The notes under the pieces: generated by a model | Databases searched by the model: none | Seen by the model: the letters and a program-made list of their open reading frames with translations, nothing else | Told to the model about the DNA's origin: nothing | Shown here: piece by piece, positions 1 to 64,000 of the stretch | Numbering within the stretch: the first letter of the stretch is position 1 | Layout of the letters: each line of letters opens with the position of its first letter | Made by a program: the position numbers and the translations under genes | Assembly (NCBI GenBank): GCA_001798075.1 | Contig: MGRG01000002.1 | Coordinates: 46,631 to 110,630 of the forward strand | DNA length: 64,000 bases | Reading direction: 5' to 3' | DNA from: Deltaproteobacteria bacterium RIFCSPHIGHO2_01_FULL_43_49 | Lineage (GTDB): Bacteria > UBA10199 > SPLOWO2-01-44-7

Positions 1-1
1 A

Positions 2-463
2 AGGGCCTTTGGGCCGGCTATTTTGGAGACTTCCAACAATCTTGGAAATGAAACCGCCGTTGTTTCAAAAGAAAAGATTGTTGAGGTGGTGAAGTTTCTT
101 CGCGACACGCCAGACTTGAAATTTAATTTCATGATGGATCTGGCAGGGGCCGACTATCCGGGTCGCTCTGAGCGCTTTGAAGTCATTTATCATTTCTATT
201 CTTTATCGACGAAAAAAAGAATTCGCTTGAAGGTAAGGGTTTCAGAAGAAAATCTGGAAATTCCATCCATTCACACACTCTATAAAGCGGCCAACTGGTT
301 TGAAAGGGAAGCCTTTGACATGTTTGGAATTCGTTTTCAAGGGCATCCCAATTTAAAAAGGATTTTGATGTTTGAGGAATTTGAGGGATATCCGCTCCGA
401 AAAGATTATCCGGTCAACAAGCGGCCAAAAATTCCAACACCCGATCCACTTATAAAAGTGTAA
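2..463 (+). CDS. nuoC: NADH-quinone oxidoreductase subunit C (30-kDa subunit), 5' partial
   Basis: Frame is open from nt 2 (RAFGPAILETS...), so the TTG at 23 in the ORF track is probably internal. KAANWFEREAFDMFGIRFQGHP motif. Directly precedes nuoD. Confidence 0.85.
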   Translation, partial: RAFGPAILETSNNLGNETAVVSKEKIVEVVKFLRDTPDLKFNFMMDLAGADYPGRSERFEVIYHFYSLSTKKRIRLKVRVSEENLEIPSIHTLYKAANWFEREAFDMFGIRFQGHPNLKRILMFEEFEGYPLRKDYPVNKRPKIPTPDPLIKV

Positions 464-466
464 ATT

Positions 467-1657
467 ATGGATGATATTGCAAAACCGTTAGACTCTAATC
501 CAATGATCTTGAACCTGGGGCCAGCGCATCCGGCTATGCACGGGACATTGCGTGTTCTTTTGGAACTCCAGGGCGAAACGATTATCAATGCCACACCGGA
601 AATTGGCTATCTGCACCGTTGTTTTGAAAAAGAGTCCGAAGTTAAAACATACACTCAAGTCATTCCCTACACCGATCGCCTCAATTATTTGTCGTCGCTT
701 ATGAATAATGTCGGTTACTGCATGACGGTTGAAAAAATGTTTCCTCTGGAAATTCCAGAGAGGGCTCAATGGATTCGAATGCTCATTTGTGAACTCTCCA
801 GAATCATGGATCACGCGATTTGCATTGGGACGAATGCGGTGGATATCGGCGGGCTTACCAACTTTTGGTATCTTTTCAATCCGAGAGAAAAAATAACTGA
901 TTGGGTGGAGGCGTTGTGTGGTGCCCGTTTGACAACAACCTACACACGCATTGGCGGTCTCATGCGTGATGTTCCTCCCAACACCAAATCTTTTTTGAAA
1001 GAGTGTGTGAAAGAGACTTTGAAAGGGGTCAAAGACACGATTGGGCTCCTCAAGAAAAACCGGATTTTTATGGAGCGAACACAAAATGTTGGCGCGATTT
1101 CCAAGGAAGATGCGATCAGTTATGGCTTTACAGGTCCTTGTTTGCGGGCTTGCGGCGTTGATTATGATATTCGAAAAGCCCACCCTTATTATTTTTATGA
1201 TCAGCTTAATTGGGATGTGCCGCTGGGCCGGCATGGAGATTCTTATGACAGACTTTTTGTGAGGTTTGAAGAGATGATCCAGTCTTGTCGCATGGTCGAA
1301 CAGATTTTGGAAAAAATGCCCGAAGGGCCCATCATGACAGACAATCGAGAGGTAGCCCTTCCGGCAAAACATGAAGTATACGGTTCTATAGAAGGGATCA
1401 TTCAGCAATTTAAAATCGTGATGCACGGAATCAAGCCGCCGCCTGGAGAAATCTATTCCTACACCGAAGCGGCCAATGGAGAATTGGGTTTTTATATTGT
1501 GAGTGATGGTTCCGACAAACCGTATCGGATTAAAGTGAGACCCCCTTGTTTTGCTATTTATCAAGCCTATCCCGATTTGATGAAGGGAGCTTTGGTTGCT
1601 GATGCCGTAGCAATTTTGGGCGGATTGAATATTGTGGCGGGAGAATTAGATCGATGA
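467..1657 (+). CDS. nuoD: NADH-quinone oxidoreductase subunit D (49-kDa subunit)
   Basis: LNLGPAHPAMHGTLR near the N-terminus, C-terminal NIVAGELDR, 396 aa, operon position. Confidence 0.95.
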   Translation: MDDIAKPLDSNPMILNLGPAHPAMHGTLRVLLELQGETIINATPEIGYLHRCFEKESEVKTYTQVIPYTDRLNYLSSLMNNVGYCMTVEKMFPLEIPERAQWIRMLICELSRIMDHAICIGTNAVDIGGLTNFWYLFNPREKITDWVEALCGARLTTTYTRIGGLMRDVPPNTKSFLKECVKETLKGVKDTIGLLKKNRIFMERTQNVGAISKEDAISYGFTGPCLRACGVDYDIRKAHPYYFYDQLNWDVPLGRHGDSYDRLFVRFEEMIQSCRMVEQILEKMPEGPIMTDNREVALPAKHEVYGSIEGIIQQFKIVMHGIKPPPGEIYSYTEAANGELGFYIVSDGSDKPYRIKVRPPCFAIYQAYPDLMKGALVADAVAILGGLNIVAGELDR

Positions 1658-2127
1658 ACTTTGAATTCATTCCAGAGAATAAACGAAAGTTTGAGGAATA
1701 TCTCAAACGTTATCCTCAAAAGAAGGCAGTGTTATTGCCGGCGTTGTGGTTAGTGCAAGAACAACAGGGCTGGATCTCGCCGGAGTCGATGGAGTATCTA
1801 GCCAAACTTTTAGATCTCTCACACGCTTATATCTATGAGACCGTCACTTTCTACACAATGTACAACAAAAAACCGATCGGCAAACATCATATTCAAGTCT
1901 GCAACAGTGTTTGCTGTTGGTTGCGTGGCTCTCAAGAAACGGTGGAGCAGATCAAGAAAAAACTCAATATAGAAGTGGGAGAAACAACAACCGACAAACG
2001 TTTTCATCTATCCACGGTTGAGTGTTTAGGTTCTTGCGGCACGGCCCCCATGATGCAGATTAACAATGATTATTATGAAGATTTGACGGAAGCAAAGATC
2101 GACAAGATATTAAAAGAACTAAAATAG
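1654..2127 (+). CDS. nuoE: NADH-quinone oxidoreductase subunit E (24-kDa, 2Fe-2S)
   Basis: Cys pattern CNSVCC ... ECLGSCGTAP. ATGA overlap with the nuoD stop. Confidence 0.9.
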   Translation: MNFEFIPENKRKFEEYLKRYPQKKAVLLPALWLVQEQQGWISPESMEYLAKLLDLSHAYIYETVTFYTMYNKKPIGKHHIQVCNSVCCWLRGSQETVEQIKKKLNIEVGETTTDKRFHLSTVECLGSCGTAPMMQINNDYYEDLTEAKIDKILKELK

Positions 2128-2128
2128 A

Positions 2129-3382
2129 ATGGAACTCATTTTATCAAAAAATTGGGGGGCTCCAAATCGAAGTGCCTATGCCTCTTTGCAAAAGCTTTTC
2201 AAGATGACTCCTGCGCAAGTGATTGAGGAGGTGAAGGCTTCAGGTCTACGTGGTCGCGGTGGGGCCGGTTTTTCGGCAGGTGTCAAATGGGGTTTTATTC
2301 CCAAAGACACAAAAAAACCGATTTATCTGATTTGTAATTTTGACGAAAGCGAGCCGGGAACCTTCAAAGACAGAGCGATTGCCGAAAAAGATCCCCACAT
2401 GATGATTGAAGGGATGATTATTGCGGCCTATGCAATCGGTGCCCACACAGCCTACATTTATATCCGCGGTGAATTTTACAAACAGTGGGAGATTGTAGAA
2501 GCTGCACTCAAAGAGGCCGCCGCAAAAGGATTTTTGGGAAAAAATATTTTGGGATCCAAATTTGATCTTGATATTTATCAGCATAGAGGTGCGGGCGCCT
2601 ATATTTGTGGGGAAGAGACAGCCCTTTTGTCTTCGCTGGAAGGTGGAAGGGGTTATCCCAGAATCAAGCCCCCCTTTCCGGCGATTGAAGGGGCATGGGG
2701 TTGCCCAACCATTGTGAACAATGTAGAGACCCTTTCAAATCTTCCCTACATTATTAATAACGGTGCCGCCGCTTTCAAAAAATTTGGGACAGAAAAAAGT
2801 TCTGGTACGAAATTAATTTCGGCCTCAGGCCACATCAACAAGCCGGGAGTTTATGAAGTCGAAATGGGGCTTCCTATTCGGACTTTTGTGGAGGAGTATT
2901 GTGGTGGTGTGTGGAAGGGCCGGAAATTAAAAGGGTTGGTGCCGGGTGGTTCTTCGTTTCCCGTTTTGACTGCAGAGGAAGCCTATAATGTGAATCTCGA
3001 TTTTGAATCGTGTGCGGCCGCCGGTACTTCGCTGGGTTCCGGTGGTTTTTATGTGATGGATGAAACGACCTGCATGGTCCGCATGTTACAATTTACTGCC
3101 AAATTTTATGAACATGAATCGTGTGGGCAGTGCACGCCATGCAGAGAGGGAACCGGTTGGGTTTCCCAAATTGTCAAAAGAATTGAAGAGGGAAACGGCC
3201 GCGATCGTGATTTGCAACTCTTGATTGATGTGTCCAATAACATGATGAATGGAAGAACAATTTGTGTTTTTGCCGATGCGCTGGCGATGCCGGTGATTAG
3301 TTATGTGACAAAGTTTAGAAAAGAATTTGAAGAGCATGTCCGTTTGGGAAAATGTCCGTACGCTAGTACGATGGTACGCTAG
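2129..3382 (+). CDS. nuoF: NADH-quinone oxidoreductase subunit F (51-kDa, FMN/NADH site)
   Basis: GLRGRGGAGF, YICGEETALL and ESCGQCTPCREG motifs. The stop TAG at 3380-3382 lies inside a 16-nt tandem duplication. Confidence 0.95.
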   Translation: MELILSKNWGAPNRSAYASLQKLFKMTPAQVIEEVKASGLRGRGGAGFSAGVKWGFIPKDTKKPIYLICNFDESEPGTFKDRAIAEKDPHMMIEGMIIAAYAIGAHTAYIYIRGEFYKQWEIVEAALKEAAAKGFLGKNILGSKFDLDIYQHRGAGAYICGEETALLSSLEGGRGYPRIKPPFPAIEGAWGCPTIVNNVETLSNLPYIINNGAAAFKKFGTEKSSGTKLISASGHINKPGVYEVEMGLPIRTFVEEYCGGVWKGRKLKGLVPGGSSFPVLTAEEAYNVNLDFESCAAAGTSLGSGGFYVMDETTCMVRMLQFTAKFYEHESCGQCTPCREGTGWVSQIVKRIEEGNGRDRDLQLLIDVSNNMMNGRTICVFADALAMPVISYVTKFRKEFEEHVRLGKCPYASTMVR

Positions 3383-3392
3383 TACGATGGTA
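3358..3392 (+). repeat. Tandem duplication of the 16-mer GTACGCTAGTACGATG (2 copies plus GTA) at the nuoF/nuoG junction
   Basis: Copies at 3358-3373 and 3374-3389 are identical. The second copy supplies the nuoF stop TAG and the nuoG ATG. Confidence 0.9.
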
Positions 3393-4916
3393 AAAATAAA
3401 AATAAACAATAAGGAAGTTGAGGTAGCGGAGGGGACGACGGTTTTGAAGGCAGCGCTGGCCAACAAAGTTGATATCCCTTATTTTTGTTATCACCCCAAA
3501 CTCTCGATTTCCGGCAATTGCCGCATGTGTCTGGTCAACATCAAGGGCCAGAACAAACCGGTCATTTCTTGTCGCGAAAGAGTGCGGGAGGGGATGGAGG
3601 TTGATACCAAATCAGAAGAAGTCAAAAAAATGCAGCAGGGAGTTTTAGAGTTTATTTTGGTCAATCATCCTTTGGATTGTCCTATCTGTGATCAATCGGG
3701 TGAGTGCGATCTGCAGGATAATTATTTTAAATTTTCGAAATTTCCCTCCCGCCTGGAAGATCAAAAAATCCATAAACCCAAAGTCAAATCACTGGGTCCT
3801 CTGGTCACACTTGATGATGAGCGCTGCATTGTCTGCACGAGATGTGTGCGATTTTGCGATGAGGTAGCAGGCACTCATGAACTTTGTGTGACCGAGCGTG
3901 GAGGACACTCCGAACTGACGACTTACCCTGGAAAAGAGTTAAAAAATCCTTATTCACTTTGCACAGTCGATGTTTGCCCCGTGGGAGCACTCACTTCCAC
4001 CGATTTTCGTTTCAAAAAACGGGTCTGGTTTTTGAAAACGACCCCTTCAATTTGTACCGGCTGTGCCACCGGCTGTAACATCAAGATGGATTGGGATGAT
4101 TCGGTGGTTTATCGCTACCGTCCCAGAGAAAATGAGGCGGTCAACCAATGCTGGATGTGCGATGAAGGAAGGCTTTCCTATAAATTTATTAATGATGCGA
4201 ACAGGGTTTTTGAACCTTTGCTCAAAAAACATGGGGAGTTTGAAGAAATAACTTGGGAAGGGGCTCTCAAACATATCGCTGATATTTGCTATGAAAATCC
4301 CAAGGTTCATTATATCGGTGTTTTATCGGCTCAAGCCAGCTGCGAAGAAAATTTCACCCTCCATTCCTTTTTGAAAAATGTTTTTCCAAAAGCCCAATTT
4401 TTGACGACAAAAAAAGAAGTGCCACACCCATCCCACGATGAATTTTTAATCGATGCGGACAAAAACCCCAATTCAAATTTTTTAGAATTGCTTGAAATTA
4501 AAGAAGCAGATGATTTTGCAAAAGAAGGGATATATTTTGTTTTGGAACATTTAACGAATGCTCAGAAAGAGGCCTTGATTATGGCCAAGCCAAAGATGGT
4601 TGTTTGGCTGGCCTCAAACTTAGGGGACGTTTCCCTTGCAGGGGGAACGTCCCCTAAGTTGTCCCCTCCGTTGTGGGCCGATGTGATTTTGCCAAAACCG
4701 ACTTTTGCAGAACAAGAAGGACACTTTATTAACAGACAAAAAAGACTTCAGAAAGCAAACAAGGCCTTCGAACCAAAGGGTCATGCGAGGCCTGTTTGGA
4801 TGGCTCTAGCAGAGCTTTCCAGAAAATTGGATAAGCCATTGGATTGGAATTCTTACCCAAATGTTTTTAAAGAAATGAGTCAGGAACTAAAATGGATTAC
4901 GCAATTGCAGCGCTAA
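3387..4916 (+). CDS. nuoG: NADH-quinone oxidoreductase subunit G (short form, 2Fe-2S plus 4Fe-4S N-terminal module)
   Basis: MVKIKINNKEVEV start at ATG 3387; the ORF-track start 3327 overlaps nuoF. CRMCLV, HPLDCPICDQSGECDLQ, CIVCTRCVRFC and CPVGALTS motifs. Carries an in-frame palindrome at 4618-4659. Confidence 0.85.
   Translation: MVKIKINNKEVEVAEGTTVLKAALANKVDIPYFCYHPKLSISGNCRMCLVNIKGQNKPVISCRERVREGMEVDTKSEEVKKMQQGVLEFILVNHPLDCPICDQSGECDLQDNYFKFSKFPSRLEDQKIHKPKVKSLGPLVTLDDERCIVCTRCVRFCDEVAGTHELCVTERGGHSELTTYPGKELKNPYSLCTVDVCPVGALTSTDFRFKKRVWFLKTTPSICTGCATGCNIKMDWDDSVVYRYRPRENEAVNQCWMCDEGRLSYKFINDANRVFEPLLKKHGEFEEITWEGALKHIADICYENPKVHYIGVLSAQASCEENFTLHSFLKNVFPKAQFLTTKKEVPHPSHDEFLIDADKNPNSNFLELLEIKEADDFAKEGIYFVLEHLTNAQKEALIMAKPKMVVWLASNLGDVSLAGGTSPKLSPPLWADVILPKPTFAEQEGHFINRQKRLQKANKAFEPKGHARPVWMALAELSRKLDKPLDWNSYPNVFKEMSQELKWITQLQR
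4618..4659 (+). repeat. P-type palindromic element (GGGGACGTT...AACGTCCCC), in frame inside nuoG
   Basis: ACTTAGGGGACGTTTCCCTTGCAGGGGGAACGTCCCCTAAGT. Near-perfect inverted repeat, encodes NLGDVSLAGGTSPKLS. Confidence 0.85.
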
Positions 4917-6148
4917 AAACAGCTTCGATCTTTCTTGTTGTGATCAGCATCGTACCCGTCTTGATCTGGCTGGAGCGAAAAGGTGCGGCCTATATCCAAG
5001 ATCGTCGTGGCCCCAATCGCGCCGCTATTTTGGGTGTGAGGCTGGGTGGGCTGATCAACAGTTTGAATGATGTCGTCAAACTTTTGTTCAAGGAAGATAT
5101 CATTCCAGCCAATGTCAACAAGCCCCTTTTTATTTTGGCTCCGATGATCGCCTTTTTTGTGGCAACGATTACTTTGGCGGTTATACCGTTTGCAGATCCA
5201 ATTCAGCTTGGTTCGACAAAACTTCTTCTGCAGGTCGCCGATTTGGATGCGGGGCTTTTGTATGTTTTTGCCGTCTCCAGTTTGGGAGTTTATGGTGTTA
5301 TGCTTGCCGGATGGGCAGCCAATAACAAATATTCACTTCTGGGAGGGTTGCGATCTGCTGCCCAGATGGTTAGCTATGAAGTTTCTTTGGGACTGGCTGT
5401 TGTAGGGATTTTTTTGATGGCGGGATCTTTGAAATTGACTGACATTGTGGCTTATCAGGGTTCTAACTTGTTTCATTGGAATATTTTGCTTCAGCCGGTT
5501 GCCTTCTTTATTTTTCTGACGGCGTTGTTTGCAGAGACCAATCGTTTGCCTTTTGATCTACCAGAAGGAGAATCCGAACTGGTTGCCGGTTTTCATGTTG
5601 AATACTCCAGCATGAAGTTCGCCCTCTTTTTTATGGCGGAATACGCCCATATCATTGTCGGCTCTTGTATCATTACAACTTTATTTTTTGGAGGCTGGCA
5701 TATTCCATTCGTTCCTGTCGATTTGATTCGGATGAATGCAGAACTCGTTGCACAGGGTTTGTGGATTGGTTTTGCTATTTTTTCAATCCTGGGTGGCGGG
5801 CTTTTGGTTAGGCGTTTCAAAAAAGGTAAGTATGGAGATTTGAGGGATTACGAGCCATTAGTGATTGGGGCACCAGGAATCCTGATAGGCTTTGCTCTCT
5901 TAGGTTTGTTTGCGATCTTCGCACAAGACTGGGAATTTCTTCCTTGGGGTAAAAATATTTTTATTGCCACCCTTCAAGCCGGTGTTTTTTTAGCGAAAGT
6001 TTTATTTTTCTGTTTCTTTTTTATCTGGGTGCGCTGGACGCTTCCCCGATTTCGCTATGATCAGTTGATGCGTTTGGGTTGGAAAGTGATGTTGCCCTTG
6101 GCATTGATAAATATTTTGGTGACGGGGTGGGTTGTTTTGCAAAGTTAA
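4892..6148 (+). CDS. nuoH: NADH-quinone oxidoreductase subunit H (ND1 homologue), long form
   Basis: LIWLERKGAAYIQDRRGPNR, AETNRLPFDLPEGESELVAGFHVEYS and RWTLPRFRYDQLM motifs. At 418 aa it is longer than the roughly 330 aa I recall as typical, with an extra hydrophobic segment before the last helices. Confidence 0.9.
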   Translation: MDYAIAALKTASIFLVVISIVPVLIWLERKGAAYIQDRRGPNRAAILGVRLGGLINSLNDVVKLLFKEDIIPANVNKPLFILAPMIAFFVATITLAVIPFADPIQLGSTKLLLQVADLDAGLLYVFAVSSLGVYGVMLAGWAANNKYSLLGGLRSAAQMVSYEVSLGLAVVGIFLMAGSLKLTDIVAYQGSNLFHWNILLQPVAFFIFLTALFAETNRLPFDLPEGESELVAGFHVEYSSMKFALFFMAEYAHIIVGSCIITTLFFGGWHIPFVPVDLIRMNAELVAQGLWIGFAIFSILGGGLLVRRFKKGKYGDLRDYEPLVIGAPGILIGFALLGLFAIFAQDWEFLPWGKNIFIATLQAGVFLAKVLFFCFFFIWVRWTLPRFRYDQLMRLGWKVMLPLALINILVTGWVVLQS

Positions 6149-6549
6149 GGGAATAATAAAGAGCAGCCACCTATCTTTTCTATCCAAATAAAATGCTTGT
6201 CTAGACTGAAAACATTGGCAGAAGAACTTTTGGCCAGACTTGCAATGTAACAATCGGTGAGATTAATTTTCTTACCAGTCTGTCTTAATCTTAAAGAAAG
6301 CTCTCCAGCCTCTTGCCAGTGTGTGTCGTTGCCTTGAATCCAATAAAGCGGTTTGAAATATTCTTTAAGTTTTTTGACTTCTTTTTCACCCCGCGAGCCT
6401 TGGACTAGTTCAGCCTGAATAATAGCAGCCGTGGCGACTTGGGCATTATCCAATAATGTGTCTACTGTTTGTTCGAGTTCAATGTTTTTCTTCAAGAAAT
6501 AGTCGATCCAGACGGAGGTATCAATCAAAACAAGATTATCTTTGGGCAT
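6145..6549 (-). CDS. vapC: PIN-domain ribonuclease toxin (VapC family)
   Basis: MPKDNLVLIDTSVWIDYF start typical of PIN toxins, taken at the internal ATG 6549, which overlaps the vapB 3' end by 14 nt. Its stop overlaps the nuoH stop in a shared TTAA. Confidence 0.8.
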   Translation of the reverse strand: MPKDNLVLIDTSVWIDYFLKKNIELEQTVDTLLDNAQVATAAIIQAELVQGSRGEKEVKKLKEYFKPLYWIQGNDTHWQEAGELSLRLRQTGKKINLTDCYIASLAKSSSANVFSLDKHFIWIEKIGGCSLLFP

Positions 6550-6733
6550 GACGGATCTCGTCGGCCGAAAGGTCAAACTTGAGTTTTCCTTTTAGGTCTT
6601 TTATTTTTGCTATTTGATGACGCCTTAGATAATCTTGGATGGCAGTCATGACCGCTTTCGCCTTTGTATTAGCTCGACTGACTTGTTGAAGGGTTTGGAG
6701 CACCTTACTGTCCAATGTAACTGTTGTGCGCAT
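6536..6733 (-). CDS. vapB: Type II antitoxin (VapB/DUF2191-like)
   Basis: 65 aa, MRTTVTLDSKVLQTL... start typical of small antitoxins. Lies immediately upstream of and overlapping vapC. Confidence 0.6.
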   Translation of the reverse strand: MRTTVTLDSKVLQTLQQVSRANTKAKAVMTAIQDYLRRHQIAKIKDLKGKLKFDLSADEIRHAQR

Positions 6734-6948
6734 TGTATAGGAATTATGTGCATTTTTTTAAGAAATGTCAATCAAAATTCAATAGAAATTGTGCACTTTT
6801 TAACCTAAGAGTAGAGCGTTGTTTATACAGCACTGAAAAATTGGAATGCCAAGTTTTCATTTACATATCTAGGTAAGGGAAATGGAGTGTAGGGGATACA
6901 GTTTTTAAAATATTTTTAGAAGCATAACCCATTGAAATTATTTGACTT

Positions 6949-6964
6949 CTCTCTCTCTCTCTCT
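6949..6964. repeat. (CT)8 dinucleotide repeat
   Basis: Uninterrupted CT run about 85 nt upstream of ORF 7048. Confidence 0.9.
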
Positions 6965-7047
6965 GCCTGTAATCCCACGCAACTTTTTTTGATTTCGGAC
7001 GATAACTAGTGTAGAAGGCAAACACGTTTAAAAACAAGGAGGTATTT

Positions 7048-7503
7048 ATGGCCAACGCAATTATTACAAACGCTACAGCAAAAATTGCTAGGGACGTGAA
7101 CCAAGATGGGTACGCCGACATTGTTACACTCCGTTTTGATCTGGATGAATCACAGAAAATCAAAGCCGCTTCAGTGACGGATGTCGAATACGGAACAAAA
7201 GTTGCAGGCGAATTCAAACGTCTAGAGGACCCTGTATTTAGAAATGGCAATGCTTTGTTCCAAAAGGGTATAAGAGCCCAAATAGGTGATGATAGACAAA
7301 GCACTAGTCCTATTGAAGCAATTCTTCTGCGGGTAGAGTCACGTCTAGATAACCCAAAAAAATTCGTAGATCTAGAAGAAGTAATAATTAATGGCGCCAA
7401 AGTCTATGTGGATATATTAGTGGAAATTAAACTAAAAGCGTGGCCAGAGTTACATAATATTGACGGTATGCAGCCAGTCGATAATATTAAATTGACAAAC
7501 TAG
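7048..7503 (+). CDS. Hypothetical protein (ORFan, no Cys, no TM segment)
   Basis: Strong SD AAGGAGG 7 nt upstream of the ATG. 151 aa with no recognisable motif. Occupies the slot where nuoI is expected. Confidence 0.6.
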   Translation: MANAIITNATAKIARDVNQDGYADIVTLRFDLDESQKIKAASVTDVEYGTKVAGEFKRLEDPVFRNGNALFQKGIRAQIGDDRQSTSPIEAILLRVESRLDNPKKFVDLEEVIINGAKVYVDILVEIKLKAWPELHNIDGMQPVDNIKLTN

Positions 7504-7586
7504 GATTGTACAACAAATAGCCGCTACTTTCCGCCTGAAATCCTACCTTGATTTAGCATCGAAAGTTCGTTACCTAGCCATCCCTG

Positions 7587-8084
7587 ATGATGGAACCGAT
7601 TTTCTTTTATGGTTTTGGGGGGTTGGCGGTGGTCACAGCACTGTTGATGGTGACCAGGGTCAATCCAATTGCCTCGGCGGTTTGGCTGGTGGTCTGCTTT
7701 TTTGCCTTTGCCGCACTTTTTATAACGTTGGAAGCCCATTTTATTGGGGTCATTCAAGTGCTACTCTATGCTGGCGCCATCATGGTTTTGTTTATCTTTG
7801 TGATCATGCTTTTAAATATTGGAGCGGAAGAGCTCAAAGCAAGAACGATGCAGTTTTCAGGACTTTTGGGAGGATTAGTTACTATCTACCTCATTGTTTT
7901 GATCACACTGGGGCTTCTCAAAAATCCAGTCAGATTTTTTGAACCTTTGACGGAAGGGTACGGCTACGTTGCCCCCGTTGGACGATTATTGTTTACAAAA
8001 TATTTAGTGCCGTTTGAGCTGACATCCGTTTTACTTTTGGTTGCAATCGTAGGGTCAGTAGTGATGGGGAAGAGGAAGCTGTAA
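7587..8084 (+). CDS. nuoJ: NADH-quinone oxidoreductase subunit J
   Basis: 165 aa polytopic membrane protein in operon position before nuoK. VLLYAGAIMVLFIFVIMLL segment typical of ND6/NuoJ. Confidence 0.85.
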   Translation: MMEPIFFYGFGGLAVVTALLMVTRVNPIASAVWLVVCFFAFAALFITLEAHFIGVIQVLLYAGAIMVLFIFVIMLLNIGAEELKARTMQFSGLLGGLVTIYLIVLITLGLLKNPVRFFEPLTEGYGYVAPVGRLLFTKYLVPFELTSVLLLVAIVGSVVMGKRKL

Positions 8085-8098
8085 AAAATTAGAAATGA

Positions 8099-8167
8099 AA
8101 AATCAAAAACCAAAAATACAAACTAAGAATAAAAGTTTTTTGTTTTTAATATGTGTTTTTGGTTTTT
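8099..8167. repeat. Inverted pair of degenerate AAAAYCA-type heptamer arrays in the nuoJ-nuoK spacer
   Basis: AAAATCA AAAACCA AAAATAC AAACTAA at 8099-8126. The arm 8105-8120 pairs with 8152-8167 (TGTGTTTTTGGTTTTT) with one mismatch. Confidence 0.7.
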
Positions 8168-8191
8168 AACTTTTAATTTTTTATTTAGTTC

Positions 8192-8497
8192 ATGATGATT
8201 ACGTTAACACATTATTTAATTTTGGCTGCGGTGCTTTTTTGCATTGGTGTTTTTGGTGTTGTGGTGCGTCGCAATATCCTCATTATTTTTATGTCGATTG
8301 AATTGATGCTCTCTGCCGTCAATTTAGTTTTTTTATCTTTTTCCCGTTATTTAGGAACTCAAGATGGCCATGTCTGGGTCTTCATGGTTTTAACCGTGGC
8401 AGCAGCAGAGGCTGCAGTGGGGTTGGGAATCATTGTGGCCCTGTTTAGAAATAAACAGACTATCTATGTGGATGAAGTCAAAGAGTTAAAAGGTTAA
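8192..8497 (+). CDS. nuoK: NADH-quinone oxidoreductase subunit K
   Basis: 101 aa with three TM helices. [10 protein letters not shown] and [11 protein letters not shown] motifs of ND4L/NuoK. Confidence 0.9.
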
Positions 8498-8499
8498 AA

Positions 8500-10497
8500 A
8501 TGCTGCGCACACTTTATCAATATATCGCACCGCAGACACTGGCTTGGCTCATTGTTGCCCTTCCATTGGCCGGTGCGACAATCAATGGGTTCTACTCTCT
8601 CGTTGCTTCCAGATTTCACAAACATGCTTCGCACTCATTCACCTCACTCATTGGTTGCGGCCTGCCTGTTCTTTCTTTTGTGATTTCTTTGCTCATTTTT
8701 GTTACTTTAATCGGTTTTTCTGCGGGCCAAGACCCTACCATGATCACCGGCCCGCTTTTTCAGTGGGTGGTGACGGGAAATTTAACAATCGATCTTGGTC
8801 TCAAGTTTGATCAGCTCTCTCTCGTCATGGTCCTCATTGTGACCGGTGTTGGCTCTCTCATCCATATCTATTCGATGGGCTACATGGGGCATGATGAAGG
8901 GTACGCACGTTATTTTTCTTATCTCAATTTATTTTTATTCTTCATGCTCCTTTTGGTTTTGGGAGATAGTCTGGTCCTTCTTTTTGTCGGCTGGGAGGGA
9001 GTGGGGCTCTGTTCTTATTTGCTAATTGGTTTTTGGTTTGAAGATCCTACAAAAGCGGCCGCCGGGAAAAAAGCCTTTATTGTGAACCGAATAGGCGATG
9101 CCGGCTTTTTGCTGGGGATGTTTTTTATTTATGCAACACTTTCCTCACACAATCTGCCGCCGACCGAACATCAATACAACTTTTTTAATTTTGAGGTGAT
9201 CAAACACCATTCGGCTTATTTGATGCCGGTTGCTACACCCATTTGTTTGCTTTTATTTTTGGGGGCTTGCGGAAAGTCGGCACAAATTCCTCTTTATGTT
9301 TGGCTACCCGATGCCATGGCCGGTCCCACACCTGTTTCCGCCCTCATCCATGCCGCAACAATGGTGACCGCCGGTATCTACATGATCGCAAGGCTTAACT
9401 TTTTGTATGTGTTGAGCCCAACTGCGATGCAGGTTGTGGCGTGGATTGGAGCTATTACCGCCATCTTTGCCGCAACGATTGGTCTCACACAAACCGATAT
9501 CAAAAAAGTTCTGGCCTATTCCACCATTTCGCAATTGGGCTACATGTTTTTGGCCTTGGGTGTGGGGGCTTTTAGTGCTGCGATTTTTCATTTGATGACT
9601 CATGCCTTTTTTAAGGCCCTTTTGTTCTTGGGGGCGGGCTCTGTGATTCACGCCATGGGTGGAGAGCAAGATATTCGTAATTTCGGTGGCCTGAAAGAAA
9701 AAATGCCGATTACCGCTTGGACTTTTGTGATTGGCGCTGCAGCCATTTCCGGGATTTTTCCTTTCGCCGGATTTTTCAGCAAAGATGCCATTTTGTGGCA
9801 CACTTTTCATGGGGGTCATATCAGTCTTTGGTTGATTGGATTTGTGGGGGCGGGGCTCACCGCATTTTATATGTTTAGGCTCGTTGGCATGACTTTTTTT
9901 GGCCAACCTCAGATGGGAAGAGGCGAGTGGCAAAAGGTACATGAGTCCCCTCCATCGATGGGGTTTGTCCTTCTTTTCTTAGGTGTCTTGTCGGTGATTG
10001 GCGGCTGGGTCGGAATCCCTGAGGCCTTTGGTGGTGGGGATCATTTTCATCACTGGCTCTCCGGGGTTTTTGGAAAAATGGTCGTGCACGAGGGGATGGA
10101 AGAGGGTCACGCTGCCGAAATTATTTTAACCGTTGTCTCTTTGCTTTGGTCACTCCATTTTGCAATCCTTGCCAGTGTTATTTATGCGCAACGACGCGAA
10201 TGGCCCACCAAAATGGCCGAGAAATTTCAGTTTTTATACAAACTGATCTTCAACAAATATTGGATCGATGAACTCTATGATTTTATCATTGTGAGGCCTC
10301 TTGTCACTCTTTCCGAAAAAGTTTTTTGGGGAGTGATTGATGCCAAAGTGATTGATCAATATGGGGTGCACGGTGCCGGTCGGCTCATGATTTTTTGGAA
10401 TCGCTGTGTCACTGCCGTGCAAACGGGAGTCGTGCAACAGTATCTTTTATTTTTTGTGATTGGTGTTGTTTTGATTCTTTGGGGGTTTGTGTTTTAA
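8500..10497 (+). CDS. nuoL: NADH-quinone oxidoreductase subunit L
   Basis: 665 aa antiporter-like subunit. WEGVGLCSYLLIGFW and GKSAQIPLYVWLPDAMAGPTPVSALIHAATMV motifs. Confidence 0.95.
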   Translation: MLRTLYQYIAPQTLAWLIVALPLAGATINGFYSLVASRFHKHASHSFTSLIGCGLPVLSFVISLLIFVTLIGFSAGQDPTMITGPLFQWVVTGNLTIDLGLKFDQLSLVMVLIVTGVGSLIHIYSMGYMGHDEGYARYFSYLNLFLFFMLLLVLGDSLVLLFVGWEGVGLCSYLLIGFWFEDPTKAAAGKKAFIVNRIGDAGFLLGMFFIYATLSSHNLPPTEHQYNFFNFEVIKHHSAYLMPVATPICLLLFLGACGKSAQIPLYVWLPDAMAGPTPVSALIHAATMVTAGIYMIARLNFLYVLSPTAMQVVAWIGAITAIFAATIGLTQTDIKKVLAYSTISQLGYMFLALGVGAFSAAIFHLMTHAFFKALLFLGAGSVIHAMGGEQDIRNFGGLKEKMPITAWTFVIGAAAISGIFPFAGFFSKDAILWHTFHGGHISLWLIGFVGAGLTAFYMFRLVGMTFFGQPQMGRGEWQKVHESPPSMGFVLLFLGVLSVIGGWVGIPEAFGGGDHFHHWLSGVFGKMVVHEGMEEGHAAEIILTVVSLLWSLHFAILASVIYAQRREWPTKMAEKFQFLYKLIFNKYWIDELYDFIIVRPLVTLSEKVFWGVIDAKVIDQYGVHGAGRLMIFWNRCVTAVQTGVVQQYLLFFVIGVVLILWGFVF

Positions 10498-10501
10498 TTT
10501 T

Positions 10502-12058
10502 ATGCTGATTGAGTGGCTACAATCTCATTTGCTGAGTTTGATGGTTTTTCTGCCGACGGCGGGCGCACTGTTTATTTTATTACTTCCCAAAAATGAGGCG
10601 GCCTCCATCAAAGCAACCGCTTTGGGATTTACCCTTTTCACATTGCTTACCAACATTTGGGCGTGGTGGTTTTTCCATGGCCTAGCCGACTTTGAATTGC
10701 AAGAAACACTCACCTGGATTCCGGCGTTCAACATTTACTATCGTTTAGGAGTTGATGGGGTCAGTTTCCTGCTCATTACACTAACCAATTTTTTGATGCC
10801 CTTGGTTGTTTTGTCTTCCTGGAGAGAAATCAGAACCAAGCTCAAAGAATACATGTTTTTGATGCTCATTTTGCAAACCGGTATGGTGGGGACATTTGCC
10901 GCCCTGGATCTTTTTCTTTTTTATGTCTTTTGGGAAGTGATGCTGATCCCGATGTATTTCTTGATTGGTGTTTGGGGCTCTGGCCGAAAGATTATGGCGG
11001 CCTTCAAGTTCATTCTCTATACAATGATAGGAAGTGTCTTGATGTTGGTCGCCATTTTGTATGGTTATTTCAAGGGAGGACAGAGTTTTAATTTTGTCGA
11101 TTGGCTGACCATTCCCTTTGGTCTCAAGGAACAACTTTGGCTCTTTTTGGCCTTTGGGCTCGCTTTTGCAATCAAAGTTCCTCTCTTTCCTTTTCACACT
11201 TGGTTACCCGATGCCCATACGGAAGCCCCAACGGCGGGGAGTGTGATTTTGGCCGGCGTTTTATTAAAAATGGGAACCTATGGATTTTACCGCTTTGCGA
11301 TGCCCTTTTTTCCAGAGGCGGTTCGCTATTTTTCTCCCTATATTTTGACTTTGGCCGTTGTGGGAATTGTTTATGGCTCACTGGTTGCCATGGTCCAAAA
11401 AGATGTGAAGAGGCTTGTTGCCTATTCCTCGGTTGCGCATTTAGGTTTTGTCATTTTGGGATTGTTTGCGCTGAATCAAAAGGGGGTTGAAGGGGCTGTT
11501 TTACAAATGATCAATCATGGACTCTCCACCGGAGCCCTCTTTTTGCTCGTTGGGATGATTTATGAAAGACGTCACACACGCCAAATTTCTGCGTATGGTG
11601 GGATTGCGGCTAAGGTTCCAGTCTATGCCTTTTTCTTTATTTTTGTCACTTTGTCTTCAATTGGTTTGCCAGGGCTTAATAATTTTGTTGGAGAGTTTTT
11701 GGTTTTGTTGGGTGCTTTTGAAACAAAAGGGATTTTTGGAATAGTGGCTGTTTTGGGTGTGGTTTTGAGTGCGATCTATATGCTTTGGATGGTGGAGAGG
11801 GTCTTTTTTGGAAAGTTAGAACATGAGGAAAATAAAAAATTGCAGGATTTGGGTTTAAGAGAGGTTTTGATTTTGGTTCCCCTTTGTCTGGCAATGATTG
11901 GAATTGGTGTTTATCCAAAACCGATCATGAACAAGATGCACTCTTCGACAGAAGCGTTTTTGAAATTAACAATGCGTACGGATGCGAAGGCTTCCGCTCA
12001 GTTGCTCACACCTTCGCACCAATATATGAAAAATGATGCAAGAATTATTAAAAATTGA
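10502..12058 (+). CDS. nuoM: NADH-quinone oxidoreductase subunit M
   Basis: FYVFWEVMLIPMYFLIG and HTWLPDAHTEAPTAGSVILAGVLLKMG motifs. ATG 10502 is preferred over the TTG at 10487, which overlaps nuoL. Confidence 0.92.
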   Translation: MLIEWLQSHLLSLMVFLPTAGALFILLLPKNEAASIKATALGFTLFTLLTNIWAWWFFHGLADFELQETLTWIPAFNIYYRLGVDGVSFLLITLTNFLMPLVVLSSWREIRTKLKEYMFLMLILQTGMVGTFAALDLFLFYVFWEVMLIPMYFLIGVWGSGRKIMAAFKFILYTMIGSVLMLVAILYGYFKGGQSFNFVDWLTIPFGLKEQLWLFLAFGLAFAIKVPLFPFHTWLPDAHTEAPTAGSVILAGVLLKMGTYGFYRFAMPFFPEAVRYFSPYILTLAVVGIVYGSLVAMVQKDVKRLVAYSSVAHLGFVILGLFALNQKGVEGAVLQMINHGLSTGALFLLVGMIYERRHTRQISAYGGIAAKVPVYAFFFIFVTLSSIGLPGLNNFVGEFLVLLGAFETKGIFGIVAVLGVVLSAIYMLWMVERVFFGKLEHEENKKLQDLGLREVLILVPLCLAMIGIGVYPKPIMNKMHSSTEAFLKLTMRTDAKASAQLLTPSHQYMKNDARIIKN

Positions 12059-13526
12059 TTGGTTAGTTTTTTTGCGGCAGACCCTGCCTTTGCTTCTTCC
12101 TTTGGGTGGGGGCGGTTTTTTATTATTAGTGGGCCCATTTTTTAAGAGGTCTCATCGTTTTAATTTTATCTTTTCTATTGCGATTGCCTTACTCGCCCTT
12201 TTCTTCGCCTGGCAAGAATGGCTTGGAGCCACTAATCAAACTGTCAACCTTTTACTTTTTGATCGTTTCACCTATCTTTTTGCCATTTTATTTTTGATAG
12301 CCCTTATTTTAACGCTGTTACTTTCTTATTCTTATTTGGAATCGTTTGGATTAGTCCGGCCGGAATATTATGCCCTCCTTTTATTTGCCGTTTTTGGGAT
12401 GATGTGCATGGTGGCGGGTCACGATTTGATGGTTGTCTTTTTAGGTTTAGAAGTGATGTCGGTTTCTGTCTATGTTTTGGCCGGTTTTCAAAGAAGCAAT
12501 GTTTTAAGTGTAGAAGCGGCATTAAAATATTTTTTGGTGGGGGCTTTTGCCAGTTCTTTTTTGCTCATGGGAATTGCCTTTATCTATGGGGCCACGGGTA
12601 CAACCGATTTAATTGTTCTTCATCAAAAAGGATTAGGAATGTTAGCCGGTGAGACAAGAGTTTATGCCTTGGTGGGGTTGAGTCTGCTCGCCGTTGGTCT
12701 TGGATTTAAAATCGCCCTCGTCCCTTTTCACTTCTGGGCGGCGGATGTTTATCACGGGGCCCCTGTTATTGTGACGACATTCATGGCCACCGCCGTGAAA
12801 GCCGCCGGCTTTGGCGCCATTTTGAGAGTTGTTTGGGCATTGTTTCAATGGGAACCACTCCTTTTTGCTAACATGATATGGGTGGCTTCTGTCTTGACGA
12901 TGACGATTGGCAACATTGCGGCCCTCACACAGAAAAATTTGAAACGAATGCTTGCCTATTCTTCAATCGCCCATGCCGGTTATGCAATCCTTCCATTAGT
13001 TGCTTTTAGCAAGCAAGGAGCTTCGGTTACTTCCAGTATTTCTTTTTACATGTTGGCCTACATTTTGATGACAGTAGGGGCCTTTGCCGTTTTGATTGCT
13101 TTGTCGGAAAAGGAAGAAAAATGCACTATTCAAGATTTGTCAGGCCTGGGAACTAGAAAACCATTCTTGGCTTTTTCAATGACCCTTTTTCTTTTGTCTT
13201 TAACCGGCATTCCCCCAACGCTTGGGTTTTTTGGTAAATATTATCTGTTTTTGCAAGCTGTTCAGGCTGGCTACATTTGGCTTGCGGTGATTGGTGTCAT
13301 TAATAGTGTGATTTCGGTCTATTATTATTTGGGCCCCGTTGTTGCGATGTATTTTTCAAAAGAAACTGCTGACCAAAAAGTAGGGCCTACTTATTGGTCA
13401 CCCCAAGCCGTATTGGTTGTGATTTGGTTTACTTTTTTAGGAGTTAGCCTTTTTGGCCTTTTCCCATCCAATCTTTTGGACCTGATCCAAACTTCCGTTT
13501 CTTCTTGGCTAGTGGCTGGGAAATAA
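12033..13526 (+). CDS. nuoN: NADH-quinone oxidoreductase subunit N
   Basis: 497 aa antiporter-like subunit. FGLEVMSVSVYVLAG and FHFWAADVYHGAP motifs. Last gene of the operon. Confidence 0.9.
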   Translation: MMQELLKIDWLVFLRQTLPLLLPLGGGGFLLLVGPFFKRSHRFNFIFSIAIALLALFFAWQEWLGATNQTVNLLLFDRFTYLFAILFLIALILTLLLSYSYLESFGLVRPEYYALLLFAVFGMMCMVAGHDLMVVFLGLEVMSVSVYVLAGFQRSNVLSVEAALKYFLVGAFASSFLLMGIAFIYGATGTTDLIVLHQKGLGMLAGETRVYALVGLSLLAVGLGFKIALVPFHFWAADVYHGAPVIVTTFMATAVKAAGFGAILRVVWALFQWEPLLFANMIWVASVLTMTIGNIAALTQKNLKRMLAYSSIAHAGYAILPLVAFSKQGASVTSSISFYMLAYILMTVGAFAVLIALSEKEEKCTIQDLSGLGTRKPFLAFSMTLFLLSLTGIPPTLGFFGKYYLFLQAVQAGYIWLAVIGVINSVISVYYYLGPVVAMYFSKETADQKVGPTYWSPQAVLVVIWFTFLGVSLFGLFPSNLLDLIQTSVSSWLVAGK

Positions 13527-13704
13527 ATCTTTGCGAGGGCTTCCCCTGCCTGGACGAATTTAGGACTGGGTGTATAGAGATGTCGATGGTGGTTTAAATA
13601 TATCTTACCATCGCCTCATCATTTATAAAAGAATTGACAGAGAACTAAAAGCGAACTAAAAGAAATAGCCATGCTACTAAAATTAGTAAGTATTTGAAAT
13701 TATT

Positions 13705-14997
13705 ATGTTTAATGAATTTAATCCCTTTAACCCCAACTCAATTGTAACGCCCACATTATTTGCTGGGCGCCATGAACAAGTCTTGCAGATACTTAAAAAA
13801 CTAGCCCAAGTTCGTGAAGGGCTTCCCTCTAGCTTTGTACTTCAAGGAGAACGAGGTATTGGTAAAACGGCTTTGGCAAAACTTATTCTTCATGTTGCTG
13901 AGGCTAAAGATCCAAAATTGGAAAAACTCAATTTTTTGGCTAGTTATTATAGTGTCGAGAGAGGTCAAACTTTTGAATCGGTCTTGCAGGCATGTTTAAA
14001 CTCAATGACCGACCGTATGCCAGATACGGTTCTCAAACGGTTGACCAATCGGCTAGGGGGTTTTTTTAAGAATGGTAAGTTTACTATTGGGGCCTTTGGT
14101 GCCAGCGCTACCTATGAAGGTTTAGGCTCATCTACTCCAGAAGAAGCTTTGCTTGCTATGAAAGATCGTGCTGTCTCCATTTTTTCTAATATCATTAGTG
14201 GATTAGATGAGGTCCAAGATACAAAAAATAAGCGAGATGGAGTTTTATTAGTTATCGATGAAATCCATAATTTGAAAGACCTTTCAGGCACAGCACAGGT
14301 TCTACGTGCTATTGCTACAACATTAGATGTCAATCAGTTAGGCAAAATTTCTTTTATGATCATTGGCTATGCAGAAGGTATGAATCATTTTTTTGAGGGA
14401 GATCCATCTGCTCGGCGACATTTTGATTTGATAAATTTGGCCGTTATGCCTAGGCACGAAGCAAAGGAAGTGCTTATAAAGGGTTTTACAAGAACGGGTT
14501 TAACATATGATGAAAATGTTTTGGAAAAAAACATCGATGTTGCGGGTGGTTATCCTCATTCAATTCAGATTATTGGTCATAATCTTGTCGGCGTTGACGA
14601 AAATCAGCATATTGATCAAGACGATTGGGCAAAGGCTTTGCGGCGATCTGCTATTGAATTAACTCAAAAAGATTTTTCAGAATTTTATGATTTCAAGGGC
14701 AGGGGAACACTTCGTGAGACCGTATTAAACCTTTTAGCTCTGCGCGGACGGCCCATGACTAAACAGGAGATAAAAAAACTCAGCGATGGAAAAAACATTT
14801 ATACAGAAACCTGTTTAGGAGCTTTGAAAAAATCAGGAGCCATCAAAGAAACGCCAGACAGAACCATTGTGCTTCACTCAATGCTTTTCCGAGCAGCGAT
14901 TCTCATACACCTGTACACACATGCACAGGAAAACCAATCCTATAGTGATTTGATCAAAAAAATTAAGTCGCTCAACAACAAAACCGATTCAATTTAG
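13705..14997 (+). CDS. AAA+/STAND-like ATPase (ORC/Cdc6 or Arch_ATPase-type) with C-terminal winged-helix domain
   Basis: FAGRHEQV...GERGIGKTALAK (Walker A), LLVIDEIHN (Walker B), GGYPHSIQIIG (sensor-2-like). C-terminal LNLLALRGRPMTKQEIKKL looks like a wHTH. Confidence 0.75.
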   Translation: MFNEFNPFNPNSIVTPTLFAGRHEQVLQILKKLAQVREGLPSSFVLQGERGIGKTALAKLILHVAEAKDPKLEKLNFLASYYSVERGQTFESVLQACLNSMTDRMPDTVLKRLTNRLGGFFKNGKFTIGAFGASATYEGLGSSTPEEALLAMKDRAVSIFSNIISGLDEVQDTKNKRDGVLLVIDEIHNLKDLSGTAQVLRAIATTLDVNQLGKISFMIIGYAEGMNHFFEGDPSARRHFDLINLAVMPRHEAKEVLIKGFTRTGLTYDENVLEKNIDVAGGYPHSIQIIGHNLVGVDENQHIDQDDWAKALRRSAIELTQKDFSEFYDFKGRGTLRETVLNLLALRGRPMTKQEIKKLSDGKNIYTETCLGALKKSGAIKETPDRTIVLHSMLFRAAILIHLYTHAQENQSYSDLIKKIKSLNNKTDSI

Positions 14998-15161
14998 GAA
15001 TAGAAGTAAATCATCTCAAAAAGAATTTAAGGGAGATGGAGACTTAACCTAAGCGGTACCCCAAATATGAAATGGGTCATCAGCTTTCCCATGGATTTAA
15101 GCCGTGAAGTGTTCTAAGTGAGACTTCTTCTATGAAAAAGAAATTGCAAGGGGAGAGATAA

Positions 15162-16001
15162 ATGAGCTTTTACAGATATTTCAAATTTGAAGATAGTTTA
15201 AAAACTCTGTCCTCACTTTGCCTTCGCATGTCAGATCCACGTCATTTTAATGACCCTTTCGAGTTCAACCCAGTAATCGATTTAAGTGATATTACTTATG
15301 ACAAAGCCACTGTTTATTTTGGTTCTGAGAAGGGGCTTGAGGGTATTTACAGAGAGAAAGGCACTAAAGAACCATATACTCAATTTAAAGAAAATTTTTT
15401 AAAAACTGAACTGAAGGGTTTTGTTAATAAATGGCTGGATAATCGTCATGTGCATGAGGAAAAGATGAGTTTTCAAAGCGCCCTCTGCCCAAGGTTTAAT
15501 GTTGTTTGTGGCTCGTTCACACCATTATCAATTTTGATGTGGTCTCACTATGCTGAAAAACATTCAGGCGTGGTAATTGAGTTCAATCAAAATGAATCTC
15601 CCTTTTCACGAATACAGAGAATAGGAAGATTGATAAATGTGAATTATGAAGACAAAAGACCTCTTTATAAATTTGGATTTGATCATAGCGAGCTAGAACT
15701 CCTTGAAAAATTCAACCAAGTTGCAAGAACTAAATATACGTGTTGGGGCTATGAAAAAGAGGTTCGAGCCGTTTTGCCGGTGGGAGATGATATAGTGAAA
15801 ACACGTGTAATAAAAAAGTTAGATGATCATTATTACCTTTCAATTACTCCGCGATCAATTTCATCAGTTATCATGGGATCTCGAATAGAAAATACCAGCT
15901 ATGAAGCGCTGAGAGGAATTTTAAACCAGGAATTTTTTAAGCATATTCAGTTAAAAAAATGTTTTTTGTCGAAAAGTAAATTCGAATTGGAAATCGAATA
16001 A
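15162..16001 (+). CDS. DUF2971-family protein
   Basis: Family hallmarks as I recall them: FYRYFKF...LRMSDPRHFNDPFEF, ILMWSHYAEKHSGVVIEF, WGYEKEVRAV and SSVIMGSRI. SD GGGGAGAG upstream. Confidence 0.75.
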   Translation: MSFYRYFKFEDSLKTLSSLCLRMSDPRHFNDPFEFNPVIDLSDITYDKATVYFGSEKGLEGIYREKGTKEPYTQFKENFLKTELKGFVNKWLDNRHVHEEKMSFQSALCPRFNVVCGSFTPLSILMWSHYAEKHSGVVIEFNQNESPFSRIQRIGRLINVNYEDKRPLYKFGFDHSELELLEKFNQVARTKYTCWGYEKEVRAVLPVGDDIVKTRVIKKLDDHYYLSITPRSISSVIMGSRIENTSYEALRGILNQEFFKHIQLKKCFLSKSKFELEIE

Positions 16002-16006
16002 AAAAA

Positions 16007-16040
16007 GTCCTTGGAGTTCCAAGGGCTTTTCTATCTTTGC
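16007..16040 (+). terminator. Rho-independent terminator after the DUF2971 gene
   Basis: GTCCTTGG-AGTT-CCAAGGGC stem-loop followed by TTTTCTATCTTT. Confidence 0.6.
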
Positions 16041-16041
16041 T

Positions 16042-16226
16042 CCGCGAGGTGGATTCGCAAAACCGTTAGCAATTTGGGTGAGAAAGGCGTCTCGGAGGCG
16101 CTTGCGACAGCGGGGGCTATAATCATGCAAGCGCCGAGAGACGAGTGGGTGTTTTGGGGCGCTCCCCGAAACAACCCACGTCCTTTCGAATCCCAAATTG
16201 CGGAAGGTTTTGCGATATATGTCGCG
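16042..16226 (+). repeat. H3 Y-shaped structured repeat, copy 1 (variant)
   Basis: Basal stems CGCAAAACC/GGTTTTGCG and GCAATTTGGG/CCCAAATTGC. Apical hairpin GCGCTTGC...GCAAGCGC with a GGGGGCTATAAT loop. 3' side hairpin GAGTGGGTGTTTTGGGGCGCTCCCCGAAACAACCCACGTC, then CTTTCGAA. Confidence 0.8.
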
Positions 16227-16271
16227 AAATAAATCCTTGGAATCCCATCCTAGCTAGTTTACACTTCGTTT

Positions 16272-17030
16272 ATGGCCGATTTTGAAACCGACATTCCTGA
16301 TTTAGGCGAGATTGATGTTCCAACCGGTTTGGATGATCTCCTTTCAGAATCAACTCGCAAAAAGCAAGTGGTGGGGAGTTGGGGGTTTCACTCCAATTTG
16401 AATTTCACAAAAATGTCTACCGAAGAGACCAATGTCTGGTTTTTTGAACAGGTCTTTAACTTTTTGCGGGCTTTTTTTGGTTTGGTGGTTCCAGACCATA
16501 TGGAAGTCATCACTTATAATGCCGTCAAGCAGATCAAGAAAGAAAACCTAAATCCAATGACTTTTTTGGATGAACTGATGTTGGTGATGAAAAATTTGAA
16601 TGAACCGTTGTGGGTCATTCGCTTGCATTTAAACCTGGTTGGATTTTTACGCACTGATTGGGATCCAGATAACTTGGTCCGCTTTCAAATCCAAGAGCCG
16701 GCCAATTTTGTGGTTTGGGGTGGGCCGGACGAAAACGGTTTTCAAACCTTTTCGATCAGCTATGCTTTGTTTTCGAATCAAAAACTAAAAGGCGAAGATT
16801 CTTTATTATGGTCGATTAATCAGCCGTTGTTGGAAAAGGCTATGAAGAAGTGGGAAAAGCAATCAGGCCATCGCATTGAAGTCGTACGTGGCAACAGCAA
16901 AGATTTAAATTTGTATCAGCACGGTTTTAAGGAGCCGGCCCCAACTGGCGCCAAACCGTTTGGCACTACGCAACAACCCGAAGAACCTTCCGAAGATAAA
17001 ATTCCGGATCTAGATGACCTAGACATTTAA
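16272..17030 (+). CDS. Hypothetical protein with acidic IPDL motifs at both termini
   Basis: 252 aa. N-terminal DIPDLGEIDVP and C-terminal KIPDLDDLDI. No recognisable domain. Flanked by H3 repeats. Confidence 0.6.
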   Translation: MADFETDIPDLGEIDVPTGLDDLLSESTRKKQVVGSWGFHSNLNFTKMSTEETNVWFFEQVFNFLRAFFGLVVPDHMEVITYNAVKQIKKENLNPMTFLDELMLVMKNLNEPLWVIRLHLNLVGFLRTDWDPDNLVRFQIQEPANFVVWGGPDENGFQTFSISYALFSNQKLKGEDSLLWSINQPLLEKAMKKWEKQSGHRIEVVRGNSKDLNLYQHGFKEPAPTGAKPFGTTQQPEEPSEDKIPDLDDLDI

Positions 17031-17069
17031 AATCTTCTCCGACCTATACGATTGGGGTTGTTTCCTTAA

Positions 17070-17234
17070 GTGACGAAAGCTTCCGCTCGTTGGATTCTCA
17101 GGGACGTGGGTTGGTTTGGGGAGAGCCCCAAACCACCCACTCCGCTCTCCCCCGCCAAAATATGAATAGCCCCCACAAAGAGTTGGCGGGGTCCGAGAGG
17201 CCCTTCGAATCCAACTCGCTCGCGCTTTCGTCAC
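17070..17234 (-). repeat. H3 Y-shaped structured repeat, copy 2 (reverse orientation), nested in an outer hairpin 17048-17258
   Basis: The reverse complement reads GTGACGAAAGC...GAGTGGGTGGTTTGGGGCTCTCCCCAAACCAACCCACGTC...GCTTTCGTCAC, with the same module order as copies 1, 3 and 4. Confidence 0.8.
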
Positions 17235-17263
17235 GCCAGTCGAAAACAAACCCAATGCACAAG

Positions 17264-17308
17264 CACTCCAAACTACAGCTATAGTTCGAAGCGCCCCTGC
17301 GAAAAATG
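17264..17308 (-). repeat. Linker hairpin L (reverse orientation)
   Basis: Reverse complement CATTTTTCGCAGGGGCGCTTCGAACTATAGCTGTAGTTTGGAGTG matches 22109-22151 and 28374-28419. Confidence 0.75.
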
Positions 17309-17329
17309 CACAATTTAGTTGGGAGAAAT

Positions 17330-17480
17330 GAAAAGGCGCGAACGAGCTAGGTGAGAAGGTGTCCACAGTCCCGCCACACTGATTGGGGGCCTAATACCTG
17401 GCGGAACGAGGATAAAGTGAGATTTTGGGGGCCTTCCCAAAATCGAGCGGCCTTCGAACCTGGCGAGTGGAAGCCTTTTC
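17330..17480 (+). repeat. H3 Y-shaped structured repeat, copy 3
   Basis: GAAAAGGC-GCG-AACGAG...CCGCCA(loop with TTGGGGGCCTAATA)TGGCGG...GAGATTTTGGGGGCCTTCCCAAAATC...CCTTCGAACCTGG-CGAGTG-GAAGCCTTTTC. Confidence 0.8.
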
Positions 17481-17529
17481 ATTTTGAATCAATCAACAAA
17501 AGCATTTTTCGAAAGGGTCGGGGAAGGGT

Positions 17530-19428
17530 TTATTTAATCTTTGACCCCACTGCCACATCCTTTGTGGGAGTTAAAATAGAAATCACATTGGCATCGCTGG
17601 CGGCGAGGAGCATGCCGTTGGATTCCACACCTCGAATTTTGACTGGTTTTAAATTGATCACAACCACAATTTTTCTGCCGACTAATTCTTCAGGGGGATA
17701 GTGTTGGGCAATGCCGGCTACAATTTGGCGTTTTTCATTTCCGAGATCAATTTGGAGTTTTAGCAACTTATCTGCTCCTTCTATTTTTTCTGCTGAAATA
17801 ACCTGTGCGACTCTCATGTCCACTTTTGCAAAGTCGGTGATGTCTATTGTGGGGGCTCGCGTCGCCCCCTCCGCCGGCAAAGCCGTCGGAGCCTCCCCCT
17901 CTCGCGAGCCTTGCTCGCTAGGCTTTTTTGATTGTTCCATAAGTTTCTCCTTTGGTTCTTCGATTCTTGGAAAAAGGTTTGGGCCTTTTTGGATGTTTGA
18001 GCCAAATTGCTCCAAGATTTTTTCCGCCGTACTTGGCAGAAATGGTTTTAGCAAATTTGCAATGGTTCGAATCGATTCTGCTACGTTATATAAAATTTCC
18101 TTCCGTGTTTGAGTTTCAGTAATTTTCCACGGTTTATTTTCGTTAATATAACGGTCTGTTTGGGTAATCCCTTCCCAAATGGCAGCGAGGGCTTCATGAA
18201 AGGCAATATCCCCCGACTTCATTTCCAGAAACCCCCCAACTTTTTTCTTTAAACCTTTCATTTTTTTGGCCAGAGGATTTGTTTTTCCTTTGACAGGAGA
18301 GATCACACCCTTTTGATACTGCTCAATCATTCCCAATGTCCTGCTCACCAAATTTCCAAGGCCGTTGGCCAAATCACCGTTGTAGCGACGGATGAAATCA
18401 TCCCATGTAAAATCACTATCCTGACCAAAACTGGAAGTCCTGAGCAAATAATAACGAAGGGCATCGGCTCCATAAGCATCAACAACATCCATCGGGGTCA
18501 CAACATTGCCCAACGTCTTGCTCATCTTTTCGCCTCTCAAGTAGACAAAGCCGTGGCCGAAAACAGATTTGGGCAAAGGTATTTTGGCCGCCATCAGCAT
18601 GGCAGGCCAAATGACACAATGAAAGCGGGTGATATCTTTGCCAATCACATGCAGATCGGCCGGCCACCACTTCTTAAATTTTGATTTTTGATTTTTGATT
18701 TTTGATTTTTCTTCGCCATAGCCAATTGCCGTGATGTAATTAATCAGTGCGTCAAACCAGACATAAACAGCATGCGTTTTGTCAAACGGAACAGGAATAC
18801 CCCATTTGACCGAAGCCCTGGAGACACTGATATCTTGAAGCCCCCCTTCGATTAGGCGCAAGATTTCATTGCGGCGCATTGTCGGCAAAATAAATTCAGA
18901 ATTTTTTTTAATGTGTTTGTAGAGTTTATCTTGATATTTTGAGAGTTTAAAAAAATAGTTTTCTTCATGGAGCCATTTTGGTTTCGATTTGTGGTTGGGG
19001 CACAATCCATCCACCAAATCTTTTTCAGTAAAGTAGGCTTCGCACGATTCACAATACCAACCCTCATACGGTTTTTTATAAATGTCACCGTTATCGAAAA
19101 GAGTTTGAAAAAGTCTTTCGACCCCCTTTTTGTGGCGCTCCTCGGAGGTCTGAATAAAATCGTCATAAGAAATTTCCAATTTTTTCCAGATCGCTTCAAA
19201 TTTTTGGCGCATCTGATCACAATAGATTTTGGGTTCCAGACCCGCCTGTCTGGCGGCCTTTTCGACATTTACACTATGCTCATCATTTCCCATCAGGAAA
19301 TGAACTTTGAAGCCTTGCATCCTTTTGGAACGGGCCAAGACATCCGCTCCAATTTTTTCATAGGCGGTTCCAATGTGGGGTAGATTATTGACGTAATCAA
19401 TGGCTGTCGTAATGTAGAATTTCTTCAT
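17530..19428 (-). CDS. metG: Methionine--tRNA ligase with C-terminal Trbp111-like tRNA-binding domain
   Basis: YVNNLPHIGTAYEKI (HIGH-type) and KMSKTLGN (KMSKS) motifs, Zn knuckle CESCEAYF...CPNH. C-terminal DMRVAQVISAEKIEGADKLLKLQIDLG. Contains two in-frame repeat insertions. Confidence 0.95.
   Translation of the reverse strand: MKKFYITTAIDYVNNLPHIGTAYEKIGADVLARSKRMQGFKVHFLMGNDEHSVNVEKAARQAGLEPKIYCDQMRQKFEAIWKKLEISYDDFIQTSEERHKKGVERLFQTLFDNGDIYKKPYEGWYCESCEAYFTEKDLVDGLCPNHKSKPKWLHEENYFFKLSKYQDKLYKHIKKNSEFILPTMRRNEILRLIEGGLQDISVSRASVKWGIPVPFDKTHAVYVWFDALINYITAIGYGEEKSKIKNQKSKFKKWWPADLHVIGKDITRFHCVIWPAMLMAAKIPLPKSVFGHGFVYLRGEKMSKTLGNVVTPMDVVDAYGADALRYYLLRTSSFGQDSDFTWDDFIRRYNGDLANGLGNLVSRTLGMIEQYQKGVISPVKGKTNPLAKKMKGLKKKVGGFLEMKSGDIAFHEALAAIWEGITQTDRYINENKPWKITETQTRKEILYNVAESIRTIANLLKPFLPSTAEKILEQFGSNIQKGPNLFPRIEEPKEKLMEQSKKPSEQGSREGEAPTALPAEGATRAPTIDITDFAKVDMRVAQVISAEKIEGADKLLKLQIDLGNEKRQIVAGIAQHYPPEELVGRKIVVVINLKPVKIRGVESNGMLLAASDANVISILTPTKDVAVGSKIK
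17851..17923 (-). repeat. GC-rich cassette of three tri-loop or short-loop mini-hairpins, in frame in the metG linker
   Basis: GGGGGC-TCGCGTC-GCCCCC, CCGCCGGC-AAA-GCCGTCGG and GCGAGC-CTT-GCTCGC. Encodes SEQGSREGEAPTALPAEGATRAP. Much more GC-rich than the surrounding sequence. Confidence 0.75.
18679..18710 (-). repeat. Heptamer array (AAAATCA)x4 plus a partial unit, in frame in metG
   Basis: The plus strand reads TTTTGAT x4 then TTTT. Encodes KSKIKNQKSK. Confidence 0.9.
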
Positions 19429-19491
19429 GGATACTGTTCAAATAAATTGCTTTAAGCTCCCTTCATTTTATATTAAGCTTGTTTCCTCCAG

Positions 19492-19750
19492 CTACCTGGC
19501 GCTGAGGGTGCTGAAAGTACGTGATATTTTTTGGGTTGAGGCATCAGACTCCACAAACCCTTCGGGTTTGCTTCGCGGCCCAGCAAAGCTGGGCCTTGAC
19601 ACAAAATTCGCTCGACTCTCGGCAATTTTAGCATTCTATCCCTTTTGTTAAAATTGCCCGGCAAAGGCTGGCTTTGCCAGCCTGCGCAGCAACTTCGCAG
19701 AAGTTGCGGAGTATAATAGAGACGACTTTCATCACCCTCATCGCCACGCC
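19492..19750 (+). repeat. H4: element bounded by terminal inverted repeats, made of five mini-hairpins
   Basis: GGCGCTGAGGGTGCTGAAAG (19498-19517) pairs with CTTTCATCACCCTCATCGCC (19726-19745). Internal hairpins are CAAACCC-TTCG-GGTTTG, GGCCCAGC-AAA-GCTGGGCC, GGCAATTTTA...TAAAATTGCC, AGGCTGGC-TTT-GCCAGCCT and GCAACTTC-GCA-GAAGTTGC. Confidence 0.75.
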
Positions 19751-19852
19751 GTCGGAAACAAGCTTCATTCAAAAAATAAGGTAGGTCACTTACGCAATTT
19801 ATTTTGCAAGTATCTCTTTCAAGGGTGTGGGGTAGTAAAGACAAAAGGTAAA

Positions 19853-20013
19853 AGTTGCCACGCGAACGAGGTGGGTGAGAAAAACCTCTCGGAACCCAGC
19901 CAAACCTTATGGGGGTTACAATAATTTGGCGGGGTGAGAGTGGAGTGGGCATTTTGGGGCTCTCCCCAAAATGACCCACGTCTTTTCGAACCCACCAAGT
20001 GGAAGTGGCAACT
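19853..20013 (+). repeat. H3 Y-shaped structured repeat, copy 4
   Basis: AGTTGCCAC-GCG-AACGAG-GTGGGT...CCCAGCCAAA(loop TATGGGGGTTACAATAA)TTTGGCGGGG...GAGTGGGCATTTTGGGGCTCTCCCCAAAATGACCCACGTC-TTTTCGAA-CCCAC-CAAGTG-GAAGTGGCAACT. Confidence 0.8.
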
Positions 20014-20035
20014 TTTAAGTTTGAAACTCCTTTTT

Positions 20036-20878
20036 TCATCCGTTCGCGAGTGTAAACAACAAGCTCTCTATGAGCAACTGCTTATTGGCATAGGTTTGTA
20101 GACCGCGAGTCGCATTTTGGATGGCTGTCCATTGGGTGGTCAGTCTTTCGGTTGCTTTTGCATCTCCGTTTTCCAAGATTTTTTTGTGCCACAGTTGCTC
20201 CAATAGTATCAAAACATAAGGGAGTTTTTCGGACTCTTCACTCAATGTTTCACTCAAATCCAAAATTTTACTAGGAGTTAGACCTTGAGAGAGTTCTGTT
20301 AGTTTTTGGTTGATTTCACCGGCAAGATTCACATCAAAATCAAGAGCCATTTTGAGACTTCCCATGGCAAAGTTAGTCTTTTGTTCCGCCTCTACTTGAG
20401 ACAAACCATTTCGCACCAGATATTGTTTGATTTGTTCATGACTCAAAGGACCAAAAGTCATTTGTCTACATCGTGAACGGATAGTTGGCAGAAGTCTTGT
20501 CGGTTGATGAGAAATCAAAATAAAGTAAGTGGCCTGTGGTGGCTCCTCCAAAATTTTTAGGAGGGCATTGGCACCGGCTTCTGTCATCATGTGAGCATTG
20601 TCGATAATAACTACTTTCACCTCTCCTTCCAGGGGATGAAGGTAAATTTTTTGTTTAAGCCGGCGTAGTAACTCTACCTTGATGGTCAATCCTTCCGGTT
20701 CAATAAAGTGTAAATCAGATTTGGAACAACGCAAAGCTTGTACGAGTCCCAGCGCGATTTGTTTTTTTCCGATCCCTTCAATTCCAGAAAAAAGATAGGC
20801 GTGAGCCAGCTTCTTTTCTTTAAGCTCTTTTTTTAGTTGTTCAATCTGATTTTTATGACCAAAAATATTTTGCCACAT
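20036..20878 (-). CDS. holB: DNA polymerase III subunit delta prime
   Basis: LAHAYLFSGIEGIGKK, NALLKILEEPP and LPTIRSRCRQMTF motifs. Confidence 0.85.
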   Translation of the reverse strand: MWQNIFGHKNQIEQLKKELKEKKLAHAYLFSGIEGIGKKQIALGLVQALRCSKSDLHFIEPEGLTIKVELLRRLKQKIYLHPLEGEVKVVIIDNAHMMTEAGANALLKILEEPPQATYFILISHQPTRLLPTIRSRCRQMTFGPLSHEQIKQYLVRNGLSQVEAEQKTNFAMGSLKMALDFDVNLAGEINQKLTELSQGLTPSKILDLSETLSEESEKLPYVLILLEQLWHKKILENGDAKATERLTTQWTAIQNATRGLQTYANKQLLIESLLFTLANG

Positions 20879-20880
20879 AG

Positions 20881-21525
20881 TTATTTGATGAGTTTCATGA
20901 CTTCTTCCACCACTTTTTGATGGACTGTTTCAATATCATCCATTCCATTTATTACCTTTACCCTTTGGGGTTCTTCATGTGCAATTTTTAAATAGCCCTC
21001 TCTGACCTTCTCGTGAAATTTTGTCGATTCTTTTTCCAGCCGATCGAGTTTTGATTGGCCGGCTATTTCTGATTGTCTCTCGAGTGCTCTTTGTAAACCA
21101 ATTTCAACAGGGCAGTCGATTAAAATGGTCAGATTGGGTTTGAGGTTGTCAGTAGCCAGTTGGTGGATTTCTGTTAAGAATTTTTTGTCGATAGAACGAG
21201 CCGTTCCTTGGTAGGCCGACGTGGCATCGGCAAAACGATCACACAAAACAATTTTGTCTTCCTTAAGAGCAGGTTTAATCACTTCACCCACATGTTGACA
21301 ACGTGCAGCCGCATACAAAAATAATTCGGTTAATGAAGACATCTCTTTAAAATTGGCATTGAGAAGAACTTTGCGAATATTTTCGCCAATAGTCGTTCCC
21401 CCCGGTTCCCTTGTCAGTAAAACAGGGTGTCCCCTTAATTTAAGGTAGTCTTCTAAAATGCGGATTTGGGTCGATTTGCCACACCCTTCAATGCCTTCAA
21501 ATGTAATAAAAATTCCTTGTGTCAT
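20881..21525 (-). CDS. tmk: Thymidylate kinase
   Basis: FITFEGIEGCGKSTQ P-loop, LTREPGGT and DRFADATSAYQG motifs. Confidence 0.93.
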   Translation of the reverse strand: MTQGIFITFEGIEGCGKSTQIRILEDYLKLRGHPVLLTREPGGTTIGENIRKVLLNANFKEMSSLTELFLYAAARCQHVGEVIKPALKEDKIVLCDRFADATSAYQGTARSIDKKFLTEIHQLATDNLKPNLTILIDCPVEIGLQRALERQSEIAGQSKLDRLEKESTKFHEKVREGYLKIAHEEPQRVKVINGMDDIETVHQKVVEEVMKLIK

Positions 21526-21537
21526 GGATCTCAGTTT

Positions 21538-21618
21538 GGTGGTGGGTCCTGTCCCTCCGTGTTTTTGTGGGGGCCCCTAACTAAACCCCACAACAAACAC
21601 TCCGGGCCACCCACCACC
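21538..21618 (+). repeat. H1 hairpin repeat, copy 1 (core plus GGTGGTGGG/CCCACCACC layer)
   Basis: Core CCTGTCCCTCCGTGTTTTTGTGGGGGCCCCTAACTAAACCCCACAACAAACACTCCGGGCC. Confidence 0.85.
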
Positions 21619-21727
21619 CAAGCCGGCTACCCTGAATCGCCAAATTTATCAAGGATTTTAATGGGTTATAAATTTTTTGGCTGGGAAGCAACTTTGGGGT
21701 ATTCCAAAACCGATAACTATTAAGGAA

Positions 21728-21955
21728 ATGGCTATTAAACCTCTGTCATTATCTTTTGAATCTATCGTTAGGGGTGTGCAAGGTGTGCAACCTGAGCAGG
21801 CCCTTCTGACCGATTTTGCCCAAGTCAGAAAGGTTGATAGCCCAGAAGAAGAGCAGACTGTTGTTTCTACTTCACCAGAACAGATGCTTCCTGAAGACAC
21901 TTTCGTTGACGCAACACTCGATCCACTCAAAAATTACCGCTCACTGATTTCTTAA
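21728..21955 (+). CDS. Hypothetical small acidic protein
   Basis: ATG 21728 with AAGGA 3 nt upstream is preferred over the TTG at 21677. 75 aa, no recognisable motif. Confidence 0.35.
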   Translation: MAIKPLSLSFESIVRGVQGVQPEQALLTDFAQVRKVDSPEEEQTVVSTSPEQMLPEDTFVDATLDPLKNYRSLIS

Positions 21956-22004
21956 AAAAAATCTTCTCCGGCCTTTGCGAAAAACGTTTTCATAATACAG
22001 AGTG

Positions 22005-22090
22005 GAGCTTCGGGGTCCTGTCCCTCCGTGTTTTCGTGGGGGCCCCTAACTAAACCCCACGACAAACACTCCGGGCCACCCCTTCGCTTC
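22005..22090 (+). repeat. H1 hairpin repeat, copy 2 (core plus GAGCTTCGGGGT/ACCCCTTCGCTTC layer)
   Basis: Same core carrying a compensated T-A to C-G change (TTTTCGTGGGG / CCCCACGACAAA). Confidence 0.85.
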
Positions 22091-22108
22091 GATCACACTA
22101 CACTGAAA

Positions 22109-22151
22109 CGTTTTTCGCAGGGGTGCTCCGAACTATAGCCATAGTTCGTAG
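22109..22151 (+). repeat. Linker hairpin L
   Basis: CGTTTTTCGCAGGGGTGCTCCGAACTATAGCCATAGTTCGTAG. Its 5' part pairs with CCTTTGCGAAAAACG at 21972-21986, enclosing H1 copy 2. Confidence 0.75.
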
Positions 22152-22173
22152 TTTTTGTGTGCCAGGTGGGTGA

Positions 22174-22362
22174 GGACAGGAGTGGGGTGGACAAAACATT
22201 TGTGCGGGAACGAGGGCGTATCGAGTCAATAAAAATAATATTCGTTTCTGCAGATAGAGCTGACGGCAGGTAAGATACTATCTGCATCTTTATGAAACGA
22301 AATTATTTTTTTGACGAGATAGCCCGAAGTGGAGCACCGTTTTGAACACCCCACTCCTGCCC
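22174..22362 (+). repeat. H2 long-hairpin repeat (about 190 nt), copy 1
   Basis: GGACAGGAGTGGGG...TGCAGATAG-AGCTGACGGCAGGTAAGATA-CTATCTGCA...CCCCACTCCTGCCC. Confidence 0.85.
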
Positions 22363-22380
22363 GAAAGCCATCCACAATTT

Positions 22381-23901
22381 TTATAAATCCATCAGAAAAT
22401 ATAGAATGGTACGGACGGGGTTGCCGGTGGCACCGACCATGGTGTGATAGCTATTCGGTTCATCGGCCCAGGCAGTAGAGGCGATGTCCATATGGACCCA
22501 TTTATTTTTCTTTGCAAATCCTTCTAGAAAGAGGGCGCCACAAATTGTGGAGGCTTTGGATCCACTCCCAGAATTTTTCAAATCGGCCGGCCCTTTCAAA
22601 TAACCTTTTTTGTAATTTTGATAGAGCGGAAGTTCCCATGCCGGTTCTCCCGTTTTTTTGCCAGCATTGATCAAACGTCCAATCAAACCTTTGTCATTGC
22701 CCAAAATCGGAGTGATAAGCTCTCCAACCGCATAAGCAGCGCCACCGGTAAGGGTTGCCATGTCGATCATATAGGTTGGTTTTGATTCGCAGGCATAGTC
22801 AAGCGCATCTGCCAAAACGAGACGTCCTTCCGCGTCGGTGTTGATAACCTCCACCGTTGTCCCTGCTCTTGTTGTGATGATGTCGCCAGGACGGACCGCA
22901 TTGCCCGATGGCATATTTTCACAAGAGGCAATAAATCCTTCAACATGCACTTTTGGTTTCGATGTTGCCAGTGCTTTGAAAACACCCAACACCGTTCCGG
23001 CTCCCGCCATGTCTAACTTCATCAACTCAATTTCTCGCGTTTTGATATTGAGACCACCGCTATCAAAAGTGATTCCTTTTCCAATCAATGCCACTTTGGC
23101 GCGGGACTTCTGTCCAGGTTTGTAAGTTAGATGGATAAACTGCGGCGGTTCGGAAGAACCCTTTGTCACCGCAAGAAGACCTCCCATTTTCTGAGCCTTA
23201 ATTTCTTTGAGTCCAAGGACTCTGCAAGAAATATTTCTATGCTCTTTTGCCAACGCCAATGCTGCTTTGGCCAAAGCGGTTGGTGTAAGGTCATTGGGAG
23301 GAGAGTTGGTTAGATCTCTCGTGAAGTTGGCGGCCTGTGCAAAAGTTTCTGCAGTGGTGCAAGCCTTTGCGAGAAGTGCTGTATTTCCTTTTGTTTGAAA
23401 GTGAATGGCCTTGAATGTCTTTGGGGTCCTTTTTTGTTTGTCTTTGTAGTAATCAAATGAATAATTAGCCAACACACAACCCTCCACAAAGGCTTGCAGA
23501 CGTTCAGCAGTGGTCAATCCTTTTATTTTTGTTTGTTCGACAACACAACCGACACTTTGAGCTTTGATGCCATTAGAAATTTGTGCGACTTTGCCGCCAA
23601 TTCGCCGAATGGTTTCCAAAGAAAATTTTTTCTGAAGGCCTGCTCCAATAATTAAAATATTCTTCGCTTTAATTTTTTCCAGGGAATGAATGAGAAGGCT
23701 CTCTCCTTCTTTCCCATTAAACTCTTGTGCCTTGATTGCTTGCGTGATTTGCCCTTCCAGAAGTTTATCTAGGCCTTGACCGCCATCATTTTGTTGAAGT
23801 GTTGCTGCAACCGGCTTTTCCGAATCTTTCTGAAAAGTGACAACGAAGACCAAATCGGCGATGGTTTTGTCTAAGGACTCTCTTGTGAAATGGAAATTCA
23901 T
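22381..23901 (-). CDS. pepA: Leucyl aminopeptidase (M17)
   Basis: NTDAEGRLVLADAL signature and VALIGKGITFDSGGLNIK motif. Confidence 0.93.
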   Translation of the reverse strand: MNFHFTRESLDKTIADLVFVVTFQKDSEKPVAATLQQNDGGQGLDKLLEGQITQAIKAQEFNGKEGESLLIHSLEKIKAKNILIIGAGLQKKFSLETIRRIGGKVAQISNGIKAQSVGCVVEQTKIKGLTTAERLQAFVEGCVLANYSFDYYKDKQKRTPKTFKAIHFQTKGNTALLAKACTTAETFAQAANFTRDLTNSPPNDLTPTALAKAALALAKEHRNISCRVLGLKEIKAQKMGGLLAVTKGSSEPPQFIHLTYKPGQKSRAKVALIGKGITFDSGGLNIKTREIELMKLDMAGAGTVLGVFKALATSKPKVHVEGFIASCENMPSGNAVRPGDIITTRAGTTVEVINTDAEGRLVLADALDYACESKPTYMIDMATLTGGAAYAVGELITPILGNDKGLIGRLINAGKKTGEPAWELPLYQNYKKGYLKGPADLKNSGSGSKASTICGALFLEGFAKKNKWVHMDIASTAWADEPNSYHTMVGATGNPVRTILYFLMDL

Positions 23902-23954
23902 ATTCTTTTTTAGGCTGTTATTTAAGCCTTTGTTTTGTTAAAGTCAACTTATCG

Positions 23955-24716
23955 ATGGATCAGAAATCGCCAGGCAAGTTGGAAAAGGGAATTGGTTTTC
24001 TTGGCCGTTTTGTGGAGCGCCTCATTGGCCAGGCCAAAAAGGCCAAAGGAAACCTGGAAGTCAAAACCGGCTTGGCCCCTATTTTGTCATTGGAATCAAG
24101 ATTACCTCTTCCTAAACTTAAAACGCTCATTGATCTTGTTGGCAATCGCTTCATCCAACAATCACTCCCCGAAAATCTTAAAGATAAAAACATTTTGGAA
24201 ATTGGTGAGGAAGCTTTGCCGTTTCAAAAAAACCTTTCCGAACAAAAGCCTAAAATTTTGTGCGGCGTTGTAGTGGATAAAAGATTGCCACCGAGCGTGA
24301 CGGGCTCCTCGGTTTTAAAGGGGTCATTGAAGGCTCTTCCCTTTGAAAATCAATTTTTCGATTGCGCGGTGGCCCATTTGACGACTCCGCATCAAGGAGA
24401 CGTGGTAAGCGTTTTCAAGGAATTAGGCAGGGTTTTGACCTCTGATGGCTTGGGACTGGTTGTTGATTTTCACCCCTTTGGGCTGTACGCAAAGAGCGGG
24501 ACGCCAAGACTTCGGTCTGTCCAAGCGACAATCAAGGGGCTAGAAGATTATTATAAAATGTGTCGTGTCGCTAATCTTTCTATTATGGATGTCCATGAAG
24601 GTTTTGTGGATGATACGTTAAGAAACCAGTTTGTCAGCCACGATGAAATAGAAGCCTTTCGTGAAATTAAAGGGACACCATTGGTACTATTTTTAAAAGT
24701 CAAAAGAATTCGTTAA
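23955..24716 (+). CDS. Class I SAM-dependent methyltransferase-like protein (degenerate motif I)
   Basis: ILEIGEE..., FFDCAVAHL and VFKELGRVLTSDGLGLVVDF resemble methyltransferase-type-11 motifs. The assignment is weak. Confidence 0.45.
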   Translation: MDQKSPGKLEKGIGFLGRFVERLIGQAKKAKGNLEVKTGLAPILSLESRLPLPKLKTLIDLVGNRFIQQSLPENLKDKNILEIGEEALPFQKNLSEQKPKILCGVVVDKRLPPSVTGSSVLKGSLKALPFENQFFDCAVAHLTTPHQGDVVSVFKELGRVLTSDGLGLVVDFHPFGLYAKSGTPRLRSVQATIKGLEDYYKMCRVANLSIMDVHEGFVDDTLRNQFVSHDEIEAFREIKGTPLVLFLKVKRIR

Positions 24717-24723
24717 GGTTAAT

Positions 24724-25182
24724 ATGGATTATGAAAAACGGTTGACTGAGCTTTTTATTGAGTTGCCCGAGGTAACTCATCAAGCAAAATATTTTACCCC
24801 CACCGTTCAAGCTGGAAAATTGCTTTTCGTGAGCGGACTGCTCCCTTTTGCAGAGGGAAAGCTGGCGTTCAAAGGGAGGCTTGGCCTTGAAATCACTTTA
24901 GATCAAGGAGTACAGGCTTCGCGCTATGCGATGATTCAGTGCTTGAGTGCAGTGCGAGCCAAACTGGGCTCTCTCAACAAAATAGAAAAAATTGTTCAAA
25001 TAACCGGTTTTGTCGCCTCGGGTGGAGATTTTAAGGATCATGATCGTGTTTTGGATGGAGCCTCTAATTTATTACAAGAAATTTTTGGTACAGCAGGAAA
25101 ACATAGTCGCATGGCCGCTGGAGTGAATACCTTGCCTTCAGGTGCTTGTGTGGAGCTGGGAATGATTGTTGAAGTTAAATAG
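24724..25182 (+). CDS. RidA/YjgF/UK114 family protein
   Basis: 152 aa. GKLLFVSGLLPF start of the fold and C-terminal AAGVNTLPSGACVELGMIVEV. Confidence 0.8.
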   Translation: MDYEKRLTELFIELPEVTHQAKYFTPTVQAGKLLFVSGLLPFAEGKLAFKGRLGLEITLDQGVQASRYAMIQCLSAVRAKLGSLNKIEKIVQITGFVASGGDFKDHDRVLDGASNLLQEIFGTAGKHSRMAAGVNTLPSGACVELGMIVEVK

Positions 25183-25549
25183 TCTTTTTCTGAAGCATGT
25201 GTTGGATTTTTCTCACCAACGATCTTAGGTGAAATGGTTTTGAAACATAGTCGTCGGCACCGTGAGTGAGGCCTTCGAGTCGATCGGCCTGAGCATCTCT
25301 TGCAGAAAGAATTAGAATGAGAATATCTTTCGTTTCTGGATTTTCTTTCAGACGATTGCAAACTTCAATCCCGGAGACCTTCGGCATCATCACATCAAGT
25401 AAAATGAGTGAAGGTCTTTTGAGAGCAATTTTTTTGAATGCCTCTTCAGCACTATAAGCACTTTCGATTTCATACCCTTCTTTGGAGAGGAGCTTCCCCA
25501 AAACGGTATGGATTTGAGGCTCGTCATCAACGATTAGAATATTTACCAT
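25175..25549 (-). CDS. Response regulator, receiver domain only (CheY-like)
   Basis: ILIVDDEP, LILLDVMMPKVSG, ILILSA and KPF motifs. 124 aa. Confidence 0.9.
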   Translation of the reverse strand: MVNILIVDDEPQIHTVLGKLLSKEGYEIESAYSAEEAFKKIALKRPSLILLDVMMPKVSGIEVCNRLKENPETKDILILILSARDAQADRLEGLTHGADDYVSKPFHLRSLVRKIQHMLQKKTI

Positions 25550-25551
25550 AG

Positions 25552-25572
25552 GGTACCAGGTACCTGGCGGTA
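25552..25572. repeat. GGTACCAGGTACCTGGCGGTA, a half-copy of the 51936-51974 palindrome, 3 nt from the response-regulator start codon
   Basis: Shares 21 nt with the right half of the 39-nt palindrome and contains the nested palindromes GGTACC and CCAGGTACCTGG. Confidence 0.8.
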
Positions 25573-25895
25573 GCCGTATAATGTTCGTCCTTAAAAATTC
25601 AATTTAGCGTTGCCATTCAGTTTCGCTTACTTTATATTGCATTCCTGTTCATTTTTGAAGTGGAAGTTTAAGGTTTGGGGGAGGGGATAAATCCTTCCTT
25701 GACAGATAAGGGCCCTCTTGGAATTAGGGCTCAAATTTATTGGGTTTTTTAACTTAAGCCAACCCATTTTCGTAAAACTGGAGTCGGAAAGGGGGTGCGA
25801 TCTCCGAAAGACTACTACGATTGTTTTACTTGGGTGGACATTTATAACCCGCCTTTGCCCATTGTGGGCTTTGGCGAGGTAAAGGAGAGGAAAGT

Positions 25896-27143
25896 ATGAA
25901 AAAACTGTTTATTACTACGTTGGCCTTAGGCCTTCTCTTTGGGACAGCAAGCTTCGCAGAAGACTCTGTCGCAGGGGGTTTTGAAGCCTCTGGTCATATT
26001 GTTACAGGTGCTGGCTGGCAGCGCTATAAAGTAGCGGGTGCTGCTGGTACGGCGATTGCGTTTGATGTAAATGGTACGGCCCCTGGAGTGATCGGTCAGT
26101 ATTCCACAGGGGGTTTGGTCAATAGAGAAGATGAATTCAAATTCTTTGTTGATGAAGTTGAATTGGATATTGCCAAGACATTTGGCGAAAATATCCGAGT
26201 CCGTGCCGATCTCGATTTTGGTTCCCAAACAATGCATGGGGGACCAAGATTCAATGATCTTGGAACAGCTCTAGGTGGTACCGGTGTCGGCGTGCTCCTT
26301 GAGCAAGCTTATGCCACAGCCAATTTGTCCATTGGCAATGGTCTTGAGGTCTTGTTAGGTCGTTTCAATGCCCCATTGGGCTTTGAGTCGGTAGATACCA
26401 ACAAAAACGACACCATTTCCAAGAGTATTCTCTATCGTGCATTACGTCCAAACACCTTCACTGGTGTTAAGCTTTATTATGCCTTTAGTGACTTGGTCGA
26501 TTGGCATTTCTATCTTGCCAATAATAACTTGACCTACGATGATGGCGATGCGCTTAATTTGAATACCGATATTCCCGCACTTGGGTTCCGTTTGGGATTC
26601 AACTGGGGCGAAGAGGGTAAGAAAAGCACACTCGGTTGGTCGGGTGCTGTTGGTCAAGATCGCGCCAATATCAAAAGACATATGAGCTTCTTGGGTGATG
26701 TCGATTGGCAATGGTGGGCAACAGATAACTTCGCCATTGGTGGTGAAGGAATCTATCGCCAGATCAACAATACCAGAGTCACTGCTGGTTCAACAAAGAA
26801 CGGCAAATATTTTGGTGCTCTCTTAAACCTACACTATGATTTTTCCGATGTGTGGGATGGAACGCTCAAATATGCCTGGGCTCATGATGTGAATGGTATT
26901 ACCAGCCCGGGTCTCTCTGGACTTGGTACTGATGTTGGTGTCACCAACGTTTTTGGTGGTGGTCCCCAATCTCTCACTGGTGCTGACCAGATGTTCCATG
27001 AAATTACCGTTGCTGGTAATTACATGATTACTGATGGTGCCAAGTTGAAACTCGAAGGTGGCTATACCCTGATCAATCCAACAGGTCCTGCTAACAAGCA
27101 GCATACGTTTGGATTGGGTGGCGCCTTTGCTTATGAGTTCTAA
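25896..27143 (+). CDS. Outer-membrane porin (beta-barrel)
   Basis: Signal peptide MKKLFITTLALGLLFGTASFA, alternating-hydrophobicity strands, C-terminal GGAFAYEF. SD AAGGAGAGG upstream and a terminator downstream. Confidence 0.7.
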   Translation: MKKLFITTLALGLLFGTASFAEDSVAGGFEASGHIVTGAGWQRYKVAGAAGTAIAFDVNGTAPGVIGQYSTGGLVNREDEFKFFVDEVELDIAKTFGENIRVRADLDFGSQTMHGGPRFNDLGTALGGTGVGVLLEQAYATANLSIGNGLEVLLGRFNAPLGFESVDTNKNDTISKSILYRALRPNTFTGVKLYYAFSDLVDWHFYLANNNLTYDDGDALNLNTDIPALGFRLGFNWGEEGKKSTLGWSGAVGQDRANIKRHMSFLGDVDWQWWATDNFAIGGEGIYRQINNTRVTAGSTKNGKYFGALLNLHYDFSDVWDGTLKYAWAHDVNGITSPGLSGLGTDVGVTNVFGGGPQSLTGADQMFHEITVAGNYMITDGAKLKLEGGYTLINPTGPANKQHTFGLGGAFAYEF

Positions 27144-27170
27144 CAGGTAGTTTGTGACTGTTGTTCGAAA

Positions 27171-27206
27171 AGCCCTGATAGGGAAACCTATCGGGGCTTT
27201 TTATTT
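27171..27206 (+). terminator. Rho-independent terminator after the porin gene
   Basis: AGCCCTGATAGG-GAAA-CCTATCGGGGCT followed by TTTTTATTT. Confidence 0.75.
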
Positions 27207-27251
27207 GCAGACCCTTGACAAAACTTACACACTTAGGCACTTACCCATTTT

Positions 27252-28133
27252 ATGAACTTTCTTCGTTCCATAGACCCTGTTTGGATCAGCCTAGGGCCTA
27301 TCCTAGTCATAAACCTCATTTTGCTTACTTCGCTTCTTTATTTTTTGGCCACACGGGATCGCTGGCCTGTTCCCTCGGAAGTAAAAACCCGTCCCAATTC
27401 TAAGTTTTTGAGCGGTGTTTTAAAACACTGGTGGTATTGGAACAATGAACCGATTGGTAAATTTTTTATGCGTCTCGGTTGGACACCCAATACCCTTACT
27501 TTTCTCGGTTTTCTTTTCAGCATTGTCGCTGCCTTCTTCTACGGCAATGGGTTGTTTGGTTACGCCGGGTGGTTGATGCTATTTGGTTCCACCTTTGATT
27601 TGTTTGATGGCCAAGTGGCCCGCCTCACCGGAAAGGTTTCCAGGTCGGGGGCTTTTTTTGACTCGGTGATGGATCGTTTCAGCGAGGGGATTATTTTTTT
27701 GGGTCTCAGTTTTTATTTTCGTGATTCCTGGATTCTCTTTTTTCTTCTTTTAGGGCTTATCGGTTCAATGGCGGTTTCGTACACAAGGGCGAGGGGAGAA
27801 GCGGTGGGCGTTGATGTTAAAAAGGGGTCCATGCAACGCCCAGAACGGATCGTCTATCTTGGCTGCGCCTCTATTTTCGAGCCGATGACGACTTACGGCC
27901 TCAATTTTATTTGGCCTGTGCCACCTCCAGTTTTGGTCATTGCTGCGATTGTCTTGATTGGTGTGATGACGAATGTCACCGCTGTTTATCGGATGATTTA
28001 TGTCATGAATGAATTGGATAATCGTGAAAAAGCTGGAATTGAAACTCTACCAAAAATGTTGTCAAGATTGACTACCCCTGAAGGCCGTGAAAAACTGCGT
28101 TCCGAATGGAAACAGAAAAAGCTGGGCTCCTAA
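27252..28133 (+). CDS. CDP-alcohol phosphatidyltransferase family protein
   Basis: DLFDGQVARLTGKVSRSGAFFDSVMDRFSEG matches D-x2-DG-x2-AR-x8-G-x3-D-x3-D. Polytopic membrane protein. Confidence 0.85.
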   Translation: MNFLRSIDPVWISLGPILVINLILLTSLLYFLATRDRWPVPSEVKTRPNSKFLSGVLKHWWYWNNEPIGKFFMRLGWTPNTLTFLGFLFSIVAAFFYGNGLFGYAGWLMLFGSTFDLFDGQVARLTGKVSRSGAFFDSVMDRFSEGIIFLGLSFYFRDSWILFFLLLGLIGSMAVSYTRARGEAVGVDVKKGSMQRPERIVYLGCASIFEPMTTYGLNFIWPVPPPVLVIAAIVLIGVMTNVTAVYRMIYVMNELDNREKAGIETLPKMLSRLTTPEGREKLRSEWKQKKLGS

Positions 28134-28176
28134 CATCTTCTCCGACCTTTGCGAAAAACGCTTTCATAAATAGATG

Positions 28177-28356
28177 GAGCTTCGGGGTCTGAATCAATGA
28201 GTTGAAAATGACAGATTCTGTGTGGAGTGGCGGATCCTGCCCCTCCGTGTTACTGTGGGGGCCCCTAACTAAACCCCACAGCAACACTGCGGGCCACCCA
28301 CCACTCCACCATTTGTGCGTCATTTTCAACCTTTGAAAGCAGTTACCCCTTCGCTC
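28177..28356 (+). repeat. H1 hairpin repeat, copy 3 (expanded, four nested layers)
   Basis: GAGCTTCGGGGT / AGTTGAAAATGAC / GGAGTGGCGG / core / CCACCCACCACTCC / GTCATTTTCAAC / ACCCCTTCGCTC. Confidence 0.85.
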
Positions 28357-28373
28357 CAATCATTATGCTGATG

Positions 28374-28419
28374 CGTTTTTCGCAAGGGTGCTCCAAACTA
28401 TAGCAGTAGTTCGGAGTGC
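28374..28419 (+). repeat. Linker hairpin L
   Basis: CGTTTTTCGCAAGGGTGCTCCAAACTATAGCAGTAGTTCGGAGTGC. Its 5' part pairs with CCTTTGCGAAAAACG at 28146-28160. Confidence 0.75.
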
Positions 28420-28438
28420 TTGTGTGCCAATTGCGCTA

Positions 28439-28629
28439 GGGCAGGAGGTGGGGGTGTGAAAAACATTGTGCGGGAACGAGGGCGTATTGAGTCAAATAAA
28501 ATAATATTCGTTTCTGCAGATAGAGCTGACGGCAGGTAAGATACTATCTGCATCTTTTGAAACGAAATTATTTTTTTGACGAAATAGCCCGAAGTGAAGC
28601 ACCGTTTTGAACACCCCCACCTCCTGCCC
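28439..28629 (+). repeat. H2 long-hairpin repeat, copy 2
   Basis: The basal stem is changed on both arms (CAGGAGGTGGGGG / CCCCCACCTCCTG). The apical loop is identical to copies 1 and 3. Confidence 0.85.
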
Positions 28630-28661
28630 GGAAGCAATTGGTAGATAGGTCGGAGAAGGGT

Positions 28662-31340
28662 TTAGAATGGGTACCCGAAGGTCAAGTGAAACCTGCCGAA
28701 GTTTTCGCCGGATTTGCGATCCAAAATCACACCGTAGTCAGCCCTGATTGGTCCCACTGGGGTTACATAGCGCAAACCGACACCAACCGAATGTCTTATC
28801 GTATTCCAATCAATTTCAGGAAATGTATCTGTAAGGCTGCCTGCATCGTAAAAAGTAGCAAGTTGCAAATCTTTAACCAAACGAAGATGAAATTCTGCGT
28901 TATAAATCCATCGCAAACGTCCCCCCGCGGCTTGGCCAGTAGCATCCAGAGGGCCTAAAACATCTTCTTTGAAACCGCGCAGGGTATCATCACCCCCCAG
29001 AGTAAAAAGTTGGCGCTGCGGAATACTGATATTCGAACCAATGGATTGGATTCGATCAAAACGGAGTGTATTGGAGAATGTCAAACGGCCGAACGGCGAA
29101 TAGTAATGACTAAACACCCATTTTAATTTGGCAAAGTTTGCCCCTAGTCCTTTGATTTCGTTAACGACATTGGCACCTACGAGGCCAAAAAAACCTCGGG
29201 TTGGATCCGAAAAACTGTTGCGTCGATCGTAACTTCCTGAAAGTGTTATTTGTGAAAGTGTGCTGTCACGCAACGATCCTGGGTCTCTTGCCCTTCCTTC
29301 GAAGATATAGTTTCGGGCCAGTTCGTACCGAGTCAGAAATCCAAAGCGATGAAATTGTCTAAAGAAAGCAACAGCCCCACCAGTTTGCAGGGAGGTTTCT
29401 ACCGGTTCTTCTTCATAATCTATCCAAGAAGCAATTGTCATTTGCACATCGGAGCCCACAAAACGGGGATCAAACCAAGAAAGTTCTAATCGATCTTTTT
29501 CTTTTCCGGCTTGGAATAGCAACCCAGTTTGCTTTGCCCATCCGAAGGAATTGAAGTTGGTAAATTTCAGCACCCCCCCGAATGCTTTATCGGTGCTATA
29601 TTGGCCTTCCAAGTCGACGACAAAAGGGGACTTTTCCTCAACCTTCACCTTGAGATGTATAACCTTTTCTTTTTCTTCCAGACCAATTGTTTCAACATTA
29701 ACGACATTAAAAGCACCTAAACGTCTCAGGTTAAGTTGTGCTTCCAGAATCTTTTGCTGGTTGTAGAGATCTCCAGAGCGAATTCCAATCGCCTGGCGAA
29801 TGGCTTTTACACCGGTTAAGACATCTCCCAAAATAAAAATTTCTCCGATTTGGACCGTTGGCCCTTCATCAATCTGATATATAATGCCTATTTTGTTTTC
29901 ACTTCGTTTGATCTCCTGAGAAATTTCAGCGTAAGGGTGTCCATGGTCGGCGTATAAAAACTGGAGTCGTTCTTTATCTTGTTTGAGCACCAATTCATTA
30001 AATGGAAGACCCTCTTTGTTTTCTAAAGGTTTTATTAGTTGTTCTTTTTGGAGAGATTTGTTTCCATCAAACATGACAGAGTTGATGGTGACGAGTGGCC
30101 CTTCATCAACATTGAAAGCGATATCCAACTTTATTTTGCTGTCATCGATGGTGACTTGTGGAAGGCCGACTGTAGCATCTGAAAAACCTTTGCTTTGATA
30201 ATATTCCGTGGCTATTTTTGAATCTTCATCCAAAAAATCTTCATAGAGGAGGCCTTTTTTTGTCAAAGAACGTTCCTTTGTTAACATCTGTTTTTTAATC
30301 TCTTTTTCAGAAATCGCTTGGCTCCCTTCAAAATGAATGGATTTAACAAATTGTTGGGGCCTTAAACGAATGTTAAAATAAATTTGGAAGTGTTCCGGAT
30401 CAATTTTTTCTTTTTTAAAAACTACTTCGGCCTCTTTATAACCATCCTCCCAGAACTTTTTTAATAAAGCGTCACGACTCTCCTCCAAAGTGGCCATGTC
30501 GAAGTTGCCATCTCTAAAAAGTGTCACAATTTTTTTGAAGGTGGCGAGCCGATAACGTTTTGTCCCTCTAAAAAAGACTTCTACTTTGGGACCCTCTTGA
30601 ATGCCTAGTTTCAACGCGACACGCCTTTTTCCCAGGTCACTATTTTTTTCAAGCACTCTGACATGGGCCTTTAAATAACCCCTGGCCCTATAGAATTCTG
30701 TTAGTTTTTGAATAGCGTTTTTAAGCTCTCTTTCGGAATAATAATTATGAGGTTTGATAAAAGTATAGATGCGTCCTTTGGGAAAGGCTTTCACCCCTTC
30801 TAGATCTAATTTTCCAATTCGTATTCGCTCTCCCTTGATAATATGATAGGTCAAATAAACGCTGTTGTTAGCGGCAGCCGGTTCCTCTTTTATATCGATC
30901 CTGGTATTATAATAACCCCTTCTTTCATAAAATGATCGGATCCTTTCTTTTTGTTCTTCGGCTCGTTCTGGTATCAACATGTCTCCAACTTGCAAATTGA
31001 GCCGTTTTCTTATTTTGGTTTCTACGTAAGGATAATTTCCATCAACGTCAATTTCTCCAATGACAAGGGCCTCATGTAACTTGAATCGGATGATTGTCCC
31101 TTTGGCCGCATACTCTGTCTTAGCCGAAATTTCGTCAAAAATACCCCATTTTTTTAAAAGTTGGATTCCTTGTTCTAATTTTTCCGGCTGATAGGGATCG
31201 CCTAATTTGAAGGGAAGAACACTTAAAATGCGCTCTTTTGCTGTTAAAAGTTCCCCTTCAATAACTATGTCTGAAATTTTCGAAGCGGAAATAACCTGTG
31301 TAGCGATCAAAAGAATTATGAATCCTGGAATTTTTTTCAT
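28662..31340 (-). CDS. bamA: Outer membrane protein assembly factor BamA (Omp85)
   Basis: 892 aa with a signal peptide, repeated POTRA-like modules and a C-terminal barrel ending FHLTFGYPF. Confidence 0.92.
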   Translation of the reverse strand: MKKIPGFIILLIATQVISASKISDIVIEGELLTAKERILSVLPFKLGDPYQPEKLEQGIQLLKKWGIFDEISAKTEYAAKGTIIRFKLHEALVIGEIDVDGNYPYVETKIRKRLNLQVGDMLIPERAEEQKERIRSFYERRGYYNTRIDIKEEPAAANNSVYLTYHIIKGERIRIGKLDLEGVKAFPKGRIYTFIKPHNYYSERELKNAIQKLTEFYRARGYLKAHVRVLEKNSDLGKRRVALKLGIQEGPKVEVFFRGTKRYRLATFKKIVTLFRDGNFDMATLEESRDALLKKFWEDGYKEAEVVFKKEKIDPEHFQIYFNIRLRPQQFVKSIHFEGSQAISEKEIKKQMLTKERSLTKKGLLYEDFLDEDSKIATEYYQSKGFSDATVGLPQVTIDDSKIKLDIAFNVDEGPLVTINSVMFDGNKSLQKEQLIKPLENKEGLPFNELVLKQDKERLQFLYADHGHPYAEISQEIKRSENKIGIIYQIDEGPTVQIGEIFILGDVLTGVKAIRQAIGIRSGDLYNQQKILEAQLNLRRLGAFNVVNVETIGLEEKEKVIHLKVKVEEKSPFVVDLEGQYSTDKAFGGVLKFTNFNSFGWAKQTGLLFQAGKEKDRLELSWFDPRFVGSDVQMTIASWIDYEEEPVETSLQTGGAVAFFRQFHRFGFLTRYELARNYIFEGRARDPGSLRDSTLSQITLSGSYDRRNSFSDPTRGFFGLVGANVVNEIKGLGANFAKLKWVFSHYYSPFGRLTFSNTLRFDRIQSIGSNISIPQRQLFTLGGDDTLRGFKEDVLGPLDATGQAAGGRLRWIYNAEFHLRLVKDLQLATFYDAGSLTDTFPEIDWNTIRHSVGVGLRYVTPVGPIRADYGVILDRKSGENFGRFHLTFGYPF

Positions 31341-34300
31341 CGGCTTTTGAAACGAAGTCCCATGTTTAACTGATAACTTTCATCAGTTGTACGAGCCCCT
31401 TTAATAAGCAAAAAATCAGTCAACCAGTATTCCATTCGGAATGTTTGCAGGGCATTTTGTCGGCTAATTTCGGAAGCAAACTCGACAGAAAGCCTGTCAC
31501 TGAGTCGTTTGCCAACATGAAATTGTTGAATTCTTCCATCTTGTGTTGGTTTTGACTCGAGTCGAAAAATGTCCAAACGCGTTGCTTTTGCGAAAGGCCT
31601 TTGCAATGCGTGCGTAATTTGCTCTGCAACAACTTGTGGTCCTAATTCTTGTTCAAAATAAGAGCCTCGCCTAAGTCGCTCACTGTTGGTTACTCCAAAC
31701 AAGATAAGAGAGATGACATCTTTTTTCTCAAGGGCGCCTTCCCTCGTGGAATTTCCAGAAAGATCAATAGCGAGATTATCTGTGCGACCATGCAGCTTTA
31801 CTCGGACATGGGCATCATCCACTTCCTTTTCGGCATCGACCTCTAAATAGGGCGCGCTATAGGCCTCTCGAAATTCCAAAAAACCTTTTGTGATATCGAA
31901 GTCAAGGCCCAAATAATGAATAATTCCCTCTGACACACCGACAGAGCCTTGAAAACGGGGAGCAATGCTTGTTCCTTGTGCTTGAAGGTTGGTTGATAGT
32001 TCAATTCTGCCTACATTATTATCGATGAGTAGATCTCCCAAATTTTTGATTGAAACATTGAATCGGAGAGGCCATTCTTTTAAGGCCGCCTGTTGAAATT
32101 CTTTGACCGTGCGTGGGGTTTTTTGGAGCTCTTCAATGATATTAAAGTCTTTTGTATAACGCCCGTCCAAAATAATGAGGGAACCGCTGACTTCTGGATT
32201 TTGAGCAGCCCCACGAATCGCCAGATCGGCGTCATATTCCATTCGGAAATCTCCCTGTTCATTGCGAAAATATAGTTGGTTGCCAATGAGTTTGGCGTCG
32301 AAAGCAGAGGGTTTTCCTTGCGAATGTGTCATCCATCCTTTTAATTGAAAATTGCCGACCCCAATGATGCCTGTGAGGCCATCTGTCTGAATACGATTGC
32401 CTTGAAAATTGAGAGTCCCCTTTAACTCTTCCGCCGCTAAAGGGAGCTTCCTAAGTGAAACAACATTCGAATTGAAGTTAATTTTTCCATGAATTCCCAA
32501 ATTAGGATACGTTCCATTCACAGAAAGTTGGAATTGGGCGGGACCTTCTGCCTCCCGAATATGTTTTGTCAAAAATTTAAGACGGCTGAGTTCGATATCT
32601 CCCGCTCCTTTGAGATTCATGTCGGTAGGAGAGATGGTTCCACTGGCCTGACTTTTGAAATTGGAATTGTCTGGGTCTTGAATTGTTAGTTTATTGATTT
32701 GCCAGCGCTTATTTTCTCCGGAATAATTGACATCGACATTTACACCAGCCAAAGGTTGTCCCCACAATTTGAAACCACTTGGAATAAAGTCAAATGTCAG
32801 AGGCTTGATAAAACTCGTTGTGAGGTTGGAAAAAACAAAATCAGCTTGATCCACCACCATTTTTTTGTTGCTCAAAGTAAAGTGAGTTTTGATGTTTTCA
32901 AAACCTTCGTCGAAAAAACTTCCTTGAGAGGCATTGATGGTTCCTTTTCCTTGAATGTTGAGTGGGCTTCCACTTAATGTTATCTCTCCATCGGCTGCCC
33001 CCTTTAAATGAAAGCCTGGAAGGGTAGATTCCAGAGGTTGATTGTTAATTTTACCCATAAAAGAGATTTTTTTTGGCCTTGCTTGACCCAGTATTTTAGG
33101 ACCGTAATTGATGATCAGTTGAGCGTCACCGGTTGGTCTTTCTTCTGCAAAAATTTTTCCATCTAGTTTCAAACGATCATAATTAATATCGAGTGTGATG
33201 GCTGCTTTTTCTGCCTTGACGAGACCATAACCCCCTTCGGTTGCATCCGCAGTCAATTGCAGGTGGATTGTTTTGCCAAGGCCGTTAAGTGTTCCTTGGG
33301 CATTGCCTTTGCCGTGAATGGGGTGCAAGTTTTTATCCAAAAATTTATCAAAGAAGCGCTCCAGTGGGAAATCTTGTGTCTTCAAATTCAGATGTAGGGA
33401 AGGAGAACTTAAATCAATGGAACCAGCAACATCGATGCTTGCGTTATCTGTTGTTACCTTCCCTTCTTTTAGCTGCACTATCCCTTTCGCGACATCAAAT
33501 CGTGCTAAAACATCAACAGGATAGTCTTCAATGTTTTCAAAAAGATGAGTGACCTTCAGCAATCCCTTGGCGTTGGTTGTTTTGAAATCAAACCCTTGAC
33601 CATCCAACTCAAGGTTTGCCGTTAGTTTTCCGGCGGAATTGAACGTTCTAATTTCGGAGCTGAGTTCGGGTAAATAAAGTGGTTTTGGAATGTCAAGATT
33701 TAGAGAAAATTTTTCAGTCGGTATTTCTGCATCCAGATCACCGGTCAAGAAATTTTCTCCGACCTGAATTGAGAATTTTTTAGAACGAAGTTTTCCATTC
33801 ACAAATTGTAGTTTGGCCTCAACTTCATCCAGTTGAAGGCGACCCAAATCGGTTTTTTGGAGAAGAAAATTTCCATCCACGTCGTCAATATAGGGAAAGG
33901 TTTTTGACCAATTTCTAAAATTGGTTGTCACAGAAACTTTTAAGTTTTTCGCTTTCTTTTTTTGGCCTATCGGCCCTTGAAATTGAACATTGTTGAAATC
34001 AATACCCAGGTTTGTTCCTCCCAAGAGCGAGGGTTTGAATTTGAGGCCAAAGAGATCGACAGTCAGCGTTTTTGCTCCGGGGAGGTCCATTTTAAAATTT
34101 TTAATCGTGCCGTTGTAGATCAACAAATTTTGCAGCAAGAGGAGAGTTCTTAATTTGAATCTTTTTTTCGGCTTCTTTTCTTTTGGGGTCAAACTTTTGG
34201 CGATGAAGAGGGAGGGGGATTCAATAGAGAGTTGATCAACAGCCACCTGGGCGCGCAATAGGCGCAGCGTTCTTAATTTCAGAAAAATGGAATCGATGGC

Positions 34301-34537
34301 AATTTGATGTCCTTCCGGATGGGAAAATTTGAGTTTTGAAACATTAAATTTAAGACGCCACGGTTGGAATTTTAAGGACTCGAAGGAGACAATCCAGGGA
34401 GAAAATGGTTTATAATTTCGTAGGAACCATTGTTGAAAACGGGTTGAATTAAGTAACGCGACCGGGGTTTGAGCAAAAATAAATGTCGCCAAAACAACCA
34501 CTGCAAGATGCCATTTTAGATTTTTTCCCCTTTTCAT
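31337..34537 (-). CDS. tamB: Translocation and assembly module protein TamB (DUF490 C-terminus)
   Basis: 1066 aa with an N-terminal membrane anchor, a long beta-rich body and a C-terminal RLSDRLSVEFASE...YQLNMGLRFKSR. 4-nt overlaps with mpl and bamA. Confidence 0.8.
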   Translation of the reverse strand: MKRGKNLKWHLAVVVLATFIFAQTPVALLNSTRFQQWFLRNYKPFSPWIVSFESLKFQPWRLKFNVSKLKFSHPEGHQIAIDSIFLKLRTLRLLRAQVAVDQLSIESPSLFIAKSLTPKEKKPKKRFKLRTLLLLQNLLIYNGTIKNFKMDLPGAKTLTVDLFGLKFKPSLLGGTNLGIDFNNVQFQGPIGQKKKAKNLKVSVTTNFRNWSKTFPYIDDVDGNFLLQKTDLGRLQLDEVEAKLQFVNGKLRSKKFSIQVGENFLTGDLDAEIPTEKFSLNLDIPKPLYLPELSSEIRTFNSAGKLTANLELDGQGFDFKTTNAKGLLKVTHLFENIEDYPVDVLARFDVAKGIVQLKEGKVTTDNASIDVAGSIDLSSPSLHLNLKTQDFPLERFFDKFLDKNLHPIHGKGNAQGTLNGLGKTIHLQLTADATEGGYGLVKAEKAAITLDINYDRLKLDGKIFAEERPTGDAQLIINYGPKILGQARPKKISFMGKINNQPLESTLPGFHLKGAADGEITLSGSPLNIQGKGTINASQGSFFDEGFENIKTHFTLSNKKMVVDQADFVFSNLTTSFIKPLTFDFIPSGFKLWGQPLAGVNVDVNYSGENKRWQINKLTIQDPDNSNFKSQASGTISPTDMNLKGAGDIELSRLKFLTKHIREAEGPAQFQLSVNGTYPNLGIHGKINFNSNVVSLRKLPLAAEELKGTLNFQGNRIQTDGLTGIIGVGNFQLKGWMTHSQGKPSAFDAKLIGNQLYFRNEQGDFRMEYDADLAIRGAAQNPEVSGSLIILDGRYTKDFNIIEELQKTPRTVKEFQQAALKEWPLRFNVSIKNLGDLLIDNNVGRIELSTNLQAQGTSIAPRFQGSVGVSEGIIHYLGLDFDITKGFLEFREAYSAPYLEVDAEKEVDDAHVRVKLHGRTDNLAIDLSGNSTREGALEKKDVISLILFGVTNSERLRRGSYFEQELGPQVVAEQITHALQRPFAKATRLDIFRLESKPTQDGRIQQFHVGKRLSDRLSVEFASEISRQNALQTFRMEYWLTDFLLIKGARTTDESYQLNMGLRFKSR

Positions 34538-35973
34538 GTCTTTACTTTAATGGATCGCACTTGTTTTCTATCGGGGTAAATTTTTCTTTTTTCTAATTTA
34601 TCCAAGAGCTTTTGATGGATATTGTCAAAATCACCGTTTGATAAACAAGCAACCACCTCACTAGGGCCGATGCCGCGAACAAGGAATTCAACAATAAAAT
34701 CGGTTCCATCGATGGCAAAGGCTTCTACTCCCCTTTTCATCAAATCATCGGCCAGTTTTGCGGTATCAAGCCGTTCTTCTTGGGGAATTTTTTCAGGTTT
34801 AAATAAACTAGCGATGATAACTCGGTTAGCTCCATCAAAGGCTCTTAGATATTCTTCATAATGTGCTTTGCGTCTTGAAGTATTCGAACGCGGTTCAAAG
34901 ACAACAGTGAGCCTTTGACCCAGAAATTTTTCTTTAAGGGCCTCGATTGTTCGTTTCACAGCAGTAGGGTGATGAGCAAAATCGTCGATAACACTCACCC
35001 CTTTTACAACCCCTTTGATCTCCTGGCGGCGCTTGATTCCCTTAAAAGTTTTTAAACCTTCACGAATTTGTTCCCAAGAAAGCCCCAACTGATGGCAAAG
35101 TCCAACGACCGCCAGCGTATTTTCTAAATTTGCCAGACCAGTCATGGTTGAAAATAAGGGGATTCTTTGATCACCCTGGCAAAGGAGGAAAGAGGTTCCA
35201 TCAGGAGAGTGGGAGATATCTTGAGCAGTATAATCGCCGTGTCTAAACCCATAACGAAAAAGAGGATATTGGTGGACATGAGTAAGCTCGGTTATTTTTG
35301 GGCTATCTGCCCAGGCAAGGAGTGTGCTTTTGCCAGACAATGTAGCCAGAAATTTTTCAAAGGCTGTCACCATTTTGTCGAAAGTAGGATAAATATCGAC
35401 ATGATCCCATTCAATAGAGGTTAAAATAGCGCCAAAAGGTTTGTAGTGGGCGAATTTTGGGCCTTTATCAAAAAAGGCGCTATCATATTCATCGCCCTCC
35501 ACCACGAAGTATTCTCCTTTGCCCAGTTGGTAACTTTTCCCGAGATTTAAACCGACACCCCCAATCATGAAACCGGGGTCAAGGCCCGCATTTGTCAAAA
35601 TCCATGCAAGCAGTGTGGAGGTTGTGGTTTTGCCGTGAGTGCCGGCCACGACAAGTGTTTTTTTATTTTTAAGAAAAAATTCCTGAAGAGCTTGTGGCAA
35701 AGACATGGTGGCAATGTTTTGTGCCAACGTTTCTTTCACTTCTGGATTCTCTTTGGTACAGACGTTTCCGATGATCACCAGATCTGGTTTGGGTTCTAAA
35801 TTTTTTGGATCAAAACCGGTTTTTAATGGGATGTTCAGTCCTTTAAGCTGATCCCCCATAGGTGAGTAAAATGCTGTGTCAGAGCCTGAGACTTGGTAGC
35901 CGGCATCTACTAATAAGCCAGCCAAAGATCCCATTCCCGTGCCGCAGATTCCAATCAGATGAATTCGTCGCAT
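34534..35973 (-). CDS. mpl: UDP-N-acetylmuramate:L-alanyl-gamma-D-glutamyl-meso-diaminopimelate ligase
   Basis: MRRIHLIGICGTGMGSLAGLL start, VAGTHGKTTT P-loop, Mur-ligase architecture closer to Mpl than MurC (SGSDTAFYSPM). Confidence 0.85.
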   Translation of the reverse strand: MRRIHLIGICGTGMGSLAGLLVDAGYQVSGSDTAFYSPMGDQLKGLNIPLKTGFDPKNLEPKPDLVIIGNVCTKENPEVKETLAQNIATMSLPQALQEFFLKNKKTLVVAGTHGKTTTSTLLAWILTNAGLDPGFMIGGVGLNLGKSYQLGKGEYFVVEGDEYDSAFFDKGPKFAHYKPFGAILTSIEWDHVDIYPTFDKMVTAFEKFLATLSGKSTLLAWADSPKITELTHVHQYPLFRYGFRHGDYTAQDISHSPDGTSFLLCQGDQRIPLFSTMTGLANLENTLAVVGLCHQLGLSWEQIREGLKTFKGIKRRQEIKGVVKGVSVIDDFAHHPTAVKRTIEALKEKFLGQRLTVVFEPRSNTSRRKAHYEEYLRAFDGANRVIIASLFKPEKIPQEERLDTAKLADDLMKRGVEAFAIDGTDFIVEFLVRGIGPSEVVACLSNGDFDNIHQKLLDKLEKRKIYPDRKQVRSIKVKT

Positions 35974-36021
35974 AAGAAGTTATAGCTAGCAATTTTTAGC
36001 TGTTTTGTAAAATAAGTAGGT

Positions 36022-36492
36022 TTAGCGGCTTTTGCAGGATTGATAGTTGGCGTAATGGGCGGCACTTGCCAACAACAGTAAGGTTCCCGGTTTTTCTTCC
36101 GTTCCTTCGAAGGCATCAATGATTTTTAGTTTTTCAGATTCGGGAAAAATGCTATTTAAAATACCCTCCGTGATACTTCCGACGGTTTGATTGACCGAAA
36201 ATGGGTTCAGTTGGGAGTGAGACAGACTATATTCGAAGTCAATTCCTTCGTAACGAGGGCATTTTTTGAAAAGACCGTAGGAGAAGTGAAAAACAACATC
36301 CCGAGGTTTTTGGTATGGCAGTCTGCGAAAAGCTGAACCCACTAATTTTTTCATTTCATACTCAAGCCACTCGCGAAATTTTTGGGATTCACTCTCTTGG
36401 GGTGGGATAGATTTTTCAATAGGTAGGCAAACGAAGTTATAATAGGAAAGTTGGCCGCCGCTTGTAACCTCCAGGCAAAGTTCTTTAGCCAT
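36022..36492 (-). CDS. Hypothetical protein
   Basis: 156-aa ORF with no recognisable motif. Confidence 0.5.
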   Translation of the reverse strand: MAKELCLEVTSGGQLSYYNFVCLPIEKSIPPQESESQKFREWLEYEMKKLVGSAFRRLPYQKPRDVVFHFSYGLFKKCPRYEGIDFEYSLSHSQLNPFSVNQTVGSITEGILNSIFPESEKLKIIDAFEGTEEKPGTLLLLASAAHYANYQSCKSR

Positions 36493-36532
36493 GCGGGGCT
36501 TCTATCCCGCAAACATAGTAAAATCAAGCATT

Positions 36533-37411
36533 TTAAGCTCTTACCCTTCGATTAATTAGGAAAACGGCCCCTAAAATAACGACGGCTCCAATGGCTTGGT
36601 TCCAAGTAATCCATTTATTTAAGAAAATTACATCAAGAATGATGGCAACCAGCGGTGGGCAATAGGTAACAGCGGAGGCCTGTACACTCCCTATATCTTT
36701 AACCAAGACGAAAAATAGGAGAAGGGAAATGGCAGAACTAAAAAGCCCTAGATAAGTGAGGGCCAAAAGGGCTTTTCCAGACCATTGCAGGGTTTCATGG
36801 GGCAATTCAAAAATGGCTGACGAAAGGAGCAAAACAGTGGCAGATCCAAAACATTGATAGAAGAGGTTTGTAGAATTGTTCACCCTTTTACTGAGTCTTC
36901 TTGTCCACAAAGTTCCAATTGCGTAGCAAACAGACATCATCAATATCGCTAAAAGACCTTGTGAATGGAGCGACATTCCTAGAGAAATTTCGGGAAAGAA
37001 AATGACGACAATTCCTAAAAAACCGATCAAAACACCTGCCCATTTGTTCCAGGTCAGTTTGTCTTGAGGGGTTACCAGTGGCAGAAGAAGTGTCGTGAAA
37101 ATGGGGACGGTACCGTTGAGGATTGCTGCAATCGCTGGGCTTACATATTTTTCACCCCAAAAAAGAAAAATCCAGGCGACCCCCATCATAAAAAGCCCGG
37201 ATCCAAACGACTGTAACCAAAGTTTTGATTTTGGAATTTTTTTCTGTTTCCACAAAAGGTAGAAACCGATTACTGACATGGCAATAGAACTTCTGATGAA
37301 GGCGGCAAAGAAAGGTGGAAAATGTTCAACAGCAATTCGGATGGCTAGAAAAGAACCTCCCCAAAATAGAGAGATTAAGATAAAATATAAAATGTGTCTT
37401 GGATTTGACAT
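36533..37411 (-). CDS. EamA/DMT-family transporter
   Basis: 292 aa, about 10 TM helices in two EamA-like halves. Confidence 0.85.
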   Translation of the reverse strand: MSNPRHILYFILISLFWGGSFLAIRIAVEHFPPFFAAFIRSSIAMSVIGFYLLWKQKKIPKSKLWLQSFGSGLFMMGVAWIFLFWGEKYVSPAIAAILNGTVPIFTTLLLPLVTPQDKLTWNKWAGVLIGFLGIVVIFFPEISLGMSLHSQGLLAILMMSVCYAIGTLWTRRLSKRVNNSTNLFYQCFGSATVLLLSSAIFELPHETLQWSGKALLALTYLGLFSSAISLLLFFVLVKDIGSVQASAVTYCPPLVAIILDVIFLNKWITWNQAIGAVVILGAVFLINRRVRA

Positions 37412-37438
37412 GGGTCGTCTATTACACTAACGAAGTTT

Positions 37439-37531
37439 CAACAAATCGACGGACCCTGTCCCTCCGTGTTTTCGTGGGGGCCCCTAACTAAACCCCACGA
37501 CAAACACTACGGGCCACCCATCGATTTGTTG
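37439..37531 (+). repeat. H1 hairpin repeat, copy 4 (core inside CAACAAATCGA/TCGATTTGTTG arms)
   Basis: Lies in the 127-nt divergent spacer between the EamA gene and the acs-like gene and ends 8 nt before the acs-like ATG. Confidence 0.85.
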
Positions 37532-37538
37532 TTAATTT

Positions 37539-39464
37539 ATGCAAAATATAATCTGGAAACCTTCTACGGAGTTCTTAAAAAATAGCAACATTGCAATCTT
37601 CATGAAGAAGCATGGAATTGGCTCTTATGAAGAGCTGATTAAGCGTTCGACTCAAGATATCGATTGGTTTTGGAAAGCTTGTATAGAAGATTTGGGTGTT
37701 GAGTGGATCAAGCCCTACACAAAACTCTATGATAGTTCAAAAGGCTTTGCCTGGACAAAATGGTTTGTAGGAGGAGAGCTCAATATTATTCAGAATTGTT
37801 TGGACAGGCACGCTCTGAATAGAGGCGAGGCGACCGCGTTAATTTGGGAAGCCGATGATGGAGAAACAAAAACTTTTTCCTATTCCAAACTCAATTTAGA
37901 GATCAAACGCCTGGGCAATGCCCTTTTGGGTTCCGGAATCAAAAAGGGAGATGCGGTTGGGATTTATCTTCCGATGATTCCGGAAGTAGTGGTGTCGCTC
38001 CTTGCCTGTTTCAAAATTGGTGCGGTTGCGGTTCCTGTTTTCTCTGGCTTTGGGCCGGAGGCTTTGAAGGTTCGGTTGATGGATTCTGAAGCAAAAGTTT
38101 TGATCACAGCAGATGGGGCTTATCGGCGTGGCAAGATGATTTCGATCAAACCCAATGCTGATCAAGCGATTCAAGATTTAAAAATTAAAACCCAGTTGGT
38201 GGTCAAACGAACGGGTCAAGAGGTTGCTTGGAAAGAAGGGAGAGATTTATGGTGGCACGATGTGCTCCCCTATCATTCCCCTTCTTGTGGAACCTATCCC
38301 CTCGATTCTGAACACCCTTGCATGGTTTTGTACACCTCTGGGACAACGGGAAAACCAAAGGGTTGTGTGCATACGCAGGCAGGTGCCCTCGCACAAATCG
38401 CGAAGGAATTAAAATATGCCTTTGATGTGAAACCAAATGACAAATTTTTCTGGTTCACCGATATGGGTTGGATGATGGGGCCTTGGGAGGTGATTGGCGT
38501 TTTATTTCAAGGAGCAACCCTTTTTATCTATGAAGGGGCACCAGATTATCCAGAGCCGGACCGAGTCTGGAAAATGGTTGAAAAACATCAACTCACTCAT
38601 TTAGGAATTTCGCCGACCGCTATTCGTTTGTTGAAAAAAAGCTCGGATGATTGGGTGAACAAACATGAAATGAAGTCTTTAAGGATTTTGGGTTCGACCG
38701 GTGAACCTTGGGATCCGGAATCTTACAACTGGTTTTTTGAGAAAGTTGGCAAAAAGCGGTGTCCCATCATTAATATATCGGGTGGGACGGAATTGGTTGG
38801 GTGCCTATTATCGCCTTATCCTATTACTGACTTAAAACCTTGCACATTGCGGGGCCCAGGTCTTGGAATGGATATTGATGTCTTTAATGAAGAAGGGAAA
38901 TCAGTGCGAGGCGAGGTTGGTTTTTTAGTCTGCAAAAAACCGTTTCCTTCCATGACTCGTGGATTTTTGAAAGATCGAGAGCGCTATTTAGAAACTTATT
39001 TTTCAAAGTGGCTCAATGTTTGGAATCATGGTGATTGGGCTTATGTGGACGGCGATGGTTTCTGGTTTTTGCAAGGGAGAGCCGATGATACGATCAAAAT
39101 TGCCGGCAAAAGAGTGGGACCTGCAGAGGTAGAATCGGCTTTAAATGGACATCCAGCTGTTGCTGAATCGGCGGCCATTGGAGTGCCTCATGATATAAAA
39201 GGTGAGTCACTGGTTTGTTTTGTAGTCCTGAAAGACCCCCAAAAGGCGTCCGACGCCTTTCGTGAGGAGCTAAAAAATGTGGTTATTCAAGTGCTTGGCA
39301 AAACTTTGGCCCCAGAAAAAATCGAGTTTGTCCCAGCCCTTCCCAAAACCCGCTCCGCAAAAATTGTCCGCGGTGCTATTCGGAAAAAGTATCTCGGCCA
39401 ACCTTTGGGTGATACGACGAGTATTGAAAACCCAGAAACACTAGACAACTTAAAAATTCATTAG
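37539..39464 (+). CDS. Acetyl-CoA synthetase-like AMP-forming acyl-CoA ligase
   Basis: YTSGTTGKPKG AMP-binding motif, GDWAYVDGDGFWFLQGRADD and LPKTRSAKIVR motifs. 641 aa. Confidence 0.85.
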   Translation: MQNIIWKPSTEFLKNSNIAIFMKKHGIGSYEELIKRSTQDIDWFWKACIEDLGVEWIKPYTKLYDSSKGFAWTKWFVGGELNIIQNCLDRHALNRGEATALIWEADDGETKTFSYSKLNLEIKRLGNALLGSGIKKGDAVGIYLPMIPEVVVSLLACFKIGAVAVPVFSGFGPEALKVRLMDSEAKVLITADGAYRRGKMISIKPNADQAIQDLKIKTQLVVKRTGQEVAWKEGRDLWWHDVLPYHSPSCGTYPLDSEHPCMVLYTSGTTGKPKGCVHTQAGALAQIAKELKYAFDVKPNDKFFWFTDMGWMMGPWEVIGVLFQGATLFIYEGAPDYPEPDRVWKMVEKHQLTHLGISPTAIRLLKKSSDDWVNKHEMKSLRILGSTGEPWDPESYNWFFEKVGKKRCPIINISGGTELVGCLLSPYPITDLKPCTLRGPGLGMDIDVFNEEGKSVRGEVGFLVCKKPFPSMTRGFLKDRERYLETYFSKWLNVWNHGDWAYVDGDGFWFLQGRADDTIKIAGKRVGPAEVESALNGHPAVAESAAIGVPHDIKGESLVCFVVLKDPQKASDAFREELKNVVIQVLGKTLAPEKIEFVPALPKTRSAKIVRGAIRKKYLGQPLGDTTSIENPETLDNLKIH

Positions 39465-39535
39465 TAATTTTAACTATTTAGAATGCTTATTTTTTTAAGC
39501 AACTTTTTTGGGAATTTAGCGAAAACAACAAAGAT

Positions 39536-40426
39536 ATGTCCACGCAAGCAACAACATGGTTACAACAATTTCAGTCACCGGCAATGCAAGCCTGTCTGGC
39601 GGGGCTTGACCGACAGCAAGCCGATTTTTTCGAACAAGTACAAAGTAGTGGAGATTTTGTTGTAACGGCCTTTACCTTAGACGAAACTCCTTTGATTGTT
39701 GGAGGGAGTGAAGGCTGGAGAAAAGCGCTACGTTTTTTCGAGGAGACGAACTATCCCAGGCCGATAGTGCCTGTTCTTAGAGTGTTGCAAGAAAAGCAAT
39801 CCGAAGGACGTTTTCACTGGAGTGGAATGAAGTATCTGAGAAATGCCACAGACAACATTTTTGCTTTTGATGAAAGGCCCCATATTTTTCATGGCCCCTA
39901 TTTTGCTCCCAGCAATGTGTTGACCATAGCCTCCCTGCTCATGTTGCCAAATCAGACAGGCATTACTCTTGAGCCGGTTCCCAGAGAAATTAGTGTTCAA
40001 GCCGTTAGGGATTTGTTGGGAGAAAGGAAGTGGCCACTCTATCTTGGTAGTCAACCCGTCGATATCCATGGTGATAGAGAAGTCCTTCCTTATCTAGCAG
40101 CCATGCACGACATCATTCATTATTTGTGCTGGCAGGATAGGGACGCCGATTACCTAGAAGATGCCTTGGCTTATTACGATTTTCTAAAGGGGGTTATAGA
40201 GAAAGAAGGAGATTCTTACCCCAGGGAGAAGCCCCAATACGAGATAGCCCTAGATAGAATACTTTCGGGCGCTGTAACTTTTTCAGTTCTTTTTAGAAGA
40301 CTTTGGGAAAATTTACCTGGAGATATTTTTTATCCTTTTTTGGAAAAAGTTAGGCAAAGGCTAGAGTCCAGTGTCAAACCAGGCCACCATGAACTTTTAC
40401 AGGAGCTTCCCGCAAGCTTTTGGTGA
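39536..40426 (+). CDS. Hypothetical protein
   Basis: 296-aa ORF with no recognisable motif. Confidence 0.55.
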   Translation: MSTQATTWLQQFQSPAMQACLAGLDRQQADFFEQVQSSGDFVVTAFTLDETPLIVGGSEGWRKALRFFEETNYPRPIVPVLRVLQEKQSEGRFHWSGMKYLRNATDNIFAFDERPHIFHGPYFAPSNVLTIASLLMLPNQTGITLEPVPREISVQAVRDLLGERKWPLYLGSQPVDIHGDREVLPYLAAMHDIIHYLCWQDRDADYLEDALAYYDFLKGVIEKEGDSYPREKPQYEIALDRILSGAVTFSVLFRRLWENLPGDIFYPFLEKVRQRLESSVKPGHHELLQELPASFW

Positions 40427-40429
40427 TGT

Positions 40430-41464
40430 TCAATTCTCCGACCCAAGTTCTTTCCAAATTAAATTATGAATCCTGGGCCGAAAGGCCTTGATTTTTTCGT
40501 TGGTGGCAGAAGGATGGATGCGGTTCGTCAGTAAAATCACCCAAAAATTTTTATCAAGATCAATCCACATGGAGCAACCGGTGTAGCCCAAATGACCAAT
40601 GGAATGGGGGGAGAAATAAGAGCCAGAAGAGGAACTGCCAAAGGTGGGGGTGTCCCAGCCTAAGACATACGTGCTGGGAGTTCCAGGTTCTAGGTTCAAA
40701 GTTCTAAGTTCGCTGAATTGATGAATAATGAATGTATGCAAATCCGAAGTTGTGGAAAAAAGGCCGGCGTGGCCAGCAACACCTCCCATTGCATAAGCGT
40801 TTTGATCGTGGACTTCGCCGTGGATCACTTTTTTTCGCCAGGGGCAGTCTTCGGTGGGGGCAAATCTTTTTGAGTGAATCGTGAATCGTGAATCGTGAAT
40901 CGTTTTGACAAAAAAAGTATCTTTGAGTCCCAAGGGTTTTGCAATTTTGTTTTGAAATAAAACATCAAGACTGACTGAACCTGCGTGTTCCAAAATTTCG
41001 CCCAGTAAAATATATCCGATGTCGCTATAAACGCATTGTGTTCCTGGTTTGAAAACAATCGGCTCTTTTAAACAAGCTTGTACAATATGTTCTTTTCCCC
41101 CTTTGGTTCCAACAAATGTCGTGGGGAGTTCGCGGTAGTAGGGCTTCCACGCCGGCAGACCAGAAGTATGAGACAACAAGTGAGCCACCGTCATTTCTTT
41201 GTGCGCTGGTAGCCTTGCCCCTCCCAACCATTGATAAACGGTATCGGTTAGTTTTAAAAAACCTTCTTGAACGAGTTGCATTGCCAATGTAGCTGTGGCG
41301 ACCGGTTTAGTAAGAGAGGCAATGTCAAAACAGGTTCCAGATCTTGCTTTGCCATAGTTCCCTTCATGAATAATATTGTTATTGTGTCCCACTAATAGAC
41401 TAGCGGATGGGAAAATGCCTCTTTCCACCGCTTGTTTCATCATTTGGTCGATTGCTGCGGTCAT
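40430..41464 (-). CDS. Serine hydrolase (beta-lactamase class C / PBP4*-like family)
   Basis: SLTKPV (S-x-x-K) motif. Start placed at the ATG forming an ATGA overlap with the ldcA stop. Contains two in-frame heptamer arrays. Confidence 0.85.
   Translation of the reverse strand: MTAAIDQMMKQAVERGIFPSASLLVGHNNNIIHEGNYGKARSGTCFDIASLTKPVATATLAMQLVQEGFLKLTDTVYQWLGGARLPAHKEMTVAHLLSHTSGLPAWKPYYRELPTTFVGTKGGKEHIVQACLKEPIVFKPGTQCVYSDIGYILLGEILEHAGSVSLDVLFQNKIAKPLGLKDTFFVKTIHDSRFTIHSKRFAPTEDCPWRKKVIHGEVHDQNAYAMGGVAGHAGLFSTTSDLHTFIIHQFSELRTLNLEPGTPSTYVLGWDTPTFGSSSSGSYFSPHSIGHLGYTGCSMWIDLDKNFWVILLTNRIHPSATNEKIKAFRPRIHNLIWKELGSEN
40685..40712 (-). repeat. Degenerate heptamer array (ARGTTCN x4 on the plus strand), in frame in the serine hydrolase gene
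   Basis: AGGTTCT AGGTTCA AAGTTCT AAGTTCG. Encodes part of SELRTLNLEPG. Confidence 0.7.
40874..40903 (-). repeat. Heptamer array (GATTCAC)x4 in gene sense, in frame in the serine hydrolase gene
   Basis: The plus strand reads GTGAATC x4 then GT. Encodes HDSRFTIHS. Confidence 0.9.
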
Positions 41465-42324
41465 TGATTTGTGTCCAAGCAAACTTCGACGCCTAGCGGT
41501 AAGGTAACAAAATCATTGGTGTGACCGGCAGGAAAATGGGTGACAATAGGCCCCTCAAAATCTTTGAAAATATCTTTGAGCATGTCATCAATAGAATGAA
41601 CCTCTTTTTCTTTTGGCTCCAATGATCCCACAATAATCCCTTTCACTCCTTTTAATTTTCCAGCATTTTTGAGTTGGGTTAGCATGCGATCTAATGCATA
41701 AACTTTTTCACCGGTATCCTCGAAAAAAAGGATTGAATTGTCGGTTTGCAGTTCATAGGAGGTTCCAATACTGCTGGTAATCATCGAAAGACATCCTCCA
41801 ACCAAAATTCCTTTTGCCTTTCCCTCTTTCAAAATATGGCAGCCCTTAAAATGAAGCGGCGGAGTTTCTTTTTGAGTGAGGTTTTGTTTCAAACTCAAGG
41901 CTGTTCGTTCGGTCGGGTTGTTTCCAAGCTGGGTGAGAACCGGCCCGTAAAAAGTGGGCATATCAGCACTTTGTTTTAGAAAGGCGAGCAGGGCTGTTAC
42001 ATCGCTAAAACCGATCACCGGCTTTTTGTGTTTTTTCAAAACTTCTGGTTTTAGATAGGGGATGATGCGCTGCGAGCCATAACCCCCTCTGGCAAACATA
42101 ATCGCCTTGACATCTTTTTTGGTAAACAGTTCGGTTAATTCTTCGGCACGGCGTTGATCGGAACCGGCCAAGTAGCGCTCCTGGGAAAAAATGTCGTCAC
42201 GATGCCAGACTTGAAACCCCAGTTTTTTGAGAAGAGTAACGCCGTGTTTGAATTGATTTTTGTCAAAAGGGCTCGACGGCGCCGCAATCCCGATACAATC
42301 GCCTTCTTTGAGTGGCTTGGGCAT
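41461..42324 (-). CDS. ldcA: Muramoyltetrapeptide LD-carboxypeptidase (S66)
   Basis: MPKPLKEGDCIGIAAPSSPF start and GFSDVTALL nucleophile motif. The 51-codon upstream extension in the ORF track is encoded by an H1 repeat and is rejected. Confidence 0.85.
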   Translation of the reverse strand: MPKPLKEGDCIGIAAPSSPFDKNQFKHGVTLLKKLGFQVWHRDDIFSQERYLAGSDQRRAEELTELFTKKDVKAIMFARGGYGSQRIIPYLKPEVLKKHKKPVIGFSDVTALLAFLKQSADMPTFYGPVLTQLGNNPTERTALSLKQNLTQKETPPLHFKGCHILKEGKAKGILVGGCLSMITSSIGTSYELQTDNSILFFEDTGEKVYALDRMLTQLKNAGKLKGVKGIIVGSLEPKEKEVHSIDDMLKDIFKDFEGPIVTHFPAGHTNDFVTLPLGVEVCLDTNQ

Positions 42325-42337
42325 AATGTTTGCCTTG

Positions 42338-42440
42338 CTTTGTTTGGAGCGAAGGGGTGGCCCGGAGTGTTTGTTGTGGGGTTTAGTTAGGGGCCCCCAC
42401 AAAAACACGGAGGGACAGGACCCCGAAGCTCCAAACAAAG
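42338..42440 (-). repeat. H1 hairpin repeat, copy 5 (reverse orientation; core plus GAGC..GGGGT layer plus CTTTGTTTG/CAAACAAAG arms)
   Basis: Starts 14 nt upstream of the ldcA ATG and generates the spurious N-terminal ORF extension GSCPSVFLWGPLTKPHNKHSGPP. Confidence 0.85.
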
Positions 42441-42506
42441 TTACGTTAGCATGTTTTAAACATATCAATTTGACCAAGAGGTGGCAACTTCATTAAAGTG
42501 AAGTGT

Positions 42507-43169
42507 ATGAAAGAAGCAAAGTTACAGCAGGCTTTAGAAAGGATCTTAAGAAAACCCACTCAACTTACCATCACCGACAACACCCATGTTTTTTTGAATG
42601 CTGCCTACAAAAAGAAAGTTTGGAAGGTTCGGCTCCATTGGATGTTTTTAAAAGCACCCAAAAACTTGTGGCATCATGTTGCTCAATATATCAATACCCA
42701 TAACAAAGAGAGTTCCAAACTTGTAGATCGCTATATCGAAGACCATTGGCATTGGGTAAAACACCCTTTACCAGAAATTCAGACAAAGGGAAAAGTTTAT
42801 CATCTTCAGAAAATTTTTGATTCCCTGAACAAGCGTTATTTTCATGGTCGATTGCGCTCAAAAATTACATGGGGAAAGGGCCTGACAAAAAGAGCTTATG
42901 AGCAACTTCAATTAGGAAGTTTTTCCACTTCAAGAAATCTTATTACCGTTCATCCTAATTTGGATCAACGCTTTGTCCCCAAACATGTTGTCGAGGCGAC
43001 TGTTTTTCACGAAATGTGCCATGCGATGATTCCCGTTCAAACGGTCAATGGCCGTAAACAAATCCATCCCCCCGCTTTTAAAAAATTGGAAGCAAGATAT
43101 CCCCATTTGCGGAAAGCCAGAAACTGGGAAGAAAAAAACGTCAACCGCCTTTTGCTAAAGTACCGTTAA
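42507..43169 (+). CDS. SprT-like zinc metalloprotease-domain protein
   Basis: VFHEMCHAMIP (HExxH) motif. ATG 42507 is preferred to GTG 42498. Confidence 0.6.
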   Translation: MKEAKLQQALERILRKPTQLTITDNTHVFLNAAYKKKVWKVRLHWMFLKAPKNLWHHVAQYINTHNKESSKLVDRYIEDHWHWVKHPLPEIQTKGKVYHLQKIFDSLNKRYFHGRLRSKITWGKGLTKRAYEQLQLGSFSTSRNLITVHPNLDQRFVPKHVVEATVFHEMCHAMIPVQTVNGRKQIHPPAFKKLEARYPHLRKARNWEEKNVNRLLLKYR

Positions 43170-43365
43170 GAGTGTCAATTTACCCCCCCCCTGGGTGTCA
43201 ACCATTTGACGAAAGAGGGTGAAATGAATACTCCGTTCATTTTTTAACACCTTGACCTGTTGGTTAAGTTTCTAATTTGATTCAGGATTTTAGAAAACCT
43301 CATAAATCCTAACTTTCCAAAACTTTGGCACGTTTTATGCGCGAATATAAGATGGGGAATGGGTG

Positions 43366-43371
43366 TATAAT
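43366..43371 (+). promoter_or_regulatory. Candidate -10 box (TATAAT) upstream of the NHL-repeat gene
   Basis: Perfect TATAAT 36 nt upstream of the GTG start. No good -35 box. Confidence 0.25.
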
Positions 43372-43406
43372 GTTCTGGGCATGCTTTAAAGCAGGAGGGC
43401 AGTACA

Positions 43407-46259
43407 GTGATTCGTAATAGTATAAAATCTCTGAGGTTTTTATCCATTCTGATTGCCTCTGTTTTCTTGTTGTTGGAGGGGGGTTGTGGGGGTACTTCCG
43501 GGTCTTCAAGTTCTGGAGCGGGCAAAGGAGATGGAGGTGGATCGAGTGGTTCAGGAGTTTCACTGAGCGGAAGCGTTGAAGCTCCTCGTACGACGACTAC
43601 CAGCATTAGTGTTGGTTCCTCTGCCTCAAAAAGTGTTGGAAAAGGTGTGGGCTCAGAGGACTCCGGAGAAACAATTATTGTCTCCAAAGCAACGACCGAA
43701 CTCCCTGTCAGTGGCGGAGAATGTATTTGCAAAAAATTGGATGGAACGAAGTTGGACGAGTTTGAGATCAATTCTGCGGGTCAGTTTTCAGGTGCGAATA
43801 TTAACCCCGCGCTTTTGGATAGCAGCAAACAGGTATTAATTGATTGCAAAACGGGGGGTGGAGGACGTTTCAGCACACTTTGCGATTTGACGTCGGCCTC
43901 AGCAGGGACCACGATTAACTGCGGCAAAACCAATACGGACACAACACTTTCTGTTTCTCAAACAATTTCGGAGTGCGGATCGGGGACAAATCTAGACAGC
44001 CTTTCTGCTTGCGCCTCAGCCAGTGGATTCAAACCGTTAGCCCTTTTTCAAACGTTTAATGGAATAAGTGGAACGGCAGGGGTTTCCGACACAGCCGGTG
44101 TTCAGGAAGCTTTTAAAAAAATGATGAAAGCAGCCTATGCGAGTGGCAAGCCACCCTCACCTGCCGATATGGTCAATATGATCAAGGGGGATACCAGTTT
44201 GATTAACAAATTTAAAGCTCTGGATTCCTCGATTTCTAGCTTGGACACCAGTTCCCTTGCCGATGGCATGAAGGCTTTCCCAGGGGCATGCAAGGAATAC
44301 TATGGGAGTGACACACTTTATAACAACTATGTAAAAGCCGGTGTCTCTTCCTTTCGATCCGGCGGAGCAAACTTTTTTAAGAATTTAAAGACAGCCGATC
44401 TGGATAAAATCAAGGCGGAACCAACTCTCTATCAAACCATCATGGGAGAATATGTCTCCGCCGCAGCAAGTGGAACGGCGTTGGCAACTGCATTTAAAAA
44501 CTTTGAAAAAGCTGATTTCGCAAGGACGGTAGCTGGATTGGGACAATTTATCGATGTAACTGATTTCTCGACCTCTGGAAAGGCAGCGGCTTACAAAAAC
44601 CTCTTAGAAGGAGGTACGTGGGGAACTTCCAAAGATCCAGCCCAATTAGCTGAGGCCTTTGGTAATGCTTGCAAATCAGGAAACGAAGCAACCGAGTTTG
44701 CCTCATGGAACACAAATGGAGCTGCATTCGCAGGTAAATACATTGATAACCCCGGAGCCTATTCAGGAACGACTGGCTTGAACACTATTAACAACCAATA
44801 CATTACATACATACAAAATCCAACTGCCTTCACCAGTTCTGGTGCTAAAGGATGTTCGAGTAGTTCTGATTGTGGTTCGGGCCTGACTTGCAACACACAA
44901 GGAGGTTTTTGTGTGGCTGCTTGTAGTTCCAGTTGTGGGTTTGGGGCCCCTTGTACATCAGACTCTGGATGTACCTCCGGTAAATGTAGCTCGGGCTTTT
45001 GTTTTTATGACACGACGATCTCTGGTTTTAATCCCTTCACACCCATTGTCATTATTGGGGGAACGTGCACTTCCAACAGTCAATGTCCATCCGGGAATTG
45101 TATCAGCGGTGTTTGCGCCCTGCCTGGACAGGTGGCTATTGGCGGTGCTTGTACTCCTGCAAATCTGGGCACGGATTGTCAATCGGGAGTGTGTGGCAGG
45201 CATGGTCTTTGTTTATCGACTACCTCTGTCACTTCAGGCGGCGTTGTTACCAATTTAGCAGGTCCAGATGCCGGGACAACGACGGCGGGAAGTAGTGATG
45301 GTGCCGAAAACGCCGCTAGTTTTAGTGGCCCTGCGGGGGTTTGCATGAATCCCACTGGCACGAAATTGTATGTCGTCGAGATAATAAACAACATCATTCG
45401 TGAGATCACCATTTCGACAGCCAACGTGGTAACATTGGCAGGCACCGCCGGTTCTGCTGATACGACGGATGGCACCGGTTCTGCGGCGCGGTTCAATGCG
45501 CCTCTTGGTTGTGTGGTGGATCCTGCAGGCACCAATCTTTATGTGGTAGACGGCTCGAACCACACGATCCGTAAAATTGTCATTTCCTCAGCGGCAGTGA
45601 CGACTTTTGCGGGGACGGCTGGAAGCAGCGGCGGTGAAAATGGAACAGGGACATCGGCCAGTTTTAACGCCCCCTACGGGATTATTATTGATCACGCCGG
45701 GGCAAATTTGTACGTTGCGGAATTCACCGGCTGCCGGATTCGAAAAATTGTTGTGAACACTCAGGTTGTATCAACTCTGGCAGGTTCCGGTACTTGCGCT
45801 ACCACGGATGGGACAGGAACATCTGCCGGTTTTAATGCCCCGGCGGGCCTCACCATTGATTCAACCGATGCCAGCCTTTATGTCGGTGAAAGCACCGGTC
45901 ATAGAATCCGTAAAATAGTGATTGCCTCCGGGGAGGTGACAACTTTTGCCGGTTCAGGAAGTGCAGCAAGTACGGATGGGACTGGGACAGGGGCTGCCTT
46001 CAACCGACCGCGGGGAATTGTCATCGATCCAACAAACACTAATCTTTACGTGGCGGAATTTACGGGGAAGAAAATCAGGAAGATTGTGGTCGCTACTCAA
46101 GTTGTCACAACATTGGCCGGATCCGGCGTAAACAGCGACACTAATGGAACTGGAACCGCGGCCGCTTTTAAAATACCTGAGTTGCTAGACATCGATCCGA
46201 CGGGGACTGTTCTTTATATCCCAGATCGCTCATCAAACAAAGTCCGCCAGATTCAGTAA
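43407..46259 (+). CDS. Large secreted or lipoprotein NHL-repeat beta-propeller protein with Cys-rich spacer
   Basis: AGGAGG SD at 43393-43398 and a GTG start. Signal peptide ending LLLEGGCGG, a G/S-rich linker and a Cys-rich block (GCSSSSDCGSGLTC...). About 8 repeats of F-x-P-x-G-x3-D-x3-LYV-x-D/E-x3-H/R-IRKI. Confidence 0.8.
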   Translation: MIRNSIKSLRFLSILIASVFLLLEGGCGGTSGSSSSGAGKGDGGGSSGSGVSLSGSVEAPRTTTTSISVGSSASKSVGKGVGSEDSGETIIVSKATTELPVSGGECICKKLDGTKLDEFEINSAGQFSGANINPALLDSSKQVLIDCKTGGGGRFSTLCDLTSASAGTTINCGKTNTDTTLSVSQTISECGSGTNLDSLSACASASGFKPLALFQTFNGISGTAGVSDTAGVQEAFKKMMKAAYASGKPPSPADMVNMIKGDTSLINKFKALDSSISSLDTSSLADGMKAFPGACKEYYGSDTLYNNYVKAGVSSFRSGGANFFKNLKTADLDKIKAEPTLYQTIMGEYVSAAASGTALATAFKNFEKADFARTVAGLGQFIDVTDFSTSGKAAAYKNLLEGGTWGTSKDPAQLAEAFGNACKSGNEATEFASWNTNGAAFAGKYIDNPGAYSGTTGLNTINNQYITYIQNPTAFTSSGAKGCSSSSDCGSGLTCNTQGGFCVAACSSSCGFGAPCTSDSGCTSGKCSSGFCFYDTTISGFNPFTPIVIIGGTCTSNSQCPSGNCISGVCALPGQVAIGGACTPANLGTDCQSGVCGRHGLCLSTTSVTSGGVVTNLAGPDAGTTTAGSSDGAENAASFSGPAGVCMNPTGTKLYVVEIINNIIREITISTANVVTLAGTAGSADTTDGTGSAARFNAPLGCVVDPAGTNLYVVDGSNHTIRKIVISSAAVTTFAGTAGSSGGENGTGTSASFNAPYGIIIDHAGANLYVAEFTGCRIRKIVVNTQVVSTLAGSGTCATTDGTGTSAGFNAPAGLTIDSTDASLYVGESTGHRIRKIVIASGEVTTFAGSGSAASTDGTGTGAAFNRPRGIVIDPTNTNLYVAEFTGKKIRKIVVATQVVTTLAGSGVNSDTNGTGTAAAFKIPELLDIDPTGTVLYIPDRSSNKVRQIQ

Positions 46260-47035
46260 TTTTTTGAAATAGACTCTTTGGCAAACTGGACCGCAGACAA
46301 AGCAAAAACCACAACACAAACAATGAGCACAAGGCTGTCGATACCTTTCCAAAAGCCAGTCGAAGGAATCTGATTTTCCAAAACGTGATTAATAAAGGTC
46401 CAACTGTTGTTGATGAGATGGGCAAGGATCGGAAACCATAGGTTTCCAGTTTGAAACAAAAGCCAGCTCAAGTAAAATCCGAGGAGCAAATATAAATGCC
46501 AATACCAGGGCATGCCGTGGATGAGGGCGAAGGCAATCGCTGTGAGAACTAGACTTAAGTTTTTGCCCCAATGGTGCCCCAGAGTATTTTGAAAAAACCC
46601 CCGAAAAAATATCTCTTCACAAAAAGCAGGGGTCAAACAGATTAAAAACAAACGCCAAGCTCCTTGTGGCAGTGATTCAACATGCATGATTTTATCAAGG
46701 ACCTCTTTTGCCGCCGAAGGGGGTGGAAAAACGAGCTCACTCAAAAAAGTGAGGTAATCGATGATGACAACAAGGCTTAACGTCATGATGCAAAGCCAAA
46801 AAAGAGATTTTATTTTCGGTTTCTTGAAGGGAAAAACTTCTAAGGTGGGTATTTTTAATTTCCAGGCGATGAGAAAAGGTAGCCCCGCCACAACCAGCCA
46901 TTCATTGATCAGAATTCCAGCACTCAGCGAGACATTTTGAATGAAGTAACTCGATGGCCATTGGAGAATAGCAATGAAAGTGAACATCAACATTACCAAA
47001 GGAGGGCTTGGCCACTTTTGAGAGGTTGACAGCAT
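46253..47035 (-). CDS. CPBP-family intramembrane glutamic endopeptidase (CAAX protease-like)
   Basis: FCEEIFFRGFFQ, FALIHG and ILAHLINN motifs. Start set to ATG 47035 because the TTG at 47146 would overlap the mutY 5' end; the start remains uncertain. Confidence 0.75.
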   Translation of the reverse strand: MLSTSQKWPSPPLVMLMFTFIAILQWPSSYFIQNVSLSAGILINEWLVVAGLPFLIAWKLKIPTLEVFPFKKPKIKSLFWLCIMTLSLVVIIDYLTFLSELVFPPPSAAKEVLDKIMHVESLPQGAWRLFLICLTPAFCEEIFFRGFFQNTLGHHWGKNLSLVLTAIAFALIHGMPWYWHLYLLLGFYLSWLLFQTGNLWFPILAHLINNSWTFINHVLENQIPSTGFWKGIDSLVLIVCVVVFALSAVQFAKESISKNY

Positions 47036-47063
47036 CGGCAGTTGAAAAGTAAGAACGAAAAGA

Positions 47064-48215
47064 ATGAAGACGTCAATCCAAAAGCTCCTATTAGCCTGGT
47101 ACGATAAAAATAAGCGTCCACTTCCTTGGCGAAAGCCCCCACCCAATCCTTATAAAATCTGGCTCTCCGAGATTATGCTCCAGCAAACACAAGTAGAAAC
47201 GATGCTTCCTTACTACGAGCGATTTTTACAGGCCTTTCCCACGTTGAATGATTTGGCCAAATCTCCGCCTACAGAGGTTTTAAAACTTTGGTCGGGTTTA
47301 GGTTATTATTCGAGGGCCAGAAACCTTCACAAAACAGCGCGTAAGATCATCCAGCATTTTGGAGGTCGTTTTCCAACAACCAAAGAGGAGTTGATTAGCT
47401 TGCCAGGGATTGGTGATTATTCTGCCGGGGCCATTGCCAGCATCGCTTTTGGTAAAAAGGTTCCTGTTGTAGATGGGAATGTGATTCGGGTCTTGACAAG
47501 GCTTTTCGCCCTGAAAGGTGATCCCAAGGCCAAACCGTTGAAACAAAAGTTATGGAAATTGGCAGCACGTTTAGTTCCAAAAAGTTGTCAAGACCCGGCT
47601 TTGCCGGGCTGCGAAGCAAACTCGAAGAGTTTGCGGAGTAGAAATAGACCAGGTGATTTTAATCAAGCCCTTATGGAGTTGGGGGCGCTTGTTTGTTCGC
47701 CTAAAGATCCGAAGTGTCTATTATGTCCGCTGAAAAAGAGGTGTGTGGCAAAAATAAAAGATAAAATTAGCGAATATCCAACCCCAAGAGAAAAACTTCC
47801 GACCGAAAAAGTTTTTTTGGCCGCCGCCTTGATTGAAAAAAATGGTTCTTTTTTATTGGCACAACGCGGGAGTCAAAAACATTTACAATCAATGTGGGAA
47901 TTTCCGCAGGTGGCCGGAGAAGAAAAATCTTTAAGCGGCAAACAGCTTATTCAGAAACTTCAAAAAAAATATGGAATGGATATTGAATTAAAAGGACAAT
48001 TACCGGTGGTACGCCATGCCATCATGAACCGAAGGATCGTCATGACACCCTTTTTGTGTCGCTATCAAAAGGGGAGTCCCAAAATGGGAAAAGGACATGT
48101 GGCTTTTAAATGGATTGCGCCCGATCAACTAAAGGAATTTCCCACTTCATCCATTAATCATAAAGTGATCCAACATTTAAACCGCAAACATCAAGATCTT
48201 TTTTTGCCTTTCTAG
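47064..48215 (+). CDS. mutY: A/G-specific adenine DNA glycosylase
   Basis: LLAWYDKNKRPLPWR, PYKIWLSEIMLQQTQV, GIGDYSAGAIASIAFG, FNQALMELGA and the CSPKDPKCLLCPLKKRC Fe-S cluster, plus a NUDIX-like C-terminus. Carries an in-frame twin-hairpin insertion at 47592-47648. Confidence 0.92.
   Translation: MKTSIQKLLLAWYDKNKRPLPWRKPPPNPYKIWLSEIMLQQTQVETMLPYYERFLQAFPTLNDLAKSPPTEVLKLWSGLGYYSRARNLHKTARKIIQHFGGRFPTTKEELISLPGIGDYSAGAIASIAFGKKVPVVDGNVIRVLTRLFALKGDPKAKPLKQKLWKLAARLVPKSCQDPALPGCEANSKSLRSRNRPGDFNQALMELGALVCSPKDPKCLLCPLKKRCVAKIKDKISEYPTPREKLPTEKVFLAAALIEKNGSFLLAQRGSQKHLQSMWEFPQVAGEEKSLSGKQLIQKLQKKYGMDIELKGQLPVVRHAIMNRRIVMTPFLCRYQKGSPKMGKGHVAFKWIAPDQLKEFPTSSINHKVIQHLNRKHQDLFLPF
47592..47648 (+). 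repeat. Twin-hairpin element, in frame inside mutY
   Basis: GACCCGGC-TTT-GCCGGGC TGCGAA GCAAACTC-GAA-GAGTTTGC GGAGTAGAAATAGAC is homologous to intergenic 19665-19723. Encodes QDPALPGCEANSKSLRSRN. Confidence 0.8.
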
Positions 48216-48218
48216 CCC

Positions 48219-48854
48219 ATGTTTCATAACCTTTTAAAAGTTTGGTTTTTATTTGTACTAGACTGGCGTTATGCCGGTGTTGCTTTGCTCATGGCTTTGG
48301 AGAGTACCGTTTTTCCAATTCCCAGCGAAATCATCATCCCTCCGGCTGCCTATTGGGCAAGTCTTGGTAAAATGCATTTTTGGGGAGTCGTAGCCGCGGG
48401 GATGATTGGTTCTTATATTGGTTCTGCGATTTCTTATTGGGTATCTCAATGGTTGGGAAGACCCTTTTTATTGAAATTTGGAAAATATTTCTTTTTACCC
48501 GCAGAAAAATTAATTTTCGCAGAAAAGTGGGCGGTCAATTATGCGGGTCCCGGAATTTTTTTGGCGCGCATGCTTCCTGTCGCAAGGCATGTTGTTTCTA
48601 TTCCAGCTGGAATTTTGAAAATGCCCTTTTGGAAGTTTAGTTTGGCAACACTTGTCGGTTCTGGAGGTTGGTGTGCCGTTTTAGCCTGGTTTGGGGCGAA
48701 AGTGATAGGGGATCAACCAACTTTATTGCAAGAGCCGGCGGTTTTGGTGCATGTTCTTAAAGCAAAACTCATTTATTTTGTAGGGGCCATTCTTGTTTTT
48801 GGCTTTTTATATTTCTATATCCACTGTCAGATGAAACAAGCATCACGGACGTGA
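48219..48854 (+). CDS. dedA: DedA-family (VTT domain) membrane protein
   Basis: 211 aa. ESTVFPIPSEIIIPPA and RMLPVARHVVSIPAG motifs. Confidence 0.85.
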   Translation: MFHNLLKVWFLFVLDWRYAGVALLMALESTVFPIPSEIIIPPAAYWASLGKMHFWGVVAAGMIGSYIGSAISYWVSQWLGRPFLLKFGKYFFLPAEKLIFAEKWAVNYAGPGIFLARMLPVARHVVSIPAGILKMPFWKFSLATLVGSGGWCAVLAWFGAKVIGDQPTLLQEPAVLVHVLKAKLIYFVGAILVFGFLYFYIHCQMKQASRT

Positions 48855-49355
48855 GAGTGTTTTTAAGAATTCCGCAAGAAGGGATTTGGCTTCTTCAAGA
48901 TGGCTGTATTCTTTGAGATGAAAATGAGGGACTTTTTTGTTGGTGATTCCACGAATCATGGTTGATAAATCGTTGGGCCAAAAGTTTTTTTCGTACAACG
49001 CCAGTACTGGAATTGTTTTTAGTCTCAATCTTGGGCGTAAGTATGCGTGGGCGAGTTCGATGCCGGTTCCTAAACTTGGTAGGGAGACTTCAAAAACAGC
49101 GCCTGCGATATCTCCTTCGACCCCTTCGATCATTTTGTTGCAGACATAGATTCTGCGTTGCAAACCAGGTGGGGGCAAAGGGCCAATCGATTCCTCCAAA
49201 AGTTTGGTCGTTTCTTCAAAAGTCGTTCCGGTCGTATGTTCGGTAATCACTTGAAAACCTTGTGTCTTGATACATTCAATCAGTGTTTTGTGAACGCTGG
49301 CACGATCGACTCGATTCTTTTGGCCCTGTATGGCGGCCCCGAAAAAAATCTTCAT
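48843..49355 (-). CDS. Nucleoside 2-deoxyribosyltransferase-like / DNPH1 (Rcl)-like protein
   Basis: MKIFFGAAIQG start and EVSLPSLGTGIELA resemble the DNPH1 motifs as I recall them (xYFCGSIRGG, EVTQPSLGVGYELG). Confidence 0.65.
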   Translation of the reverse strand: MKIFFGAAIQGQKNRVDRASVHKTLIECIKTQGFQVITEHTTGTTFEETTKLLEESIGPLPPPGLQRRIYVCNKMIEGVEGDIAGAVFEVSLPSLGTGIELAHAYLRPRLRLKTIPVLALYEKNFWPNDLSTMIRGITNKKVPHFHLKEYSHLEEAKSLLAEFLKTLSRP

Positions 49356-50203
49356 AAATTGACTGATTCTGTTGGCTGATAACCCTTATCCGTTTGAGCA
49401 ACATAGGATGCTGCAAGATGGGGGCAGTGTTCAAAAACTAAAATCCATTTTTCTTTCGCCGCCTTTTCCAGAATTTCCTTTTTTTCTTTCATCGTGGTTA
49501 AGGGAAAATTATCATAGGCCATGACCCATGGGATTCCCAAATGGATAGAAGTGGGAATCACATCGCCGCAAAAAAAGAGTTTTTGTTTTCCATCATCTAA
49601 TAGAGAGAGTTGGATTCCTTGTGTGTGACCAAAAAAGAGTTTCGCATGGATTCCTGGAAGAATCTCTTTTTCACCATCGATTATTTTGAGAATGCCGGCT
49701 TTTAGGAGAGGCTCCCAATCCTCTTTAATATAGCTAGCCCGATCTTTTTCGGTTGGATTTTGAGCCCAATCTAAATTTTTCTTTTGGACGGTGTAAGTGG
49801 CTTTGGGAAATGTTGGGACTAACTTTCCTTGATTATCTTTCAATGTAGAGCCACCGGCATGATCAAAATGGAGATGAGTTAAAATGACATCGGTGATTTT
49901 ATCGAATGTCAAATGATGGGCTGCCAGACTTTTCTCCAACGACATTTTTGAAGTGTCGAGCCGATAAATATCCCGCATTTTTTCATCCCATTTATCTCCC
50001 ATGCCGCAATCGATCAAAATGTTACGTCCATCACCTTGGAGAAGGAGGCAGCGGAGTCGCATGTCGATCCGGTTGCGCTCATCGACACCTACGCGTTTGC
50101 TCCAAAGTGTTTTGGGAACAACGCCAAACATCGCCCCTCCATCGAGAGCAAATTCTCCGGTTTCAATGCTGTGAACTTCGTAGGAACCAATGCGCATAGG
50201 CAA
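49352..50203 (-). CDS. MBL-fold metallo-hydrolase
   Basis: ILTHLHFDHAGG (HxHxDH) motif. 283 aa. Confidence 0.85.
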   Translation of the reverse strand: MPMRIGSYEVHSIETGEFALDGGAMFGVVPKTLWSKRVGVDERNRIDMRLRCLLLQGDGRNILIDCGMGDKWDEKMRDIYRLDTSKMSLEKSLAAHHLTFDKITDVILTHLHFDHAGGSTLKDNQGKLVPTFPKATYTVQKKNLDWAQNPTEKDRASYIKEDWEPLLKAGILKIIDGEKEILPGIHAKLFFGHTQGIQLSLLDDGKQKLFFCGDVIPTSIHLGIPWVMAYDNFPLTTMKEKKEILEKAAKEKWILVFEHCPHLAASYVAQTDKGYQPTESVNL

Positions 50204-50268
50204 TGCGGTATCAAAGTATTAAAACGGGTCAAGGCTTAATGTAGAAATCGTTTTTAATCGGTGAGTTG

Positions 50269-50451
50269 GAGCTTCGGGGTTTCAATTGATCAGTTGAAAA
50301 TGACGGGCTTTATTTGGAGTGGCGGGTCCTGTCCCTCTGTGTTTTTGTGGGGGCCCCTAACTAAACCCCACAACAAACACTCCGGGCCACCCACCACTCC
50401 ACCAATCATCCGTCATTTTCAACTCTTGAGGATAGGCCACCCCTTCGCCCC
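50269..50451 (+). repeat. H1 hairpin repeat, copy 6 (expanded, four nested layers)
   Basis: Same layer order as copy 3 (28177-28356). Confidence 0.85.
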
Positions 50452-50522
50452 AACCATCTCGCACGATTCCTATGCACTTAATTAACTAAAAGGTAGGCGC
50501 TGCCTTATGGTAAAATATGTAA

Positions 50523-50712
50523 GGGCAGGAGTGGGGATGGGCAAAACATCGTGCGGGAACGAGGGCGTATTGAGTCAATAAAAATCATATTCGTTTCTGC
50601 AGATAGAGCTGACGGCAGGTAAGATACTATCTGCATCTTTTGAAACGAAATGATTTTTTTGACGAGATAGCCCGAAGTGGAGCACAGTTTTGAACACGCC
50701 CCACTCCTGCCC
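50523..50712 (+). repeat. H2 long-hairpin repeat, copy 3
   Basis: Carries the compensated change AATCAT / ATGATT where copies 1 and 2 have AATAAT / ATTATT. The apical loop is identical. Confidence 0.85.
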
Positions 50713-50752
50713 AAAAACGATTCGAGACTGAATTTACTTTAAATTTGGATTA

Positions 50753-51319
50753 TTAATCTTGAAAAAAAGTTCTGGCGACCAAGATGGTGGCCGCGATATC
50801 ATCAGCTAGATGCAAAGCGGCGCCAGCTCTGACCGAATTCACTATTTTTGCTGCTTTTGCAGCAGCGCCAATGGCAAAACCGGCCCCTAGCAAAGTAGCA
50901 TCGGCCAAGGTCACGCCAAATTGTGAAGCGCTTTTATTGGTATAGGCGTTATAGGCACCGGCGATGATGAGACCGACAGAGACACCAGCTAAAAACCACC
51001 CCACAGGATTCCATATCAAAGCTGCTGTTATCGCTGCTGCTGTGGCACTTGTCATAAGAACAGGGCTTTCTGTAAAGGAACTTCCCAAATCGGAAAATCT
51101 TTTTTTATAACCACCCCAAACAGTTTCTTGGGAACTATTTAGGTTTTGAAAAATGGATGGGTCCTGCCAGCCGCTTGGGTCCGTCTCCCCAAAAAGGGGC
51201 CCCTCGGACTCATCGCGGCTGTCACCCATCCATTTTTCATGACAATTATGATGAGTGTGAACACTAATACCAAAACCACCTGTTTCTCTATTGAAGGACA
51301 AACCACCACATCCAGACAT
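50753..51319 (-). CDS. Hypothetical membrane protein, Cys/His-rich N-terminus plus glycine-zipper TM region
   Basis: MSGCGG...HTHHNCHEKW N-terminus. C-terminal GxxxG/A-rich helices (AGVSVGLIIAGAYNAY, LLGAGFAIGAAAKAA). Lies 41 nt downstream of the DtxR-like gene on the same strand. Confidence 0.55.
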   Translation of the reverse strand: MSGCGGLSFNRETGGFGISVHTHHNCHEKWMGDSRDESEGPLFGETDPSGWQDPSIFQNLNSSQETVWGGYKKRFSDLGSSFTESPVLMTSATAAAITAALIWNPVGWFLAGVSVGLIIAGAYNAYTNKSASQFGVTLADATLLGAGFAIGAAAKAAKIVNSVRAGAALHLADDIAATILVARTFFQD

Positions 51320-51359
51320 GACTCCTCCTTGCCTGCTGACAGGCTTTTATTGTACTGAA

Positions 51360-51896
51360 TTAACTAACTACACGAAGTTTGGCAGGCATTAGCTCTTTCA
51401 AGCAGGTCGTTTCACAAACCGGGCAATCTTTGAGACCCGGGCAGGTTTCACTGAGCTGCCAAAATTTTTCCAAAACCTTTTTGACTTGAGGATCAGCAGA
51501 AGACATAAAACGAATGAAGGCTAAGAGATTTGCCCCCGTTTCTGAACTGATCAAATGTTCAATTTTGCAAGTATCGACTTCCGCCTGATACGGTTTTACT
51601 TTCAAGATGTCCTGGAAAAAGCGTTTGAGAACGACCTTCTTGCCAATGATTTCTTCTGCGACTCGTTTTCCATCGGGTGTCATCTGAAGAAATTTATTGG
51701 TATCCTCTTTAAGGTAATTTTTTTCAATCAACGCATGTAGTCCCATTGAAGCGGAGGACCTGGCAATTCCCAATTTTTTAGCGACATCGGCAGCACGCGC
51801 ATAACCCTGTTCACCAATCAAATCATGGACAGCAACCAGGTAGTGCGCCGCACTGTGTGTTAGTTGATTGGCTTCAAACTCTTTCCATACTTCCAT
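51360..51896 (-). CDS. DtxR/MntR-family metal-dependent transcriptional regulator with Cys-rich C-terminus
   Basis: N-terminal wHTH (SAAHYLVAVHDL...ARAADVAKKLGIARSSAS) and a dimerisation domain. C-terminal CPGLKDCPVCETTC. Confidence 0.8.
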   Translation of the reverse strand: MEVWKEFEANQLTHSAAHYLVAVHDLIGEQGYARAADVAKKLGIARSSASMGLHALIEKNYLKEDTNKFLQMTPDGKRVAEEIIGKKVVLKRFFQDILKVKPYQAEVDTCKIEHLISSETGANLLAFIRFMSSADPQVKKVLEKFWQLSETCPGLKDCPVCETTCLKELMPAKLRVVS

Positions 51897-51935
51897 AATG
51901 TTAGCCTATACTAACAGAAATAAGATATGTCAAAC

Positions 51936-51974
51936 ATAAATACCGCCAGGTACCAGGTACCTGGCGGTATTTAT
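51936..51974. repeat. Perfect 39-nt palindrome (19-nt arms, 1-nt centre) in the dtxR-like/mraZ divergent region
   Basis: ATAAATACCGCCAGGTACC A GGTACCTGGCGGTATTTAT. Confidence 0.9.
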
Positions 51975-52169
51975 AAAAGTTTTTATAAATTATATAGATA
52001 GAGCGTTTTCTAACTGTTTACTTATAAAAATTGTTATAATTCTTTGAAATTAAGCTTCTTTTTTCATTCAGAAATTAAACCGCCAAAATCGAAAAAAAGG
52101 CCTTTTTTCAAGCATTTACAAAGGAATTTCTCTTGACGCTCCTCAGGTGATGGTTTAGGTTCCCAAAAA

Positions 52170-52185
52170 GTGGGGAAAGGTGGGG
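52170..52185 (+). promoter_or_regulatory. Candidate MraZ operator: two GTGGGG direct repeats with 10-bp spacing
   Basis: AAGTGGGGAAAGGTGGGGA lies 24 nt upstream of the mraZ ATG. As I recall, E. coli MraZ binds 10-bp-spaced GTGGG-type direct repeats in its own promoter. Confidence 0.35.
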
Positions 52186-52208
52186 ATTTAAAACTCCTTG
52201 ATTTTACT

Positions 52209-52649
52209 ATGTTTAGAGGCCGTCACGAATATGGAATCGATAGTAAAGGAAGACTCGCCATCCCTGCGAAGTTCCGGGAAATTCTAGTCGCTCAATTTGA
52301 TGAACGTTTAATCGTCACCCATTTTGACCAGTGTTTATGGGCCTATCCGGTTTCTCTCTGGCAGGAACTTGAGAAAAAAATAGGACAACTCCCACAATTT
52401 TTAGAAGAGGTGAAAGCTTTGCAACGGGTTTTTGTTTCTGCCGCTTCGGAATGTCCTCTCGACAAACAAGGAAGAATTTTACTCCCGCCAACACTGCGCG
52501 ATTACGCAGGACTCAGCAAAGATGTGGTTTTGGTGGGAATGACACAACGAATTGAAATTTGGTCGAAGTCTCGTTGGAAAAAAGTTTTTGGAGACTCACA
52601 AAAGAAACTAGAATCACTCCAGGAAAAACTTGCGGAGTTAGGTTTATAA
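52209..52649 (+). CDS. mraZ: Division/cell wall cluster transcriptional regulator MraZ
   Basis: MFRGRHEYGIDSKGRLAIPAKFR and a second half-domain LDKQGRILLPPTLR. ATG 52209 is preferred over the GTG at 52170. Confidence 0.92.
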   Translation: MFRGRHEYGIDSKGRLAIPAKFREILVAQFDERLIVTHFDQCLWAYPVSLWQELEKKIGQLPQFLEEVKALQRVFVSAASECPLDKQGRILLPPTLRDYAGLSKDVVLVGMTQRIEIWSKSRWKKVFGDSQKKLESLQEKLAELGL

Positions 52650-52652
52650 ACT

Positions 52653-53003
52653 ATGTTTGAGGTCAAACATTTTAATGATGTTTTAGTAATGGGAGTCTCA
52701 GGCGAATTGGGGCTCAGTAATGTCCGTCAGTTTGATTCTCTTTTAAATCAAGCTTTGCAGAGTAGAAGTCATCGAGTCGTTTTGGATCTCTCCGATTTGT
52801 CCCACATCGATTACAAATTAGTTCCGCATCTTGTTGACCGTGTTATCGAAATTCAGTGCCAAGGTGGAGAAATTAAACTGGCCAGCAACAATGGTTACAT
52901 ATCCAATATTTTAAAGGCGATGGGTTTTGAAGAAGAGCTATACCTTTCTGTTGAAGATGCCGTGATCAGTTTTGCGCCGATGTCAGAGGAAGAATGGCAG
53001 TGA
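52653..53003 (+). CDS. STAS-domain protein (anti-sigma-factor-antagonist-like, no conserved phospho-Ser)
   Basis: 116 aa. VLVMGVSGELGLSNVRQFDSLL...VVLDLSDLSHIDYKLVPHLV...GGEIKLAS pattern of SpoIIAA/STAS. Overlaps rsmH by 10 nt. Confidence 0.6.
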   Translation: MFEVKHFNDVLVMGVSGELGLSNVRQFDSLLNQALQSRSHRVVLDLSDLSHIDYKLVPHLVDRVIEIQCQGGEIKLASNNGYISNILKAMGFEEELYLSVEDAVISFAPMSEEEWQ

Positions 53004-53899
53004 GTGAAGTGGTTCATGAGCCAGTCCTAGTTAAAGAGTTATTGGAAAATCTAGCAATCAAAGCAAATGGAATTTATATTGATGGAACATTGGGGGGTGG
53101 AGGACACGCGCAAGCGTTGTTAGAAAAAATCAACTCTCAAGGGGTGCTTGTTGGGGTGGATCAAGATGAGGAAATTTTGGAGAAATCAAAAGTCAGATTA
53201 GAAAAATTTCGGGAACGAGTAAAATTTATTCATGATAATTTTTCAAACATCAAAGAAATTTTGCAAAAAGAAGGTTTAAAAATGGTAGATGGGATTTATC
53301 TCGATTTAGGGGTCTCTAGTTGGCAACTCGATCAAGCCCATCGTGGTTTTAGTTTTAGAAAAGAGGGCCCAATCGACATGCGTATGAATCTTTCGCAAAT
53401 AGAGACAGCTTTGACCAAAATAAAATCGAGTAATGAAAAAGAGCTGACCGACATTTTGAAAGAATATGGCGAAGAAAGACTCGCTGCAAGAATTGCTAGA
53501 CAACTGATAGAAAAAGCAAAGCGCCATCAACTTCAGACAACGCTAGATATCGCTCAAGTGGCCTGGGAGGCTTACCCTCCAAAAGCTCGCCACAAAAAAA
53601 TTCATCCAGCCACACGGACTTTTCAGGCATTACGCATTTGGGTCAACAAGGAGTTGTGGGCCTTGGAACAATTTTTAAAGGAGTCGCCTCATTTTTTAAA
53701 CGAAAAAGGGCGTTTATGTATTATCAGCTATCATTCCCTAGAAGATCGTTTGGTAAAACATGCTTTTAGAAAGTGGGCGACTCAAGACCAGCGTTTCAAG
53801 GTTATTACCAAAAAACCGGTGATCCCTTCTCAAGAAGAAATCGATCAAAATCCACGCGCGCGCTCTGCCAAGTTGAGAACGTTGGAAAGGCTGCATTGA
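52994..53899 (+). CDS. rsmH: 16S rRNA (cytosine1402-N4)-methyltransferase
   Basis: HEPVLVKELLENL, YIDGTLGGGGH, DLGVSSWQLD, RGFSF, HPATRTFQALRIWVN and SLEDR motifs. Confidence 0.93.
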   Translation: MAVSEVVHEPVLVKELLENLAIKANGIYIDGTLGGGGHAQALLEKINSQGVLVGVDQDEEILEKSKVRLEKFRERVKFIHDNFSNIKEILQKEGLKMVDGIYLDLGVSSWQLDQAHRGFSFRKEGPIDMRMNLSQIETALTKIKSSNEKELTDILKEYGEERLAARIARQLIEKAKRHQLQTTLDIAQVAWEAYPPKARHKKIHPATRTFQALRIWVNKELWALEQFLKESPHFLNEKGRLCIISYHSLEDRLVKHAFRKWATQDQRFKVITKKPVIPSQEEIDQNPRARSAKLRTLERLH

Positions 53900-54162
53900 A
53901 AAGATCATTTTCTAAAAAAATTGTTCTTGTTTTGATAATTTTGGGGCTTGCCCTTTTATACGCCGGCTCCCGTGTCAAAGTCATTGAGTTTGGGTATGAG
54001 GTCTCAAAAATCAAGGCGGGAGTCTCCGACATGGAAAGAGAAAATGCTTTGCTGAAATCAAAAGTTGCGCAGGCTAGATCAACGGAAAAACTAATAGAGT
54101 CGGCAAAACGTTTGGGTTTTGCCGCTCCAGAGACACATCAGGTTTTATTTTTAAGGGAATAA
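53896..54162 (+). CDS. ftsL: Cell division protein FtsL (putative, TTG start)
   Basis: 88 aa with one TM helix (IVLVLIILGLALLY) then a coiled-coil. Sits between rsmH and ftsI. The TTG overlaps the rsmH stop; the start is uncertain. Confidence 0.55.
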   Translation: MKRSFSKKIVLVLIILGLALLYAGSRVKVIEFGYEVSKIKAGVSDMERENALLKSKVAQARSTEKLIESAKRLGFAAPETHQVLFLRE

Positions 54163-56153
54163 TGTCTGTTCGTTTTACAAATCCTGCGTTGGAGCGAAAA
54201 GCCAAGGCTGAGAAGAGGCTTAGAATTTTTTATTTTGGGCTCTGTTTTGGATATCTCATTGTTGTAGGTAAAGCGGTCACTCTCATGTCGCAAGATAATC
54301 AGAAATTAGAAAAGATCGCGATGAGTCAATATCGCGCGGCGATTCAAAAATTTTCAGATCGGAGCCGTGTTTTGGATAGAAAGGGACAAGAGTTTGCCAT
54401 CAGCACGCCGACTTGGTCTTTTTATTCCGATCCGAGGGAAATTAAGAATTTTTCTGAAACAGCCTCCCTTCTGGCAGGGGTGTTGAATATTCCCAAAGAA
54501 ACTCTGGAACAGAAATTCAAAGAAAAGCGAAAATTTGTTTGGATTAAAAGGAGAGTCGATGCCACCACAATGGAAAAAATAAATCAGCTCAATTTGAATG
54601 GTATTTACAGCATCAAGGAAAACATGCGCTTGTATCCGCATGGTGAGTTGGCAGGCTCCGTTATGGGCGCTGTTGGGATTGATTCTCAAGCGCTAGGGGG
54701 CATTGAATTGGCTTATGACTCCTATTTAATGCTCAACCAAGAGCCTGGAATGTATTTGCGGGATGCGAGAGGCCAATTGTATTTGGCGCCTCCTAATTTA
54801 GAAAGTATTTCGCCAAAGGGCGATGTTTACTTGACGATTGATAAAAATATTCAGTTTTTTGCAGAAGAGGCTCTTAAGAGAGCAGCCAGGACTTATAGCG
54901 CCAAAGCGGGTGTCGCACTCATCATGGATCCAGAAACAGGCGATATCATGGCGATGGCAAATTATCCTTCCTTTAATCCAAATCAGTTTGAAAAAGCTGA
55001 TTTCAACGTTTGGCGTAACCGAGCGGTAACCGATCTTTATGAACCTGGTTCCACTTTCAAAGTTATTGTAGCCGCAGCAGCCCTAGATCATCGCTCCATT
55101 AAGTTAGATGAGAAATTCAACTGTGAAAGAGGATCCTTTGTTTTGGAAGACGGCGAAGCCATTCATGATCACGACCCTTACGGACTTTTGAATATTAGCG
55201 ATATTATCAAAGTCTCGAGCAATATCGGCATTTATAAAGTCTCTCAACGTCTGGGAAGAGAAAAATTTTATCAAACCATCAAGGATTTTGGTTTTGGTTC
55301 CAAGACAGGGGTCGATTTTCCAGGTGAGATTGCAGGGATTCTTCGCCCTGTTCAAAAATGGCGACCCATTGAGGCGGGAACTATTTCTTTTGGACAAGGA
55401 ATTGGAGTCACTTCTTTACAGATATTGTCAGCCTTCAGCGCCATTGCCAATGGTGGCTTGAGAGTGCAACCCCATTTGGTTGAAAAAATTGTCTCTAAAA
55501 ATGGAGAGACTCTCTATCAAAAAGAACACAGAGTTTTAGCAAGACCGATCCAGGAAGAAACAGCTCAAATACTCACACAAATTTTGAAAAGTGTTGTCGC
55601 AAAAGGGGGAACCGCCCCCTTGGCCACAATAGAAGAATATCCTGTAGCGGGCAAAACAGGGACATCACAAAAAGTGGATCCAAAAAGGGGTGGATACCTG
55701 GAAGGAAAATATATTGCCTCCTTTGTCGGTTACGCACCGGCAGATCATCCAAAACTTGTTGCTCTTGTTTTGCTTGACGAACCGCAAGGATATTATTACG
55801 GCGGCATCGTTGCTGCCCCTGTCTTTAAAGAAATTATGCTCAAATCGCTCAATTATTTGGGAGTTCCGCCCCAAGGGACTTCGTCAGAAGTTTTGGTTGC
55901 TTCAAAACAACAATCGAGCCTATCACATTTTGGTTTTATGAAAACTACAACTGAGATCAAAAAAGAGGGGAACTATTTCAAAGTTCCTGATTTTCGCGGT
56001 GTTTCGTTGCGTCAAGTGTTGAAAACGGCCGGTGATTTTCCAGTCGCCATGGAGTTTAAAGGAAGGGGAGAGGCCATTTCCCAAAGCCCAGCACCGGGAA
56101 CACTGGTGGCAGCAGGAAGTAAAATTTATGTAGAATTTAAACCATTGTATTAA
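54162..56153 (+). CDS. ftsI: Peptidoglycan D,D-transpeptidase FtsI (class B PBP) with C-terminal PASTA domain
   Basis: N-terminal TM helix, STFK (EPGSTFKV), SSN and KTGT motifs. C-terminal FKVPDFRGVSLRQVL...ISQSPAPGTLVAAGSKIYVEF matches a PASTA domain. Confidence 0.9.
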   Translation: MSVRFTNPALERKAKAEKRLRIFYFGLCFGYLIVVGKAVTLMSQDNQKLEKIAMSQYRAAIQKFSDRSRVLDRKGQEFAISTPTWSFYSDPREIKNFSETASLLAGVLNIPKETLEQKFKEKRKFVWIKRRVDATTMEKINQLNLNGIYSIKENMRLYPHGELAGSVMGAVGIDSQALGGIELAYDSYLMLNQEPGMYLRDARGQLYLAPPNLESISPKGDVYLTIDKNIQFFAEEALKRAARTYSAKAGVALIMDPETGDIMAMANYPSFNPNQFEKADFNVWRNRAVTDLYEPGSTFKVIVAAAALDHRSIKLDEKFNCERGSFVLEDGEAIHDHDPYGLLNISDIIKVSSNIGIYKVSQRLGREKFYQTIKDFGFGSKTGVDFPGEIAGILRPVQKWRPIEAGTISFGQGIGVTSLQILSAFSAIANGGLRVQPHLVEKIVSKNGETLYQKEHRVLARPIQEETAQILTQILKSVVAKGGTAPLATIEEYPVAGKTGTSQKVDPKRGGYLEGKYIASFVGYAPADHPKLVALVLLDEPQGYYYGGIVAAPVFKEIMLKSLNYLGVPPQGTSSEVLVASKQQSSLSHFGFMKTTTEIKKEGNYFKVPDFRGVSLRQVLKTAGDFPVAMEFKGRGEAISQSPAPGTLVAAGSKIYVEFKPLY

Positions 56154-56176
56154 TTTGACTGCGGGCGGGGGGAGAG

Positions 56177-57676
56177 ATGAATTGGTCAGAGCTGGCAAGT
56201 AAGGTGAAAGGAAATATGAAATTAGGACAATTACTAGAGGGGTTAAAAAAACTTAATTTTTCAGGGGATGAAACATTGAACATTACCGACCTTGCCTATC
56301 ATACCGGCCAGGTCAAACCTGGTTGTTGCTTTGCAGCCATTCGCGGGCTGCAGACCGATGGCCATCATTATATAGATGAGGCAGTCAGAAAAGGGGCGAA
56401 GGCTGTTTTGATAGAACGAGATATTTCAGTTCCTCGGGGTGTTTCCAAAATTATTGTCGAGGATACCAGAGATTGTTTGGGAAGACTTTCTGCGCTGCTT
56501 TTTGGAGAGCCGACGAAATCATTACGCTTGGTTGGTATTACAGGAACGAATGGCAAAACAACAATCGCCTATCTCATTGATAGTATCTGGCAAGCTGCTT
56601 CTTATAAGTCTGGGCTCATTAGTACTGTCGCCTATCGTTATGGAGACCAGTTGAAACCGGCGGAGAGAACCACTCCCGAATCTTATGACCTGCAGCAGAT
56701 GTTTCGGCAAATGGTATCCAAAGGGGTGACTGATTGCGTGATGGAAGTTACCTCCCATGCCCTCGATTTAAAACGGGTGATCGGTTGTCATTTTGACGGC
56801 GCTGTTTTTACAAATCTTTCTCAAGATCATTTGGATTATCACAAAGATATGGAGAGTTATTTTGCGGCAAAGGCAAAATTATTTCGAGAGAGGCTCGTTG
56901 TTAGCGAAAAAAAATCACTCTGGGCAGTTTTGAATTGGGATGACCCTTACGGGAGAACCCTTGCGGGCGGCCTTCCAGCCAAAATCTGGCGTTACGGTGT
57001 TCGAGAAAAAGCCGATGTATGGGCAAGCAATCCCAAAGCAAGTTGGGACGGGCTTCGACTCAATGTCGTTTCACCTCAGGGGAATTTCCCCCTTTCCTCT
57101 TCTCTGATCGGTTCTTTCAACGCATCGAATATTTTAGCGGCAGTGGCGGCCTCTTTGGCGATGGAGATTCCCATTGATCAAATTAGTTTAGGCGTGGCTT
57201 CTTTCAAAGGAGTCCCCGGGCGTTTGGAAAAAATTTCTAATTCAAAAGGTATTGAAATTTTTGTTGACTACGCCCACACCCCTGCAGCACTTGAAAATGT
57301 TTTGAATACACTGAGAGCCCTAAACCCCAAAAAGCTCATCACTGTGTTTGGGTGTGGAGGCAACAGAGATAAAACAAAACGGCCTCTTATGGGAGCGGCA
57401 GCGAGCTGTTTGAGTGATGTTGCGATTGTTACCTCTGATAATCCCCGAGATGAAGGGCCTCAAGCCATCATCAATGATATTTTGCCGGGCTTAAAAAAGA
57501 ATAGAGAATCTTTGATGATTGTTGACCGCAAAGAAGCAATTTCAAAAGCTTTAGAGTTAGCAGCACCTGGTGATTGTGTTTTGATCGCCGGCAAGGGGCA
57601 TGAGACCTATCAAGAAGCAAGGGGAGTCAAAAAACATTTTGATGATAGAGAAGTCGCGAAAGAATGTTTAATATAA
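56177..57676 (+). CDS. murE: UDP-N-acetylmuramoyl-L-alanyl-D-glutamate--2,6-diaminopimelate ligase
   Basis: GITGTNGKTT, DNPR (TSDNPRDE) and GKGHE motifs. The start could be the internal ATG 56216 (MKLGQLL). Confidence 0.93.
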   Translation: MNWSELASKVKGNMKLGQLLEGLKKLNFSGDETLNITDLAYHTGQVKPGCCFAAIRGLQTDGHHYIDEAVRKGAKAVLIERDISVPRGVSKIIVEDTRDCLGRLSALLFGEPTKSLRLVGITGTNGKTTIAYLIDSIWQAASYKSGLISTVAYRYGDQLKPAERTTPESYDLQQMFRQMVSKGVTDCVMEVTSHALDLKRVIGCHFDGAVFTNLSQDHLDYHKDMESYFAAKAKLFRERLVVSEKKSLWAVLNWDDPYGRTLAGGLPAKIWRYGVREKADVWASNPKASWDGLRLNVVSPQGNFPLSSSLIGSFNASNILAAVAASLAMEIPIDQISLGVASFKGVPGRLEKISNSKGIEIFVDYAHTPAALENVLNTLRALNPKKLITVFGCGGNRDKTKRPLMGAAASCLSDVAIVTSDNPRDEGPQAIINDILPGLKKNRESLMIVDRKEAISKALELAAPGDCVLIAGKGHETYQEARGVKKHFDDREVAKECLI

Positions 57677-57690
57677 ATTTAACAAATTGG

Positions 57691-57720
57691 CTACCTGGCG
57701 ATGAGGGTGCTGAAAGTACG
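57691..57720 (+). repeat. Solo copy of the H4 left terminal repeat
   Basis: CTACCTGGCGATGAGGGTGCTGAAAGTACG versus 19492-19521 CTACCTGGCGCTGAGGGTGCTGAAAGTACG. No matching right end was found nearby. Confidence 0.75.
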
Positions 57721-57749
57721 CGAATCGCTAGCGAGTTTATAAAGGGTGT

Positions 57750-57916
57750 GGTGAAAAAGTCGCTTCCGGGATGCGTTTTGAGAAAAGACGCGGTTCCCGC
57801 CGGGTCGTCCCGGCGGGACCGCTCGGCTCTCGCCCATTTTATCTTTATTTCCCGTTTGTGAAAATGGGCTGCGAGACGCTTTTCTCAAAACGCATCCCTC
57901 GCGCGACTTTTTCACC
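57750..57916 (+). repeat. Branched (Y-shaped) palindromic element between murE and murF
   Basis: GGTGAAAAAGTCGC/GCGACTTTTTCACC and GGGATGCGTTTTGAGAAAAG/CTTTTCTCAAAACGCATCCC enclose two hairpins: GGTTCCCGCCGGG-TCGT-CCCGGCGGGACC and CTCGCCCATTTT...AAAATGGGCTGCGAG. Confidence 0.8.
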
Positions 57917-57938
57917 AGTTCCATAAGCGATGGGGGTT

Positions 57939-57969
57939 GTCAGGGGGAGATGCAAGATCGCCCCCTGAC
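57939..57969 (+). repeat. Hairpin GTCAGGGGG-(13 nt)-CCCCCTGAC
   Basis: 9-bp perfect stem. Followed by TAGCGAGCA and the CTGGC-TTT-GCCAG mini-hairpin (57982-57994) also seen in the H4 and metG cassettes. Confidence 0.7.
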
Positions 57970-58016
57970 TTTAGCGAGCATCTGGCTTTGCCAGTGTGAG
58001 CGAATGGAGTGTTTAG

Positions 58017-59411
58017 ATGGAGTTTAGTGTGGAACAATTTTTAAAAGCGAGTGGTGCAAAGGTAATTAGTGAAGGGACCAAGGCCCTTTGCAAAGGTATT
58101 TCCACCGACAGCCGTAGTCTAAAAGTAAAAGAACTTTTTTTTGCATTAAAAGGCCCCCATTTTGATGGCCACCGGTTTTGTGACGAGGTGATTAAAAAAG
58201 GGGCGTGGGGGGTGGTGGTACAAAATCAAAAATCAAAAATCAAAAATCAAAATTTATCGTGGATATTTGAGGTTAAAGACACATTGAAAGCGTTGGGTGA
58301 CATAGCCCAGTGGTGGCGCTCCCAATTTTCGATTCCTTGCGTCGCGATTACTGGGAGTAATGGTAAAACGACGACAAAAGAAATGATTGCCTCAATTACC
58401 CAGGCAAAGTGGAAAACTCTAAAAACAGATGGAAATTTTAACAATTTGATTGGGCTTCCACTGACATTGAATCGTCTTAACAAAGATCATGGGATTGCTG
58501 TTTTGGAAATGGGCATGAATGCCGTTGGCGAAATTGAGAGACTAACAAAAATTGCCTCACCGACAGTGGGAATTGTGACCAATGCGGCAGCGGCGCACCT
58601 AGAAAAGTTGCATACCGTGGAGGCAGTTGCCAAAGCTAAGGCAGAACTTTACGAAGCCATGAACCCTGAAGGGTATGCCATTTACAACGCAGAAGATCCT
58701 TGGCTGTCCAAGTTGGTTAAAAATTTTAAAGGAAAAAAGATTTCATTCGGGATGCGGGGTGGTTGCGATATTCTTTTTGAACATATGGAAAATTTTGGTT
58801 TTGACTCGATGGAGTTAAAACTTTCTGTGCAGGGAAAACTTTTTCAAGCAAAGCTCAAAGCAACTGGGCTTCATAATGTAATGAATGCGATGTCGGCGTG
58901 TGCCGTGGGGGTTAGTTTAAATCTTTCTCACGATCTCATCCAACAAGGTTTGGAAAATTTCACTCCTTTAAAAATGCGCCTTGAACAAATTCAGCTTGAT
59001 AATGGCGTTCGGCTTGTCAACGATGCCTATAACGCCAACCCTGTTTCCATGGAGGCTGCCTTTCGCACAGTGGGTGCAGCCAGAAGGGCTGGGCGATTTA
59101 TCGCCGTGTTGGGTGATATGAAAGAATTAGGGGAAAAATCAGAAGAACTTCATCAAGAAGTGGGTCACAAAGCGATTCAGTATGGAATTTCTAAATTATT
59201 TGTGATTGGAGATTTTGCAAAACATTTAGCAGATGGGGCGAAAAAAGCGGGCCTGGCAACTAGTTCTATTTATACTGCTGACAATGAAGAACAGTTGGTG
59301 AAAAAGTTGGAATCCGAAATAGAGTCGGGAGATATTGTTTTGGTAAAGGGTTCCAGGGCAATGCATTTGGAAAACGTTGTGGAAGCACTCAAAGAAAGGT
59401 TCGGAATCTAG
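58017..59411 (+). CDS. murF: UDP-N-acetylmuramoyl-tripeptide--D-alanyl-D-alanine ligase
   Basis: ITGSNGKTTTKEM, LEMGMN and NDAYNANP motifs. In-frame AAAATCA x4 array at 58222-58253. Confidence 0.93.
   Translation: MEFSVEQFLKASGAKVISEGTKALCKGISTDSRSLKVKELFFALKGPHFDGHRFCDEVIKKGAWGVVVQNQKSKIKNQNLSWIFEVKDTLKALGDIAQWWRSQFSIPCVAITGSNGKTTTKEMIASITQAKWKTLKTDGNFNNLIGLPLTLNRLNKDHGIAVLEMGMNAVGEIERLTKIASPTVGIVTNAAAAHLEKLHTVEAVAKAKAELYEAMNPEGYAIYNAEDPWLSKLVKNFKGKKISFGMRGGCDILFEHMENFGFDSMELKLSVQGKLFQAKLKATGLHNVMNAMSACAVGVSLNLSHDLIQQGLENFTPLKMRLEQIQLDNGVRLVNDAYNANPVSMEAAFRTVGAARRAGRFIAVLGDMKELGEKSEELHQEVGHKAIQYGISKLFVIGDFAKHLADGAKKAGLATSSIYTADNEEQLVKKLESEIESGDIVLVKGSRAMHLENVVEALKERFGI
58222..58253 (+). repeat. 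Heptamer array (AAAATCA)x4 plus a partial unit, in frame in murF
   Basis: Same unit, copy number and reading frame as the metG array. Encodes QKSKIKNQN. Confidence 0.9.
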
Positions 59412-59414
59412 AGT

Positions 59415-60494
59415 ATGCTATATCACTGGCTCTATCCGTTGCACGATCAATTGGTGGCATTCAATGTCATCAAATATATTACCTTTCGCACCTTCATGGG
59501 CCTTTTTACCTCTCTGGGGATTGTCTTTGTCCTTGGAAAACCGTGGATTGCTTTTTTGCAACGACACCAATTGTTGCAAACACTATGGGAATATGTTCCC
59601 GAGACACATCATAAAACAAAAGCCAAGACGCCAACCATGGGAGGCATTCTCATCTGGTTTGCCTTTTTACTTTCGACATTGTTGTGGGCAAGATGGGACA
59701 ACCCCTTTGTCTGGATGATGTTGGGTTTAGGGTCGGCATTGGGTGCCATTGGATTTTTGGATGATTATTGGAAGATTTCCAGAAAAGATGCACACGGTCT
59801 TAAGGCCCGCTACAAATTTCCTTTGCAGGTTTTGGTGTGTGGGTTGGTGGCGTTAATTCTGTATGACGGATTTGGTTTTAATACCGAATTGTCGATTCCT
59901 TTTATGAAGCAGATCTCTCCTGATTTAGGAATGTATTATATTATTTTAGCTATTTTGGTGTTGGTGGGGACTAGCAATGCGGTCAACCTCACCGATGGTT
60001 TGGATGGTTTAGTGACAGGCCCTGCAATCATTGCCTTCATGACATACGGTGTTTTTGCCTACATTGCGGGCCACATCAAAATTGCCTCTTATTTGCAGGT
60101 TCCTTATGTTCCACAATGTGGCGAACTTTCTATTTTATGTGGAGCCATTGCGGGGGCCTTGATCGGTTTTCTATGGTTTAATTCCCACCCTGCTCAACTC
60201 TTCATGGGAGATGTAGGAGCTTTGAGCATTGGGGGAATGTTGGGATTGGTTGCTCTCTTGACGAAAAATGAACTTCTCCTTGTAGTTATTGGCGGTGTTT
60301 TTGTTTTGGAAACTCTTTCAGTCATTACGCAAGTGGTCTCTTTTAAGTTGAGGGGAAAACGAATTTTTCGAATGGCTCCTTTGCATCATCATTTTGAATT
60401 AAAGGGGTGGCCGGAATCAAAAGTGATTGTGAGATTTTGGATTATTTCCATGATTTTGGCCTTAGCAAGTATGAGCACATTAAAATTGCGATGA
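59415..60494 (+). CDS. mraY: Phospho-N-acetylmuramoyl-pentapeptide-transferase
   Basis: KTPTMGG, NAVNLTDGLDGL, MGDVGALSIGG and PLHHHFE motifs. Confidence 0.95.
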   Translation: MLYHWLYPLHDQLVAFNVIKYITFRTFMGLFTSLGIVFVLGKPWIAFLQRHQLLQTLWEYVPETHHKTKAKTPTMGGILIWFAFLLSTLLWARWDNPFVWMMLGLGSALGAIGFLDDYWKISRKDAHGLKARYKFPLQVLVCGLVALILYDGFGFNTELSIPFMKQISPDLGMYYIILAILVLVGTSNAVNLTDGLDGLVTGPAIIAFMTYGVFAYIAGHIKIASYLQVPYVPQCGELSILCGAIAGALIGFLWFNSHPAQLFMGDVGALSIGGMLGLVALLTKNELLLVVIGGVFVLETLSVITQVVSFKLRGKRIFRMAPLHHHFELKGWPESKVIVRFWIISMILALASMSTLKLR

Positions 60495-60807
60495 AGGTTG
60501 AACTTAAAAATAAAAAAGTTCTGGTCGTTGGCTTTGGAAAGTCAGGCCAGGCTGCTGCGCGCTATTGCATTGCCAAAGGGGCTCGCCTGGCAGTGACCGA
60601 TTTAAGAGAGAAAAAAGTTTTCAGCTATCAGCTATCTGCTTTCAGCGGGCATCCCATCGACTGGTATTTGGGTTCTCATAAGCTCGAAGTTTTCTTAGCG
60701 GCCGATTTGATTGTGGTGAGCCCAGGGGTTCCTTGGAACTTGGAGCCACTTAAAGAAGCAAGAAAAAAAGGAATTCCCATTGTAGGAGAGATGGAGTTAG
60801 CCATTGC

Positions 60808-60839
60808 AGACTCGAGACTCGAGACTCGAGACTCGAGAC
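60808..60839 (+). repeat. Heptamer array (AGACTCG)x4 plus a partial unit, in frame in murD
   Basis: Encodes DSRLETRDSR just upstream of the P-loop VTGTNGKTTT. Confidence 0.9.
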
Positions 60840-61396
60840 CAAAGATCATTGCTGTGACCGGAACGAATGGCAAGACCACCACGGTCAGCCTCATTCATCA
60901 TTTGCTACAAACTGCTGGGAAAAAATCTTTGCTCGCCGGCAATGTGGGGACACCACTTCTCGATTGTCTGGATCAAATAGCCGAGACTGAATTTTTAGTT
61001 TTAGAGGTCTCCAGTTATCAATTAGAAACGACTCCTTCTTTGAAACCCGATGTTGCTGTTTGGCTCAATGTGACTGAAGACCATCTCGATTGGCATGAAG
61101 ATTTTTTTACCTATGTGGCTGCAAAAACAAAACTCATTCGACAGGCCTCTCCGAATGGTTTGGTCATTTATAATGCAGAAGACAGCATGGTCACCCAAAG
61201 CGTGGAACAAATTCCAGCAACCCGTTTTTCCTTCAGCAGCAAACGACAATTAAAACTGGGGGGATGGGTAGAAGAAGGAGCTCTTTTATTGAAAATCAAA
61301 CCTACAAGCGAACCGCAGCGCTTTGATCTTTCTGAAATAGTTTTGAAAGGGATTCACAATTGGGAAAATATGTTAGCAGCATTGCTTGCCATTTCA

Positions 61397-61426
61397 GGGG
61401 ACGTTCCCCTGCAGGGGAACGTCCCC
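61397..61426 (+). repeat. P-type palindromic element, in frame inside murD
   Basis: GGGGACGTTCCCCTGCAGGGGAACGTCCCC is a perfect 30-nt palindrome. Same core and same reading frame as the nuoG copy (SGDVPLQGNVPL). Confidence 0.9.
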
Positions 61427-61871
61427 CTCCTGCAAAAAGCTTTAGAAACTTTCGTTCCCCTTCCCCATCGTATGCAAGAAGTGAGGCAGGTCAGCGGTGT
61501 CACCTATATTAATGATTCAAAGGCCACCAATGTCGGGGCTGCTGTTAAGGCCTTGGCCAGTCTCAAAGCCCCCATTTTCTGGATCGCCGGAGGTAGGGAC
61601 AAGGGGGGGAGTTACGAACCGTTAAAAGAGTTGGTAAAAAAAAAGTCAAAAAAACTTACCTTTTTGGAGAAGCCAAACAAAAAATGGCCGCTCTGTTCCA
61701 AGAATGTGGAGATATTGTGATGACTAAAGATTTGAAAGAAGCCGTTCTGCTTATTTCAAAAGAGGCGAAATCGGGAGACACCGTTTTATTTTCTCCTGCT
61801 TGTTCCAGTTTTGACATGTTCAAAGATTATGAAGAACGGGGAGAAGCTTTTATCAATTTAGTAAAAAGTCT

Positions 61872-63017
61872 ATGAAAAATTGGGATGAAAATACAGTACG
61901 ACACACGAGATTTGATTATCCTTTGTTAATTATTGTCGTGTTGCTTTCTGGTCTGGGCTTAACGATGGTTTTCAGTTCCTCAGCCGTTTTGGCGCAGGAG
62001 CGTTTTGGAGACGGTCTTTTTTTCCTGAAAAAAATGTTAACCTACGCTTGTCTAGGATTTGCGGTGATGTCTCTCATCATGCGTGTTCCATACCTTTATT
62101 GGAAGAAATTAGTTTATCCTCTTTTTATTATCAGTTTTATTTTTATGCTTCTCACGCTTTATTCAGGATTGGGGTTGACGGTTAGTGGGGCTAGACGTTG
62201 GATTATTCTTGGGCCTTTTCATTTTCAAACCTCTGAGCTAGCAAAAATTGTCATTATTTTGTTTCTTGCCTATTCGCTTGAAAGAAAGAGCGAAAAAATG
62301 GAGCGTTTCGCCGTTGGTGTCGCCCCCAATATATTAATTCCAGGTATTTTGGTTTTGATGGTGTTGTTCAGCAAAGATTTGGGGACTGCCTTTGTGATGG
62401 GACTATTAATTGTTACGATGCTTTTTTTAGGGGGAACCAGTTTCAAACATCTCTTTTTTCTTTTTTTAGGTGCTGTCCCAATGTTTTTTTATCTTATCTT
62501 CCAAGAAGGTTACCGTGTCCGAAGAATCACTGGGTTTTTGAATCCGTGGGCCGATCGTTACGGTGCCGGTTTTCAAATGATCCAATCGTTGTTGGCCTTC
62601 AGTGAAGGAGGGATTTTGGGAAAAGGGTTGGGGGCTGGGCAACAAAAATTATTTTATCTGCCAGAGGCCCATACTGATTTTATTTTTTCCGTTTTGGGAG
62701 AAGAATTGGGGCTCATTGGCGTGATCATGACGATCGTCTTTTTTTTACTTTTTTGTCATCGAGGAATCAAGATTGCGACACAAGCACCCGATCTTTTTGG
62801 ACGCTATTTAGGGTTGGGGATTGTGATTTTGATTGGCCTCCAAAGCTTGCTCAATATGGCTGTTGTGATGGGCCTGCTCCCAACAAAGGGGCTTGTTTTG
62901 CCGTTTATCAGCTACGGCGGCTCGGCGTTAGTTATGACATTATTTAGTGTCGGCATTTTGTTGAATATTTCTATGTATCAGGCAGCGGGAACGCCGCCGA
63001 TGTTTAAAAAACGATGA
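61872..63017 (+). CDS. ftsW: Peptidoglycan glycosyltransferase FtsW (SEDS family)
   Basis: 381 aa polytopic protein. RWIILGPFHFQTSELAKI, PEAHTDFIFS and LPFISYGGSA motifs. Confidence 0.93.
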   Translation: MKNWDENTVRHTRFDYPLLIIVVLLSGLGLTMVFSSSAVLAQERFGDGLFFLKKMLTYACLGFAVMSLIMRVPYLYWKKLVYPLFIISFIFMLLTLYSGLGLTVSGARRWIILGPFHFQTSELAKIVIILFLAYSLERKSEKMERFAVGVAPNILIPGILVLMVLFSKDLGTAFVMGLLIVTMLFLGGTSFKHLFFLFLGAVPMFFYLIFQEGYRVRRITGFLNPWADRYGAGFQMIQSLLAFSEGGILGKGLGAGQQKLFYLPEAHTDFIFSVLGEELGLIGVIMTIVFFLLFCHRGIKIATQAPDLFGRYLGLGIVILIGLQSLLNMAVVMGLLPTKGLVLPFISYGGSALVMTLFSVGILLNISMYQAAGTPPMFKKR

Positions 63018-64000
63018 AAATACTTTTGGCTTGTGGTGGTACAGGAGGGCATTTGTTTCCAGGCATTGCACTAGCAGAAACCTTTGAAGAGAGGGTTCCC
63101 GGCGTGGAAATTGTTTTTGTTGGGACACCGCGTGGCCTAGAAAAAGATGTTTTACCCAAGACTCATTGGAGATTAGAAATGATTGCCTCCCAATCGTTAG
63201 CGGATAAAAAGGGAATTAAAAAAATTGAAGCAGGCTTTGGATTATTCAAAACACTCAAAGCCTCTTGTCATTTGATTAAAAAAGAAAAACCAGATCTTGT
63301 AATAGGCATTGGTGGATATGCTGCAGGTCCGATATTAATGATGGCCTCTTTGCTTCGCAAACCGACATTGACAGTAGAACCCAATGCAATCCCCGGCATG
63401 ACAACAAGACTTTTAAAACCTTTTGTCGATCGAGTCGTTGTTGCTTATCCTCAGTTAGAAGAAAAATTTGGCGCAAAGAAAGCGAGATTTTTTGGGGTTC
63501 CGGTCAGAAAAAGCATCATTAAAGGAGCCAAGATGGCGACCTTCATGGGCAAGAAGGTTGTCTTTATCTTTGGGGGGTCGCAAGGGGCAAAAACGATTAA
63601 TGAAGGCATTCTGGAAGCCCTGCCATTTTTGAAAGCTTTGAACGATAGGATTTATTTTATCCATCAAATTGGAAAACAAACCCCTGTCCATTTGGTTGAA
63701 AAAGCCTACCTTGAAAATGGATTTCAAGCAGAGGTCTACCCCTTCGTTGAAAAGATGGGGCCAATTTATGGCAGGGCAGATCTAGTTATTGCGAGGGCTG
63801 GGGCTAACACGTTGGCGGAACTGGTTGCATTAGCTAAGCCCTCTCTTTTGATTCCGTATCCACACGCTGCGGGAGGCCATCAAGAGTGGAATGCGAGGTC
63901 TTTAGAAAAAGAGGGTGGAACTAAAGTTTTGCTTGATTCAGAAGCAACGGGCGAAAAATTGGCCATGGAGATTCGGGCCCTGTTGGAATCACCTGGAATG
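63014..64000 (+). CDS. murG: Undecaprenyldiphospho-muramoylpentapeptide beta-N-acetylglucosaminyltransferase, 3' partial
   Basis: MKILLACGGTGGHLFPGIALAE start with an ATGA overlap with ftsW. The frame is open to the window end. Confidence 0.9.
   Translation, partial: MKILLACGGTGGHLFPGIALAETFEERVPGVEIVFVGTPRGLEKDVLPKTHWRLEMIASQSLADKKGIKKIEAGFGLFKTLKASCHLIKKEKPDLVIGIGGYAAGPILMMASLLRKPTLTVEPNAIPGMTTRLLKPFVDRVVVAYPQLEEKFGAKKARFFGVPVRKSIIKGAKMATFMGKKVVFIFGGSQGAKTINEGILEALPFLKALNDRIYFIHQIGKQTPVHLVEKAYLENGFQAEVYPFVEKMGPIYGRADLVIARAGANTLAELVALAKPSLLIPYPHAAGGHQEWNARSLEKEGGTKVLLDSEATGEKLAMEIRALLESPGM

Follow-up and report, generated by a model that had tools for sequence, protein, structure and literature searches.

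In bacteria, MITEs can form long stem-loops at the RNA level, carry inverted termini and reach sizes of up to about 400 bp (PMC3184786). REPINs are hairpin-forming extragenic repeats, and compensatory changes across their hairpins are common (PMC3116915); compensated stems on their own are therefore no indication of an RNA gene. ERIC (IRU) elements of Enterobacteria are imperfect intergenic palindromes with size variants made by internal insertions; all copies maintain their stems, which may exert their effect as RNA when co-transcribed. H2 is a long hairpin present in three copies in the window (the whole 64-kb stretch of DNA analyzed here), where it forms one arm of a larger composite; hairpins of the H1 and H3 types serve as other arms in such composites. 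Its dispersal, decay, arm swapping, insertion at gene boundaries and empty sites in relatives, together with the lack of transcription signals or an Rfam match, place H2 among repeats of the MITE/REPIN/ERIC type. With moderate confidence, we regard it as a module of a new, lineage-specific family of hairpin intergenic repeats of this sort. The kind of element is known; the size and modular design of the H2 family are unusual.

H2 resembles the MITEs described as Correia elements in Neisseria, bcr1 in Bacillus and Chunjie in Geobacter (PMC3184786) in being non-coding, multi-copy and intergenic. The inverted termini, the long and very stable stem-loops and the frequent sites at gene ends are also shared, and published drawings of bcr1 show two separate stem-loops, much as the composite has two arms. 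Differences lie in size (410-530 nt for the composite, 100-200 for a usual MITE) and in an interior built from long hairpins (90-270 nt) that can be exchanged for one another. Classification as a MITE is partly established by the lack of coding capacity, the inverted termini and the dispersed copies, with the site empty in four relatives. With REPINs and BIMEs, H2 shares hairpin formation, extragenic location, compensation, persistence in a lineage and mosaic clusters of modules in alternating orientation. However, REPINs are about 70-110 nt long with conserved ends and a variable center, whereas H2 is about 215 nt long with a conserved center (96%) and variable ends (69%), and no GTAG/CGTC-type tag or RAYT gene was seen with H2 in the window and fetched flanks. 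Because the conservation pattern is reversed, H2 should not be classed as a REPIN. ERIC elements differ from H2 in being about 127 bp long and a single family, and there is no sequence relationship between them; H2 is one of several families with common frames and modules.

The first-pass annotation reported three same-orientation copies of H2 in the window, and all three were recovered on the + strand at those coordinates, each between ORFs (Table 1). Their alignment, with 25-nt flanks counted in, has a mean column identity of 87%. Each copy folds into one long stem, as had been proposed, with energies of -90 to -102 kcal/mol (z -11 to -12.4; none of 200 shuffles was as good). The 38-nt apical cap, TGCAGATAG-AGCTGACGGCAGGTAAGATA-CTATCTGCA, was found at exactly three places, all free of mismatches, while shuffles give an expectation of 0. 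All three of the compensated stem differences described earlier are present: the basal helix is either CAGGAGTGGGG/CCCCACTCCTG or CAGGAGGTGGGGG/CCCCCACCTCCTG, AATAAT/ATTATT alternates with AATCAT/ATGATT, and TATC/GATA alternates with TATT/AATA, copy 3 having T-G there. The hairpin is extended as described, but the length of 190 nt was an underestimate because a further outward helix (CCAATTGC/GCAATTGG in copy 2) brings it to about 215 nt. The asymmetric internal loop is likewise present, but it is not strictly conserved, having one substitution in copy 2 (GAAGTGAAG). Its likeness to a module of H3 is real: GAACGAG...AGTGGA is common to H2 and H3 and has six true occurrences in the window, with about one expected. 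H3 hairpins are Y-shaped and unrelated to H2 except for this shared module. The reverse strand of H2 folds nearly as well as the forward strand (-89 versus -90 kcal/mol with RNA parameters, and -64.5 versus -67.4 with DNA parameters), so by energy alone H2 is as much a DNA palindrome as an RNA hairpin.

Table 1. Coordinates of H2 copies, their parts and the surrounding composites in the window.
Feature	Coordinates	Strand	Details
H2 copy 1, whole hairpin with outer helix	22159..22377	+	core 22174-22362; 229.6 bits to covariance model R1
H2 copy 2, whole hairpin with outer helix CCAATTGC/GCAATTGG	28424..28644	+	core 28439-28629; 254.2 bits (R1)
H2 copy 3	50508..50727	+	core 50523-50712; 232.1 bits (R1); outer helix unpaired
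Apical cap, copy 1	22249..22286	+	9-bp stem and 20-nt loop
Identical caps, copies 2 and 3	28515-28552, 50598-50635	+	
Purine-rich internal-loop module, 5' half CGGGAACGAGGG	22205..22216	+	opposite CCCGAAGTGGAG at 22323-22334; module also in H3 hairpins
Composite 1	21956..22380	+	left terminus CTTCTCCGGCC 21963-21973, P2 stem, H1 22004-22090, small hairpin 22129-22148, H2; no right terminus; fills gap between stop codons 21953-21955 (+ gene) and 22381-22383 (pepA, -)
Composite 2, complete	28134..28661	+	termini 28137-28147 and 28648-28658; 3 nt from either stop codon, 28131-28133 (+) and 28662-28664 (bamA, -)
Composite 2, interior			P2 stem and long H1 28176-28357, small hairpin 28391-28416, H2
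H1 upstream of H2 copy 3	50268..50451	+	different spacer hairpin AAGGTAGGCGCTGCCTT; no recognizable termini
Sister composite	17031..17529	+	same termini, 17034-17044 and 17516-17526; 3 nt from both stop codons
Sister composite, arms (two inverted H3 hairpins)	17070-17234, 17326-17484	-, +	

H2 is found at a total of at least 14 intergenic loci. A metagenome search for the loop did turn up further copies: an exact 20-nt scan of JGI contigs gave 11 stretches that represent ten new loci. A search with the translated minus strand of H2 found seven ORFs and led to one further locus, L107 (23 contigs), where the loop is one C short (AGCTGACGG-AGGTAAGATA). The same one-C deletion occurs at the L007 locus in another assembly (L110). 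The apical loop, first described as invariant, is thus identical within the window and near-invariant in the family. The base missing from the L107-type variant lies in the predicted terminal pentaloop, and the fold stays intact. Nucleotide similarity between the new loci and the window is confined to repeats of the H1, H2 and H3 types, which identifies H2 as a dispersed repeat. Some copies are decayed; the L014 copy has lost most of its 3' arm, and the L008 copy has a 19-nt deletion in one apical arm. Covariance model R1, built from 12 H2 copies, found no additional diverged copies in the window and fetched loci (about 220 kb), and its sole other match was a weak one on an H3-type hairpin. 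The loop 22-mer had no matches in GTDB representative genomes. A young core nested into an older hairpin family was also considered and is not supported, as no base-only hairpins occurred in any fetched sequence.

Presence/absence polymorphism within the population was not seen in six assemblies of the window locus, all of which had copies 1 and 2 unchanged. Apparent homogeneity could partly be an assembly effect, because these are metagenome assemblies of a repeat in which contigs end inside H2 and one contig (L104) is probably chimeric. The contigs that end inside H2 are L003, L005 and L009. L104 was considered as a natural recombinant of two H2 loci; this contig has 1.5x coverage and is joined within the repeat, and it is most likely an assembly chimera.

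H1 lies upstream of H2 at all three window loci, as had been noted, with a gap of 70-83 nt. Across the family this linkage holds at nine of 14 loci, and other hairpins stand to the left of H2 at the remaining five. The bipartite unit of 360-450 nt proposed in the first-pass annotation was nearly right, but the full unit is the 410-530 nt composite with inverted termini. The order within a composite is left terminus, a P2 stem enclosing arm X, a small hairpin, arm Y and right terminus, where arm X can be H1, H3 or another hairpin and arm Y can be H2 or H3. The termini (terminus sequence AAYYCTTCTCCGRCC) are inverted, 11-15 nt long and flanked by TA. CTTCTCCGRCC...GGYCGGAGAAG encloses composite 2, the composite at 17031-17529 and the composite at L008, and in extended form the termini read TA-AAYY-CTTCTCCGRCC...GGYCGGAGAAG-RRTT-TA. 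CTTCTCCGRYC and its complement have nine occurrences in the window, compared to 2.5 expected, and several composite copies retain just one terminus. The sister composite at 17031-17529 has the same small spacer hairpin and P2-type stem as the H1/H2 composites. Because the same termini there surround two H3 hairpins, the composite is a frame with interchangeable arms.

Genes next to the composites are ordinary chromosomal genes (metG, holB, tmk, pepA, bamA, tamB, and acs). The PepA protein beside copy 1 is encoded identically on Rifle aquifer groundwater contigs, such as MGRW01000013.1 (MAG GCA_001798335.1), and the nearest of the other PepA sequences are at most 70% identical to it. Among the matches listed from a PepA-profile scan of GTDB representative genomes, identity was 41% or less. 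The convergent pair formed by a small ORF and pepA is kept in relatives, which have the site without the element. In L099 (PepA 70% identical) the two stop codons are 1 nt apart (TAA-T-TCA), and in another relative (PepA 70%) the two genes overlap by 4 nt. The stop codons are 19 nt apart in L100 (PepA 63%). L018 (PepA 65%) has a gap of 62 nt at this position and one of 81 nt between bamA and a CDP-alcohol transferase gene. The corresponding gaps in the window are 425 nt (pepA) and 528 nt (bamA), and both are filled throughout by a composite. BamA has its native C-terminus (FGYPF-stop) both in the window and in a relative, indicating that the element begins just past the original stop codon. 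L018 bears another family, REP-like palindromes, instead.

Spacing of 3 nt between terminus and stop codon, as in the two complete composites of the window, is also found at the preserved ends of L016b, L007, L010a and L010b. TA lies just outside the termini at five of six left ends and five to six of six right ends, where it belongs to the TAA/TTA stop codons; L008 does not fit cleanly. Rebuilding the empty site gives CTAG for composite 2, and for the composite at 17031 a stop codon would vanish. CTAG is the preferred target of IS630. In ten of 13 loci, H2 and a gene on the other strand are arranged tail to tail, their 3' ends being separated by no more than about 40 nt; in the remaining three, H2 is upstream of a co-oriented gene. 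H3 copies occur within runs of co-directional genes.

Covariation was borne out on the larger set of copies. In a model-guided alignment with 97.4% of cells paired, ten pairs have changed on both sides, compared to 3.8 +/- 1.4 in shuffles (0/500 reached ten), and sliding the pairing partners abolishes the signal. Two basal helices hold nine of the ten doubly changed pairs. The 54 apical pairs are almost invariant and are therefore uninformative in either direction; the one covarying apical pair, that of AATAAT/ATTATT versus AATCAT/ATGATT, is compensated in one copy and half-changed in two. Mean pairwise identity is 96% over the apical 150 nt or so versus 69% in the basal helices, a pattern that neutral decay of a dead repeat would not produce.

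The two strands of H2 are not equivalent. The + strand, which bears purine-rich internal loops (GCGA/GGAA, GGGA/GGA, GA/GAA and GA/GA), is the more stable in all 13 copies compared. G-U cells outnumber A-C cells 29 to 8, or 13 to 7 by columns. H1 has the opposite preference and favors the - strand in 14 of 16 copies, and the two H3 arms at 17031-17529 are also mutually inverted. H2 lies on the G-rich strand in eight of the ten loci with positive skew, a skew calculated from only about 10 kb per locus, and replication-linked mutation bias could thus add to the G-U excess. Replication-strand bias was also considered as the source of H2 orientation and set aside, since skew over about 10 kb per locus is too weak for this use. 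Such bias cannot account for the opposite bias of H1 inside the same composites. Together, the uneven divergence, the double changes, the strand bias in 13 of 13 copies and the G-U excess indicate selection on a single-strand fold, and a functional RNA would also fit them. Unevenness of divergence, basal compensation, purine loops in non-homologous modules and the dyad polarity of the arms are more readily explained by selection on a folded single strand than by a decaying repeat.

Structured RNAs such as 6S, OLE, ROOL, and GOLLD are of comparable size and have extended irregular hairpins or multi-arm folds with purine-rich internal loops. They differ from H2 in that H2 has at least 14 copies, modular rearrangement, decay and no fixed gene association. 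A structured RNA of about 190 nt was implied in the first-pass annotation; the hairpin and its compensation held up, but a discrete RNA gene is disfavored by the Rfam result, mixed orientation, decay and empty sites. At gathering score, no model of Rfam 15 (4227 models) matched anywhere in the window. Matches at E up to 5 around the elements were at chance level and unrelated to H2, and there was one 20-bit match to a miRNA precursor on the reverse strand. No tRNA or tmRNA genes were found. No conserved sigma-70-like promoter or U-tract terminator was found in or around H2, and on neither strand is the H2 base followed by a T-run. Terminator-like calls inside H2 consist only of the apical cap followed by ATCTTTT, buried in the larger hairpin. 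With no U-tract after the stem, H2 is not a canonical intrinsic terminator. A 6S-like RNA was rejected because H2 is multi-copy, has no central bubble and has no Rfam match. The internal loops were compared with K-turn and sarcin-ricin motifs, and their sequences do not appear to fit the consensus of either motif.

It is possible, if unlikely, that H2 is a multi-copy structured non-coding RNA transcribed from the + strand, in which the conserved apical domain and loop would serve for protein binding or target pairing and the variable basal helices would need only to pair. Such an RNA would account for covariation focused in the basal helices (ten doubly changed pairs, matched by none of 500 shuffles), for an apical domain that is 96% identical among copies, and for a sole loop variant that drops a pentaloop base with the fold intact. 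The greater stability of the + strand in 13 of 13 copies, the excess of G-U over A-C (29 to 8) and the recurrence of purine loops, with the GAACGAG...AGTGGA module common to H2 and the unrelated H3, point the same way. However, the G-U excess is only 13 versus 7 by columns and could have replication-strand mutation bias underlying it. Copies with truncations or internal deletions have been retained, H2 is missing from the orthologous positions of relatives, and there is neither a conserved promoter or terminator nor an Rfam relative. Gene orientation around H2 is mixed, and its + strand is antisense to the abutting gene in ten of 13 loci.

The motif-bearing strand runs outward from the center of the composite in both arms. 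This geometry matches the two transferred strands of a transposon and is unlike known REP/RAYT or IS200/IS605 systems. H1, H2 and H3 could be the arms of an undescribed modular mobile class that needs a motif-reading protein, or they could form a divergently transcribed pair of structured RNAs; we consider this distinctly unlikely. A motif-reading protein would recognize GAACGAG/AGTGGA, GNGA/GGAA and tandem GA on a folded single strand. In the RNA-pair version, structured RNAs would be transcribed from the center of the composite and run antisense to each flanking gene at its 3' end.

Effects at 3' ends, of a barrier or stabilizer type, have been reported for REP, ERIC and Correia elements (review PMC3184786). 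The host could have co-opted H2 as a bidirectional 3'-end structure (a transcription barrier or mRNA stabilizer) where convergent genes meet, and kept it whatever its origin, which we judge improbable. The location of the H2 3' end within about 40 nt of the 3' end of an opposite-strand gene in ten of 13 loci would suit this function. Complete composites are placed precisely at junctions of convergent genes whose stop codons, in relatives, overlap or are almost adjacent, and the hairpins have energies of -89 to -102 kcal/mol on both strands. Yet relatives do without the element, no U-tract follows the stem on either strand, three copies are upstream of co-oriented genes, and H3 copies lie within co-directional runs.

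That H1, the spacer hairpin and H2 make up one structured RNA of about 0.4-0.5 kb, a P1-closed multi-way junction similar to OLE, ROOL or GOLLD, is highly improbable: composite 2 and L008 do fold with their termini paired, closing a three-arm junction (z -15.9 and -8.6), and H1 precedes H2 at nine of 14 loci, but the arms are interchangeable, many copies are one terminus short, the termini abut stop codons on both sides, for which an RNA gene offers no reason, and H2 prefers the + strand (13/13) and H1 the opposite strand (14/16), so that no single transcript would carry both arms in their better-folding form.

If H2 is a module of a mobile repeat family of the MITE/REPIN/ERIC type, the composite would have spread as DNA, mobilized in trans by an enzyme encoded outside the sequence examined. 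The TA-flanked inverted termini suggest a transposase of the IS630/Tc1 type; a hairpin-recognizing enzyme of the RAYT/HUH type would be an alternative mobilizer. The window and annotated flanks contain no transposase, RAYT or reverse transcriptase gene, and the mobilizing enzyme is accordingly hypothetical. A parent insertion sequence with the same termini was not found in the approximately 300 kb of lineage sequence retrieved. In blastn against 72,556 plasmids and 50,697 phages, composite 2 was unmatched and was thus rejected as the end of a known mobile element, and the loop and module 20-mers are absent from IMG/VR. Integron attC sites are imperfect palindromes of 57-141 bp that follow a cassette ORF and bear R''/R' core sites, arrayed beside an integrase. 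Such attC sites or cassette boundaries were also rejected, since the flanks are housekeeping genes in conserved synteny, there is no integrase and the termini are without a GTTRRRY core. Spread or retention may need each arm to be self-folded, as single-stranded DNA or RNA, which would account for the compensation seen in the basal helices. Near-invariance of the apical 150 nt or so could stem from recent amplification or from gene conversion by a master copy, or it could mark a site where the mobilizer protein binds. At element sites, transcripts of both flanking genes would end in a very stable hairpin, which probably acts as a 3'-end barrier or stabilizer as a side effect.

Under the mobile-repeat reading, at least four interrelated families of very long hairpin repeats would take up several percent of the intergenic space in this uncultivated groundwater lineage. 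The system is a clean case of insertion at junctions where convergent stop codons overlap or are almost adjacent, and it could serve to test whether such repeats function as 3'-end structures in both directions. It is also a reasonable candidate for finding a new hairpin-recognizing mobilization enzyme, given its conserved apical domain, the purine-loop module common to different hairpins and the dyad polarity of the strands.

These repeats have consequences for assembly and annotation, which include contig ends in H2, one low-coverage chimera and seven spurious H2 proteins. A 73-codon minus-strand frame was considered as a protein-coding gene and rejected because its only matches are the seven ORFs called within H2 elsewhere and the loop deletion puts it out of frame. 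This frame is open across the whole of H2, so gene callers made spurious proteins from it. No protein-family matches overlap the composites. A further ORF in the window, of 188 aa, probably consists of stacked hairpins.

In 11 of 12 copies of H2, the long-hairpin intergenic repeat, one minus-strand frame of 73 codons runs uninterrupted from end to end, as at 28424-28644 in the window, and seven spurious proteins in public gene calls derive from it. The common deletion in the H2 loop shifts this frame, which indicates that it is under no coding constraint, and a protein-coding role for the minus strand is rejected.

Metagenome contigs frequently end inside H2 (L003, L005, and L009). In contig L104 (1.5x coverage), the flank of the L011 locus is joined to that of the L010a locus within H2, and this contig is most likely an assembly chimera. 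Two separate loci (L107, 2975-3188; L110, 2972-3190) have lost the identical single C from the H2 loop, and at one of them the loop is intact in another assembly (L007). This shared deletion could reflect either gene conversion among H2 copies or reads that were mixed when the contigs were assembled.

H3 hairpins are Y-shaped and approximately 170-190 nt long in the five window members. Their outer stem is variable, and each carries a GCGA-AC-GA / GA-GU-GGAA module followed by two terminal hairpins, one with a conserved GGGGGCUAU-type loop. The module-bearing strand is the more stable strand in all window copies. The outer stems of the three stand-alone H1 cores differ and are locus-specific; at other loci, H1 cores have the outer stem GTGAAAAAG.../...CTTTTTCAC, and some H3 copies use the same frame.

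Hairpin elements in the window
Feature	Position	Strand	Length (nt)	Match
H3	16055-16215	+		
H3	17070-17234	-		
H3	17326-17484	+		
H3	19844-20022	+		
H3	57749-57917	-		
Stand-alone H1 core	21544-21612		69	
Stand-alone H1 core	37451-37519		69	
Stand-alone H1 core	42355-42423	-	69	
Multi-hairpin element	19430-19814		385	L007:14151-14242 (95.7%)

A second composite, at 17031-17529, takes up the entire interval from the stop codon of a 252-aa ORF to that of metG. It shares its inverted termini, its P2-type stem, and its small spacer hairpin with the H1-H2 unit, and its arms are two mutually inverted H3 hairpins. Within 19430-20035, the multi-hairpin element and an H3 hairpin together cover a region called as a 188-aa ORF (19473-20039, minus strand); a Pfam search with this ORF gave no match, and it is probably spurious.

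Directly 5' of an H3 hairpin, window positions 13705-16001 encode an nSTAND/AAA_16-type ATPase (430 aa) and then a DUF2971 protein (279 aa), which may be a defence-type pair.

Other inverted repeats were also observed. At 51936-51974, two 19-nt arms (ATAAATACCGCCAGGTACC / GGTACCTGGCGGTATTTAT) form a perfect palindrome that is a candidate operator. A DtxR-type repressor gene (51360-51896, minus strand) lies on one side of it, and on the other, at 52170, is a gene in divergent orientation. The window also has a palindrome with 22-nt arms (AACTTAGGGGACGTTTCCCTTG / CAGGGGGAACGTCCCCTAAGTT) at 4617-4660 and an AT-rich inverted repeat of approximately 100 nt at 8082-8186. Contig L018, from a relative with 65% identity in PepA, has neither H1 nor H2; a different REP-like palindrome, approximately 51 nt long (CGCTCATGGTGAGCTTGTCGAACCACCCTTCGACAAGCTCAGGGTGAGCGG), is repeated in tandem there at 14654-14924.
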